Assembly (NCBI GenBank): GCA_965287045.1
Contig: OZ336870.1
Span: forward strand, 151,466,001-151,530,000
Length of the DNA stretch: 64,000 nucleotides
Direction of reading: 5' to 3'
From: Carcharhinus amblyrhynchos
Lineage: Eukaryota
Part shown: piece by piece, positions 1 through 64,000 of the stretch
Position numbering within the stretch: the stretch's first letter is position 1
Layout: each line of letters opens with the position of its first letter
Made by a program: the position numbers and the translations under genes
The notes under the pieces: model-generated
The model's input: the letters and a program-made list of their open reading frames with translations, nothing else
The model's database searches: none
What the model was told of the DNA's origin: nothing

Positions 1-197
1 GATCATACTGACCATTGCCTCAATCCTGTGAATTCAACACTGCTTCTCACAACTTGATACCCTAAAAAAGGCAGGCCCGTTGTGCCTGTAATTGGGGCAG
101 TAGCAAAGGGAAAAGGCCTCCTTTTGTTTTGCAGCTGATTTCGCTCAACCAGATTTTTGCAGAGTTAGGATAACTTCAGAAGTCTTTTTATAAAAAA

Positions 198-310
198 AAG
201 TGGAATATTTAGAAATAGCATGATTAAAACAATCTGGTAAACTTCTGATCTCACTTTTATTAGCAGTGAGATGAATGCTCATCTTATGCTTGATTATGAA
301 AATGCATTTT
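198..310 (+). repeat. 113-bp direct repeat, copy 1 (copy 2 at 1212-1324)
   Basis: aagtggaatatttagaaatagcatg...gaaaatgcatttt occurs twice with one mismatch. Confidence 0.93.
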
Positions 311-450
311 ATATAAAAAAAAGACCCAGATGCAGAGGCCCCAGCCCCATTTCCAACAGATACAGCTTTTGCAATTTTTTGTATAGTGGGTTGACCACTT
401 GAGGCAATTGAGTTTTATGAATAGGAGTTTTTTCAGTATCCTACTAGTCT

Positions 451-540
451 TAATCCCCCAACACTTAGGCGCAGTTTAGCATAGCCAATCCACCTAACCC
501 ACATATCTTTGGACTCACCCATACACAGGGAGAACTGCAC
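451..540 (-). mobile_element. V-SINE fragment
   Basis: tttagcatagccaatccacctaacc..catatctttggact. Confidence 0.65.
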
Positions 541-1211
541 ATACACACGCGTGTATGAGTGAGAGCTTTCATATAATGTTAGACGTTTAATTTTTTTTCA
601 TCTCCACATGGTTCCTGAGACCTTCCATAGTGGATATTGGATGAGCTGCTAAGGAGGTGTTATGGGTACTTGTGAAGTGGCATGGAAGAAACATGGAATG
701 TGTGAGGTGGTATGGAGGGGGAATGGGATGGATGGGAGAAGACTAGAGGGCCTTAACAGCCTTTTGTAAAACTGATCCCCAAGTGTCAGTGAAGCAAGGC
801 ACTGCTTCTAAGCAGCCAGATTCTGCACTTCCTGGCTCTGTGGCAGCCTCCAAACTGCCTCCAGAGGTGGTAGACCTGGCTCTAATATAGCTCCGTCACA
901 TCCTAAAGGAACAATTGGAAAATTTCTTGGCTGGGAGATGACCTTTTAATCGCCACACTGTCTGCTCCTAAGTCATAAAAATATATTTGAGTTTGTTCAT
1001 TCTAACCATAGTTGAACAACTTTTCCAGTTGTGTAACTTTTCATAATTTATAAATATTTACTAGGTTCACTTCATATTAAAAAAAATGCAGCAATCAGCT
1101 TTCCTATGTTTTCCAAGTTCACTGTTTGTTTGGCTTTTGGGCTGAACTGTTTTAAATTTGACTTGGCTGGGAAAGCTGAAGTTGTAAAACACATAGGATT
1201 TATAATACATT

Positions 1212-1324
1212 AAGTGGAATATTTAGAAATAGCATGACTAAAACAATCTGGTAAACTTCTGATCTCACTTTTATTAGCAGTGAGATGAATGCTCATCTTA
1301 TGCTTGATTATGAAAATGCATTTT
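1212..1324 (+). repeat. 113-bp direct repeat, copy 2
   Basis: Matches 198-310 except gacta versus gatta. Confidence 0.93.
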
Positions 1325-2911
1325 CTTACTGCCTGGTGGTCTTTGATGTTGGAACATTTCGTAACCTCATGGGAAAACCCTTGTGTCAAAGTCTTGTCAA
1401 GATAGAGAGACGACAGCTGTTGTCTTTATGATGATCATGAAGTATGGAATTTGCCACAGTGTGAAGACCAGAACCACTCTCTGAAGACGATGGTTTTCAA
1501 GTGTTTGCCAGATATGAACTGCGCAGTCACTGCAATATGAGAAAACAGAAAAGCCAGTCAGCTTTGTTTAAATCTTAAATTTATTCTTCCCATTTATCTT
1601 CCAAGCTCTGTAAATAAAAAGGCGTCAGAAAAAAATGGCTGTTTAGGCTTTGAGCTTGGGTTTGGCATTGCACGGGGTCTATCAACTTTACATGGGAACT
1701 CAGTATACATTTGTTATATCAGTAAAGATGTTAAACAAAAGAAAAGTTTTAAAAAATGACCCAGCAATTTGTATAAATTAAGCAGTAAAGTGACATTAGC
1801 TACCAAAATCCAAGAATATCTGGAGTAATGTCCCACCATATCGTGCAACATTTCATGGCTACAATTTTCAGCACATGCCCAGCAGCTCTATAGAAGAGGC
1901 TAGAATCTGAGCATTGTATTGATATTAAATCATTGGATTAGGTTCAAGTTAAAACTGGGCACAGTCCATTAAGCATTGCTGGTGTAACATTTGGTTTCAG
2001 ATTAGCATTTACGATCTTCAGGCTTTTTTAATACTGCATCGCAAAGCTGTCGTTGGTTATAGCCTATGATCCACCCAGTAGCTACTGGCGTTTCACTGCA
2101 ATGTAACTTCTGGGTGATAAGGTACCATCGTATACAGAGGATTGCCTTTTGAGTGCTTTGTATGAAAAAAACAAAAGGCTGTTCTCTCAGACAGCTGTTG
2201 AGTCCTGACTGGATGCAAAATTAGCCTGAGCAGGTTTGAATCCAGCTTCCAGTAGCTGTGAGATCATATCTCTTGACTGTCCTCAAATCCAGCACTAATC
2301 TAACAAGCTTTCATTATAAGAATATAGAAATTCAGAACAAGATCAGTCCATTCAGTCCATCCAGCTGTCATTTAAATCCATGCTTAGGAATCTGTAGAAC
2401 CCATTTTCATCTCTCTGCTGCCTTATGGGGATAAAAATGATGACAGAAAAAAAGAATCAGCATATTAGTGTGGGGCTAAAGGAAACAGGTGTCCTTCTAA
2501 AGTTTGGAATCAAGGGTCATAGTCAGGATAATATAAAGAATCTGAACATTCCATCAGCTTTCTACCGTACTTGATCCAGATTCCCTGATGCTGTCAGTGG
2601 GTGTAAAATGGGAATAGAACAGTTGGCCTAACAGTTCAGTTCCGACACAAATCCTACCAGGACTATAGCCACTGGCTCCATTATAGGTCTGAAAGCACAA
2701 GGCAACCTTCACAGCTCCAGCTACAGAATTGAATGCTAAAAACAACATTCATTCATCTTGCAGAATCTAGTTGCTGACTTGAATCCACATAGAGTATGCA
2801 TGTTAAGAAACGCTCCTGTGTTGGTTACTATACTGGCTGAAATATTCACATATTGTAGAGTGTCTAATTAGAAAAGGAGGAGCTTTAATTCACTCACCCT
2901 GGGCCAAAACT

Positions 2912-2978
2912 GGGGTGGGGATGATTGGGGGGGCGGGGGGGGGGGGGGCGGCGGGGGGCGCTGCGGTGGTGGTGTGGC
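2912..2978 (+). repeat. G-rich low-complexity tract
   Basis: Multiple long G runs, ggggtggggg...ggggggggggggg...gggggg. Confidence 0.8.
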
Positions 2979-3459
2979 ACCAGTTAAAATGGACTGCAAC
3001 ACTTAACACTTCCTTTCCTAATCTGGCTAATTGTAATTTTGAGTAATGGCTGATGAAGACACCCACTTAAAGACAGATCCTCTTTAAATATGTAGATCAG
3101 TTCTAATGGCCTCATTGAAGATCCAGACTGGAAAAAAACAGAAAAAAGGGGGAACTAAGAATACAGGTCAAAACTGGTCTTGTGTCCCTTAAAATGGAAC
3201 ACCAGTGAAATCTGAGAAATAAGAATACCAGTCTGAACTGTATTTTTCCCACTAGAGTCCTTGATAGGCTATTTTATCCTTTTGCCTGAGCAAAGACGCA
3301 ATGGCAGTCTCCCTTCCAGGCCATACTAAATGGACTGGGCTTGCGGAGAAGTTTTTTACGTTTTTTTGTTTTCTGTCGGAATCGGGAGGAGCATAAACAT
3401 TCTTCTGAGTCCCACAAGAAAACCTTGGGCCCAACCCTGAACAGGATTTCCCTCCAAGA

Positions 3460-3800
3460 AGAAGGAGCTATTTTATTAGTGCTGCTCTTCTCCCCATTGT
3501 CCTGGACATTCTTTCTTTTCAGATGACAATCCAATTCCTTCTTGAATGCCTCGATTGAACTTGTCTCCACCAGACATGCAACCTGTTCAACCTTTCTTCA
3601 CAAGATAAGCCTTTCATCCCACCAATGAATTGAGCGAACCTTCTCTGAACTGCTTCTAATGCAGTTATATCCTTTTTTATCTGGAAATCAAAACTGTACA
3701 CAGTATTCCAGATGTGCTCTAACCAAAGGCTGTACAACTGCAAAGAACCTCCCTACTTTTATGCTCTATTCCCCTTGCAATAAACACCAACACATTTTTG
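3460..3800 (-). mobile_element. Degraded CR1 3' fragment
   Basis: Minus ORFs KDITALEAVQRRFAQFIGGMKGLSCEERLNRL and SIEAFKKELDCHL. Confidence 0.8.
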
Positions 3801-3939
3801 CACCTTTCCATTTTTGTCTCAGTTAAAGTTAAAATGCTTTAAGATATCGTGATCCATGAATGAATTCACTGTGTTTGCCTAATGGATTTTGACAGCCTTG
3901 CAATAAATAGATCCTAATTTAAAACAATCACAATCTCCA

Positions 3940-5730
3940 GCAAGAGTACCGAGAAAATTATTTGAACCAAAAACTGACGTCCTTAGCTTCTGATAGGCTA
4001 CATCCTAGGGTCTCAAAAGAAATAGCAGCTGAAATAGTAAATGAGTTGGTTTTAATTTTCCAAAATGCTCTAGATTCAGAAAGAATCCACTCAGATTGGG
4101 AAATAGCAAATGCAACTCTGCTATCCAAGAAAGGAGGAAAACAGAAAACAGCAAACTACAGACCAGTTAGTTTAACATCTGTCATATGGAAAATGCTGGA
4201 ATCTATTATTAAGGAGGTTATGGCAAGGCACTTAGATAATCTGAATGCTATCAGGCAGAGTTAACATGATTTTGTGAAGGAGAAAACAAGATTGACTAAT
4301 TTATTAGAGTTCTTTGAGGAAGTAACAAGCAGCATGGATAAAGGGGAACCTGTGGATGTGGTTTGCTTAGATTTCTAGAAGGCATTTAACAAGATGCCAT
4401 TATCAAAGGTTACTGCGCAAAATAAGACTCATCATGGTGTTGGTTGTAACATATTAGCATGGAGACTGTATTGATTAGCTAACAGGCAACAGAGTGTAAG
4501 TATAAATGGCTCATTTTCAGGTCAGCAAGATGTAATGAGTGGAGTGCCACAATATTTACAATCTGTATAAATTATGTGAATAACAGGATCGAAGCTTTCG
4601 TTGAGACATTTTCTGATAGAGATAGGTATGAAAGTGAGTTGTGAAGAAGACACAAGGAGCCTGCAAAGGGTTATAGGTAGGTAAGTGAGTGGGCAAAAAA
4701 TTGGCATATGGATTATAATGTGAGAAAATATGAACTTGTCCACGTGACAGGAAGAATAAAAAAGCAGCGTATTATTTAAAGGGTATCCTGGTACATGAAG
4801 CAGGTACAACAAGTGATCAGGAAGGCAAATGGAATGTTTTCTTTATTGCAAGTTAAATGGAATACAAAAGCAGGGATTTTCTGCTACAGTTGTTTAGGGT
4901 ATTGGTGAGACTACTCCAAAGTACAATGCCAAAACAGAAAATGCTGGAAAATCTCAGCAGGTCTGACAACATCTTTGTAGAAAGATTGGAGCTAATGTTT
5001 TGCATCAGGATGACCCCTTAACAGAGCCCTGACACAGCTCTGATGATGGGCCATCCAGACTCAAAATGTTAGCTCTATTCTCTCTTCACAGGTGCTGCTA
5101 GACCTGCCGATTTTCCAGCATTTTCTGTTTTTGTTTCTGATTCCAGCATCTGCAGTAATTTGCTTTTATCTAGAGTATATTGTACAGTGTTGATCTCCTT
5201 ATTTAAGACATAACATAATTTCATTAGCATTCACCCAACTGATTCCTCAGAGGGTGAGGGGTGGGGAGAGATGGGGGCGGGGGCAGATGGAGCTGTTGGA
5301 GATATCCTCTGATGAAAGGTTGAGCCTATATTTTTAGAGTTTAAAAGAACAAGAGGTAATCTTACTGAAACATAAAAGATTCTGAGCGAGTTTGAAAGGG
5401 TGGATACTGAAAGAATGTTTTCCATTGTGAAAAGACCAGAACTAAGGGGCACAGTTTTAATAAGGGGTCTTCTCATTTAAGACAGAGATGAGGAAAAGTT
5501 TATTCCCTTTGAGGTTCAAGGGTCTCTGAAACTCTCTTCCCTAGAGTGTGGTGGAGACAGGGTCTTTGAATATTTTTAAGGCTGAATTTGATAGATTCTT
5601 GATTGACATGGGAGTCAAAGGATTTGTGGGGCAGGAAGAAAAGTAGAGTTGAGCACAGTGAGATTGACCATGATCTTATTGAATGGTGGAGCAGACTTGA
5701 GGGATTGAATGGCATCCATTTTGTATGTTC
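3940..5730 (+). mobile_element. Old degraded CR1 LINE (RT to 3' end)
   Basis: HPRVSKEIAAEIV..L.LIFQ..LD....DW.IAN...KKG.KQ...NYRPVSLTSV; many stops; tail gatcttattgaatggtggagcagacttgaggg. Confidence 0.88.
4931..5169. repeat. Palindromic (fold-back) short repeat, probably Penelope-derived, nested in a CR1
   Basis: aaaacagaaaatgctggaaaatc..gcaggtct pairs with agacctgc.gattttccagcattttctgtttt; interrupts the CR1 LVRPHLEYC region. Confidence 0.72.
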
Positions 5731-5783
5731 ATTTATCGCCACCTCCAGAGGTTTGTTAACAGATTTTTTTGTTTGATTTTCAG

Positions 5784-5915
5784 GTGGAAATAACACTGCA
5801 AGATATTAACGACAATCCTCCAGTGTTTCCTGCTGATGCACTGGATGTCGTCATTGAAGAAAACATCGGAGATGGTTTTCGAATATTACAACTGTCAGCT
5901 ACAGATGCAGATGAG
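5784..5915 (+). CDS. FAT4: Protocadherin Fat 4 internal coding exon (equivalent to human coding exon 2), 132 nt, phase 0/0
   Basis: Acceptor ttgattttcag|GTG, donor GAG|gtaggt. Encodes VEITLQDINDNPPVFPADALDVVIEENIGDGFRILQLSATDADE with cadherin DxNDNxP and ATDAD motifs, matching recalled vertebrate FAT4 sequence. Confidence 0.95.
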
Positions 5916-6082
5916 GTAGGTGTTGCATCCCTTGATTTAAGATCTGTTTTCCACAAAGCGTTTCAGCCCCATATTGATACTTTTTTAACCATCGTTTTCA
6001 TCGAGTCGCTTGTGAAAATTTGGTTGGGAATTGAGAACCCAACTGCAGAATATCATCAAAGTTTAAAAAAAAGTAGGAAAGG

Positions 6083-6350
6083 ATCATAGAATCCATATAG
6101 TGCAATAGGAGGCCATTTGGCCCATCAGTATTGCACCAATAATCAGGTCCCATCTCTGTAACCCCATCTATTTCCTCTGCTAATCCCCTGACACTAAGGG
6201 ACAATTTACCATAGCTAATCCACCTAAACTGCACATCTTTGGAGTAAGGAAGTAAACCGGAGCACCTGGAGGAAACCCATACAGACACATGCAAACTCCA
6301 CACAGGCAGTGACCCAAGGCTGGAATCAAACCAGACCCCTGGTGCCACAG
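6083..6350 (-). mobile_element. HE1-type V-SINE
   Basis: Reverse complement of tail (atcatagaatc..ggaggccatttggccc), V-domain (aaaccggagcacctggaggaaaccca) and B-box region. Confidence 0.85.
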
Positions 6351-7507
6351 AGCTGTCTAGAAGACCAGATAGATCCTGACGTGATGGTTTGGTGACATAG
6401 CTTGGGTTTACGAATGTCTGACTTCCTCTGGAGTTGGCAATGAATCTAAGATGCATTAAGACCTAAAAGTGAGAAAAAAATACAGAGGGCATTTGAATGT
6501 TTAATTTTTTTTATAGTGGTTCTAGTATTCAAAAAATTTGTGTTTTTTTTTTAATTTTCTTTCAGTTTTAACACAGTCTATCCTTCAGGCTCAAAATTAA
6601 GGGAAATTGTCTCTCAGTAAATAGTGAATGTAGAATGTTGTCAATATCCGTTCACTTCACGAAGAAGTCCCAGAATGTTGTGGTTTGGAATTACATTCCA
6701 AGTTTCTGGAATTCCTCATTTATTAAATATTATGCAGTATTCAACTGACAGCTAGTAAACTTGGCTTCAGTCCACTCCATTTCTAATGTTTAGGGGAATG
6801 CTAGTGCTATCACACTGTACAGATATCAGTTCTAACATCACAATGCAATTCTGCAGTTTATTCTTACTGTTACAAAATTACAAATCTCACTTTATGAATG
6901 CTATAGCAGGGGGACAATGACAATACTACATACCAGAGAAACAGATGAACGCATTATAATTTGCTGCTGACTCTCTTCCTTCGAGAGCTAGCTAACCAAA
7001 TGAAGCCACAGTGTTATGTGCATATGGTGGTGAAACTAAGAATGAAGTGTCGTAAATCCCAAAGCAAAGAAAGTAATATATCAAAAATTACATTCATTTA
7101 GCTTTCTTATTCTGTCCTCCCTCCAAACTTCTCTCCTGAAAATGCTGATTTCTGCTTGCATGCACTTCCTTGAATCACAGCTGCTCTGCCTACTTTGTCC
7201 AAATGGCTATTCTACTTGTGCAAGCCTTATTGTCATTCAGCTTTTCAACTTGATTTTGATTGGCTGGCTTTCTTTATGAGAGGGTTGGAGGATCCAGAAT
7301 GTGGGTTCCTTTACTTCTATTTCCTGAACACAGCCTGCCTGTCTAGTGAACCCCCTGCAGTCAGCCAGCTTCCCATTATCTCCACCTTACAATTTACTGC
7401 CTCATTCCCCCAAATCCACATGCATGAGTGATCGGGATTCTTTGTCAACATACAATATTGAGTGTCTTTTGCATACACAACTGAATCATTTATTTTGTGT
7501 GCAAAAT

Positions 7508-7612
7508 GGCACGATGGTTAGCACTAGTGCCTCACAGCACTAGGGAGCTGGGTTCGATTCTGGCCTCAGGTCACTGTCTGTGTGGAGTTTGCATGTTTCC
7601 CCTGTGGCTTTG
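7508..7612 (+). mobile_element. V-SINE 5' fragment
   Basis: tggttagcactagtgcctcacagcactagggagctgggttcgattc...ggtcactgtctgtgtggagtttgca. Confidence 0.78.
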
Positions 7613-10568
7613 TACTAATATTACGTAATACTTTTACTGGCGCATACAAATGACATATACAACAACATTTTCTGGTTGTGCCTGCTCTGAGGCCAGAAAT
7701 TCCCATCTGGGGTCAGTGAACCTTTGAACGGCCTGTCAAATTGCTGTCCTGGCCATGACAATTCCTGCAGCAGACAGGATGGAAAATTCACCCCTTGGTT
7801 CTCGTGGTTCTGCAGTGACTGTGGGATATCACATATCCGTGTATAACTATTGACTTAAAATTCTTCACACCATGATTTTGAAATGAATTAAAGTAATGGC
7901 GAGAGAAATTCCATACAGACACCTGATTCTGATATTTCTCTTTTTAACCTGGGATATGCATCATTTCTAGAGGCAAAGGAGAAGTCAGAGGTGGAGGCCC
8001 ATGATGTTCTGTCTCCACCGTTTGATACAACTATTGAATTTCCTGGACTTCCCCATTGTTCTGGATGGGGTAGGAGGCTGGGGGCGTGGGTGCAGTTAAT
8101 GAGGATAGGATGCATATGTCTACGATACGTGCAGGGAAAGGGTGGGTGTACAAATAAAGGGAACAGGAGGCAAATTTTACTCCTGTCTCATTTTCCAGAA
8201 GGTTTTTGAATAGCAGCACCTGAAAAAAAGCTGCATCTAACTTTTTAGCTGCACCACCACCAAACACCTCCCCCCCCCCCCCCCCGCCCCCAATCCCCTC
8301 ATCCCCCAATCCCTGCAAATCAGATTGGCACCATCTGAAAGCACCAAGCAAAAAGACAGCCTAAAAGGGCAAGTGCCCATCATTTTGAACAGGATTATTT
8401 TGGATCATCAGGGCTGCTGAGCACCTTCTGGCTGGTGTTTTTTGATCTCAGCTGAAGGCCCAGTGCTGATGGTCATTATTACTGCAGCAGGCACTGGCTT
8501 CCTGGCTGCACTTCTGAATGCAGAGCCTGCTCAGAGGAGCTAGGGCCCTCACTGAGGGCATTTTAATAACTGAGAATGCAAATATTGATATTTGAATCCA
8601 GTCTACAGTCATAACGTATATGAGGTGCACAGCTGAGTCTAACTAGTAGACAGACTGAGGAGAAAAACATGGAACTGTTTTGTAGTCTCTCATGAGTATC
8701 CCATGGAGTAAATTTCAGGCCCATCAATATTAACTAATTGGTTATTTTTACGTCCCTAAATTTCATCCAATATCGACCAAGATCAATTTTAACGGATTCT
8801 GATTATTGATCCATGGAAGAGAGAAATTTCCAGTCACCTGTAGTACTAAATTTGTTCAAACATTGATTGTGTTTTTAGCTAATACTTTCAGTGCAGTGGC
8901 TCTTTCTTTTTAATCTACTCCCTCACTTCATGTTATTTTCCTTGCACTAAAATGCGTTCCCTCCACCTTAATACAGAGCCCCCCACTTACTTACAATGCA
9001 AAGCTGCTTATATAGCTGGTGTTCATTATGAAAAAAAGATGAAACAACCACATCCACGTTGAACCATTCAAGACTGTGGTAAATACAAACTCCTTGCTCA
9101 GATCTTTCAATGCTGATGGAATGACAAGGGAGGATTTGAATAAACAGAGGCACCTGTACATACAAGCCCTTGAATATAATGCTGCCGAGTGAAAATACCG
9201 TTAAAGTACAGAAGAGCAATTACAACTGGCATGAAAATGTTCAACTGCACATGTTACTTGTTAGAAATAGAACTTTATAATGGTGAGGCTTACTTTTTAG
9301 ATATGCTGTGGTAGGTAAATTTACTGCATGATACCATCTGTACATTGCTGACTGTTTTTCTTTTAAAGACAATCCGAATACCGTGGTTCAACTGATGTGA
9401 AAATTCAGATTCAGGTTTTGTTTTGCTTTCATCAGTATCACACCACCTCTGCTGTTCTCATCACTCTAATGAGGTTTGGCACTTTCCTCTTCTTCAAATG
9501 AACAGGCACTTTTTTTTCAAATAGGCTTCTGTGTGTTTTTTATTTTCGATGTAAACAGGACAGTGAATATCCAGCTTTCTGGATCTTTGTTCTCTGACAG
9601 CTTTCAGAGGATTTCTTTTGGTCTACATTGTGAGGTTCAGAGCACAAAATCATCAATGAACGATTCACGCTGCTCCTTTGGTGGTTTGTCAAATTGAAGT
9701 TCACTTCCGTCAGCCAGTAGAAAGGCTGCTAATCCCAAAAGCCAATGACACTGCATCTAAATCAGTAGCATTTGAGCAAAGAAATGGCAGACTGATCAAA
9801 CCTAAGACATTCCGCAAACAAAGTAAGAGATTGCACTGAAATACGTATACCCCACACCAGCTGTATACTGATGCCACAGATCACTTGATTGTTTTAGAAC
9901 AAATATTTAAAATGATCTTCCCTGAACATAGGTCCCTCACCTTCCTCAACACTGTTCTCTGCCCAGTTTTCAACCTACACACGTCATCCAACTTCTCTAT
10001 CTCCTATCCTCACTGAATTTCAGAGTTTATTGTATCCGTACCCATAGGCATCTATCAACTTTGCCAGTTCCCATGGACTTGTTGAGCTCAAGGATCAGAA
10101 TTTTCTTGTGTCAGGGATCCTGAGAGGCAGAATGGCACAGGCATGCAGCTGCCAGACAATTACATACGCAGAAGTGAGAGCCACAGCCAATCATGCAGCA
10201 GGAGCAAGCAGGACGTCACCAGCCCCACCATCATCTCATGCAGTCGAGGATCTGAGGGCTATATTTGAAAGATGTCTGGACTGGCATCCACCCTGTCACC
10301 CCTGTCATCCTGCAGCATCGGTCTGGCTGTTTATGAGGAGTTTGTAACCTTTGGATCTGCTGGAATTTACACAATGATGTTTTATAAGGAGATGAACATA
10401 TCTTTCTAGGCTCATTCTGGCTAGAATCCACATGCAGTGGTGTCACCATTCTGAGTGGTACATTGCTTCGTTACCTTTGCCCTGCCTGTGATTATCCTTG
10501 ACCCACTCTCCATCACCCTTGATGAATTATAATTCATCCTAGAGCTTCTCTCTGTCACCATTGGTCAG

Positions 10569-10934
10569 CACCTTCTCCACCTTTGCTGCCACCTTCAAGG
10601 ATCTGTGGACTTGCACACCCAGGTCCCTCTGTGCGTCTATACTTTTGATGGTTCTGCCATTTATTGTATAGCTCCCCCCTACATTAGTCCTACCAAAATG
10701 CATCACTTCGCATTTATCTGGATTAAATTCCATCTGCCACTTCTCTGCCCAATTTTCCAGCCTATGTCCTGCTGTATTCTCCGACAATGTTCATCGCTAT
10801 CCGCAGTCCAGCCATCTTCGTGTCATCCGCAAACTTACTGATCACACCGGTTACACTTTCTTCCAAATCGTTTGTCTATCTCACAAATAGCAGAGGTCCC
10901 AGTACAGAGCCCTGCAGAACACCACTGGTCACAG
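10569..10934 (-). repeat. Inverted 366-bp copy of the internal CR1 segment 11669-12034
   Basis: Base-by-base comparison shows 5 mismatches in 366 bp and no indels between the arms. Confidence 0.92.
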
Positions 10935-11569
10935 CACAACGTCCCCACCTCTACCCTCCACCTGCCGCCCGTCACCCTCAATTTTCCATCCATTTTCTTT
11001 GACCTTCCTTCTGTTATCCTTGACTCTCAGGAGTTCACTGATGACCTTCACTATATAACCTGCAATATCCCCACAATCAAACTCGTCCTACCCTTTGTAG
11101 ATATTGACCTTCCCTGTGTAGTCCACTTCCCCCTCCTGCGCCCCCCCACCCCCGCCATGAGCCTTTTTTGGGCTGTCACTTCCCTCCTTCGTTCAGCTAT
11201 GCCTCCTTCTCCTTTCACAGCTACTGCCTGAGCTCAATGCATCGATACCTTCTCTCCCCTGACTCAGTAAAGCTCCCCATACTGGAAACGTGGTTCCTAC
11301 TCATTCCAAGTCCACCTGGAAGACTATCTCACCTGCTATTTTAATCAGCTGTGAATCTGAGGGCAAGTGTTTCCTTTTTGCTGTTGTTTACTAATTGAGG
11401 CTTCCTAATGGTGGGATGAGAGTGGGTTATTTGGATACCAAAGTAGAATTTATTGTGAAGGATAAAGTTCACAATTTTATCCCCTGCCATAAGCTCTCCT
11501 ACCTTGTCACTGATTTCATATTCTGCCCAGACTACATACTCAGGCTGAATCAGTCCCTCTAAACTTTTG

Positions 11570-12650
11570 TTGCTATGGGATAAAAGGAGAGCTGGCTAGA
11601 TGGGCAGAGAACTGGCTTGGCCACAGAAGACAGTGTAGCAGTGGAAGGGTCTTTTTCCGGCTGGAGGTCTGTGACCAGTGGTGTTCTGCAGGGCTCTGTA
11701 CTGGGACCTCTGCTATTTGTGAGTTAGACAAACGATTTGGAAGAAAGTGTAACCGGTGTGATCAGTAAGTTTGCGGATGACACGAAGATGGCTGGACTGC
11801 GGATAGCGATGAACATTGTCGGAGAATACAGCAGGACATAGGCCGGAAAATTGGGCAGAGAAGTGGCAGATGGAATTTAATCCAGATAAATGCGAAGTGA
11901 TGCATTTTGGTAGGACTAATGTAGAGGGGAGCTATACAATAAATGGCAGAACCATCAAAAGTATAGACGCACAGAGGGACCTGGGTGTGCAAGTCCATAG
12001 ATCCTTGAAGGTGGCAGCACAGGTGGAGAAGGTGATGAAGAAGGCATATGGCATGCTTGCCTTTATAGGATGAGGCATAGAGTATAAAAATTGGCGTCTG
12101 ATGTTACAGCTGTACAGAACGTTGGTCAGGCCACATTTGGAGTACTGCGTCCAGTTCTGGTCACCGCACTACCAGAAGGATGTGGAGTCTTTAGAAAGAG
12201 TGCAGAGAAGGTTTACCAGGATGTTTTCTGGTATAGTGGGTCTTAGCTATGAGAAGAGATTGGGTAAACTGGGGTTGTTCTCCCTGGAAAGACGGAGAAT
12301 GAGGGGACACCTAGGAGAGGTGTATAAAATTATGGATAGGATGAACAGTGGGAAGCTTTTTCCCAGGTCGGAGATGACAAGCACGAGGGGTCACAGTTCA
12401 AAGTGAGGGGGGGGAGGTTTAACTCAGATATCAGAGGGATGTATTTTACACAGAGGGTGGTGCAGGCCTGGAATGCACTGCCATGCAGGGTGGTGGAGAC
12501 GGACATGCTGGGATCGTTTAAGACTTACCTGGATAGTCACATGAGCAGATTGGGAATGGAGGAATACAGAAGAATGGTCTAGTTGGACTAATGAGTGGCG
12601 CAGGCTTGGAGGGCCTAAGGGCCTGTTTCCTGTGCTGTGTTGTTCTTTGT
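11570..12650 (+). mobile_element. CR1 (HER1-like) LINE, 5'-truncated, with 3' tail
   Basis: aagtttgcggatgacacgaag (KFADDTK), WQMEFNPDKCEVMHFG, LVRPHLEYCVQFWSP; tail gggcctgtttcctgtgctgtgttgttctttgtt; contains frameshifts and stops. Confidence 0.92.
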
Positions 12651-14155
12651 TGGGGCTAGAAATGAACTTTAAGCCCCATGTCAATTTAGCATCAAGGTTA
12701 CATATTTCTTGTCATACGATGCTTCAGCCTTACCATCAGCAAAATTCTGCTTCATGATTTGATTGTTCAGTTGCTTTGCTGATGTGTTTTAGGTTTTTTC
12801 ACCAGTTTATCTTGTTGAACAAAAGTCAACACATTTATCTCAGTAATGTGTTACACCGCTTTTGAATGATTGGAGAAGCATACATGTTGGTGCACACAAG
12901 TTTATGACATCCTAGTTTTTACATCAAGGTATTCTCTTTAGTCCCCACTTCATTTTATTGTATGACTACATGTGTAGGCAGCCATAATCACAAGGAGATA
13001 ATTTAGTAGTTTATATACTTAGGAACAATTAAAATGCAATTGATCTAATCCAATAGTTCAAACCACCATGATGATATTGACTTATTTTTGACTTAGCTTG
13101 CAGACTGAAAACTGTTCTGATATTATGTATGGATCTAATGGCTTTTGATCAGATTTTGTACCACGCGCAAGATGTGTCAGCTCGGACAATGAGGCCTGAA
13201 TCTCTTTCATTGTGGCTAGTGAAGGATTGGGATAAAACGTACCCTGTCAGTTTCATAGCCTGTTTTGCTGGTTTGGGAATTAGCATCTATTAGGATGAGC
13301 TTGCAGCAGTATCACACCATCGAGAAGGGAGCTAGACATTAATGAGGATGAAGTTGTGACTGTACTACAGTGGCGGCAGAACCAGACGACAAGGGGACAG
13401 ATTTAAAGGGCACAAGAGAGATTGAAGAGTTGACAGGAGGATTATTTTGGGTGTTTGAACTCAGCAGAAGCTTAATAAAATAAGTTTTTTTTAACCTAGA
13501 GGAGAGTGAAAGGTGCCCAATACTGCACTCTCTTCCTTCAAAAATGGAATCAGTCAACCTTTCAATTTCGCAGCAAGAACTACTGCTAGACTTTCATTAC
13601 TGACTTTGAGATCAGCAGTATTAACAGAAAATGACAAGGAAATAGTGTGCATTGCTGTGCAGTGCCTTCCCACTGGTGCCTTTTCTCCTGCTGTCATCTA
13701 CATTTGCTAGGCAGTGAACAGACTGCCAACAACTTGCCCTCATGTGACAGGATACAGGAAGTATCTAGCTTAAGGTCGAAATTTGGCGATTGTCTTTCTC
13801 CCAGATTTTCCTTGGTTTTGCCAATGCTGTACTACCTGCAATTGAGCAGTATAGGTTGGGGATATTCAGACTTTACCATTTGGTGCATTCCATTTCCTGA
13901 TTGCAAGAATACAATCAAAAGGAGGAATTAAGGCATCATTACTGCAAACTCAGGAATAAGTTGCAGTTACTATCTGAAACGCTCTGTATCTAATATGAAA
14001 ATATATCAATAAACTTCAGTCCTAAATGTGAAAGGGAAGCTTGATATTTAACTAAAAAAATGTTTCAGCTGTGTTTCATTTGGCGTGATGCATGAAGATC
14101 AGAGGTTTATTACTGCTGAATTTGCAATTTGTGTACTTATTTTTCCTCAACTTAG

Positions 14156-14417
14156 GGTCCAAATGCCCTTGTGACATACACAATTATCAGCGGGGCGGAC
14201 AACAGTTTCCGCATTGATCCAGAATCCGGAGATCTTCTAGCCACTAAGCGTTTGGACCGAGAGCGTCGTTCCAAATATTCCCTATTGGTTCGAGCCGATG
14301 ATGGGCTGCAATCCTCAGATATGCGAATCAACATCACCGTCAGTGATATTAATGATCACACGCCTAAGTTCTCCAAAGATGTATATTCATTTGATATACC
14401 CGAGGACGCTACACCAG
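14156..14417 (+). CDS. FAT4: FAT4 internal coding exon, 262 nt, phase 0/1
   Basis: Acceptor tttttcctcaacttag|GGT, donor CCAG|gtaaaa. Encodes GPNALVTYTIISGADNSFRIDPESGDLLATKRLDRERRSKYSLLVRADDGLQSSDMRINITVSDINDHTPKF...DIPEDATP, near-identical to recalled FAT4. In phase with the previous exon. Confidence 0.96.
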
Positions 14418-15374
14418 GTAAAAAGAGAAACTACAGCAAATCTCACAGTATTAACAATGAATAATAATATTAGTAGAATAAATACAAACAAATATCCATG
14501 TTGTCTGATTGGCTAACTTAGGAGCAGTTCCCATGATTCTGTTCTCACTTTAATATTCTTCAGTTCTCTGCCCAAAGGCAGCTACTTGCTCTTTATTCAC
14601 CAACCATGGCAAAGCATTGTGATTTTTTTACCATGGGTAAGGCGAAGAATCTACCTCAGCCAGAATGAGGAAAGATCGAACCTAATAAGCCCAACTGCTG
14701 TTGGCAATAATCTGATCCTCATGCTAGCCAACTGGCCCATCTCACTCTTTAAAGGAAATCCTATTTTTATTCCAATGTAAGGCCATTTTAACCAATTATC
14801 ACATTTAAGTAGCCTATTGAGTAACCATCATAAAATGCCATGCTTCCTGGCTACGTGTATTGTCTAGGCATAAGATGGTAACGTACTGGCATCATGCTGA
14901 ACATGGCTGCAGTTAACTCGGGTCAAGTTCCATTATTTATATGTAATTGTTAGTTACTTGTCTGCAAAACAAGAGGCCAAGTGCTAAGGGATACCATATG
15001 TTATAAACTATCCCAAGCTGATCTGCACTGTATCTTCTCTGTCTCTGGCCTGGATTGTGCTGTCAGCTGCCCTTGAGCAGAAATGCATAGTAAACAAGCT
15101 CTGAGGCTTAACTAGAATGTCCTGTATAAATATATCTTGATAAATAAATACGTAGAAGTGTTTTGAAATAATGCCTACCATAAATAATGAGTGAAATGTT
15201 TCAATTTTACATTCTTTGAAGAAAGGTCATGGACCTGGATTGTCCTCAGCGGTGTTCTCTTGGGAGGTTTTGGGAGCGAGATCACAGGAAGGGGTCAACC
15301 AATCGCAGTGGAATTTTGTTGCAGCAGGTCTGCATGACAAAAACCCTTTGGATCCCAAAAGCTGTACTTATTCC

Positions 15375-15575
15375 ATCACATTGCCGTTCCTTCACAATCT
15401 AGAGTCAAAATCCTAGAATTTCTTCCCTAATGGCATTGTGGGTCAACCCACAGATCATGGACTGCAGCGATTCAAGAAGGTGGCTCAGCACCACCTTCTC
15501 AAGTGCAACTAGGGATGGGCAATAAGTGCTGGCTAGCCAGTATCACCCATGTCCCACGAATGAATTAAAAAAAAT
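15375..15575 (+). mobile_element. CR1-like LINE 3' end
   Basis: ggactgcagcgattcaagaaggtggctcagcaccaccttctcaag...agggatgggcaataa...gaatgaattaaaaaaa; same family as the tails near 19.6 kb and 47.2 kb. Confidence 0.72.
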
Positions 15576-17485
15576 CTTGCCAGAGGTAATTGTAAATAAA
15601 TGCCCCAGTATTTATGGGGATGGAATGGAGGCAGGTATAATCGGCTAGGAAACCCAGAAATGTTGGAAATGTAGATATCTTGCCAAATATACTAAGATCT
15701 TATTAGAACTTTTGAACTCCCTTTGCCATCTGACAGTCAGCTATATTGCAGGCTGCCAGATGAGAAAACCTGAAGTACACAGCCACAGCCATGGATCACT
15801 GGAGGCAAACACTGGCAATTTGAGAAGGTCGGAAATTGGCAAGGGGACTCGAGCACACCAGAGATTGTAACAACAGAGAGGTCATTGGAAAGGGTGAGAG
15901 ATTGCAGAGGTGTATAGATAGTGGAGGAAAAAGATCACACTGGAGAGATTGTGAGGAAGAAGAGATTTTAGAGGGAAAGATTGCATGGAAGAAACTTGCA
16001 GAGAGGGATCGGAGGAGGGAGAGAATTTGGGAGAAAGATCACAGGGAGAAGCTGATGAATCATAGAGAGGAATAGATTTGGTGAGAATTCCATTGGATCC
16101 CAAAAGCTGAGGCACTGAGTCTCACTGAGAATTCTACATTTTGTGTTATTTGTTTGGCCCAACACATGTTGTTAAAGTGGGTGTGTTTGCAGCTGCCTAG
16201 GGTTGAGTTTAACCTTTTCCTCTCCTGCCTGTCATGGGATGAAGGGGGGGCGGCATGTTGTTGCGAAGTGAAACTTATTCTGATGTTTCTGCTGCATCCC
16301 CAAGAAAGTAACAATTGACAGAGCAGAACAGCTCGAACGAAGTTTGCAGACTTTATCTCCATTTATTTATCTCCCTTTCCTTGGGAGAGTCTTAGCATTA
16401 GTTTCACTATTTTGTGAGATATAGATAGGATGGAACGGTGCATGGCCAAAGTGGAAAAGTCAACATGACCAAAAGATTTACAAGGTTAGTTATTAAAAGA
16501 AGATATGAACATTTTAGGACCCGGTTGTTTACTGGTGTTTACAGTGCAAGACGGTGATAACCAAACTGAATATTTACAAGTGTATATCAAAGTCCTAAAC
16601 AGCTTCTGATTAATCAATTGTATTACATGCTATAAATATTAACAACTGAAGGCTTCCTAGTTCTACAATATTATTGAATAGATCTTTTGGAAAAGCAAAG
16701 TGTGCTTATTAAGCAATGAAAAATCAGAAGCTACAAAGGCATACCCAGCCCAGTTGCTGCAAAATGCTCTTCACTAACATATAAGGACTTGTGCCAAAAT
16801 TAAGAGAGCTGTCCCATAAATATTTTGAGAAACTACTTGACAGAGTCCCAGAATCATACCTTACAGCCATGCTGGCCCAGATTCCGCCATCTCAGCCTCT
16901 GACCATGTTCTGTCCTACCAGTAGGACAGACCCACAAGAGTTGGCAGTATAGTGGTATACAATCCTCAACATTGATTTAGGACCCCATGAAATCTCATTA
17001 CATCAAATCAATATGAGCAAGCAAACCTCCTGCTGGTTGCCACCTACTGCCCTCCCTCAGCTGATAAATCTTCCATTTTAAATACCAATTGGAAGAAGCA
17101 CATAGGGTCAGCAACTGTATAGAATGTACTCTGGGTAGGGGAGTTCAGGGTTCATTACCAAAAGTGGCTCAGTAGCACCACTACTGATCAAGCTGGCCAA
17201 GTCCTGAAGGACATTGCTACCACACTGGGCCTGTGGAAGGTGGAGAAGGAACCAACTTGATGGAAAACCCTACTTGAACTCATCCCCACTAAGTTATCTG
17301 TAGAAGATGCATCTCTCCATGATAGCAACAAAGCCCACCTTCACATGAGAACATCCTCCACCATCTTGTATGACATTTACGCCGTGCTAAATAGTATAAG
17401 TTCAGAATAGACCTGAATGAGGTGCTGTGACTAACAACAGTGGCAAAGTTGAATTACATTAAAATCTGTTACCTCATAGCATGGC

Positions 17486-17700
17486 ATGTCCCCCTGTCTG
17501 CGTGGCTTTCCTTCGAGTTCTCCGGTTTTCTGCCACAGTCAAAAGATTTGTGGTTTAGGTTGATTGGCCATGTTAAATTGACCCTAGTGTCGGGATAACA
17601 TATGTGGAGTTGTGTGAATGGGCCTGGGTGGTATTGTGAGCGATGCAGACTCGATTGGCTGAGTGGCCTCCTTCTGCACTGTAGGAATTCTATGATTCTT
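17486..17700 (+). mobile_element. HE1-type V-SINE, 5'-truncated
   Basis: tgtctgcgtggctttcc..ctccggttttctgccacagtcaaaagat...gattggccatgttaaattg; tail ttctatgattct. Confidence 0.8.
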
Positions 17701-18804
17701 TGCACAAAGGGTTTTGTATTTTTGGAGTTTTCTACCCCAGAGATGTTTAGTTATTGAAACAGAGATCAATAGATTTTTATGCAGTAAGTGAATTAAGGGA
17801 TATGGGCATAATGTAGGAAGATGGAATTGAGGTAAATGATTAGCCATTGTGGTAGTGAATCGCAGAGCAGGCTTGAAGGGTCAAATGCCCTACATCTGCT
17901 TCCTATTTCTTGTGCTCTTATGTCAAGAAGCGCTTAAACACTCTGGTTACAGTAATGATGACAGACCTATCTGTAGTACTGAACACTTGTTCTCAAGAAC
18001 CAGCCACGCTCTAGCAACCTAGTCTAGCTCAGCTGCAATACTGCTGGTATTTACTTGGCAGAGTGGTATATTGCCAAGGAATAGCCTATCCAAAAAGAGG
18101 GAGGACAAGTCCAGTCCAGCATATGAACAACTCCTTTCAGTCTTCAGCTGAGTGGTGAAAGATGTCATTGATGCTTTCAAGCAGCCATTACTCCAATAAC
18201 CTGCTGCTCCTAATTAGTTTGGTTCTGTCAGGAACAGTCAGTTCCTGTCCTCATTACACCCTTAATCCAAACAAGTACAAAAGGACTGAGGGTTTTAGTT
18301 AAGTCGGGCAGCATGGTCGGTGCAGGCTTGGCGGGCCGAAGGGTCTTTTTTTTTTGCTCTGAATTCTAGAGGAAAGGTGAGATTGACTGCAGTTGAGAAC
18401 AGGGTAGTATTTGGTCAAGTGTGCCAATAGGAAGCCCTCATGAAATTAGTCATTGGAAATTTAGGAGCAAACTTTGTACCAGTGAAGTCATATCTTGCAC
18501 AAAGTAAGGTGGTTGTGGTTATTGGAGATCAGTAATTTCAGGACATTGCTGCAGGAGTCCTTTGGACAGTGTGCTTGGTCCAGCCAACTTCAGCTGCTTC
18601 AGCATTGACCTTATATCCGTCATAAGCTCAGAATGGAGGTGCTTGCTGATCATTACAATGTTTCGTTCCATTTCCAACTCTTCTGGTAATGAACCAGCCC
18701 ATGCTTGCATGCAGCAAGACCTGGACAACATTCAACCTTGGGCTGATAAGTAACATTCATGTCATGCAAAAGCTCAGCAATAACTGTCTCCAATAGAAGA
18801 GATA

Positions 18805-19020
18805 AAATTAGAAAATGCTGAAAAAACTCAGCAAATCTGGCAGCATCTGTGGCAAGCGAAACAGACATTTTGAGTCTGTATGACTAAAACTGATATTGAG
18901 CTTAAAACATTAATTCTATTTGTCTCTCCAAAGATGCTGCCAAATTTGCTGAGTTTTCCCAGAATTTTCTGTTTTATTTCCAATTTCCAGCATCCACAGC
19001 ATTTTGCTTGTATTTTAGTG
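18805..19020. repeat. Palindromic (fold-back) short repeat, probably Penelope-derived, nested in a LINE
   Basis: agaaaatgctg..aaactcagcaaatctggcagcatct pairs with agatgctgccaaatttgctgagtttt..cagaattttct; flanked by tccaata on both sides. Confidence 0.7.
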
Positions 19021-20071
19021 TCCAATAACACAAAATGTAACCATCTCTCATTGACATTCAGAGACATTACTATTATTGAGCCCCCTACAATTGACATCCT
19101 TGTGGGGCTGTGGGTGATTATTACTGAACAGAAATTGACTGGATCAGATAAATAATTACTGTAGCTAGAGAAGGTCAGAAGCTGATATTTTGTGGTGTAT
19201 AACTCACCTCCTGACTTCCCAATGACTTTTCAGTATCTATAAAGAGAAATTTGGAGTGCAATGAATACTTAAAACCTGCCTGGATGAGTGCAACTCCATC
19301 AAAAAGCAAGGGGACAATACCGCCAGGTATAAAGCAGTTGCTTTATTGACACATCATCCAGCATCTTGAACACATCCACCTTTGGTGAACCCTAGCTACA
19401 GCATGTACCATTCACAAGATACACTGTAGCAACTCACAAAGGCTTCTTTGACAGCATTTCCCAAACTTGCAATTCTATCACCTAGAACAGGAAGAGTAGA
19501 AGGCAACACCATCATTTCCAAGTCACACACCCAGCTTTGATTTGGAAATATATTATTGTTCGTTTATTGTTGCTGGGCTAACATCCTGAAACTGTCTCCC
19601 TAACAGCATTGTAGGGCTATCTTCACCACATGGATTATAGCTGTACAAGAAGGTGGTTAGGAATGGGCAATAATTACTGGCTTTGCTAACGATAATTAAT
19701 TCTGTAAAATGTATTATGCAAAATGCTTTGTACAAATTTGACAAATGCCGTGTAGAAACTGCTCATTTTAATTAGTGTGCACCATAATCTTGTGGGCTTT
19801 GGCATTTTGATTTTAATGCTTCATAAATGGCACAGATGAAAATTGTTTTGGAACAGGGCAGCTACAAGAGTAGTGATAGAAACAAGATGTTACTGATGCT
19901 ATTGAAATGAAAATTGTTCATTGAAGGTAAGTCGTTCCTTTCTTTTTCAAAAAGAAAATAAGGAAATATTTAGAAATGAGAGAAGGTTTGATTTTTTTTA
20001 ATGAAGAATCACAATGCTACATTTTTAAAAATGTTGTTAGAGATTTTAAAAACTTTATTTAAACATTTTAG

Positions 20072-20422
20072 GTTCCATTGTGGCAGCCACCTTGGCCAAT
20101 GATGCAGATTCTGGCACAAATGGGGAAATCACATACATGGTAGAAGAGGATGATGAAGATGGGATGTTTTTCCTCAATTCTGTGACCGGTGTTTTCAATC
20201 TGACTCGAACCCTGGATTATGAGAAGCAACCGTATTACATTCTGACTGTGCGGGCAGAAGATGGCGGCGGACAGTTCAGCACAGTGAGAGTTTACTTCAA
20301 TGTGCTGGATGTGAACGATAATCCTCCCATTTTCAACCCTTCAACTTACAGCACTTCAGTGATGGAAAACCTTCCTCTTGGAGTGAGCATCCTAACCGTT
20401 AAAGCAACTGATGCAGATGATG
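20072..20422 (+). CDS. FAT4: FAT4 internal coding exon, 351 nt, phase 1/1
   Basis: Acceptor acattttag|GT, donor GATG|gtacgt. Encodes (G)SIVAATLANDADSGTNGEITY...LDYEKQPYYILTVRAEDGGGQFSTVRVYFNVLDVNDNPPIF...KATDADD. Confidence 0.96.
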
Positions 20423-20799
20423 GTACGTATGATAGAAAAGTTACGGATAAATTACGGCTGTACTAATGCCAGTCAGTATTGCAATAAGTGCTTCATCTCT
20501 CAATGACATTCAGTCGATTTCCAGAGATTCACGTTCTTTTTCCTGTTGAAAATGGCTGGGGTAATTGTACATTGAGAATAATGCTTCTATAGCTATTTGG
20601 ACAAATTTCCATGAGGCTGAGGATTGGCATTTGTAATTTGCTACCTACCCATTCACCCTAAGTTCCTTCAGAATTAACCTGAGTTATGATTTGCAATATA
20701 GCAAGGCATAAGTATGAATTAATAGATTTTTTTAAACTCTTTCAAATTGCACCTCTGTATTTTTTCAAAAGAAGCCAGATCTTTTTACTTCTGTCTCAA

Positions 20800-21085
20800 T
20801 TCAGTCAGATTGGGTGGGTGGGGGGTGGTTGGGTCGGGTCAGGAATAGCTGAGTGGTTAGGGCGTAATTGGATTGGGTTGTGGATAGTCAAGAGGGCGGG
20901 GTGGTAATCAGAAATAGTCAGATTGAGTCGGAATGGGGTAGTCAGATCAGGTTGGTAGTCAGATTGGATTGGGGTGGGGGGGGAGCGTAGTTGGATTGGG
21001 TCAGGGGTAGCTGAGTGAATAGGGGATTCTAGGATTGGGTCAGAGGTGTAGTTGGGGGCAGGGTGTGTGGTTATTGTGGGTTCAG
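20800..21085 (+). repeat. Degenerate G-rich tandem repeat, unit resembling ggggtagtcagattgg
   Basis: Recurrent tagtcaga / ggattggg / gggtcagg motifs. Confidence 0.55.
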
Positions 21086-24000
21086 TTGTGAAGATCCCTC
21101 GCTGTTAGAGAAGGCTTTATCTGTCTAACGTTTCCTGGGTAACTGTTCAGGTATGTAAATCAAAAATGTCTATGTCAGAGATGTTTGCTGAGTTGTGGAG
21201 GGTCTGGGGGAGTAGAGGAATTGAGCATCAGAACTTCCCAGGCAATCCCCATGTTGGTCAGCATGTCAGGACTTCCACAAAGTCCTGTTGCGCATTTACA
21301 TCATATATCTGGTCCCTAACATTCGAGAGGCAAGATTTAGGTTAAATTTTGAACATCTTTTAAATCTCATCCACTCTGAATGCACTAATATTTAGAGGGT
21401 TAAAACTCCCTTCCGGTTCTCTGACAAATTTAGCCTGAGATCCTATTAATATTCAAATTATTCTCGATTGTTAACGCATCTCCAGTAACCTAGTTTCAGA
21501 GCTCATGTTTAACTCAACACCTGAATCTCTGCAAGGAAGGAACAAAGGTCTAAGCAAAGTTACTGACATTGAGAGAGATCCAAGAGCAGCAGAAACAGTG
21601 TCAGTTACTGTTGTTCTTAGCATTCCTTGAGGAATGTTTGGTTTGACACAGATGTTGAAGGGCAGCTGGAAGAGCTCTTGTGTTTCTGGTTAAACATAAG
21701 GCGCCTGGCTTAAGCACTTGTTGTTGTAGCTGTGTTGTTGCAGTCATGATTGTACAAATGTAAACATTTGATATGATTTTCCTATCTGTGAGAGAGCCAC
21801 AAACAATGCAGATTAGATCAGTTGTAATAAATTGCACCATTATAGTAAGGGATGCATTATTAATGGGGTCCACCATACCATATTATCATTTGAAGCTTTG
21901 TCGAATGCCTATCACTGGTAACATGATTACACGTCACTTGATCTCACTGCATAGTTCAAATTGTTCCCAAAGTAACCAAATAAAAGTCTGCAGCATTTTC
22001 TTCCTATTTAACTCCCACACATAAACACTTTGTTAAGTCCTGCAGTTTTGAGTTTGCCAATGAAAATATTGGCAGCTTGGGCCCCAAGTCAAAATAGTAT
22101 TGTTGAAAAAGAAGTCCAAAGTCTATTTCTTTTCCTTGTTTTTGAAAATATCAGGGTGTGGAATCCTGTGTCTGAATAATGAAACAAATTAAGAGTTTGT
22201 TCGAAGCAAAATAATAACCCACTTAACTTATTATTAACTGCATAATTTGAAGAAAGTAATGTATTAAATTACATACTTTAATTGCCTACAACAGCATATC
22301 TGCTAGCTTTTACACATCCCAGTCTCTGCCAATACGTGCAGCTTTTGTGCCATTAGTTCATACTGAGCTATTGTACTGGCTCTAAAAGCCCTTCTTGCAT
22401 CTTAAGCATGGCTACACTCTAAATCGGTTCTGTTGTGATTTATGTGTGACAGTGGAAAGATAACAATCAGAAAGGTCATTGATGGGTTGCTGTTTATTTG
22501 TGGATATTGGAACTCTAACTGGAAAAAGTTGGTTTGCGCATTCAAATCTAATGACCCAGTTAGTCTAATTAGTCAGTGTTAAATGCAGCATTAGCCTTAA
22601 GATAAGAAACAATGATCGATTGGCAAAGGGCACAGTAACCCGCAAAGTACACGTTTAAAAATAATTCCATGTTGACTTGCATCATTATAATGCTCATAAA
22701 ATTGTTACATCCCATCTACATGGCCAGTTGTGAATGGAGGTAACTCAGGGATGGATGCAATTTCAAAGTAAAGCTTAACCCCCGTATTGTGACTTAGAAT
22801 CTTTATTTGATACTCGTGTAAATGAGTGCCCAATATGCCATTGGAGTAAGCCTTTGATTTTCCACGCACTTATCTCTTGGCAACAACATACCACATTTGC
22901 ACCATTGCCTAGAGCAGTGCTAATACTGAGAACTAATACCATATTTATATTGCAATTTCTACTTGAAGTAGTTCCACAATATACTTGAACTCGATTTGCT
23001 CTGAATTGATCTAATTTGACCATAGAAGAACTAAAACGTCAGCAGTAATAGGGAAATAGCTGCACATATGCAGCTGTTGATAAGCCACTGAAGGTAATTT
23101 TGACTTTGTCAAGTGCCTCAAGACGTTTTGCTACATTAAAGTCACTTTATACCTGTGTGTGCAATATGAAATGTATAAAGAGAGAACCTGCAGCCTATTT
23201 TGCATCTCATCTCTCCCATTGTTTTTAATTCTAGTGAAGTGAGAGGTAAAACAGGCTCACATTCAGCTATCAGACTTGAGGAGCCCATAGTAACTGGCTG
23301 CTGCAGAGGCATTTATGTTTGCCATCAATGACATGGGGAAAAAAGCACTGTAAGGGTACGTGTAATTCCAAAGGCATTGGCTGTGCTTTGTATGGCGGCA
23401 TGGTTACTGGAAAGTTGAGCCGTATAAAGTACAATGTCAGGCTTACAGTTGGAGCTATGCCTTTCAATTAAGGGTGAATCTTCATTGTCACTTCCTGGCC
23501 AATAATCTGGCAGAGTGGATCACAACCCTTTGCCGAAGTCATTTGATTTTCATTCCACCATATTATAGAATTCATTGAGCAGGTGATCTGCTCTACCAGA
23601 TTATCGCGCATGTACCCCTGTAGAGTTTACTTTTACCCTGCAGTGTGCTCGCACCTCTGGCGGATATTTTACATTCACCTCTTGACATTGAATATCACAT
23701 TTGATTGTTTTGATCATACGTGGTAATAGGTTAAAAACCAGACCATCATCTCCCTTGGTTGACATTTTCACCTCAATTTTATTATTTTAAATGGTTTCAA
23801 ATTATACATTTAAGAGTGGAAAAAAATAGAAGCATTTCACCCATCAGCACTTTAAAAAGATTGAGTATTCTATATAAAGCCATTATCGTCTGTAGAGACA
23901 GGAAGGAAAAGAGCTCTTCAATACGATGCAGCAAAATAAAAAGTAAAGTCAAGAATCAGGTTTCAACTAATAAAGGAACTGGTAAGTGTCTTTAATATAT

Positions 24001-24289
24001 GTGCTAAAAGGCTGGAAGGAGGCCAGAATTTTCCGACTATATACACCAGTGGGGTTTTCCCATCCCGCTGCAGTGAATGGAGATCTGGCTTGTCACCAAA
24101 ATCCTCATCTTCATGCAGCGGGAGCGTGGCGTGAATGGACAAAAAAATCGTGCCCATTAGATTTATCTCAGTCAGGCACGGAAGTGCATTGGAATGATGA
24201 AAAGGGGAGTGAAAGAACTTGAAAATAGATGAACTGAAGTAGAATACATGAGAAATCAGGCAGAAAAGTAGGGAGACAAGTAACGTCTC

Positions 24290-24610
24290 AGATTCTAAAG
24301 TTTTTGTTCAGTCTATCAGACTGCAATCTGGTCAAGAGGAAGATGAGATGCTGCTACTAAAGTTTGCATTGGTTTTGGAAGAAAGTAGGAGAGCAAAAGC
24401 AGATGTGGGAAAGAGAGAGAGAACTAAAGTGGTTGGTGAGTCACTGACTTCAGAATTATGCTTGTGCAGAAGTTCTCAAAGTTTTCATCTGAATTGAATT
24501 TGGTTCCCATAATGCAGAAGAAAACATGGTGAGCAGAGAACATAAGAAACAAACTGGAGTAAGTGCATGTAAATTGCTGCTTCATGTTGGAAAAGTGGTC
24601 CCTGCTCAGT
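24290..24610 (-). mobile_element. Degraded Penelope-like element, GIY-YIG endonuclease region
   Basis: Minus translation MKQQFTCTYSSLFLMFSAHHVFFCIMGTK resembles the recalled Penelope motif VKQRFTCTSSNLVYCIRC..C.LLYIGET. Confidence 0.5.
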
Positions 24611-27600
24611 AGTGGGTGAAGAGGCAAGTAGCTAACAAAACATAGACAAGTAAAAAAAAAAGATGTTAGGCAGATAGTTGGGACAGGGTAATCTTTTCCA
24701 ATATGAATATTTTAATGAGGCTTCTGCCATTGTTTAGGCCATTTAAAATTTGCATTGGGCAACATGATAGCAATAAGATTCTGTTTAAGCGTTTGTCTAA
24801 CAACAGTTTCATTCCCACGGAAAATGGAGTGATAGTGAAATGGAGATCTCTCCACATTGGTTAATAAGATTTGCTTCCAACTAATTCATCCATGTAGTTA
24901 GCTTGCCTTGATTTACCAGTGGATAAATATGTGTTGATATATGTAGCATTGTGGAGGGAATTTGGCTGTAATTCAGATCACAACTAGATAGAAAGCTGAA
25001 TCTCTGTTCTTAGAAATGTTGGGCGGGATTTTTTATGAAACCCTGCCACAAAAGGTGACCCACGATTGATCATTGTCAATGGGGTTTCACATTGAATGTA
25101 CCCCTTGCCGCCATGCAAGCCATGGCAGGGTGCGCTCTCAGTGGGACTGCAAGATCCTGCTGACATGAATGACCAGAAAGTTCTGGCTGTTGTCTCTTTT
25201 TTGCCTTGTAAAATTGCCAACACTAGTAACTGTGACATGAATGATGACTTTTAAACTTAAATTAAAATGCTTTTTAGTTTTTACTACTTTTTTAGGCATA
25301 ATCATTAAAATAATAAACTCCTGAAAATCAGCAATGGCCAAAATTATGACAAGCTTACAGCAGAAAGTGGTTTTTCATCTTATCTGTAATTATGGTGTAA
25401 CCCTGATTAACTTTCATATGTACTAGCATTGAAGGGATGTCTCAGTTTAACTGGTACACCATCAGTTTTCTGGAATATTTAGATAAATTCGTACCTTGTG
25501 GTCAGATTTTGTCTCGGCGTGAAGGGAGGTTTCTCTGATTGAAAACTGAGGTCTGAATTTTAATGTGGCTGGATGGTAGTTAGTGTTTGTTAGAATAAGG
25601 GAATTTGATATCCAAAGTTATAAACTTGGGAATCCCTATAACTGGAGCATAGTACTCAGTACCAAAGGGTCGGATGATGTATTTTGAATCCTGACTGCTC
25701 TCAGTTCCTATGTGGAATGAAAGCTGCAGTGGAGAGGAAAGATCAGGCTGTGTGGTCAAGCTCTGTTAATACTTTGTGCCTCTCAATCACCAACCAAGAA
25801 AGGAAATGTTGAGGAAAAATCTCAGAACACCGTTTCCCCCCTCCCCTCTCTCAGCAGAGAAAGGCCTTTAGAGTTCAAGGGACTAATGAATATAGATAGC
25901 TTACTTGAAAATTTACACCCGAAGTGCTTAAATCACCAGCTGTGTCACCTCCACTGCAGTACTGCCATTTTGACCTGTGTATCACAGAGATCCATCATGG
26001 CTAGCTAGGAAAATAATTTAACTCTCGGAACTGAAAACTGTTGAATCTTCCAATATCATTTAATAAATAATCTCCCTACCTCACCAACTAATGTAGCAGA
26101 TTTTGTTTTTTGCCATGTGGTTGCGTGGTGCAAAAGTAAAGTAAATATCAAATTTTGCAGTAAAACATTTTGGTGGCAGTCATGACCTTTAATAGCCCCA
26201 AGAACATGACCATTACTTCTGGTTACAAAATAAACAACTATAAATAATGTGCTGGATCTCAGATTACACATGTGGTACAACTGCTGAAAAAACACATTTG
26301 ACGCGACTGGACGAGTCCTATTGTCATTCAAGCCTGCGATTCAGATTTACAACCCCCTTGTGGCATCAGTTCTGGACTTTACAAGACTGCTGAGTAAAGA
26401 ACTGTATAACAGTAATCTCAGAGTAGCAAAATTCATACACAACCTGCTTATTATTATCATTGAATTGGCTCTGCTGAATCCCACTCAAGGAAGATATGTA
26501 ACCTTCAAATGCAAAAGTGAGGTATCTAAAAGGAAATCCTAGTTGTAACCATTAGTGTTTTAAATGGAGATGCACAAAGGAAAGAAGGCAGGGAAAGGTC
26601 AGCTAAACTCTGGAAGGTGATTTTATGCTATTTTATTAGTCGGCCAATTATTGGAGCAGAAAGCAAGAAAAACGATAACTGTGATTCCTCTGGAAATGCC
26701 TTATCTTTCCTGTCACAATGTGTTTGTGTGGCCCAAATCTGATCTCAGTTTGTTTACTCCATCAGAAGATTTTGATGTTGGCTTGATTTTTTTTTCGTTG
26801 CACTGTTTGATTGTGCAGTGTTGGAGATTAAACCCAATGTGTCAACCAAGTGATACTTTAGCAGCATGTATGTGAAGTGGACTGGGAAAGCAGATACCCA
26901 GAGAGGTTTGATCTGCCGCTGTTTAAATGCCTGTTAGTTGTAATTTTGCCAGACCTTTAGAAGGAATTTGATGTTGTACAGTATTGGTGAGAGTAATAAT
27001 TATTCCTTAATCACTCAGGGCAGCTGCATAATGAAGCATGTTCACTTACAGCATTTGAGTGGATGCTGATGGGTAATTCTTCTGAAGTGTTTCTTTTTAG
27101 TGTGGCTGCTGTTTAGTGGAAAGGGGAGAAGAAAGAACATTTTCAATTCCAATCTGACTTTTGAAGAAAAGCTGATTGTAGCCTTTGGAATGCCAGCATT
27201 GATTTTCCAGACTTGTGGTATACATAGTGCACACTGTAAGTCATGGGATGTGGTGCAATCACTTGTTCTGTCAAAATGCTGCAATCTTTGCTTTTACAAT
27301 AAATGTGGGTGATGGAGAATTTAAAACCATGCCGTTGCAATATTTTAATTTAAGTGCGTACCAGTAAAGTATATAATTTGATATATGTGCCTGTTATGAT
27401 CAGTTTAGCGTACGCTCAATTCTGTTAGGTGTGTGAGTTTAGCCAAATGCTTGAGTTCAGACACGTTTTATAATAGCTCTAAACATGGCATTACTAATTC
27501 TGCAATTCCATCATGCACACAGTACAAGTGGCCAAATTAGAAATTACATGCTTTTTGCTTGCATTAAAAATCAAAACTGTTCTTCCACAATGTAACTTCT

Positions 27601-28854
27601 GTTCTGATATAATGAAGGAGAAGCGATGTTTTTTATTCCAATTAGGCACTAAGAAAAGGGTACAACTAACAGCTTGTTCATATGTTAGAATGCATGCAAC
27701 TGATACAGTGAGGGATGGCATGATATCATATCCCATGACAAAACCCAAGGATTTCTACTACTACGAGTACCATAATTTACTGCAGGTAATACAATCTTAC
27801 GTAAAATTATCTAGGAGCAGTGACCATTGCAATTTATAAGTGAATTTGAATAGCCACAACCCATTTGCTGCAACAAATCACTCGTCCTAATTACAATTAA
27901 TTTGTTGTAGTCTAATATTGGTGGTGTAGTGTCATATCAGTGATCTAATAACTAAAGCCTTGATGTTTATGCTGAGTGATGTTAGCAGCTTTGATGGATC
28001 CAAATCAAATTCCTCTGTCCATTAGAATAGTAGACAAAAGGATTTGATACAGACTCAGATAACACCACAGAGAATAATTTCTAGATTTATATCTCATAAT
28101 GTTACACAACATTAGCATAGGTAAAAATTCCAAGAAGTTTTGTGCATATGTTTTCAGATAAAAATCAACACCAAGTCAAGGAATTGGTATTACTATGGCT
28201 GACTGAAAGCTTAGGTCAAAGAGAGAGGTTTTAGAAATCTCTAATTAAAGGAAGGGAAGAAGTTTAGGAATGGAATTCCAGAGTTTTGGAATTCAAGATC
28301 CATTACTGCAGATCAGCTGGCATGTTATTGCATTTATTTTTAGTTACAAATGTTAGTGTATTTGAACTTTCTGGGTAGGAACCCCCTTCTCCCCCTCCCC
28401 GTTCTCCACTTCATGTTTGGTGGTGGCAAGGATCTTTTGGTTCTATTCCTGTCAACAGGATTTCCCGTTGAATGCACTCTGTTACCGGGCAACCCGGGGA
28501 TATCTGTTGGCGGGACCAGATGATCGCACTAGCAGGAATGGCTGGAAAGTTTCAGCTACAGTGGTAGTATGTAATACATGAACTAATTACAAACAAGTTT
28601 TTATGTTGTTTCATGACCAACTATGAATTATTTTTAAAAAAATTCATCCTTAAAGTGACAGTGTCAGAAAGTTTCTATGTAATTTCAGCATAGCTAACCA
28701 TTTGAACACAGTATGTATGAATCATTTCTTTCCCTATGAACTGTTTTAATGAAAAACATCCTAAAATTTTCATGCAGTATTGTATTTTTGTGGTGATACA
28801 GTTAATAAGTAGAGGTAAAGTATAAATACATTGACTGCAGATGTGCCTTTTGCA

Positions 28855-29111
28855 GGGGCAGCATGGTAGCACAGCGGTTAGCACTGCTGCCTCTCAGCGC
28901 CAGGACCCAGGTTCAATTCCCAGCTTGGGTCACTGTGTGTGGAGTTTACAAGTTCCCCTCGTGTTTGCATGGGTTTCCTCCGGGTGTGAAAGACATGCTG
29001 GTTAGATGCATTGACGCAAACAGGCGCTGGACTGTGGCGACTAGAAGAATTTCACAGTAACTTCATTGCAGTATTAATGTTAGTCTTATTTGTGACTAAT
29101 AAATAAACTTT
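28855..29111 (+). mobile_element. tRNA-derived V-SINE
   Basis: ggcagcatggtagcacagcggttagcactgctgcctc...ggttcaattccc, gggtttcctccgggtg; same tail as the copies at 31755 and 38178. Confidence 0.87.
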
Positions 29112-29428
29112 ACCTTTCTTCAAAGAAAGAGATGACAAAACAAAAATTAAATGTCACCACTTATTTTCATACAAGAGTTACAGCGTTACTGAGCAATCAG
29201 CTATTTGTGAAGACATTTTTGAGAAACTTAATAAAGTACAATATAAATATATGCTTGTCATTTTTTTCAATTTTAAAAATCACATTGAACATGAGCAGAT
29301 GAACAGTCAGCATCTGAAACAGACGATTCCAGTGTAATCCTGTACCAGAACTTAGATTTTGTTTTATTTGTTTTGTTCCATCAGTGTAATCTCATTTGAT
29401 TTAAAGTGGACGACAATTTGTACTAGAA

Positions 29429-29655
29429 GGTCACGTGGCGCAGTAGTTAGTGTCCCTGCCTCAGCCAGAAGCTCTGGATTCAAGTCCCACCCCAGGACTT
29501 AATGGCCAAGGAAGGCACATTCATAACGTGGTCAGACAGGTTGAATATCAAACTGCAAAATCCTTCCAACGCCAGTAGCAGGTGATAAGAGTGGGATAGA
29601 CTCCTGTTTAGCAATGCTTAATGTGAAGTGGCACTCCTCAAGCTATAAGCCACCA
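29429..29655 (+). mobile_element. tRNA-derived SINE of a different family
   Basis: A-box gtggcgcagtagttag and B-box ggattcaagtccc, followed by a non-V-domain body. Confidence 0.55.
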
Positions 29656-29781
29656 ATTAAGCCGGTAACTTGTTTAAGGAAAACCTCAGAATGGGAGGTG
29701 TAGGAAGAGAAACATCAGGCTGTATTTCCATTTTTAAAATTTGAGTGTACTCATTATATTTTCTGGCCTTTTTATTTCCAG

Positions 29782-30701
29782 GACCCAGTTCCCAGTTGGC
29801 GTACACCATTGCATCTGGAGATTCACTGCAACATTTTGATATAGATAATAATGGCATCCTGCATATTAAGCAACAGCTGGATCGGGAAAGCCAATCATTC
29901 TACAACCTGCTGATAAGGGCTCATGATTTATCTCTTCCCCTAGCAAGTAGACTTACAAGCACTGCACAAGTCTCTGTTATTCTGCTGGATGTCAATGATA
30001 GCCCACCGAAGTTTATTTCATCTAAGATAGCCTACATGCAGGAAAACTCTCCAATGAACACTGTCGTCTATAAAGCCCAAGCCACTGACCCTGACAGTGG
30101 ACCGAACAGTTATGTTGAGTACACGCTAAGGCGCTCAGGAAACAAATTCAATATTGGGACAATAAATGGGGAGTTGCGACTGGCAGGTGAACTTGACAGG
30201 GAAGAAGTCTCGAATTATACATTGACTGTGATTGCTACAGACAAGGGCGAACCTCCTCTCTCATCGACAATGGATGTTACTGTGATTGTGCTTGATGTGA
30301 ATGATAACACACCTGTCTTTCAACAATCTCTCTATGAAGTTGAGATTAGTGAAAATACCCTTAGTGGCATTGATCTCATTCAAGTTACTGCAACTGATTT
30401 AGATGAAGGAGCTAATGGTCAGATCCGTTATCATATCGCCCAGGGCAATCACAACAATGATTTTCGAATTGACTCTGTTACTGGTATTGTATCAGTAGCT
30501 AAACAACTTGATCGTGAAACGAGACCTTCATATTCTCTGATTGTCCAAGCAACTGATCGTGGAAGCAGCCCACAAACTGCAACAGCAATAGTAAAGGTTG
30601 ATCTCACAGATGTGAATGATTTTATACCAATCTTTGAATTATCACCCTACACAGTGCACGTGCAGGAAAATGCACAGAATCTGCCAAAGTCTGTTTTACA
30701 G
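29782..30701 (+). CDS. FAT4: FAT4 internal coding exon, 920 nt, phase 1/0, about three cadherin repeats
   Basis: Acceptor tttttatttccag|GA, donor CAG|gttagt. Contains LDRE, DVNDSPP, DVNDNTP and DVNDFIP motifs and ends ...ENAQNLPKSVLQ. The 354-aa ORF call extends into intron at both ends. Confidence 0.96.
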
Positions 30702-31529
30702 GTTAGTGAAATCAAGAATTTATTGTGGTCTGCAATAATACTTCTTCCATTTAGCTATAAGATCAATATTATAATTAAATCTGATTACTATGTTGCATCC
30801 ATGTGTTAGTCAACCTCTATATTATGTTTCTCCTAATGCTGAAAATGTAGCAAATCATACTGGTCTGGGCTTTGCTCTGGAGATGTAGGTGATGCTGTTA
30901 AGTGGTCATGAACACGTTGGGCAGATTTCTCAAATGGCTAGAACTTAACTGATTGCCATAGGTCCTGATGTTGATTGGAAGGAGGTCAACTGTCCCCATC
31001 CCCACCTCTTTCCCCACAGTCAGTTTGTGGTGGGGGATTACTGGGTAACTTATTGGATCTGAAAGAAAGACTGCTTTGCCCTAAAGGCACATATTTCATG
31101 AATTCAGTCCCTCCTGCTTGTTTTAAGCTGCTATGTTTCCTGAAACTTGGGATACCCAGTCACCTATGACTAAAATAAAATAACTGCTAAAATGAAGACA
31201 TGGGGCCTCAATTATTTAAATATTTATCTAAATATTTAAACTTAATAATCCATTTCCTATGAGCAAACAGGTCTCCAGTTCCTCGTTCCAGCTTCGTTAA
31301 AACTAAAACTGGGCAGAATCAAGGAGAGTTTAGCTCCTGCCACAGATTTTTTGCTTTTTAACCTCTAACGCAACTTCAGCCCAACAGTTTGAGGTGTTGA
31401 AATTCAGCCCTTTTTTTGTAAGTACAGTGATATAATTAACTGAATGTTTTATGTGAGCTCTCACCAGTGCTTCTTCGAATATTACTGTGACATCATTGGA
31501 TTTACATATCCTCTGGATTTATGCTATAG

Positions 31530-31704
31530 GTTGTAGCTCGTGATGATGACCAAGGGCTGAATGGCCAGCTGACTTACACAATTGTTGGTGGGAATGCAGA
31601 AGAAGCTGTTACTTTGACACCCAGTGGGCTGCTAAGCCTGGTCATGAACCTGGATCGTGAAACAACAGCACAATTTGTCCTGACAGTCATTGCTACAGAT
31701 GCAG
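31530..31704 (+). CDS. FAT4: FAT4 internal coding exon, 175 nt, phase 0/1
   Basis: Acceptor atgctatag|GTT, donor GCAG|gtaaaa. Encodes VVARDDDQGLNGQLTYTIVGGNAEEAVTLTPSGLLSLVMNLDRETTAQFVLTVIATDA. Confidence 0.95.
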
Positions 31705-31754
31705 GTAAAAGCAAGTCTCATCTGTATTCCAAAGTTGTTCAGTGGGTTGGTGTT

Positions 31755-32014
31755 GGTGGCACAGTGGGTAGTCCTGCTGCCTCACAGTGCCAGGGACCGA
31801 GGTTCGATTCCGGCCTTGGGTCACTGTCTGGGTGGAATCTGCTCGTTCTTCCCGTGTCTCTGGTTTCCTCCAACAGTCCGAAAGACATGCTGGTCAGGTG
31901 GATTGGCCATGCTAAACACTCCCTCAGTGTTCCAGAGTGTGGTGACTAGGGGAATTAGACAGTAACCTCATTGCAGTGTTAATGTGAATCTATTGATGAC
32001 ACCAATAAATAAAC
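31755..32014 (+). mobile_element. tRNA-derived V-SINE about 50 nt downstream of a FAT4 splice donor
   Basis: ggtggcacagtgg...ctgctgcctcacagtgccagggacc.aggttcgattcc, V-domain, tail ending aataaataaac. Confidence 0.85.
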
Positions 32015-34190
32015 CTGTCACACATTTTGAATGTGCTGCTTATGAGGTTAAGCATCATCCTTAATGAAAGTACAGATTGAAAACCAGGCACAGAATACTG
32101 AATACTCCCAGCATTTTGTTTTTATTTCAGCTTTCCAACATCTGCAGTTGAAAAAGTCATTGCGTTGTTAAATTCATTAAGGGATATGATATATTATTTA
32201 CAGAGAAATTGTTTCTCGGGTTAATAACTAGTTATAATATAATCATAGGTCCTTTCTTTTGCCCATTTTAAATTCTCTGTCACCTGACCTTCCTCATATC
32301 CAGTCCCCAAGTTCTTTCAGTTTGTCTCTGAGGCTTCAGATAGGTGATCTGCTACAATATGTTTCAGTTACCAATAGCTTGAAATTGCCTGATTACAGTG
32401 GAAGCTGACTGATATTCATGGAAGTGTAGAATGACACAGCACTGAGGTAGACCCAATAAGTGACAGAAAATTTAATGATTACAAAAAAATGTAATGACCA
32501 TGATAGGAGCTGGTCTTTTTCCATTGAATGCTTAGTTATATTTTCAATCCCCCTAAAGGAAATGAGATGAAATTTCTTCAGATTTACAAGAGAAACTCAA
32601 ATGGATAGTAATTATAGGAAAGAATTTTTGAGTAGGTTGGAATATTCCCAAAATATTAACAAATTGTAGTTGGATGGATTGAGCTACTTTTCTTGCAAGC
32701 TGAACAAACCATAGTATTTTAAAATTACAAATGAACAAAAGAGCACGAGTAGCCATTTGGCCCTTCGAGCCTGCTCTGACATGCGGTCAGATCACGGCTG
32801 GTCTAATTGTAACCTCAACTCCACGTTCTTTCTTATGTCTGATAACCTTTCACTCCTTGCTTATCAAGAGTCTGTCGACCTCTGTTAATTATCCTGTCTT
32901 AATTATAATCTTGCAAAGGTAGGTTACTGCCACTCACGGACCAGCTGGTTAGAGTCTTTGACAGGCGAAGGTTGATTGCAACCTCTGACAGTCCATTGTA
33001 ATCTTTGGCAGGTAACCACTAGTGAATTCAGTCTGCTCCTTATGTGTACAGTCTCCAATAGCCAGTTACAATTGCTGACAGTTAATCAAGCTCTGGGAAT
33101 ACCAGTTCCAGCCAATGATAATAAGTATGTTATAACTTACAGCAAGTTTCCTGTAGCCAATTACAATCTCTCTTAGCACTTGCAGCACTGATAGTCTGGC
33201 ATCATGCTTGAATTTGGCAGAATGCACAATGACCAATGCATGATTACCTTGCATAATTACAGCAAGCCTCTCTTGCCTCAGTCATTTTCAATAAATGTTA
33301 GTGGCTGAAAAATAGTTTTTAATCAAGCAGCTGCTTTTTTTCTAATGGGTGATGTAAATTCTTATTGGTCAAAATGCATTTCAACAAAGTATAAAATCAG
33401 AGTCTGTGAGACTAGACAACTTCCATGGTGTCTATGTATATGAGAGTTAGTGTTTATTATGAGTATAATCGTAAGCTCCATTTTTCAGGGGTTACTGCCA
33501 TCCCTAATTTATGTAAAGTTGATAAGTTGATCCTCTTCCCATTGCGGAACCTGACAGGTCATGGGATCAGTAAACATCTGATCTGGCAACTGGACAGAGG
33601 CCCTTCAAATCCCGTCTTCATATTTTTGCTAACCAAATATGTTTGTGTTCCAGATTCAGCAGTGTTTTATTTATTGGCTGAATCCTAAAATAATGCAGCA
33701 GTACAGTCTGTCAACTATATTTCGACTATCTTATTATAAAATAACCATAGTCTGTTACATTTAATTCCTTAAGATGCTTATTTGTCCAGAGAGTATTTAG
33801 TAATAGATGTTGAAGGATGAGTTCCAGCTGTGGTAGGATTCAGTGTACACGAAGCAAGATGATGGCTACAGTTATACATGTCTTGGCTGTATAGTTTCTT
33901 TACATATTATGTCATCAATTTCCCACTCTAAACTAGGCATCTCTACAAATAGCAAAAAGCCAAAACCAGGACAGTCTGTCTTGTGGTAGATACCCAATTT
34001 TATTTTGTTTGTTCAGTATGATTGCAGCAAAAAAAGTTTTTCTTTCAAAAGTGTTAGGTGACATTAGCTAGAAGAAAGTACTAAACAAGAAAAGGGTCAA
34101 AGAAATTGACACATCTAGTATACTATTCCTCCGTATTATACAGTACATTCTGCTGCGGACTCAACCTCATCTACTGTAAATGAAGAGCAA

Positions 34191-34677
34191 AAGAACAAAG
34201 AAAATTACAGCACAGGAGCAAACCCTTCAGCCCTCCAAGTCTGCACCGACCACACTACCCTACTGAACAAAAATCCCCTACCCTTCCAGGGATCATATCC
34301 CTCCATTCCCATCCTATTCATATATTTGTCGAGATGTCCCTTAAAAGTCACTATCGTATCTGCTTCCATTACCTCCCCCGCAGTGAGTTTCAGACACCCA
34401 TCACCCTCTGTAAAAAAAAAATTTGTCTTGTACATCTCCTTTAAACCTTGCCCCTCGCGCATTAAACCTAAGCCCCCTAGTAATTGACTGTTCCACCCTG
34501 GGGAAAAAGCTTCTGATCACCCACTCTGTCCATACCCCTCATAATCTTGTAGACTTCTATCAGGTCACCCCTCAACCTTCATCGTTCCAGTGAGAACAAA
34601 CCAAGTTTCTCCAACCTCCTCTCATAGCGAATGCCCTCCATACCAGGCAACATCCAGGTAAATCTTTTCTGTACCCT
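34191..34677 (-). mobile_element. CR1 LINE 3' end
   Basis: Minus ORFs RVQKRFTWMLPGMEGIRYERRLEKLGLFSLER and EADTIVTFKGHLDKYMNRMGMEGY; aagaacaaag tail; possible TSD aatgaag. Confidence 0.88.
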
Positions 34678-37600
34678 GAATGAAGTTTTATAGAATGTCT
34701 CCCTGTTCTCCCAAAGATAACAGGGTAAAATTCCATTTGATGTCCCGCTATTTACTGCTGGTTGACTGCACTCCACAGCCAATACATCTCCTGGCCCCCG
34801 CAGCACAGGAAGCAGCAAATCTAATTCATTTAGGTCCTGTTCGGATGTAGTACACCTCCTCTGCAAATGCACATGAGCTACCTCACCATATGTAACATAA
34901 GAACATAAGAAATAGGAGCAGGAGTAGGCCATCTAGCCCTTCGAGCCTACTGTGTATACAATGCAGCTTTCGTGTCTTTAAAACCTTATCTTCTCTATTT
35001 AATTTTCACAATTGTCAATGCTTTTTTATCTTGCAGTTCACAATAATTTCATTTCTCACATATTGTTTAGACAGTTGTTTCAACTAGAATAACATGCTGA
35101 TACTTCGGAGTGAGAAACAAGACTTTGCAAATGCAATTTGTCTTTGAGACTATCTGAAGGGAGTACATCAGACATCGTGCATTGCTAAGAAATCACAGAT
35201 ATATGCTTGTTTGACAAAAAGTTGAACATAGGCCAGAATGTTAGGAAGTTAATTATTCTGAGTTTTAAAATTAAAACGTATTGTTATTTTTAGAAGCCTT
35301 GTGCAATAAGGAGGTTGACAATAACATGTGAATTCTGCTTCCCAAGTATTGTGAGAAAGCTTTGCACATTACAGATTTTTTCCCAAATTTTACATTAGAA
35401 GAGCATAGCTTTCTTTTTCTTCAGTGCATTGAAGACATGGGGCGAGATTCTCCATCTCATCCGTACCCACCTCACTGCCAGCGAGTATGGAGAATTTGAC
35501 ATTCAAGCAAAGTTCTGTTCAGCCAAAACTCCATTCACTGGAGTGAATCCCAGCAGATGGGGTTGGAGATTTTCAGCTGTAAGGTTTTCCTGCAGATGTT
35601 AGAACGTAGGCCTGGCTAGACTTGCAAACCATGTCGTTGTTAATTTTCAAATAGGATAGAAAAGGTATTTTGCTCAGTTTTGCGTAATTTCCTGCCCGTG
35701 CACATGCATTATTTTTAAAGGCTTGAATTTATCCAGTACTTTCTCCATTAATAGTGCATTAAAATTCAGAAAAACAGTGATTTATCAGTAGTCATCCAAT
35801 ATTTTAATGCTATATTAATGTAGAAAAAACCTTAACTACACTTCAGGGACCCACAATTAAAGTATTGCACCAATTCATCATTGAAAGTAACAAAAAATAA
35901 TGAATCCTTCATAGTTTGCAATGTACTAATTATGTTGCAGGCCTGAATCTTTGAAATATGCAACTTTTGAGGAGGTGTTGAGTTAAAGACAGGCTGATAT
36001 TCATGCACAGGTTATTAAAAGAAATTTCATTTAGAGCTTGCTCGGACTCTGATATTATTGCATATTTGAGATTATTTCTGTAACTTATGTGAGAATTGAC
36101 TGCCAACTTTAGCCCGAAAACTGAAGCAGTTATTGCTGCTGGAAGTGTGTTCAGCTGTGCTTGTTTAAGAGACGGTGCTAACTGGAGTGTTGAGTTCCAG
36201 TCCGGCATTGCTGGGATCAGATCGGTCGTATATGTTGATTGATATCATTATCTGCCTATTCTGCACATCTCGAACAGATGACCCATGCACATAAACTAAC
36301 ACCAAAATTCCACCCAAGGGAGCTCACACTAGATATCTGTGCACGTGCCACAGACACCATTTTGAAGTCAGCACCAAAAAGAAAACAGGTGCTCAGGAGT
36401 CTAATTTTGCAGCCAAAGCTTTTGGGAAACTATAATTTAGAACCTAATTATCTAGATTATTTTTATTAAAAGTGATCTTTTAGCTGTAATTGTGATATTT
36501 TATCTTTTAAACCTAGCAACAAAAATCTCTCCAGTGACATTTAATCCCAGGTGGCTATATATAACTAGTAGCTGGAATTTCTGACATTGCATAGATGTTC
36601 GGCGCTACTATTTTTTTAGTTTGACTGACTTGTTTAAACTCCACAGGGAATTTCAGTAAATCCTTTTTTTTTTCATTTATTTTTAAAGTGAAGTTAAATA
36701 TAATGCCAGACTTACCATGTTTGTGTCCAGGGAATTTAAACTCTGTCATCAGGGCTGCAGGATGACTCAGTTTAACTTGCACACACTGTGGAAATGGGAT
36801 GAATATTTTGACCTGGACGTCCTTGGGACTAGAAAATAGAGAGAGCCTTATCATCCCCGTTCCCCTCTCACCCTTGTATCTTACTCAGTTGTGGGGGTGG
36901 GAGGGGTGGGAATTGGCCAGGAATCTGACTCAGATCCCATATTTGCCAGGATTTCACCCAATTTTTTGTGGTCCTTTAAATTCCACCAAGCATCAAGCTT
37001 GTCTGTCCTCCCTACATCGAGAGGATGTGACTGGGTTAGATTACTGGGATTGTCACCACTCATGTTCACTGCAACCTTCTGCATTACTCACCTAGAGCTC
37101 TTAGGAAAAAAGCCCTGAACTGTTCTTTCATGTGTTGCTGGGCCTCAACCTGCTGTTGGATGGTTCTACTTCACCTTCCTTCTTTGTGGCAGGCTGTGCT
37201 GATGCACCAGCCCTAGCTATACAAAATCCTCTAGGATTTGCGACAGGCGTTCCTACCCATTACTTTGGGAGGGTGGGAATTCCACTCTGTTGCATTTGTG
37301 CCACTGGATCAGATTCCCAGGAATTTAAGTGTTCTTTTATTGTTTGGCTTTAAGGGTCTGTATATAGTAAAATGCGAGATGTGGCTAGTTCTGGCAGATG
37401 TAATTTCAAAGCACAAGCCTTACAGGGAAGCTGCTCAAGCAATAATTCGTTATTTTCAACCTGTAATTTTGTGAGGCCAAAAGAAGCAAGAGTGTCCCTC
37501 TGAGGCCCTCAAATATCCCCCAGCCTGTGTGATATCCCCCAGTCTCTTTCAGAGAAGAAAGAAGCAGCATCAAGATATTAAGACATGCAATTCTTTTTTA

Positions 37601-38177
37601 AAAAAACAGGGAGAAGTGAGTAAAGCTTCAGAAAAAGTGTGATCCAAATGAATTGTTTTAGAGAAACAAATAAACTAAAAGGTGAAGATCTACCATTAAC
37701 TCGGTTTTATTTGTTAGCTTGTAGAGTACTGAAAGGTATTAGTTTCTAGAAAGACGTGAAATATTTCCTGAAGTATCAGTATGAAGATAGGAGTGTGAAG
37801 ATGGTGTACCAACTCCTCTTGGCAGAACATTGTATGAAGTTCTAGAAACAAGCTGTAAAGTCATTAAAAGGTAAACCATCACATGGAAACATTTTCACAT
37901 TAGCAAAAAGCTATCTCGAACAATATTTATACAATAGAAGATTTCTATTTACTGCAGGAAATAAGCACACTCATTATTTACATTTCCATCATGCAACAAA
38001 CAGGAAACTGTCCATTAAAACATCTGTTGATAATGAACAGCTGTTATTGCATTTGTAAACTTATATTGATAATTAACGCACTGCACAGATTAGACTACTT
38101 TTGAATATCAGCAGTTTGGAATGCAAGTTTCATTTGTCTCATGTCGATCTTATCCATCTTTGTTGACTGTATTAAGC

Positions 38178-38560
38178 GGACGGCAGGGTGGCACAGTGAT
38201 TAGTTGTGCGGCCTTACACCCGGGTTCAATTCCCAGCTTGGATCACTGTCTGTGTGGAGTCTGCATGTTCTCACCAAGTCTGCATGAGTTTCCTTCAGGT
38301 GCTCCGGTTTCCTCCCAGAGTCTGAAAGACATGTTGGTTAGGTGCATTGACCATGCTAAATTCTCCCTCCACAATAGGGAAATTTCACAGTAATTTCATT
38401 GAGTAATTAATGTAAACTTTATTTGTGAGTAATAAATAAACTTCTCTTTAACTACTCCATGCACCCAAACAGGCGCCAGAGTATGGCAACTAGGGGATTT
38501 TCACAGTAACTTCATTGCAGTATTAATGTAAGCCTACTTGTGACACCAGTAAGTAAACTA
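38178..38560 (+). mobile_element. tRNA-derived V-SINE with duplicated tail
   Basis: A-box ggtggcacagtg, B-box gggttcaattcc, V-domain ctccggtttcctccca; tail ttcacagtaa(c/t)ttcattg occurs twice. Confidence 0.8.
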
Positions 38561-39572
38561 AGACTTTAAATAATAGGGAACTCATGTCAGACTCGTGCCT
38601 AATATTGAACTCATGTTAGGTCATTAATTTCACCCATATTGTCACAATAGTTTTAGCCTGGTATATTGCTAAACCGGTATAGGAGGAGCGTTAGAATTAG
38701 GTTTTCAGAGGAAAAAATTATAGATGTTGCATAATTTGTGCTGAATTTAAGCTGTCTGTATAAATTTCTCCACTTCCCTGATTTATGACTGAAGATCCTA
38801 CCAATTGGGGAAAATAGGTAAAATTTCTTTCAACTTGGTTCAAATTTTCCCTCCTGATTCAGCTGCGTAGAGTTGGGAAAGTTCTCAACCCCCGAAGCTG
38901 ACTTGAGAGAAACTTCCCCAAATAGCCAGATTTTTGCTCAGGGGATGAGGGGTGGGTGGGTGGGAGGGAGGTGGAAGGTGAGGGCGGGTGCGTGGTGCAT
39001 GCTGGAGTTGGGCTCATAATGCCTCTGGAAACAACGTGGAGGAAGCCATAGGTGCTGCTGACTGCGAGTGTAGACTGGTTAGTAGGCTTACCATAGTGCT
39101 TTAGGGCTTTGTCCTGAAATTGTAATGAAAATTCTACGTCCCTATAGCCATCACTGCATCCACCCCTACTACCCACACACTTCCATCCATGCCACCTCAT
39201 GCCCTTCTACCCAGTCATATGGGTCTTTTAGCCCCCGTGCCAATTTAGCGCATGGAATTACAGTGGAAGACTAGAGTAACTTCAGTTTCAGAGTTTTTTA
39301 GTCCATGTTTATGTTATCCAAAGAGGTTTCTTTTCCTGAAAAGTACTTTTTTGTAATTGACTTTGATCACGTTCAGGAACCAGAGTTGTAAATATTTCCA
39401 AATATCAGGCATCATTTTATATCACATATTGTTGGCCTGATTTTCATCTAAAGGTATATGCCAGTTCTGAGTTGGTTTGCACTGATTTGAAAGCTCCTTT
39501 GCATTGCTGGTACAAGTAATACTCAATGTTCTGTTATAAGCTCATTTGCATTAACATTCACATCTTCAGATC

Positions 39573-39758
39573 CAGTCCAAAGATGTGCAGGTTAGGTGGA
39601 TTGGCCATGTTAAATTGCCCCTTAGTGTCAGGGGAACTAGCTAGGGTAAATGCATGGAATTATGTGAATAGGGCCTGGGTAGGATTATGTTCGGTGCGTA
39701 CTTGATGGGCCGAATGGCCTCCTTCTTCACTGTAGCATTCTATGATTCTATTCTATGA
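39573..39758 (+). mobile_element. HE1-type V-SINE, 3' half
   Basis: cagtccaaagatgtgcaggttaggtggattggccatgttaaattgccccttagtgtc (V-domain) with CR1-derived tail gggccgaatggcctccttc...ttctatgattcta. Confidence 0.85.
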
Positions 39759-40404
39759 CGCAAACTTATTTGCATTTAGAAATGACACCACTGTGACAAT
39801 GGGAAAATTAAGTGTTTATCAAAAGCAATGGTAGTGTCATAAATTAAATGGAGGTGCTTAAAAATTCAGAAAGTTTTTGGGGAGCATTAAACATAGCTGT
39901 TTTTACTAAATCTGGAAGAGGAGGGGATTGGTGCACCACAAGCTACAAAGAAGGTAAGAAACTCAGCTGAATCTTCAGACCGGTGACAGCACTAAACTAC
40001 AAGCTGCGTTATCATGGTTTAAGATCGAGATGTGAATCTGAAATCAACAAAGCAGATAATTTGTAGGTTTGAGTAGAATTGCAAGATTGTCCAAAAATAG
40101 TAGGCTTAACATCCTCCATGGAAAGGATCTACCATAGCTAGCTCGTTTAGTTTGCACGTAATACCAGTACTATACTTTCTGATAGCTGTTGAGACTTGAA
40201 GTGGCAAGTCAAAAACAAAACAGAATAATTAGAGAAATGTTAGGCAGATCTCTGCAATGACTTAAGAATTGGATCCCAATCCCATTTGGTGACCGTTTAA
40301 ATACCTTGTTAGAAGATTGGGTCCACTTATTTATCTTCTCAGATTCAGAAGCTTCAGTCACTCCCACAAGTCATCTGAGCATCTCACTGTGATGAATGTA
40401 AACT

Positions 40405-40612
40405 GATTATATACAAAGTGCCATCCACAACCTCAGTGCTCTCCAACCAATGAGTGCTTTGGAACAGTAGACTCTGTTGTAATGGAGGAAATGCAGTGGC
40501 AAATTTTACACAAAAATATCCCACAAACTGCATCATCTGTTTGAAATGGTGTTGGTTGAGTGATAAATAATGTTTAAGGCATAGTGAGGAGAACAATCCC
40601 TTCCACTCTTTT
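40405..40612 (-). mobile_element. DeuSINE fragment
   Basis: ctgttgtaatggaggaaatgcagtggcaaattt...tcccacaaac...tgttggttgagtgataaata, reverse complement of the Deu domain and tail. Confidence 0.65.
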
Positions 40613-43600
40613 GTTATTCACTGTAGCACCACCAAATCCTTTGCAACACTTTGCTTTTAGTATATAATCAATTTAGTTGTTTACAGTGGTGTCATTCCTA
40701 GATGCAAACGAGTTTCGTTGTGAGTGATTATGCGACTGTGAAGGCCAAATAACTTAGTACTGTATCTTTGAGAAGCCTTTCCACTCTGGCTCTTGAACCT
40801 GATCAAAGTCAATAACAAAAAAGAAAAATGAATTTATTTGAAATCCCGTAGGAATACTAAGAAACAATTGAAGTGCCCAATCTCACCATTTTCACAGATG
40901 GTTTCCTCTTGGAAGAAGATGAATGGATACTCCACATTTTTCATATTTTGGTGGTGTTTTTCTTCATCAAAACTTTCAAGTTACTTTGTATTCCATGCAC
41001 CTGGGGAGGGAGGGAAATAGGCCAACTGAACAAAATTTGCAAAATAGAGACTATGGGTGGGATTTTACGGCCTTGCTCATTCTGTAAGCTGCCCAAGGTT
41101 ACACTTTCCAGGGTCCACCCCTTGCCCACTATGATTAAAATGGCAGGCAGGATGGTAAAATTCCAGCCAGTGTGTTTGGGTTCTGAGGAAACATTGAACT
41201 TGAGGGAGCACATTCAAGGCACGCATCTTTGATCTTCTATTTCAGTTTTGTACACAAGACTAAATCTTTGTTTTACTTTCTTCCTTTGAACATGAGAGTC
41301 ATTGTTCCTCATTTTTTCTTGAAAATACTTTGACCATTTCCTTATATTTGTACTCAGTCAAATGTAAGACAGTGCCATTCTTTCCACAATACTTTGGTTG
41401 AAAGTGTCTCGTGGAAGCAAAACCATTTCCTGTGTTTTAAATTCAGCTGTCTAATCAGGCTACCAAGGAGGAATGTTGAAAGCTCTTTCTGATATATTAT
41501 TCATTACTATGCAACCCAAGGATTGCATTAGCATTTACCCCCTTGTTTACACAAGGACTTTAACTGCTTGTTTTGAATTCATTCAGCTGAATTTCAAATA
41601 AGAGCAACTGGAATGGGAAGGCACACTGATAAAGTGTGAGATGTGTGTACCAGCTTTTTATTGTTCATTCTTGATTAATACTATAAATCTAAGCCTCTAA
41701 CCTTAATATCCCAAAGAATTGCTCCTCATTGTTTCACAATCAAATCTCAAAAAACTGTCCATTTGACAGCATTTTCCTACAAATACATCTTGTTTTAAGA
41801 TTAAGGAAAACATTGGAAATGTTTTTGTAGTGCTTCATGATATGAGTGTTTAGACTAAGACTACTAAAATGGCAGATTTGTGGATCAGATTGTAAACAAA
41901 TTAAAATTGAAACGTGATGTATAGGATTCATATTAAAAGCCTAAAAGATATGCAGCTTTCTTGCTGGACTCTTTTGGGTTTGACTTAGACCAGGAGGTTC
42001 AGAAGCCACATACCAAAGCTTTCCAAAGACCCAGGACAGAGCATGTGCCACAAAGCTCTCCCCCTGCCCCCTCCTCCCATTACTCAGCCTCCATGGGAGA
42101 AAGCTGTACTGATTTCATTAAATTTGGCACACTAATACTGTCAGTACACAGACCTCATCCAACCACACAGATCCATTCATTCATCATTTGATCATAGCAT
42201 CAAAACTGGCTTTGTTACGTGGCAACGCAGTCACATCAGTAAACATCATATAAGTCCAACTGATTGCTTGTCATTTCAAGTAATAAACCAAAGAAATGTG
42301 TTTAACCACCACATTATTTAAAAGAGAATTTATTTTCCTTAGGAACTGTTTAACCTTCACATAGTTGTGGTGATAGTTGTGGTAGATTGGTGTAGCACAA
42401 TGTTACCAAATAACTTTTTCAGAACCACAAGTCTTAGCAGTAGCTTGCTTAAAGGCATTTTTTCCAGCATGATGGATTAGAGAGCAATGGAATCTATTTG
42501 TGCTTCAGTTGCTCCCATAGTAGAAATTTGCCAAGTGACCTTTTCACTTCTGTTTGGTGGGATTATCCCACCTCATCATAGCTTTCCCCTGTTTTCTGTA
42601 AAAACAAGATATAGGGTTGGCTTTTCAACCTTGAGGCAGGCAGCGAAAGTTGGAAAGATTCCTTCAGGAGGAAGTGTCCGCAAGGATGGGATTTTCATTG
42701 TGGGGGTGGGGTGAGGCAAGGTGTGCCAGTCAAGGGGAAAGCTCAGAGTCAGCTACAGGGACTGCCAGGTATGGAGGTGAGTTGTTTAAAAGGCCCGCCG
42801 TATCAGTATGGGACTGTCTCAGTTTATAATAGAGAGATAAGAGACCTCCAGCCCTCACTTCCCAGATACTCCTCATGCCCCCACCCACTCCTATGCTCAT
42901 CTACCTACTAAACATTGCATAGAACCAATGAGCCCTATCGTGATAACATGATGTACAAAAAAGTTTCTAAAAATAAGTCATTCATTGATAACTGGCTGAG
43001 AGTCCAGAATTTATTGGCCTGTTGAAATACCTGAACTATAGCGAAAACATTGCTTAATTAACAACTTTTGTCCTCTGATCTATACTGTCAATTGCACAAT
43101 GTTTACTGACACAAGATAGAGATTTCAAGTGCTTGCAGTTTCTGCAGTTTATGTTAAAAGGCGTATATGATTGTCACTTTTATTAGTCTGTAGTTAAAAG
43201 TTTTGAAAAATAAATTTTTTATCACATCCTACTGTCATTATATGGTTCATTGATTCTATGCAGTATATAGTGGGTGCATGGTCATGAAAGTGCCATAGCT
43301 TAGCATGGGGGCCATGAGGGACTATAGGGGTTGTTAGGAGCAGCAGACCTTTGCATGGGACACATGCTGGGCCATAGGCATTGTTTGGGATAGTATACAT
43401 TGCTGTGGGGGCATGATAGGTGTCATACCGAGCATGGGAGTCATGAGAGGTCATAAAGATTGTTTGGGATGCATACTTTGGCCTGGGCACGTAAGGAGGA
43501 CCTTTTGAACTTACTTCTTGAAGTGTTCCCTTGTAAAGACTGTTATTCACAACACTTCTGAGGTGAAGTGACCTATAACTCTCTGAAAGCTGTCCCAACA

Positions 43601-44929
43601 CCACAAAAATGCCCATAGTGGAACCAGCCACGTCGAAGAACAAGATGCAGACTCTCAATGTGAGCCACACCACATCCTCAAAGGCCGCTCATGAAAAGTG
43701 AAAACCATGGGAATGGGGGCAGGAATCCTGGAAGCTGGAACCACTCACCATTTTTAAAGGGCTCCCAAGTCATCCCTGTTTGGCAACACTCTATCCTATG
43801 GTATGAATTCTAATCTTGGTGATATCTACAGGGAAGTGGGCAACAAATGGAGATCAAAATATCATGACATTGTCTTCCTGGAGCCATAAGAACAAGGAGT
43901 GGAGGCATACTGTAAGGATGATTTTGACCTTGCCCACAAGGTGGAAACCAAATAGATGAGCAGTTAAAATCTATTCAACTTTCCCACTGAAGGACTATTT
44001 TTTTCCACAGCTTTCCATTTTAACCTTTTAGCAGGCAGGATATACAGTGGTTCCTTTTTTAAATATACAAGTCAGGCCTAGAGCGTTAATCCAGGCCCCA
44101 CAAAAATTTTCTACCACTTACCTTTGTCTGAAGTAGAGTGAAAGCATCTCTGAGGAAATTCTTAGCCTTAGTTTCTTTAATATTGTAAAATGTTCATTAA
44201 AAATAAATCAGTTGTGATCAGGCACTTTTTAATAATGGAGGAAATAATCATTAATATTGTCATGTTCATACTGCAGTGCAAGGCCTTGATGTGCTAATTT
44301 GGTTTCCAGTTCTCTAGGAGATTTGCTAGATTTTGAGTAGTCCAAATTTAAGCCCCTTTCAGCTTTGTTGTGCAGTTTGTTTGCACCCATACTCACATTA
44401 AAAATGCAATGTTCAGACGGGACCATATGTTATCTCCAGACACTGACAGATATAGGGGATTACACTAGGTTAAATGAATACCTTTTTGTGGTTATTGCAA
44501 ATGGTCAGTGCACAGCAGGTGCTAGCAATGACAAACAGATGGCTGCTTCAAATGAACTGACCATTTTTTTAGTGTGGAAATGAGCCAGAGGAGCCACCTG
44601 CTTCAATTAGTAAAATTACTGCTATTCAAATTAGCTACAGGTGGGATGTGAAGAGTTGACATTTTAAATCCCATTGTAAAATTAATTTCTGCAGAACAGA
44701 TCAGTGAGGGCAATGTTCAGCCTTGGGGTTAACTATGTTAAATTGCAGAATACAATGAAATTAATTACTCTTTGTCTCCAAAAAAGATAGCTAAGCATGC
44801 TTAACACCAATTTGATCTCTTTCTAAAAACAAGTGGGCCAGGTACAGCACATTTGCCACATTGATGGGAAACGTTGTATTATATAACATTTCAAATTGTG
44901 CCATTAATGGAACATCAGCCCTTACCCTG

Positions 44930-45090
44930 CCTGGCTAGATTGTTGACTTGGATGTTCATCTCAGTGTTGCTGTGGACTTTGCTGTGCGGAGGTTGACTTA
45001 GCAATATAGCTGTACTCTAAAACATTAATGATGTGAAATATTTTGCAAAGGTGATTAGCAATTATATAAATGCAAGAGCTCTCTTTCTAA
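44930..45090 (+). mobile_element. Degraded DeuSINE 3' fragment
   Basis: gttgctgtggactttgctgtgcg ... tatataaatgcaag tail, resembling the DeuSINE 3' end. Confidence 0.45.
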
Positions 45091-47164
45091 TCTCTCCATA
45101 GCAGATGGGATGCTGTGATATCACAGGAGAAGCCGTTTCTCTTTGTAAAATTACATATTTATGGATTTTGTTCCATCTTCGACAGAACAAAAATTGAAAA
45201 AGAATGACATTGAAATGGTATGCCTTAAAACAGACCTAACTTGCACACATTTAAAGACAGGCATTTTTATAGTTCCAGGAAAACTGGATTGAAGATTGAT
45301 GGGAGTTACGATTCATCTGCTGCCAATAAGGCTCCTGTTTGAAATGTATTTGGGGAGTCAAAATCCAGTTCCTACTGTACGTGGGCTCTCAGTTCAAAAA
45401 TGTTCCTGGTACAGTACTGATTGCCACAAGAGAGGTGACAGGATGACTAATAAGGGAAACTCAGTAAGTTGTCAGTCTTGCATTAGAAGTTACTGTTGTG
45501 AACTTGGGGCTGAGGTGCAATGTCTGGATAGAGTGTGCTATACTCTACATCTGGTTCACCAGTAATGTTTGATGGTGCCACACCCTGCCTGAACTATGAA
45601 GAATACTATATTCCAGCATAAATGTTCTTCCCATAGATAAGTATTTTTTTCATTAAGAAATTCATAAAATCCAATCCTTCTTCAAAAGCATTCTTTCATT
45701 GTGCTGTCGTGGAAATGAAGTGCCGATTTTTGTTGCTTCGACATCTTCTTGGGAAGATTAGTCAAAATAGCTCCTTATGAAATGCAGCAAGTGTGGTTAC
45801 AAACCAAAGATAACCAATTAAATGAGTCTTTAATCCACCAAAAGCCTGACTGGCAGATGGATGCAAGTCCAATAAATTTCCTCAGAAGTTGTGTGAAGAC
45901 TGTGGGTTGTATAGAAGTTCTTTTGTAGAGGAGAATAACTGGAATTCCTCCCAGCTAGTCAGCAGTAAATATATTGTATTCTTTGGTTGTCTTAATTGTG
46001 GAAAAGAATTGTAGATTAGCACTTCTATAATAGAAAAGTTATGAAAGTCGCAAGTTAGTACAATAGATACATAGGAGGGTAGTTTTAATTTTTGGGAGAA
46101 CAATTATCAGAGTGCCCCAGTTTGAGGTTGTGACCTTATTTAAATTGAACGGTGAGCTTTGGGTGTCAAGCAATCCAGTTCATCACTTTCAGGCTGAACC
46201 AGTACCTGATAGCCCAGAAGTCGCCAGGCAAACAGCAAGGTTAACCTGACTGTGCGGGTAAAGGTTGAGCGGATGCTGGGGATTATGGAAAGGAGGAAGC
46301 ACATAGTCGCAAGGTTTCAGTATGCATATTAAAAAAGGCCAGCCACCCAAATGGTGGGTGGGGTGGTTGGGGGAGGAGGTGCGGTGATGTGGGGGGCTAC
46401 TGTTTCAGGTAGTTTAGATGGCTAGCGTGTGAATGATGCCAACAATGTGGATTCAATCCCTATAGCGGCTGTGGTAGTGCACTGAGGCCCTTCTTTCCTT
46501 GCCCTACAATTGTCGAGTGGCACCTATTGGACTGCAAGTTGCCAAAAATGTCTCTCTGTTGGAAAGATATGCCTGTGGTCCTTTGGGCCTCTGGGTAGAT
46601 GCACCCAAATTTGGAAGTATTTCAGCTGCTTAGGGGTCAACCTCTCTGCAACTATCAGCAGACCAATCATTAACATTAATGAGCTGGCAAGCCCATTTTG
46701 AGGGCATTACCACCCTGTTAAGACAAATTTATGTAGTTAAGATCAGTCATGTGGTGTGCTATTTTCTGGTAATTTGCAGTGAAATCTGGGCCAGATTTGG
46801 GCTGAAATTGCATTGAAATTGTGGTGTCAGCAAAGTTAGTATTTTTGCATGGAATTCTTTTGTATTCTGTCTGAATGAACGTTACCATTATTTTAACTGA
46901 AGCATTAGCTTTCCACACGATCGGCTTGAATAACACAGTATTGTAGAATTGCATTTTAGATCTTGTGATTGTCATTGATTGTCATTAGCCAGAAAACCCG
47001 AAAACAACTGCTTATATTTATGTAATGCTTTCAGCGTGTTGGAATGTCCCAGGTTGCTTAGAACAACTCACATTTAGTCTGTATATGTTGCTCAGTGAAG
47101 ATATGGGCTGTTGTCACATGTTTCAAGGATTTGGCACATTTCCAAGTTGAGATGATTAGCAACT

Positions 47165-47370
47165 TTTTAAAAATTCTTTAACGGATGTGGGCATCGTTGG
47201 CTAGCTCAGTATTTATTGCCAAGCCCTCGTTATTCTTGAGAAGGTGGAGGCCTTCTTGAACCGCTGCAATCCATGTGGTGTAGGTACACCCATGATGCTT
47301 CTAGGGAGGGAGTTCCAAGTTCTTGACCCAGCAACTGTGAAGGAGCAATGATATAGTTCCAAATCAGGGT
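47165..47370 (-). mobile_element. Old CR1-like LINE 3' end
   Basis: Reverse complement of the tail family at 15375-15575 (ggatgtgggcatcgttggctag...ccttcttgaaccgctgcaatcc). Confidence 0.7.
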
Positions 47371-50300
47371 GCTGATTCTCCCTGTGTTAATGCCTCCTAT
47401 ACATCTGCATTTTTAAAAATCAACAAATAATTTGAATAGATTGACTTTGAATTAGGAGGTGTGAACTGTAATAATTTAATTGTTTTGCCTATGATGCGTC
47501 CTGTATGCAGAATTCAAACTCCATATGTCACTATTTTTCATTCACACCTGTATTTCTGCAACAATGATGTATGGAACAGATACATATACAAATCCTTGTT
47601 ATAATTGTCAGCTCCCAAATATTCCTCCAGTACTGATGTTCTCTGCCATCCCATTGGCTCAGCCTAGTTTTGACCTCCACAATCTTGCCAGTTCTGTGTT
47701 TTCTTCCGACCATATCTGCTCAGCAAGCGCACTCCTCTAGGCTCTAAACATATGGAAGAAGGGAGAAACTTCAGTTCAAAGTCTTCTTTCCATCCACCTG
47801 TGTATGCTGATTATTCCTCTGCATGCCAAGAAATACCAGCTGGGCATTCGTTATGTGGTGAGGTTGGATCGCTGTGTTTCCCTTCCATTTTTAGGCAGTT
47901 TTTATTCAGACAGGACAGGATTTTCTGGGCCCTTGGATCAATTGGTAGGAAGGTGTTGGGTCTCCAGGTTTGTCGGGAAAATAGTGGACAGCTTGTCGAT
48001 GCATTCGCACCAGGGAAGTTTGCTGGTGGCAGGATCAGATGCAGATCAGCAGCTGCTGAATGAAGGCAACAGCCAATTTAAATAATATTGCTTCTATTAA
48101 GGTTAATTATCTTGGCCCGCTGGCATTTTGTCAGTAATGGGGGGATCCCACACCATGTGGGGAAGATGCCAACTTCACATATCCAGCTTCCCTGTGGCTG
48201 CCCATGGGACCACTCGAACTGGAGGCTCCATGTTCCAAAGTGTATTCCACAGGCACGGAATCCACACCCATGGCCCACTGGTTCACCTCGAAGACCTTGC
48301 TTGCTTGCTTGGTTCCTCTGAATTTTAATTTTATACTTCTCTTTGGGGTCCAGAACTGCCTCTGCAGCACCCATTTCTCCTGGTGAGGCTGATGAGGTGT
48401 TGGAATAGCCAGCCCTGTGATTGGACCAGATGTCTGCCATCTGTTTTTATAAGGATGACAAAGCCAGAGGTGCGCAGCTAATAGGCTGCCTCCAATAACA
48501 TGGCTAAGACTGACCAGTGCCAACATGTGGCTTAGAACCCACCCTGTGTTGAGGGGTCCCAAACACTGCAGTAAATTCCTGTCTATCTTAGCTAACAAAT
48601 TTTGATAGCAGTCAATTGAATCAAAGTGACTATAATCGCAGGGGCTTACATTGGGCCCTGTTGTGCCCATTTCTTGGATGCTATATCACTAACGTTCTAA
48701 AAAGGTGACGAGAAGCACATGCACACTTACTCACAAAAATGTACAGGACACTGACAAGGTAAAGGAATGTATGCGTATATGTCTAACAATCACTGGCAAC
48801 ATGTAGAGCAGCAAGATGATGACACAAATCATTGTGCAACGCTAATGTGAAACCACCGCTGTAATTTTGCAATTCCACGCTTCAGCAAAGTCCTACCTTA
48901 ACCTTCCACAGCTGAACATGACATTGAGCAGAACAAAAGAGCCTCACCAACATTATTTAAAGGGGTCATGAAACACTTGCAAGTTAGTTGATGTTGTAGG
49001 TGCTTTTGGAGGTTTCCTCTGCTTGCATGGTCAGTTATCTGCAATAAATTACAGCATAGATTCAGTTAATAAAGGACTTCCACACTATTCCTTGCAGCTG
49101 CAAGGTACCTAGATTAACTGAGCACCGTGAACTCATGAAATTTTTCTCCCTACCAGCGCATGCAACTCATGAACAGTACATGTGGTGCTCGCTGCACTTG
49201 ACAATCACATTAAACTGCAGGTGGCAGAAAGTTAACATGCTGCTTGCAGCACAGTGAATGGGTACAGATTAATTACATGCCATCCTCCCCATGCCCACTT
49301 TCAAGGGTTATCCAATTTAACCCCAGTTATCTCTTCCACAGCTTCTGGCTCACTGAGCCTAAGCGTAAAAATTATCATAATTTCTTCCAGGGAAAGCAGC
49401 AAGTTTATTATTATCTTTTCACACTGCTTGCATCCAGTTACAAATTAAGTAATAAAGTTGAACCATGAAGGATTGTGCTATTATTCATGGTGATTAATCC
49501 TCAGGCTAGAACTTTAGCACCTCAAACAAATATATGCTTAAAATATTTTATCACTGAGAGAAGCAGCAAAATGGTAACTCATTATTGGGCAACAGCACAT
49601 TTTTTTAAAAACCCAAAAGCTGTGCCACAATGTATAAAATGGCAGTATACTGTGAAAGTAAAGGCAATTGTAAATGTCAGCAGTGGTGGAAAAATATAAG
49701 AGCAAATACTGAAATATTTTTCCCTGTGTTTTAAATTACATGCATGTCTAGTTCAATTTTAAAACCACTGAACATATCTCTATTTAGAATGTGCCAGAAT
49801 TTTCTGTTGCTTTTATTCTATCCCAGTCTCTCTTATTAATTTATTCCTTCATCTTTTCATTGAATGTCGTGCACTGATGATACCACAAAACCTATTTTTG
49901 GACCACCTATTTAGAATATCCACAGCTTTGTTAAGATGTCCACCAGTGAGGCCCTAAAGCTACAAAGCACAAATTGGGAACAGAGGAGAATATGCCTTAG
50001 TGAACTTTGTGGGTATGCCACTTATAGTCAGTTGTTTGGTCAACCATTTTACAATGCACTACTTATATGTTTTTTAAATGTCAATTCATATTAGCAAACC
50101 TAAACAATTAATATTAACTTAATATGAACACAGATGTTTTGCATCATAAATACTGAGAACGTTGGAAGTTGTTTGAGAAAAATCAATTTAATTCATCATT
50201 GTACAAGATCATCAATCAGAAGGGAAACTTCGGGCACAGTTGAGAGGTTAGCTGCAAATTAATGTCAACAAATTTGAAACAAAACTATGTAATTTTAGTT

Positions 50301-51469
50301 CAAGTTTAATCTGAATTCCAAAATATCAAATAGGCAGTTGCAAATTACCTTACAAAGCTCATTTTCAAAGTTAATTATTATCTGAATGAAAATAACGTAA
50401 AAGGGACCAAATTGTTATAACATACAGAAAGTGGTGCATTGTCATGCATAGCATGGTAACTTGAATTTCATATTAAATGAAAGTTCTGAGTCCCAAAGTA
50501 GCCATGCAAAATTGCATGCCAAAAGCGAATACAAGACTAGAGCCATTCATGTTCTTCAGTGTACATAGCGGAGAGCATATTCCACATGGGGTCGTTCTTG
50601 TTCACAATAGTAGGCGTTGTGGTTTCAAGAACACTATTGTAGAAAAGGTTCTTGATGAAAAACACATTGGCGGCACAAAGTTTAAAAAAAACTTTCCTTT
50701 TTTTGCTTGATGCGAGGAGTAGGATTTTAAGGATGGCGAACGATTGGTTCTCTCTACTGAGAATTTGGGCCTAATGTGCAAGCACCAATTCTCAAACTCC
50801 CACTGCTATTTAACACTCATTTGAGCATTGATTGGCAGTGGACGAGACTTCCATCCTCCCTTGAAAAGACCCACCCATGAGTGATGTCAGCCAATCAGAT
50901 TGGCTGACAGCTCTTCAACCTAGTGAGGCAAAGTGCTTCAGTGGCCAGAAGCGGCACTACAGTGCTCTACCGGGGCCTAAGTACCAGGACCTTTAAATAA
51001 CTAAGTCCTGTGGGTCCAGGAGAGTACAGGACAGCCTGGGAGGGAGGTGACACCCCAACTGAGGGAACCTTCAGATTGAGGCCCAAGATGGGGAAAAGTG
51101 CAAATATTACTTTCCCACCTACCTACACCCCACTCCCACCAGCTGAGAAATTGAAACTGGGTGGGATATGGTCCTTAAATGGCCACTTAAGGATCTTATA
51201 GGTGAATGGGCTGGTCTCCTGCCCAACACCCAAGCATGAAATTGCATCTGAGTTAGTGGGTGGGTTCCAGTGGGGAATCCCACCCATTCAATATTACGCT
51301 CCCCCTCCCGCCACAGAACCCACCTCAGGGGAGCGTGAATTTCTGCCCACAGTTTGCTTCAAAGAGAACCCTAAATGATTTAGCTGGTAAAATAGCCACC
51401 CTATTTCAAACTAAGAGATATCCTGAGTAAAAACCCAGGTTTCAAGCTGGTCATTGGTGAGATAATTAT

Positions 51470-51853
51470 TCTGGCAGATTCTGGGTTCAAATCCCACTCT
51501 GGGAGTTGGGCACTAAAATTAAGACTGACTTTCCAGTAAAGTCCTGCACTGTTGGTGCTGTTTCAGATAAGACTTTAAACTGAAGCTTCACTAATGCCTG
51601 CTTGGCTGGATGGAAAATGTCCCATGGCACTATTTTGGAGCAAGGGAGCTATCTCCAGTGCTGTGGCTAATAATCATCCCTCAGTCACAAAAACAGATTA
51701 TCGGATCATTATCACATTGCTGCTTTTGAGAGCATGCAGTAAGCAGTTTGGCTGCCGCATTTCCTAAATTACAACACTGACAAACATCAAAAGTAACTCA
51801 TTGAGGTGAAGTGCCTTGAATTGCTGGTGACTGTGGCTGGTGCTAGTCTTTTT
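51470..51853 (+). mobile_element. DeuSINE (SacSINE1/AmnSINE-like)
   Basis: B-box-like gggttcaaatccc, then Deu-domain motifs tcccatggcactatttt, aaaacagattatc..tcattatcacattgctg and ttggctgccgcatttcct. Confidence 0.75.
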
Positions 51854-53554
51854 CCAGTAGAGTTGCTGACTAATTTCAACACCTCTGGATTAAAAAGGGG
51901 AACAAAAATCAGTTAGCCAAGTTTTCTGTTCCTGTTTGCTGTCCTGTGAGTCTGTTATCTACATGTGGGCATTGGATGATGACAGGATTAAGTTTATTTG
52001 TGATGATCCCATTATGAAATGTCCTGACAATCACTGTACAAGTTTCCACAGGAGCAACAACCATCTCAGTATTCCTGAACCCCCAGCAAGAGTTGACAGT
52101 TTAAGGGAGGTAATGGGAGAAATTTTTAAATATTAAAGGTAATACTTATGCTCAGAGTCTAGGGGTGAGTTAAATTGATGACAAATGATACCATTTAATT
52201 ATAAAACTTCCTATAAAATTCTATCTGCGCTAAATAGCTACAGTTCAGCATCTCAAATCAAGCTGATGAGTAATAGGCTTTTGAAAATGCTTTAGACTTG
52301 TGAAGAACAACTTGCAAAATAGCCATGATTTTTTTACATGCAGCAAGTCAGTAAGATTTGATTCTCTCAGGACAGTTTGGTTTTTACTTAGCCCCTGTTC
52401 AACATGCATATACAGATCCGAACAATGGCCACTACATCATTCAGAGACATGCAGCCAAGACAAATCATTTCCAATCAATCTTTTTCTTCCATCACTGTGT
52501 AAGCTTGATAGCGAAAAGGTTTGGTTCTTGTTTCCTGTTAATCAAGCACAAATCAAAAATATCAATTCAACATAATACAACTTTTCAGCTGAAATGACAT
52601 CGTATCCCTTTTACTCTGTTCACAATTGCATTTTGTGTGCATCTGAATCCATTGTGTGTTGTCGAGATGTTTTCTTTGGTAAGATTCCCACATGAACAAA
52701 CTCCATATGAAAAACTGGCTGAAATCAATGCCATATAATGATGCATTGTGCTGAATGCTGGTGGTTATTATTGACACGCAAGGTGGCAAACGCATAAAGC
52801 TTTTGAAATCCGGGTCCATTTTAACTCCTCGGTGACTGGAATGGTGGCATGGGGGTGAAAGATTCAAAGGTATGAAAAATAAGCCAGTTTTTAAACACTG
52901 CAAGTGTGTGTGTGGTGAAGAATTTATTTGATTTAAAAGAGTAAGGGTCAATTCTTAATATAGTTAACAAATTAAAATGCTGAGTGTATTCAGTTCCTCA
53001 ATTCTGCCATATAATATTCAACTATATAAATTTACTGAATATCATTTTTACAGATGTTCTGTGATCAGAACCACATGCACATTTTTAAAATGGCAAGCAA
53101 AATGTAGAGCTCAAGGATTTAAAACTAGAGAGAAGAATTGCCTGGGAGAAACCAATTTATGCTAATAAGACCTTGACTAAACTAATAATAGTGGTTGATA
53201 ATCTAAGAACATACTTGCAGCATATAGTTTGTGTGGAATGTTTTTGTTGGAACTGGCTATTGAAATGACTTCTGTCCACATTAATACACAGTAAGGTTTC
53301 TCTCAGAGATGTACTCTTTGAGTCCACAGAACATGGGCAGTCAGAGGCAATTTAACAGGACAGTTACATATTTAAGAGTTCACCTAATATTTGCAAAGCA
53401 AGACAGTCAAGTTCAGTGATTATTATGGCCTGAAATTGAACATTCCAAAAAATGATCAGCTTTAAATGTACATTTTATAATGTAATTTTATGTACATAAC
53501 AATGATTACTGGTGACTTCATTGAAGAGTATGCTTGGAAGGATTATGTGGGCTT

Positions 53555-54316
53555 ATAGAACATAGAACATTACAGCGCAGAACAGGCCCTTCGGCCCATG
53601 ATGTTGCACCGACCAGTTAAAAAACAATGACCCACTCACCTAAACCAATCCCTTTTTGTCCATAAACCTATCCACGGATCTCTTAAACACCCCCAAACTA
53701 GGCGCATTTACAACCGCAGCAGGCAGGGCATTCTAATCCCTCACCACCCTCTGGGTAAAGAACCTACACCTGACATCTGTCCTATAACTACCCCCCCTTA
53801 ATTTAAAGCCATGCCCCCTCGTGCTAGCTTTCTCCATCTGAGGAAAAAGGCTATCACTGTCCACCCTATCTAAACCTCTAATCATCTTATATGTTTCAAT
53901 AAGATCCCCTCTTAGCCGCCTTCTTTCCAGCAAAAACAACCCCAAATCCCTCAGTCTCTCCTCATAGGACCTCCCCTCCATACCAGGCAACATCCTGGTA
54001 AACCTCCTCTGCACCCTCTCCAAAGCCTCCACATCCTTCCTGTAATGTGGGGACCAGAACTGCACACAGTACTCCAAGTGCGGCCGCACCAGAGTTGTGT
54101 ACAGTTGCAACATGACGCTGCAACTCCTAAATTCAATCCCCCTACCAATAAACACCAAGACACCGTATGCCTTCTTAACAACCCTATCTACTTGACTCCC
54201 AACTTTCAGGGATCTATGTACACATACACCTAGATCCCTCTGTTCATCCACACTATTCAAAGTCCTCCCGTTAGCCCTATACTCAACACATCTGTTATTC
54301 CTACCAAAGTGAATTA
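53555..54316 (-). mobile_element. Young CR1-clade LINE, 3' part
   Basis: 217-aa minus ORF with EQRDLGV, LVRPHLEYCVQFWSPHYRKDVEALERVQRRFTRMLPG and RRRLRGDLIETYK; (atagaac)n tail. Confidence 0.93.
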
Positions 54317-57300
54317 TGGTTCTATTATTGCATTGAACTGGTTTAAGAAGTGATTCTATATGTTCATTTCCTGCTGTTAAAGTCACCCCACTGGGATAGT
54401 GTTAACAATGCTGGACGAGGTAACAGCAGCTTACTGCAGCTGCCAACCTGAGTGGCTAATTCATTCCACCAATTATAACTTGGCAAGTTACAGAAGCAAT
54501 ACAAATAGAATAATGAAAAAAATTAAACATTTGTCTATTAGGACATCCCAATCAGTTGACTGGAACTGATGCACTGACCCAAGTACACATATGACTCTTT
54601 GTAATTTACCTCCTCTCTTAGAAATGTGTTTGTGTAGCAGGTCTGTCAGAATTTTAGGATCTTTGAAGTTGTACACACATCAATATTTATCATGGAAATT
54701 GTGCTGTGTGTAAAAAAAAAATTTGTTTGGACTCACGTTTGTGACACTGAATTATAAATTTCTTTCTCCACTGATTAACATTTGTCAGGTCACTGCCCAT
54801 TTTGTAGCCAAATGAGCCGCTTGCAGAATTATTCATACAGTCAGAATACTCAGAACCCTGCTTGGCCATGGAACTAACCTTCCACACCTCAAACACAGTC
54901 CCTGATTTGCAAGCAGTTGTGGACAGCCAAAAGACTTTATTTATCCCAGAATCCTTGATGAGGTTCATAAAATTAGTTGGCTGCTGAATGCTGGGCCAGT
55001 TTAATTATGTGCATCTGACCACTCAGCAAAATTTGTAAATGTTTGTTAATGAATAAGCTGGAAAAAAGTTTGCCTATTTGATCAAAGTATGAAGAATGTT
55101 TCATTTGGCAGTGGATAGCTTTGATCCACTAACAGCTGAGGGTAGTTTACAAAGCTGAAGCATAATTTCAAATCTTAAATCGAATTGGAAATTTTAGAAA
55201 TTATTTCTGCACTGCTGTTGCAAAATGCTCTTTGTTATTTTGTTTAAATAGTTTACGAGATAGTTAATGTAGTCTGGGAGAAATCGGCTACTTTGCAGTA
55301 GGCTCCAGTGGTTGGAAATAAAGTATTTCATAAACCCAAGAAATCATAAGGCGCGTTTATCTGTTGAAGTCGGTAGATAAACGGGCACAATCCTGGAGGG
55401 GGTGGCGAATGCTTGTGCTACAACTGCTCTCCTTGTAAGGTGACATCCTGCAAATTATCTTTGATGCTTGGGATATTGTTTTCTGTCAAGCTGTTTGAAA
55501 TGTGTTTAAAATTTTTCTGTCAATTCGTATCTTTCTTTCTTTATCTCTGTAGATATTTAAATTCCATGAGTCTTTGTAGCTATCCAATTTTATGTTACCC
55601 TTACCAGAGGAGAACTCTTTGCAAAAAGGAGAACCAATAGAAACATCAGACTCATTGAGTGCTCTGCGCCCTCCCATTGGCACCCACGTGTGTGAACAGG
55701 CAGGACAAACATTGCATTGGCAGATGTTTAGTGTGGTAGAGCCTCTTTTTCCCAGTGGACGATGAAACAGATGACCTGATGGCACACCTAATATATTTGA
55801 ATATCTGGCTAACCATGATGTTGGATATTTTCTGAGAACATCCCTGTCATAGTCCATCAAGCTCATAGTGGTAGCAAATGCAAAGTAGGTATATCAAGGA
55901 GGGCAAGCACCAGCACAATCTTGTTTGCACTCTTCAAGACCATGTCAAACATTATGCAGGCAATGCTCCACCTGGCAACACACATGCTATCCTGTTATGT
56001 TCTTTCTAAATACTTAGAAAATCTTATTCTTACTGTGTTGTTCCTTTAATTGTATGCAACTCTTTAAATGAATACTTCAGCGCAATGTTCTATTTCCACC
56101 ATTGTTTGTCTTGCTGCACACAACCAAAACTGCACTTGGAGAACTACATAATTGTGATAATAAGCTGATATTGAAAATTAGTTGCAAATACCAGTGACAA
56201 GTTTGCCATCACACTTTTGCTGGTTGGCTCAAAGTTAAAATACAGCATGTTAGAAGTGAAGGGCAAAATATTAACAAAACCTCCAATGAGAAACTGCTAA
56301 GGACTTTGAAAATGACCAGTGCTCTATGATTGGTCAGAAAATATGCCTGTTATAAAATGATGGCACAGCTGATTATTCAGAACACTCTGAAAATCTGTTT
56401 TATTTCCCCCCCCCCACCTGGAAATTGCTAATATTCAAAGTATCTCAACAGATATGCCACGGGTATATTAACCTTTAGCCCTCTCTGTTCCAGTTTAAAA
56501 AAAAAATTTTTTACCACAGAGGTTGGTAGTTCGAGTCTGGAAATTTCCCAACTCAGCAGATCTGCTTCAGTTTAAAGGATGGAGTCAGGTTTGCTGACCC
56601 CAGAGGTAGATCCTGGTGGCCACATGGAAATTGACTTTCTCAATCGCAATAGATCAGTTTCTCTGTTATTACGTTGAATACATGGAAAAATACCTCTCAT
56701 ATTACGAATAGTTAAAAGTAGTCTTCTAGACTACATAATTCATCCTATATCTTTTTTCTTGATCCTCTGGTTCTGTCTTTTGATGTCAGTGCTTAAGGAG
56801 ATTTGACTGTTTATTCTGTGTTCACCAAGTTCCCAGGTAACCCATTGATTTCACTGTGTGTGCCATTGAAAATCAAAATTGATCCAACTAATGGCAACAT
56901 GCTGTGAGATGCTTCATTCCAGAAAATTCTTAGCCAATGTCTCTAGCTTACCAGGCGAATAATAGATTCCGGATGGTACAGTGAAACACCTCTGTCCTTA
57001 CAAAAAACTGCATTTGTTGGAGCTTTTACAACACATGGAGATACCTCAGCACGTGCTTCACTTCAGGCTCACAGCTGGGGTAAAGCTCCCTAATTCAGCG
57101 CACTTTGCCATTGACGATTGAAGTTTAATTTATCACACACCATTTTTATAGACGATTTTAAAATTCTGTGGCAGGCACGCATGGATGTCTTGAAAATTGC
57201 TCAATCTCCTAGAATTTGATTCACAATAAGTGGCTTGATCCATGAGTTCACTTGTAATGTGTAACATGCTGAGTCTTTGTATTTTTCTATGTATTTTTGT

Positions 57301-57770
57301 GAATACGACAGAACTCAGTCCGAGGAAATTGAAGTGCAAACTTATGGCGCTTGATTTTTAGCCACCGCTGAGGCTAGGAGCAGGGGCTCTGGTCATCAGT
57401 CTCAAAAGAAAAATCACATCGAGTGACTGTTTTCTACATGGTGCAGTCTTCTGAGCCCCATTTGAGTCGGACTGGGGCAAGAGGAGATCAGAAGCCTGCA
57501 GAGAAATTCCTACCTATGGTCTCAATCCTAGAGCTCTATCATTCCTATGTTGGCTGTGGATATTGACTTCATATAGAATCATCAAACCATTCAGAATGAT
57601 AACTGAATTATTAGCATCTTTACAAATACTAGAGATGGTGAATGACACATCAGCAATGTACAATATACATCATGCAAAATTTGAGACTGGTACAGATGAC
57701 TGAATTATCACAAACAGATAATTAAGGAACTGTAAATCATTGATATCAGAACACATTCTCAGAGTTCATA

Positions 57771-58728
57771 TGTTTGATTTTGATTTGATTTATTATTGTC
57801 ATTAGCATACAATGAAAAATATTGTTTTTTGCGTGCTATACAGACAAAGTATACCGTTCATAGAGAAGGAAACGAGAGTGCAAAATGTAGTATTACTATC
57901 ACAGCTAGGGTGTAGAGAAAGATCAACTTAATGCAAGGTAAGTCCATTCAAAAGTCTGATGGCAGCAGGGAAGAAGCTGTTCTTGAGTCGGTTGGTAGGT
58001 AACCTCAGACTTTTGTATTCTTATCCCAATGGAAGAAGGCAGAAGAGAGAATGTCTGGGACGCGGTCCTTAATTATGCTGGCTGCCTTGCCGAGGCAGTG
58101 AGAAGTATAGACAGAGTTAATAGATGGGAAATTGGTTTGCATGATAGATTGGGCTACATTCACAACCTTTTGTAATTTCTTGCGGTCTTGGGCAGAGCAG
58201 GAGCCATACTAAGCTGTGATATAATCAGATAGAATGCTTTCTATGCTGCATCTGTAGAAGTTGGTGAGAGTCGTAGCTGACATGCCAAATTTCCTCAGTC
58301 TTCTGAGAAAATAGAGGCATTGATGAGCTTTCTTAACTATAGTGTCGGCATGGGGGACCAGGACAGATTGTTCGAAGCTCTCGACCTTTTGTACTTCATC
58401 CCCGTTGATGTAGACAGGGGCATGTTCTCCTTTACTCTTCCTGAAGTCGATGACAATCTCCTTCATTTTGTTGACATTGAGGGAGAGATTATTGTTGCCC
58501 TACTAGTTCACCAGATTCTCTATCTCATTCCTGCACTGTCTCGTCATTATTTGAGATCTGACCCACTACAGTGGTGTCATCAGCAAACTTGAAAATTGAA
58601 TTGGAGGGGAATTTGGCCATGTAGTCATAGGTGTATAAGGAGGATACTAGGGGGCTGAGAACACAACCTTATGGGGTACGGATGTTGAGGAAGATCATGG
58701 AGGAGGTGTTGTTGCTGATCCTTACTGA
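57771..58728 (-). mobile_element. Rex1/Babar-like LINE, 3' portion
   Basis: Minus ORF KEIVIDFRK...IVKKAHQCLYFLRRLRKFGMSATTLTNFYRCSIESILS; aagtttgctgatgac (FADD) on minus near 58577-58591; (tttga)n tail near 57772-57790. Confidence 0.8.
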
Positions 58729-61014
58729 TATATAGAATTATATAAAATGATTATATAGAATGCATCAAATCTAAACCAGTGCAATGAAGATCAGAATGCC
58801 AGATATAAAACACAGGATGGCTGCCAGTAGACAGTCCAAAAGTTCTCGTATCACTGCAAGCTAAAGAGTGAAATTTAATCAGCAGAACCCTTTTCATTTT
58901 CTATATTAAACCATTTTTTAATTTTTGGCATTATTCATGTCAGAATAGGGCTAAATCATACAAGATCTCAATGAATGTAAATTGTAGAAAAAAATGAATT
59001 TTAAATTAATATTTAACTAATCATGGTCAATGTAGTTTGCTTTCTTAAATATCAACTTGTCTAACCTGGTGGGTGTGCCATTTGCTTAGTTTATAATCTG
59101 CAAGTACTGGAGTTAACAAAATCTACAAATGAGAGAAGGTATCAAATTGTACGCAGCTGGTATTTGTACAAGAGTAATAAGACTGAGATTTGACTCATGT
59201 TTGTAACATACCATGCTGGGCAACTGTGAGGAAATGAAAATCACTAGGAATTTTCTATACTTGTGGTAGAAAAATAAACATCAGTGCAATAGTTACACAG
59301 GTCATCATCCACTCTGATTTGTATGAGCTGAGCAACCAAATCTGAGAGTTTGGTCAAACTTCTTCTGGCACTGTTACAATATTGTAGCACACACTGCCAC
59401 TGTTTTTTGTGTACTGTAACGCTTCCAACAGAAACAGAACCCATTACAGATGAAGACCTCTTTTTGGCTGTCACAATAAAGCTTTAGTTATAAAGGAGAA
59501 ACTAGCAGAAAGATCAGCATCTTCTGGTAAAATTTAAGAGTTAATTTTCTGGGAGAGGTTTTTTTGGAGTATGTCTGTTGATGGTCAGAACCTCTGCCTA
59601 CCCCATGACGAAAGAAAATAATGTGCATTTATATCATGTCTTGCACTTTCTGAACTGCTTTAGAATCCATATACACAGGGGCACTTGACCCCTGCCTCAG
59701 ATATTGGGTGAAAAGACTCTTATTGCAAGCAAGTGCTCACTCATTATTTTCCAACACAAATTGAAAGAAAAACATTTTTTTGGTGGATATATATTTTCTG
59801 TTCTTGCTTGATTATCATTTACAACAGTCATAGTTTACTGAATTCAGCGTGTAGGTCACAACAGTCAAACCCTTGCAGTTTCCTGAAAGCCGTCAATCAT
59901 TCTGTAGTCAATTGCTTGCAGCAAACTGCCATTTTCACTTTTAAAATCCCTCCTTCAAAAGTCTTTAGCATGGCAGGACATCAAGAAATCACAGGTACCT
60001 CTGTATCCAGTTGGGAGTTGGCGGCAAGGGCAGAAGGATTGCTTTCAGAAGCATCCATTTTTCCAGATGCTGGATCCCTCAGTCAAGCTTTCCTGGGAAG
60101 GAAGGGGAATGGGGAAACTTGTTGCATATTAAATATGCTACTTTTCTGATTTTCTTTACGGTCAGCCATGCATCTGACATATGAAAAATTTAATAAACAT
60201 GTTTGACCACCCAATCTTCAGAGAAACCCACAAAAGTAGAATTCCTGCATGTCTTGACAAGAGGTGCAGAGCCTCCCTTCGGGAACAAAACCCCCTTAAC
60301 TAAATCCAGACATCAAATGTGTAGATTGGCTTGAGCAAAAGGTTAGCACCCTCTAGTTATGGAGACCCTCTAGGCTGGACTCCAATTAACTAAAAGCACA
60401 AATCTTAACAGCACAGAACACTGATCATTTTTCAGATGCTTATACAGCTAGAGACAACTTGCATGTTAGGACTCAAATTTATCTGAGCTGACCAAGAAGA
60501 TTCAGGAACCCCTCCAGTTTAATCCGAGGTTTTATTATTGAGCCAACCTGACTGTTTATTTTGATGATTTACGCTGCTGCATTTCCCTAGTATACAGCTG
60601 CTCAGGTTTTGGATTGCAGGAACTAGTGGGGACAGCTGACTCAGCTCCAATTCTCTTATCACCTGATATATTATTCTGTTCCTTCAGTGATTGATTAATA
60701 CAGCGTCAACCCCTTTTTAAGTGAACAGCAGTTGTTAGGAGCACCCTACAGGCAGAACTCAGCATCCCACAAGTCAACACAAAATGTACACCATCCATTT
60801 AGCCACAGCATGGCCCCATTGACCAGTGATTCCATAAATTGGAAATTGTGGAGCTTCAGCAGTGGCTGTTTGTCTCCCTGAATAATAGTCATTACCAAAA
60901 CTTGGATGTATGAGTTCATGCTCCCATATCAGACCTCTGAATATTGCCTCTGAAGCGTCTCAAGTCGCAGAATTTCTTCTTTAACTTTATAATAGATCTT
61001 CCCCTTCTGTTCAT

Positions 61015-61205
61015 GCTGCCAGGGATGGTGGTGCAGGCAGAAGCAATAGGGGCTTTTAATGGGCTTTTAGATAAGCGCATGAATATGCAAGGAATAGAGG
61101 GATTTGGACGAAGGGCAGACAGAAGGGATTAGTTTAACTTTGGTATCATGTTCGGCACAATATCTCGGGCCAAAAGGCCTGCTCCTGTTCTGTACTGTTC
61201 TGTGT
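61015..61205 (+). mobile_element. CR1 LINE 3'-terminal fragment
   Basis: LPGMVVQAEAIGAFNGLLDKRMNMQGIEGFG followed by gggccaaaaggcctgctcctgttctgtactgttctgtgtt, a CR1-type tail. Confidence 0.8.
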
Positions 61206-61550
61206 TTGGACCTATGCACAATAGCTTGTGATCTGCCAGCCACTTCTATGTTCTGTACATTCAGTCCAATCCTGCACATGGTGAACACTCATTAATAACT
61301 GCTTGACACAGATCTTCACAGGAGGGAGATTGAAAAACCTATCCAGCGTAAAGCTAACTCCCGCTTGAGGATGCTTAGTAACAGGTCAGTGGAAGCCAAA
61401 GCTGTTGCTCTCTGTAACTACCCTCCATATTCCAGAAAATCAGAAGCATTTTCTGCTGAACAACCTGAGAGTATCTGTTCCCATCAAGAATTACAGGAAA
61501 GAATGACTGGGGGAGACCATTTTTCAATTAATTTCAAAATCTGGATTCTT

Positions 61551-62023
61551 AAGAACATAAGAAATAGGAGCAGGAGTAAGCCATCTAGCCCTTCGAGCCT
61601 GCCCCGCCATTCAATAAGATCATGGCTGATCTGTCGTGGCTCAGTTCCACTTTTCTGCCCTCTCCCCATAACCCTTAATCCCCTCGCTTATCAAAAACCC
61701 ATCAACCCGCGTCTTAAAAATATTGAGCGAGGCAGCCTCCACCACCTCAACGGGCAGAGAATTCCAGAGATTCACCACCCTTTGAGTGAAGAAGTTCCTT
61801 CTCAACTCTGTTCTAAACCGCCTCCCCTTTATGTTGAGGCTGTGCCCCCTAGTCCTACTGTCCTTTCTGAGCGGGAAGAGTCTCTCCACCTCTATCCTAT
61901 CCATCCCATTCATCATCTTATATGTCTCAATGAGATCTCCCCTCATTCTTCTAAACTCTAACGAGTACAAGCCTAGTTTATTCAGCCTCTCCTCATAGCT
62001 CAACCCCCTCAACTCCGGCATCC
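61551..62023 (-). mobile_element. Young CR1-clade LINE 3' end (ORF2 C-terminus, 3' UTR and tail)
   Basis: Minus ORF MPELRGLSYEERLNKLGLYSLEFRRMRGDLIETYKMMNG...TRGHSL...RRNFFTQRVVNLWNSLP. Tail reads aagaacataagaaataggagcagg on +. CpG-rich. Confidence 0.93.
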
Positions 62024-62038
62024 TTGATCTCCCCCAGA

Positions 62039-63423
62039 ATGAACTACATACTTCTCTGCTATCTGGGATTCCTCGTCTCAGACCGAACCACAGATACCAC
62101 CTCAACCGAAGACCAGCCTATGATACCCTGGATATATGTGGTTCACCCCACCAAAGCAGGCAAATGTGAGGATGGCAAACTATGGGTACACTCCAATAAG
62201 AGTATCACCTATGGATGTAATAACCAAAGAGTGGTGTATAGGAAAGATAACGGGAGCTCTGATTACTGCTCCCTAAGGATGACCCTCACTAGTGACTGGT
62301 GGGCATACAGTAACCGTGGGTGCATGGAGCTAGCCTGTCTAGCCTATGGTCCAAAAAAAGGGCTGGAATTGGGAAAGAAGATTATTCAGAACGAGTATAT
62401 CTGCTATGAAATTAAGAATGGGTTAAGACTAACTGTTAGCACACCCATCTCCACTTGTCCCGAAACCACTCCAGGGCCCCAAAATGGGTTGATACTAAAA
62501 CACACAGGAAAAATCTTGTACGACAACATCCACCACAAATTAGTACCTGTGGTGGTAGATATTGCTGGGACCCAACTGCCAGAATGGTGCTCTCCCCAGC
62601 TGAAGAGATTATACCTCCACTTAACTCGCAGACTGTCAGGACAGAAGGTAGGAATGGATGAGAGACAAGAAAGATCCAAGAGGGAGTTAGTCAATGACAT
62701 GGCCACAGCATACGGGGCAGGGGTAGCAACTATCAATGCCCTTGATTTAGCTGACCTGGACAATAAACTTAGGGTTTTGACCCAACAGGTTAAACAGACA
62801 CTAAGTTCTATCAATGACGACAATCAGCAAGATGCTGAAGGGGAAGTGATTGGGAATGCAGCCAGCAGCCACATGGTAGCTATATTAGAAGGACATGCCA
62901 AGACAATCAATCAAATTATTAGGGAAAAAATAGAGGGTGACGACCGACAACAAAACCGGACTTTATGTAGTGCATATGGACAGTGGATGATAGAACAGCT
63001 AAGGGAAAACCTTGAGCAGGTATGTAGTGGACAGGTTCCATCTTGGATTAGTGACGAACAGATGGAACATCTATTTACGGGTAAGAAACACCCCGGGTTA
63101 TCTGGTTGCCAGATGTGACAGTTGACCAAAGTCTGGTTCAACGATGACTGCAAAGGGACTCCAGGGAAAGCCCTGGGAATGATATTAGGGCTCCCCATAA
63201 TCACTGACGACCAGGTTGGACTGAGGGTCTTTGAAGTGGAAAATATAGGAACTATCCATGAGGATATCTGGATAGGGTACGATGGCATTTTACCATACGC
63301 GGTGGAAAAAGAAGGGAGACTCATAGGCACTACTCTGGACAGATGTCAGCAAACTGATGAAATAATTGCATGTCCGTACCCAGTTTATTTAAATGAGCAT
63401 GCACTGTGTGGCTTCAGAACAAA
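62039..63423 (+). pseudogene. Endogenous viral envelope / class I fusion glycoprotein (F-like env) gene, one premature stop at 63116-63118, 3'-truncated by CR1
   Basis: ATG at 62039 with hydrophobic N-terminus MNYILLCYLGFLVS; N-glycosylation sequons NKS, NGS, NRT; furin site RSKR at 62672-62683 followed by Ala/Gly-rich ELVNDMATAYGAGVATINAL and a heptad-like helix. After the TGA the same frame stays open (QLTKVWFNDDC...GMILGLPII...LDRCQQTDEIIACPYPVYLNEHALCGF). No transmembrane anchor before the CR1 junction. Confidence 0.8.
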
Positions 63424-64000
63424 CAGGCATTTTGAGGGGAATTGCTTGTTAGAGCAGACGCAGCACGGTTTCGTTAAGGGGAAGTCGTGTCTGACAAATT
63501 TATTGGAGTTCTATGAGGATGTGTCTAGGGCGGTGGATGGAGGAGAGCCGGTGGATGTGGTCTTTCTTGATTTTCAGAAGGCGTTTGACAAGGTTCCTCA
63601 CAAGAGGTTATTGCAGAAGGTAAGGGGGCATGGAGTTGGGGGTAAGCTGTTAGCGTGGATAGAGGATTGGCTGTCAAATAGGAGGCAGAGAGTGGGGGTC
63701 AATGGGTGCTATTCGGATTGGCGGTTGGTGACTAGTGGAGTGCCCCAGGGGTCGGTGCTGGGGCCTCAGCTATTTACCATTTATATAGATGATCTGGAGG
63801 AGGGAACCGAGTGTATGGTGTCGAAATTTGCTGATGACACCAAGAGTGGTGGAACGGCAAATTGCGTGGAGGGTGTGGAGAGTTTGCAGAAGGATATAGA
63901 TAGGCTGGGCGAATGGACCAGGAACTGGCGAATGGAATTTAATGTTGGCAAGTGCGAGGTGGTCCACTTTGATAGGAATAATGGTAGGAAGGACTATTAC
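63424..64000 (+). mobile_element. Young CR1-clade LINE, 5'-truncated, reverse transcriptase core, runs off the window
   Basis: Stop-free frame translated by hand: QHGFVKGKSCLTNLLEFY...VDVVFLDFQKAFDKVPH...SGVPQGSVLGPQLFTIYIDDL...SKFADDTK...KCEVVHF. CpG-rich. Confidence 0.93.

What the first reader, a model, noticed from the sequence alone, without database searches (positions are those of the whole stretch)
61551..64000. Env is sandwiched head-to-head between two complementary halves of a young CR1: possible LINE-mediated capture
Seen: the order is [CR1 3' end, minus, 61551-62023][env, plus][CR1 RT core, plus, 63424 to end]. Both CR1 pieces are stop-free and CpG-rich, their 5' ends face the env, and they do not overlap. 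The right piece covers QHGF to KCEVVHF..DYY; the left piece starts roughly 95 codons further along at MPELRG. No LTR, gag or integrase is recognisable left of 61551. Established: 5'-to-5' joined segments are the twin-priming (5' inversion) signature of target-primed reverse transcription, and LINE RTs can template-switch onto other RNAs. Inference: one insertion event in which CR1 machinery copied an env transcript into the inversion junction, moving a viral fusogen without a provirus.
Basis: partly seen in the sequence, partly recalled or inferred. Interest (0 to 1): 0.78.

Follow-up and report, generated by a model that had tools for sequence, protein, structure and literature searches.

The report
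Inverted LINE carrying retroviral env fragment
In an intron of a shark cadherin gene, one CR1 retrotransposon copy is split into two exactly complementary head-to-head halves around a broken, provirus-free piece of a retroviral envelope gene, likely because the CR1 machinery copied both in a single inverted insertion; it is a rare fossil event with no sign of a working fusion protein.

Summary
Beyond the window the plus CR1 stops after 286 bp at RRFTR-L, has no tail, and abuts the left half with a 2-nt overlap in 28 of 29 sister copies. No LTR, gag, pol or env remainder lies in 100 kb. Contigs of three related organisms carry both outer junctions, which argues against misassembly. The predicted long target-site duplication is absent: at most 3 nt, which is chance level. 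The 1.4-kb env piece is 94-96% identical to a pol-less, lokiretrovirus-like ERV family. It has a premature stop and lacks about 200 codons including the membrane anchor, so no fusogen was moved. Best reading: one CR1 insertion with a twin-priming-type 5' inversion whose inverted arm is env+CR1. Whether env joined by template switch or came from a pre-existing CR1-in-provirus chimera is open. The chimera is slightly favoured because this CR1 family inserted into this ERV family at least five times in 36 loci. Inversions are rare in this CR1 family (0 of 48 sisters). No empty site was seen. New variant of a known kind; single dead copy.

The parts
61550..62022 (-). CR1 LINE 3' half (non-inverted arm): end of ORF2 (MPELRG...EKWN*), 3' UTR and (TTCTTATG)n-type tail abutting unique intron DNA
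   Evidence: 93-97% identical to 29 sister copies
62022..63425 (+). env fragment of a pol-less LTR element family: 17 nt upstream of the ATG plus about 462 of about 670 codons; no LTR, no membrane anchor
   Evidence: 94-96% identical to full-span family copies
62039..63118 (+). 359-codon open frame: hydrophobic N-terminus, RSKR cleavage motif (62672-62683), fusion-peptide-like stretch and long helices; ends at a premature stop (63116-63118); a short stretch near the N-terminus is out of frame relative to sister copies
62022..62038 (+). pyrimidine-rich stretch ending in CAG directly before the env ATG; candidate splice acceptor (inferred from sequence only); matches provirus copies
   Evidence: no RNA data
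63426..64000 (+). CR1 RT core (inverted arm); continues past the window to window-equivalent 64286 (G000:C1:151530286), ends at RRFTR-L with no tail, then unique DNA
   Evidence: (RVT_1, E 3.5e-25)
62020..62024 (.). inversion junction: 5' end of the CR1 3' half joined to the 5' end of the env piece, 1-nt microhomology
63423..63428 (+). sense env-to-CR1 junction, 1-nt microhomology; found at no other locus examined
31530..31712 (+). last host cadherin-repeat exon detected upstream; the next one detected lies at window-equivalent 79580, so the insert is intronic, with env in the host gene's sense

Best explanation
This is likely a single CR1 retrotransposition with a twin-priming-type 5' inversion, whose RNA template likely carried an ERV env segment upstream of the CR1 part. 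Inferred steps: the nicked target primed on the CR1 tail and copied the 473-nt 3' half; the second target end primed internally at the exact point where that copy stops and copied 861 nt of CR1 and then 1404 nt of env; the two cDNA ends were joined over 1 nt. The env-CR1 join most likely pre-existed as a 5'-truncated CR1 nested in sense inside a provirus and transcribed from its LTR (about 0.45); a template switch during insertion is the close second (about 0.3). Shown: arrangement, complementarity, junctions, env family, absence of the rest of the provirus, and both outer junctions in relatives. The product is a non-functional intronic fossil.
For: Arms abut with a 2-nt overlap in 28 of 29 sisters and match the same sisters. 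Flipping 62022-64286 in thought gives one colinear sense unit env-CR1-tail, with one end of the flipped part exactly at the insert boundary, the geometry described for twin priming (PMC2912911). The tail abuts unique DNA, not the 3' rest of env. Both outer junctions are in contigs of three related organisms. The two families were active in the same period: singleton rates are 0.5% and 0.9% for the CR1 arms and 0.9-1.4% for env. Young CR1 copies lie inside 8 of 36 fetched ERV loci, five separate events, three in sense and two within env. CR1-clade duplications are short (3-5 bp, PMC4245944; median 4 in 24 sisters), so a long one is not expected.
Against: No empty site was seen, and the 3-nt candidate duplication is at chance level. 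5' inversions were almost confined to human L1 in cell assays, and a LINE with 5-bp duplications made none (PMC4245944 passages). 0 of 48 sister copies with a visible 5' end have an adjacent inverted arm. No source locus with this env-CR1 junction was found (40 of 339 candidates scored; pattern scan with 22 hits, of which the 2 other exact and 2 one-mismatch hits checked were unrelated). No provirus closer than 96-97% was found among 36 loci.
Confidence: 0.72

Rival explanations
1. Template-switch version (the first reader's; counted inside the 0.72 above): during twin priming the CR1 reverse transcriptase jumped from CR1 RNA onto a separate proviral RNA and copied 1.4 kb of env.
For: The env-CR1 junction is unique in the assembly as far as searched; env is in the same sense as the CR1 arm; LINE chimeras by template switch and by twin priming with foreign RNAs are described for snRNAs (PMC4476161 passages).
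Against: It needs two rare events and an internal-to-internal jump on 1 nt of homology. The same paper says template switching may be largely restricted to U6-type RNAs. Nested CR1-in-provirus copies are common here, and a source could have been lost since the event, which predates the split from related organisms.
Confidence: 0.3
2. An ordinary, uninverted env-CR1-tail insertion was later inverted by DNA break repair, with one break inside CR1 and one at or near the 5' end of the insert, possibly with a deletion. The env would still be LINE-carried.
For: Twin priming is not documented for CR1 in the papers found; 0 of 48 sisters inverted; no significant duplication; a clean break with no CR1 loss also fits end joining.
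Against: The second break would have to fall at the insert boundary or delete exactly the remainder; no flank DNA lies between the 3' half and env, and no proviral DNA lies right of the arm.
Confidence: 0.15
3. An inverted CR1 insertion whose junction gap was patched with proviral DNA or retroviral cDNA by host repair, with no LINE copying of env RNA.
For: 1-nt microhomologies at both env ends fit end joining; the piece matches unspliced proviral sequence to its first base.
Against: The patch is long (1.4 kb) and lies in the sense expected for continuous reverse transcription (one chance in two).
Confidence: 0.1
4. Two independent CR1 insertions on either side of a decayed provirus, or a misassembly.
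For: CR1 copies are dense, and one head-to-head pair of independent copies was seen (L151).
Against: Exact complementarity to 2 nt; the plus arm lacks a tail; no LTR or env remainder; junction contigs in independent runs. The independent pair in L151 overlaps in CR1 coordinates and both copies reach the 3' end.
Confidence: 0.03

Closest known systems
L1 5'-inverted insertions (twin priming)
   Same: Two arms of one LINE joined 5'-to-5', internal break next to the flank, short microhomologies (PMC2912911 Background).
   Different: CR1 clade in a shark, not mammalian L1; no 10-20 bp duplication; a 1.4-kb foreign segment sits between the arms.
HERV-W processed pseudogenes (L1-mobilised ERV RNA)
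   Same: ERV sequence moved without integrase by LINE machinery (135 of 213 HERV-W loci; PMC5016936 passages).
   Different: Those keep R-U5 and U3-R ends and a poly(A) tail; this has neither and depends on a CR1 tail.
snRNA/LINE chimeras; SVA
   Same: Foreign RNA joined to a LINE by template switch or twin priming (PMC4476161); SVA carries an HERV-K10 fragment and is LINE-mobilised (PMC2912911).
   Different: Here the passenger is a long env segment between two arms of the same LINE, in one copy that did not amplify.
Lokiretroviruses (donor family)
   Same: LTR-gag-pol-env layout in the sister subfamily, dual RNase H, env with signal peptide, RXKR site, coiled coils and membrane anchor; closest pol proteins are 'NYNRIN-like' from frogs and coelacanth (PMC7947760).
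   Different: The main text read lists lampreys, bony fishes, amphibians and reptiles and does not mention sharks (supplement not seen); the donor subfamily lacks pol; no PF00523 hit; no RT tree was made.

Membership tests
Twin-primed (5'-inverted) LINE insertion | Two arms from one element, complementary at the inversion point | tested here: met
   2-nt overlap in 28 of 29 sisters
Twin-primed (5'-inverted) LINE insertion | Only the non-inverted arm has the 3' tail; the inverted arm ends at flank DNA | tested here: met
Twin-primed (5'-inverted) LINE insertion | Target-site duplication around the whole insert | tested here: inconclusive
   3 nt; 60% of mismatched control pairs reach 3 nt or more; 11 of 24 sisters have 5 nt or more against 8% of controls
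Twin-primed (5'-inverted) LINE insertion | Microhomology at the internal priming site and inversion junction | tested here: inconclusive
   1-2 nt and 1 nt; compatible but not above chance
Twin-primed (5'-inverted) LINE insertion | Clean empty site in an outgroup | not tested
CR1-clade LINE | RT with QHGF/DFQKAFD/GVPQGSVLGP/FADD motifs and a microsatellite tail | tested here: met
   RVT_1; tail repeats in sisters; the clade name rests on recalled motifs, no Repbase comparison
Provirus at this locus | LTRs, gag or pol, 3' part of env | tested here: not met
   none in 100 kb
LINE-processed ERV pseudogene (HERV-W type) | R-U5 and U3-R ends with poly(A) | tested here: not met
   no LTR sequence
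Class I viral fusion protein (donor env) | Signal peptide, furin site, fusion peptide, heptad helices, membrane anchor; last gene before the 3' LTR | tested here: met
   Full-length family member; the top three PDB profile hits are HERV-K TM, coronavirus spike and foamy Env, all weak (E 0.0014-0.095)
Functional fusogen (window copy) | Complete frame with membrane anchor | tested here: not met
   stop at 63116-63118, truncated at 63425
Lokiretrovirus (donor family) | Dual RNase H; integrase close to CGIN1/NYNRIN | tested here: met
   RT_RNaseH and RNase_H both hit; top pol hits named NYNRIN-like, 44-46%; equating NYNRIN with CGIN1 is recalled
Lokiretrovirus (donor family) | Env similar to Mononegavirales F (PF00523) | tested here: inconclusive
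   0 of 40 aligned members hit PF00523; one hit Baculo_F at E 0.0011; no fold comparison was obtained
Lokiretrovirus (donor family) | RT groups with lokiretroviruses in a tree | not tested
   no labelled reference set was held; PDB hits are MLV and foamy RT and Ty3

The most novel reading that the evidence does not exclude
A CR1-clade LINE can twin-prime, which the cell assays read here suggested short-duplication LINEs do not do, and in the same event jump onto endogenous retroviral RNA. Here that placed a lokiretrovirus-like env segment with a candidate splice acceptor in the sense strand of a host cadherin intron. CR1 would then be an integrase-free route for scattering viral envelope domains in non-mammalian genomes.
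Probability: 0.3. Interest if true: 0.55.

Novelty: new variant of a known kind. Interest (0 to 1): 0.36.

Why it matters
If right, it is a clean genomic example of a twin-priming-type inversion in a CR1-clade LINE, a structure reported almost only for mammalian L1, and shows that CR1 can carry retroviral coding sequence to new sites. It makes a testable prediction: a genome-wide class of complementary head-to-head CR1 arms in sharks. Its weight is limited: one old, dead copy, a truncated env with no anchor, no evidence of expression, and LINE mobilisation of ERV RNA is already known from HERV-W and SVA. The donor family, a lokiretrovirus-like ERV in sharks with a pol-less satellite subfamily, may be of equal interest.

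Tried and rejected
Long target-site duplication: not present; the 3-nt candidate is chance level. Resident provirus: none. Source locus: none among those scored. Empty site through repeated flanks: both flanks are single-copy. Empty site through reads: no flank-to-flank joint among the 15 joints shown, 957 not shown; a missing row proves nothing. L034 as the source: its CR1 differs by 1 of 237 nt from the window arm (best of 53 copies) and its env is the nearest in the 3' part (97.0%), but its junction is elsewhere and its 3' half is only 96% alike, so rejected. Reverse-transcriptase stop at a splice branch point as the cause of the env 5' end: the base before the piece does not fit the recalled branch consensus; dropped. 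The env frame after the stop runs in phase into the CR1 RT frame: one chance in three, no weight. Pfam gave no family for env; a homolog search among longer proteins found nothing. No fold comparison and no atlas result were obtained. No RNA data were examined. Earlier scan notes: three look-ups, nothing returned. Literature searches for a CR1 precedent: 10 papers listed, none reporting CR1 twin priming in the passages of the 4 opened; 3; 0; subscription papers such as Ichiyanagi and Okada 2008 were not available, so absence from print is not established.

Full report
1. Observation. The window ends with a minus CR1 3' half (61550-62022), a plus env-like stretch (62022-63425) and a plus CR1 RT core from 63426. 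The window is G000:C1:151466001-151530000, so I read on. The plus arm ends at window-equivalent 64286, just after RRFTR-L, has no tail, and is followed by single-copy DNA. Against the 29 non-self CR1 loci returned (40 of 4159 candidates scored), the end of the plus arm and the start of the minus arm overlap by 2 nt in 28; both arms are 93-98% identical to the same copies. Both are stop-free and CpG-rich (o/e 0.59 and 0.50 against 0.26). The arms are two halves of one CR1 copy.

2. The env piece. It is 94-96% identical to a multicopy LTR element (49 matches, 40 of 315 candidates scored). Full copies are about 6.7 kb: LTRs of about 785 bp with TG...CA ends and 4-bp duplications, a primer-binding site (tRNA-Asn by recall), a gag with two zinc knuckles, no pol, then env. 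A sister subfamily has pol with RT, two RNase H domains and integrase. Its closest proteins are 'NYNRIN-like' from frogs and coelacanth at 44-46%. Env relatives come from sharks (Scyliorhinus, Mustelus, Chiloscyllium, Heterodontus) and a frog (10 of 57 looked up). A full-length family env has a hydrophobic N-terminus, RSKR site, long helices and a C-terminal membrane helix (mean pLDDT 67, first 134 residues unreliable). Its profile's best PDB hits are three viral fusion proteins, all weak. This fits lokiretroviruses as described in PMC7947760 (parts 1-2 of 4 read), but no RT tree or fold comparison was obtained and no PF00523 hit was seen. The window copy starts 17 nt before the ATG, matches provirus sequence to its first base, reads 359 codons to a premature stop at 63116-63118 and is cut at 63425, about 200 codons short of the end and before the anchor. 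No LTR, gag, pol or env remainder lies in the window or the next 36 kb.

3. Junctions. Env-to-CR1: same sense, 1-nt microhomology. CR1 3' half to env: head-to-head, 1 nt. Arm end to flank: 1-2 nt. The env-CR1 junction was found nowhere else: 39 other scored loci match only the env side (40 of 339 scored), and of 22 pattern hits the 2 other exact and 2 one-mismatch hits checked are unrelated. The best possible duplication is 3 nt. With the same rule 24 sister copies gave a median of 4 nt (11 with 5 or more), and 60% of 552 mismatched pairs gave 3 or more. A sister CR1 inside a provirus, where the target is known from other copies, also shows only about 2 nt (L034).

4. Reality and age. Contigs of four runs were laid: a second sample from the source study and three organisms coded A, B and F. 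Contigs run from the inverted arm into the right flank in all four (34, 30, 28 and 26 nt on the CR1 side; only the first meets the tool's 31-nt rule for bridging). Contigs run from the left flank 24-28 nt into the CR1 tail in the three relatives (below that rule). Their flanks differ from the window by roughly 1-3.5%. So the inverted structure is unlikely to be an assembly error and likely predates these splits. That env itself sits at the locus in relatives is only hinted: of 13 env letters private to the window among the fetched copies, 11 appear in the displayed table, and in organism A 5 show a residual depth equal to single-copy depth, 2 show more and 4 show none (19 of 22 displayed env rows entered, 3 mixed rows left out). 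Singleton rates (CR1 arms 0.5% and 0.9%; env 1.4% among 11 and 0.9% among 21 copies) and LTR-pair identities of 94-100% show that both families were active over the same period.

5. Mechanism. Read in the sense of the CR1 tail, the insert is: flank, reversed CR1 core, reversed env, CR1 3' half, tail, flank. One end of the reversed block is the internal CR1 break and lies directly against the flank. That is the layout of twin priming (PMC2912911 Background), with the template read as env-CR1-tail. The tail touches unique DNA, so CR1 did not insert into a provirus at this site. Two routes give such a template. In the nested route a 5'-truncated CR1 sits in sense inside a provirus env and is transcribed from the LTR. 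One search shows young CR1 copies inside 8 of 36 fetched ERV loci (five events: L029/L030/L032/L035 are one duplicated event; L034, L073, L077, L078), three in sense and two in env, plus one provirus inside a CR1 (L071). In the template-switch route the enzyme jumps between two RNAs. The missing source locus favours the second route; the frequency of nesting and the need for only one RNA favour the first. I put them at about 0.45 and 0.3, with later DNA inversion at 0.15, a repair patch at 0.1 and independent insertion or error at 0.03; these are rough and sum to slightly over one.

6. Evidence against. In cell assays 5' inversions arose only with human L1, apart from one Nimb-2 insert, and ZfL2-1 with 5-bp duplications made none (PMC4245944 passages). 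Here 0 of 48 sister copies with a visible 5' end (26 of 29 and 22 of 29) have an adjacent inverted arm; an arm set off by a 1.4-kb filler would mostly be outside the 1.5-kb view. One head-to-head pair (L107/L151) overlaps in CR1 coordinates and is two insertions. The empty site remains unseen.

7. Context. Cadherin-repeat exons on the plus strand lie at 5781, 14156, 20068, 29745 and 31530 and again at window-equivalents 79580 and beyond. The insert is thus in an intron of about 48 kb, with env in the host sense; the name FAT4 is recalled, not returned by a call. The env piece opens with a pyrimidine stretch and CAG before the ATG, a candidate acceptor; no RNA was examined.

8. Comparison and verdict. 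The parts have precedents: L1 twin priming, snRNA/LINE chimeras (PMC4476161 passages), L1-processed HERV-W (PMC5016936 abstract and passages) and SVA. The combination in a CR1 was not found in searches, which do not cover subscription journals. PMC7947760, PMC8922424 and PMC9040795 do not mention sharks in their main text (supplements not seen), while PMC10699275 reports a catshark 'Spuma' ERV that might be the same lineage (passages). PMC5389967 held the search terms only in its reference list. Verdict: a real and unusual single insertion, new variant of a known kind, no working fusogen. Interest 0.36.

Noticed in passing
L023-L040, L071-L088 (G000): A lokiretrovirus-like ERV family in a shark: a pol-bearing subfamily and a pol-less gag-env satellite share LTRs and most of env but differ in the env 5' part (about 74% there, 95% further on). 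LTR pairs are 94-100% identical. Sharks are not named as hosts in the main text of the lokiretrovirus paper.
   Followed up: partly
L034, L073, L077, L078, L029/L030/L032/L035, L071: The same young CR1 family inserted into this ERV family at least five times in 36 loci, and one provirus sits inside a CR1.
   Followed up: yes
window 5781-31712; L022:9580-9762; L153:9089-9346; L154:4329-7685: Plus-strand multi-exon cadherin-repeat gene (FAT4-like by recall) spans the window; the insert is intronic.
   Followed up: partly
L120 / L152:3223: An unrelated CR1 copy is 5'-truncated at the same nucleotide as the window's inverted arm; chance (about 5% by rough estimate) or a pause site.
   Followed up: partly
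L029, L030, L032, L035: One provirus with a CR1 at its 3' LTR is duplicated; three of the four copies lie near ends of large contigs, suggesting subtelomeric duplication.
   Followed up: no
L071-L074, L076-L079: Eight proviruses share the same internal env deletion of about 725 bp, an amplified deleted subfamily; one has identical LTRs.
   Followed up: no
L151:3067-5068: Head-to-head pair of CR1 3' ends 1.1 kb apart, overlapping in CR1 coordinates; independent insertions.
   Followed up: yes
P0022, P0052: Database proteins in which related env sequence is joined to an F-box protein (Heterodontus fbxo15 isoform) or to cadherin domains; possibly gene-model artefacts or exonised env.
   Followed up: no

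Follow-up and report, generated by a model that had tools for sequence, protein, structure and literature searches.

SnRV is a retrovirus of 10,688 nt (PMC12193657), and SnRV-like ERVs, among them CmiERV lineage I, are known from the elephant shark (PMC4422223). Lokiretroviruses have an F-like Env and, according to PMC7947760, were found in none of six Chondrichthyes (0/6). The Env of foamy viruses was shown by cryo-EM to be F-like, with a core common to the F proteins of paramyxo- and pneumoviruses (class Ib), and orthoretroviral Env is assigned to another class (PMC11468914). A gamma-type Env is marked by an ISD and a CX6CC motif in TM and by a CXXC motif in SU (PMC9967133). How retroviral Env originated is an unsettled matter: Env of lokiretroviruses and foamy viruses is F-like, and orthoretroviral Env is held to differ in origin. 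The scenario preferred in PMC9040795 is 'independent capture' of Env.

We analysed 64,000 nt of DNA from Carcharhinus amblyrhynchos, and this whole stretch is referred to as the window. Close to its right end, at 62022–63425 on the plus strand, lies an env fragment. Our overall reading, to which we assign a probability of roughly 0.78, is that this is a dead, truncated piece of env from an ERV that is likely related to SnRV and has a predicted F-type Env, and that it was likely carried to its present site by a 5′-inverted CR1 retrocopy.

The fragment consists of a 17 nt leader and codons 1–462 of env, with the ATG at 62039. As described in the initial annotation, one frame runs from 62039 over 461 codons with a single TGA, a signal-like start, three N-glycosylation sequons, a furin-type RSKR site (62672–62683, plus strand) and the later motifs GMILGLPII and RVFEVENIG. 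Frame translation puts the TGA (63116–63118, plus strand) at codon 360. The further view that the gene is near-intact does not hold. Besides the stop, an 8-nt and a 1-nt deletion (at 62108 and 62154; 62108–62154, plus strand) shift the frame of about 15 codons (24–39) in comparison to L023, L029, L130 and L131, and env is cut at 63425, leaving about 462 of the 671 residues of the intact reference Env (L043). The last ~200 residues are missing, and with them the second heptad, the membrane-spanning helix and the tail. Because it has no membrane anchor, the window copy cannot mediate fusion, and it is a dead env fragment. A further deletion of 12 nt at 62378 is common to the subfamily of the window copy. 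The earlier reading, made from the letters of the window, overlooked CR1 pieces on both sides of env and the fact that the env frame continues into a CR1 reverse transcriptase.

A DNA search of the genome with the window env gave at least 49 matches (40 of the 315 candidates were scored), well above chance, and ten other copies are 94–95% identical to it over ~1.4 kb. It is composed of two parts of different origin. The 5′ part (62039–62443, plus strand), encoding the signal peptide and the N-terminal surface part, stems from a family that we call B: in segments of 100 nt it is 91–96% identical to L130/L131, versus 58–76% to L043. The 3′ part (62444–63425, plus strand) stems from family A and encodes the furin site, which is the sole such site in L043 Env, the fusion peptide, the first heptad and the start of a beta-rich region. 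From ~62539 on it is 91–100% identical to L043 versus 62–76% to L130 (per 100 nt), and the whole block reaches 95.7% to family A.

The last cadherin-repeat exons upstream of the insertion lie at 29745–31946 (plus strand), and the next cadherin exons follow ~15.5 kb beyond the window end (L150–L152). Since cadherin exons flank the insertion on both sides and on the same strand, it is intronic. The placement in an intron of FAT4 made by the initial annotation is thus confirmed for an intron of a cadherin gene on the plus strand, which is presumably FAT4. On the left, env adjoins the 3′-terminal part of a CR1 LINE (last part of ORF2 plus tail; 61550–62022, minus strand), which is 93–96% identical to other CR1 3′ ends and showed very high depth in four runs. 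On the right, the 5′ half of the same CR1 copy with its RT region follows in inverted orientation (63425–64000, plus strand; Pfam RVT_1, E = 3e-24; 92–95% to other CR1 copies) and extends 286 nt past the window. The insert, CR1 3′ end plus inverted block of env and CR1, thus has a length of 2737 nt. In coordinates of the CR1 in L039, the minus half covers 2434–2906 and the plus half 4068–2905, with an overlap of 2 nt and no loss. Such a single meeting point between oppositely oriented halves of the same LINE is the layout of a twin-primed insertion. Twin priming as source of 5′ inversion is documented for L1 (PMC2837659), and our literature search found no publication showing it for CR1 in the texts available. 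Compared with the L1 insertions of that study, some of which contain extra RNA-derived sequence, the window has in common the opposite halves and their single meeting point; it differs in that the element is a CR1, no target duplication is present and 1.4 kb of retroviral env lie at the inner junction.

These observations suggest that the env fragment was brought into the intron within a 5′-inverted CR1 retrocopy, and likely not by retroviral integration. The CR1 reverse transcriptase may have copied an RNA that read from env into CR1, arising from a read-through transcript or by template switch, and copying would have been primed twice, leaving the block of env and CR1 inverted relative to the CR1 3′ end. 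The junction between env and CR1 was found in 1 of 40 scored matches (319 candidates), which is the window locus itself, where it is in frame; no source locus with the same junction was seen among these 40. On this count, a CR1 family that itself encodes env was rejected. Neither LTR, gag nor the remaining env was detected in the window or in the 8 kb beyond it, and no target-site duplication was found at the insertion, where the only repeats (5–6 nt) lie off the junctions. In principle, the arrangement could also be the remnant of a provirus that integrated here, received a CR1 insertion in env and then underwent inversion and deletion at the DNA level. The missing target-site duplication would fit this history, as would the CR1 insertions that are common in copies of this ERV family (L013, L035–L053) and the documentation of 5′ inversion by twin priming for L1 (PMC2837659) with none found for CR1. 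However, it needs two more clean deletions by which gag, the remaining env and both LTRs vanished without trace, and the left end corresponds exactly to the CR1 3′ tail, with the CR1 halves joined without loss. We therefore consider an integration in place unlikely and prefer transport by CR1.

The left flank (window 61077–61574) allowed a view on the presence of the insertion in different sequencing runs. In runs X7 and X8 it enters the CR1 end by 23–24 nt, and in runs X1 and X3 it continues with ~740 other letters instead of CR1. Two of the organisms thus likely carry the insertion and the other two likely lack it, as judged from a single observation in one table. Elsewhere in the window, positions 10565–10934 and 11669–12038 form a CR1-like inverted repeat of 370 nt that is 98% complementary, with 734 nt in between; this is possibly a second inverted CR1 insertion.

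A search of the genome with the env protein gave at least 136 matches with 46–100% identity (129 scored of 1020 candidates). Both flanks were fetched for 19 copies, six of the gag-pol-env type (L042–L051, L058/59) and thirteen with the window env type. The full-length relatives that the initial annotation had proposed to look for are present in this genome: complete gag-pol-env proviruses span ~11.2 kb between LTRs of 785 bp. The LTRs begin with TG and end with CA, and of 12 scored copies, 8 are flanked by target duplications of 4 bp. Ten of 12 copies have a primer site of the type that matches the tRNA-Asn(GTT) genes of the same genome (4/4 loci scanned, out of 15 matches). In L056 and L058 (2/12 copies), the primer-binding site directly behind the 5′ LTR is unlike the tRNA-Asn type and may be Lys-like and Arg-like. 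The start of gag is coiled-coil-like and its end carries a CCHC zinc knuckle; Pol has the order protease, RT, RNase H-like tether, RNase H, integrase. A single in-frame TGA separates gag and pol (L042: 5556–5558), which implies opal read-through. Pol and env are ~0.8 kb apart, and 0.4 kb lie between env and the LTR. The intact Env (L043) has 671 residues with the anchor at ~620–648.

The LTR pairs of the fetched copies are 94% to 100% identical. In the provirus at 112.66 Mb of G000:C1 (L042, L043) the LTRs are identical at 785/785 nt and the frames of gag, pol and env are open, and two further proviruses (L046/L047, L048/L049) have LTRs with 99.5% identity. This bears out the view that env derives from a recently active LTR retroelement, here a gag-pol-env family. 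These findings agree with two of the three features by which ongoing invasion is recognised in PMC10435555; in the available part of that study, invading ERVs were found in none of 13 cartilaginous fish (0/13). A family B provirus (56.27 Mb of G000:C14; L130, L146, L147) has LTRs of 91.7% identity and a broken pol; despite this, its env is one open frame of ~685 codons.

The window env type sits in proviruses of 6.7 kb whose LTRs and gag, through the whole of the zinc knuckle, belong to family A, and in which all of pol is missing. Behind gag, family B sequence follows and reaches ~410 nt into env, where the elements return to family A. Their LTR pairs are 94–98.6% identical (thirteen fetched copies). 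Such a subfamily could have arisen when A and B genomes that were packaged together recombined, and by analogy to the complementation in trans described for ERVs (PMC10435555) it may have spread by borrowing Pol. The BHIKHARI elements of zebrafish, non-autonomous endogenous lokiretroviruses, are likewise pol-less and spread in trans (10.1101/2024.03.25.586437); unlike what is described there, the shark subfamily keeps gag and env, and its env is a recombinant of two families. In the env alignment, a frame change near codon 105 occurs in 9 of 14 window-type copies examined, the window included (L025, L031, L033, L035, L037, L039, L041, L053, L055), and is absent from the window copy; it suggests an inherited break in copies that went on spreading. 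Four pol-less copies (L035, L037, L039, L053) contain a ~2-kb antisense CR1 piece at the same place between env and the 3′ LTR (~2434–4480 nt after the env start). All four lie in tandem arrays and two have their right flank in common, so that a single, later duplicated insertion may account for them. The arrays and the common flank weaken the idea of CR1 as an amplified cargo. At L028, ~2.0–7.6 kb upstream of env, a different element bearing gag/pol apparently lies within the gag of a pol-less copy.

The intact Env shows the order furin site, fusion peptide, heptad, long beta-rich C-subunit, second heptad and one anchor, based on a secondary structure prediction of low confidence, and the same order is found in foamy Env and in F of paramyxo- and pneumoviruses (PMC11468914). 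From the cleavage site to the anchor it has ~400 residues, versus ~145 in a gamma control. No ISD, CX6CC or CXXC was detected in L043 Env, while CX6CC was detected in the gamma control; SnRV Env has no CX6CC either. The absence of the gammaretroviral ISD and CX6CC, already remarked for the window, thus extends to the full-length relative and speaks against a gamma-type Env.

A full HMMER scan yielded 112 Env relatives. Ten were looked up, and eight clusters could be named (cyprinids 2, sharks 3, frogs 3); P0017 and P0126 are from Mustelus. Some relatives are part of gene models with Ig-like domains (P0138 by name, P0149, weakly P0199), an F-box (P0150) or a transporter (P0017), and some of these may be annotation fusions. 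A 144-row Env profile matched the SnRV Env (L070, see below) over 445 columns (HHalign 97.6%, E = 3e-12), and HMMER scored SnRV Env with 41.7 bits compared to at most 2.8 bits for reversed controls. An earlier profile of 22 rows scored 46.5 for SnRV versus at most 27.8 in 60 shuffles, with no significant score for foamy Env. With the 144-row profile, 12 aligned foamy Envs were matched over 114 columns (HHalign 78.8%, E = 1.7e-5) at foamy residues ~697–815. The controls gave E = 0.038 (reversed foamy), 0.057 (gamma Env) and above 0.5 (SnRV gag and pol), and one non-F control, the Env of the epsilon-like L076, reached E = 0.0024. HMMER placed its best stretch in the same region of 9/9 foamy Envs, with domain E values of 9e-8 to 0.19 on a one-sequence scale.

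Searches for a known fusion protein family had been proposed on the basis of the window. Pfam Fusion_gly (PF00523) matched 0 of 73 relatives (among 25 of 36 families listed), nor did it match the window protein or L043 Env, and the single Baculo_F match among the 73 (E = 0.0011) stayed below the cut-off. Searches of Pfam, PDB sequences and a word-indexed protein collection, with either the window protein or an intact Env as query, identified no family and returned a single near-identical metagenome piece. The profiles A2 and A3 found nothing significant among PDB sequences and no F protein there, and SnRV Env alone as query gave no match in the genome. AlphaFold on alignments of 1 and 22 rows produced no confident fold (pLDDT 36 and 33). 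Foldseek on the low-confidence model had no significant match, with paramyxovirus F among the weak rows (E > 0.04, TM about 0.1); results from models of pLDDT 33–36 were not counted as evidence.

Taken together, the profile matches to SnRV and foamy Env and the lack of gamma marks argue for the earlier suggestion that Env is F-like and not gamma-type, and we predict with considerable confidence from these sequence comparisons that the Env of this family is of F type (class Ib). An intact Env would then be cleaved at RSKR and would fuse membranes like paramyxovirus F or foamy-virus Env, as judged from profiles and layout. It could instead be that Env is related to SnRV Env and has a non-F fold, the link to foamy Env being a short chance or convergent match. 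The low-confidence models, the absence of a significant structural match, the extent of only 114 columns and the E value of 0.0024 for the non-F control L076 would all be compatible with this. Yet the match falls in the same region in 9/9 foamy Envs with cysteines in register, reversed controls are clearly weaker, the distance from cut to anchor is far from that of a gamma Env, and the weak Baculo_F match lies in the same part of Env, which makes a non-F fold improbable. The F-type Env predicted here differs from that of foamy viruses by its short signal peptide, single anchor and much shorter surface part.

A profile scan of viral contigs gave 13 loci, with the best match to L070 (10,688 nt). 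Because its length is that of SnRV as given in PMC12193657 and its RT equals the SnRV row in the supplement of PMC7947760, L070 was taken as SnRV. Scans of the viral contigs with a single RT or a single Env as query found no match. The RT of the shark family is 45.5% identical to SnRV, its best named viral match, versus 36–40% to foamy and gamma/epsilon viruses. The closest relatives of the Pol, at 43–58% identity, are proteins of frog, turtle and coelacanth as well as unnamed ones, and over the RT the identity to such proteins is 44–58%. Two RT trees were calculated from 53 of 154 rows and from 30 rows, picked as group representatives. Loki rows were not among them, as a Loki RT pattern matched 0 stretches and Loki motifs were found in 0 of 123 proteins. 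In both trees, gypsy, foamy and gamma/epsilon groups were strongly separated, the shark, frog and SnRV rows did not form one clade, and the gypsy root lay near the shark-family group. A single clade of shark and SnRV was not rejected by the AU test (p = 0.064). The integrase core is 38.7% identical to SnRV, 42–45% to epsilon-like viruses and 52–60% to frog-type relatives. Since the integrase is closer to epsilon-like viruses than to SnRV, a plain SnRV label is weakened. Based on these comparisons the family is likely SnRV-related and class III-like, it likely belongs to the SnRV clade, and it is possibly a basal branch. SnRV also resembles the 11.2-kb shark provirus in that its gag and pol share a reading frame with a single stop; it differs in its open frame for Env, which has 1134 residues versus 671 and a short tail in the shark.

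Two groups are ruled out as source of the fragment. For an env-bearing Ty3/Gypsy element (errantivirus), one of the options raised initially, the dual RNase H and the separation of the gypsy rows with 100/100 support in both RT trees speak against it. Against Spumaretrovirinae stand the foamy rows, which group separately (100/100) and leave the shark row outside in both trees; in addition, the shark gag differs from foamy gag by its CCHC knuckle.

The initial annotation proposed a lokiretrovirus-like or other F-carrying retroelement, and a true lokiretrovirus would be the first in cartilaginous fish. The resemblance is considerable: gag-pol-env lie between LTRs with the order PR-RT-tether-RH-IN, and dual RNase H, an RXKR site and an F-like Env, in the shark family a predicted one, are common to both (PMC7947760, PMC9040795). 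The motifs behind the heptad recur by eye in unchanged order in a translation of the published Loki-Lch env, the integrase is by eye ~48% identical to the Loki-Lch row, and the best Pol relatives carry NYNRIN-like names, in line with the CGIN1/NYNRIN-like integrase of lokiretroviruses. The gypsy root close to the shark group in both RT trees can also be read in this direction, and with 0/6 Chondrichthyes in PMC7947760 such a lineage would be new for the class. Against this, motifs common to all eight Loki RT rows of the published alignment are absent from the shark RT, and the SnRV row agrees with the shark at these places (by eye). Of the first 186 RT residues, by eye ~95 match SnRV and ~72 match Loki-Ame. 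Env gave no direct PF00523 match. With its SnRV-type RT motifs and its SnRV-like best named viral match, the family is thus very unlikely to be a true lokiretrovirus lineage. The proposed novelty for cartilaginous fish as a host class falls as well, as SnRV-like ERVs have already been described from a chimaera, the elephant shark (PMC4422223).

That the window fragment is a domesticated or otherwise functional gene (a secreted Env or an Env-RT fusion) is hardly credible: the long open frame, the signal-like start and the in-frame continuation into the CR1 RT would allow it, but the TGA at codon 360, the shifted codons 24–39, a divergence of 4–6% as in any other copy, a junction seen once and the probable absence of the insertion in 2/4 sequencing runs speak against it.

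Our literature search found no published statement that Env of SnRV or of the SnRV clade is F-like; subscription papers, preprint supplements or Repbase entries could hold one. The available portions of PMC11468914, PMC13709493, PMC9967133, 10.1101/2023.10.26.564294 and 10.1101/2024.03.17.585361 contain none. The interest of the locus, which is itself dead, lies in the likely F-type Env of the whole SnRV-related branch, in very young copies and in a LINE-borne fragment. In the window, a LINE has likely moved retroviral sequence, and the family offers a young shark ERV with identical LTRs and a natural swap of the N-terminal part of Env between two families. The chain of profiles from the shark family to the Env of SnRV, which is classed as an orthoretrovirus, and on to foamy Env makes the idea of 'F-type first' testable with database sequences (112 relatives). 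We tentatively propose, and rate as somewhat below an even chance, that a widespread, unrecognised class III-like branch comprising elements of sharks, cyprinids and frogs and the exogenous SnRV has kept the F-type Env as the ancestral retroviral Env together with a Loki/CGIN1-like integrase, and that the family is still entering the shark germ line. If true, gamma- and beta-type Envs would be later replacements, contrary to the 'independent capture' put forward in PMC9040795, and the family would, next to the 0/13 cartilaginous fish in the accessible part of PMC10435555, be the first retrovirus seen still invading a shark germ line.
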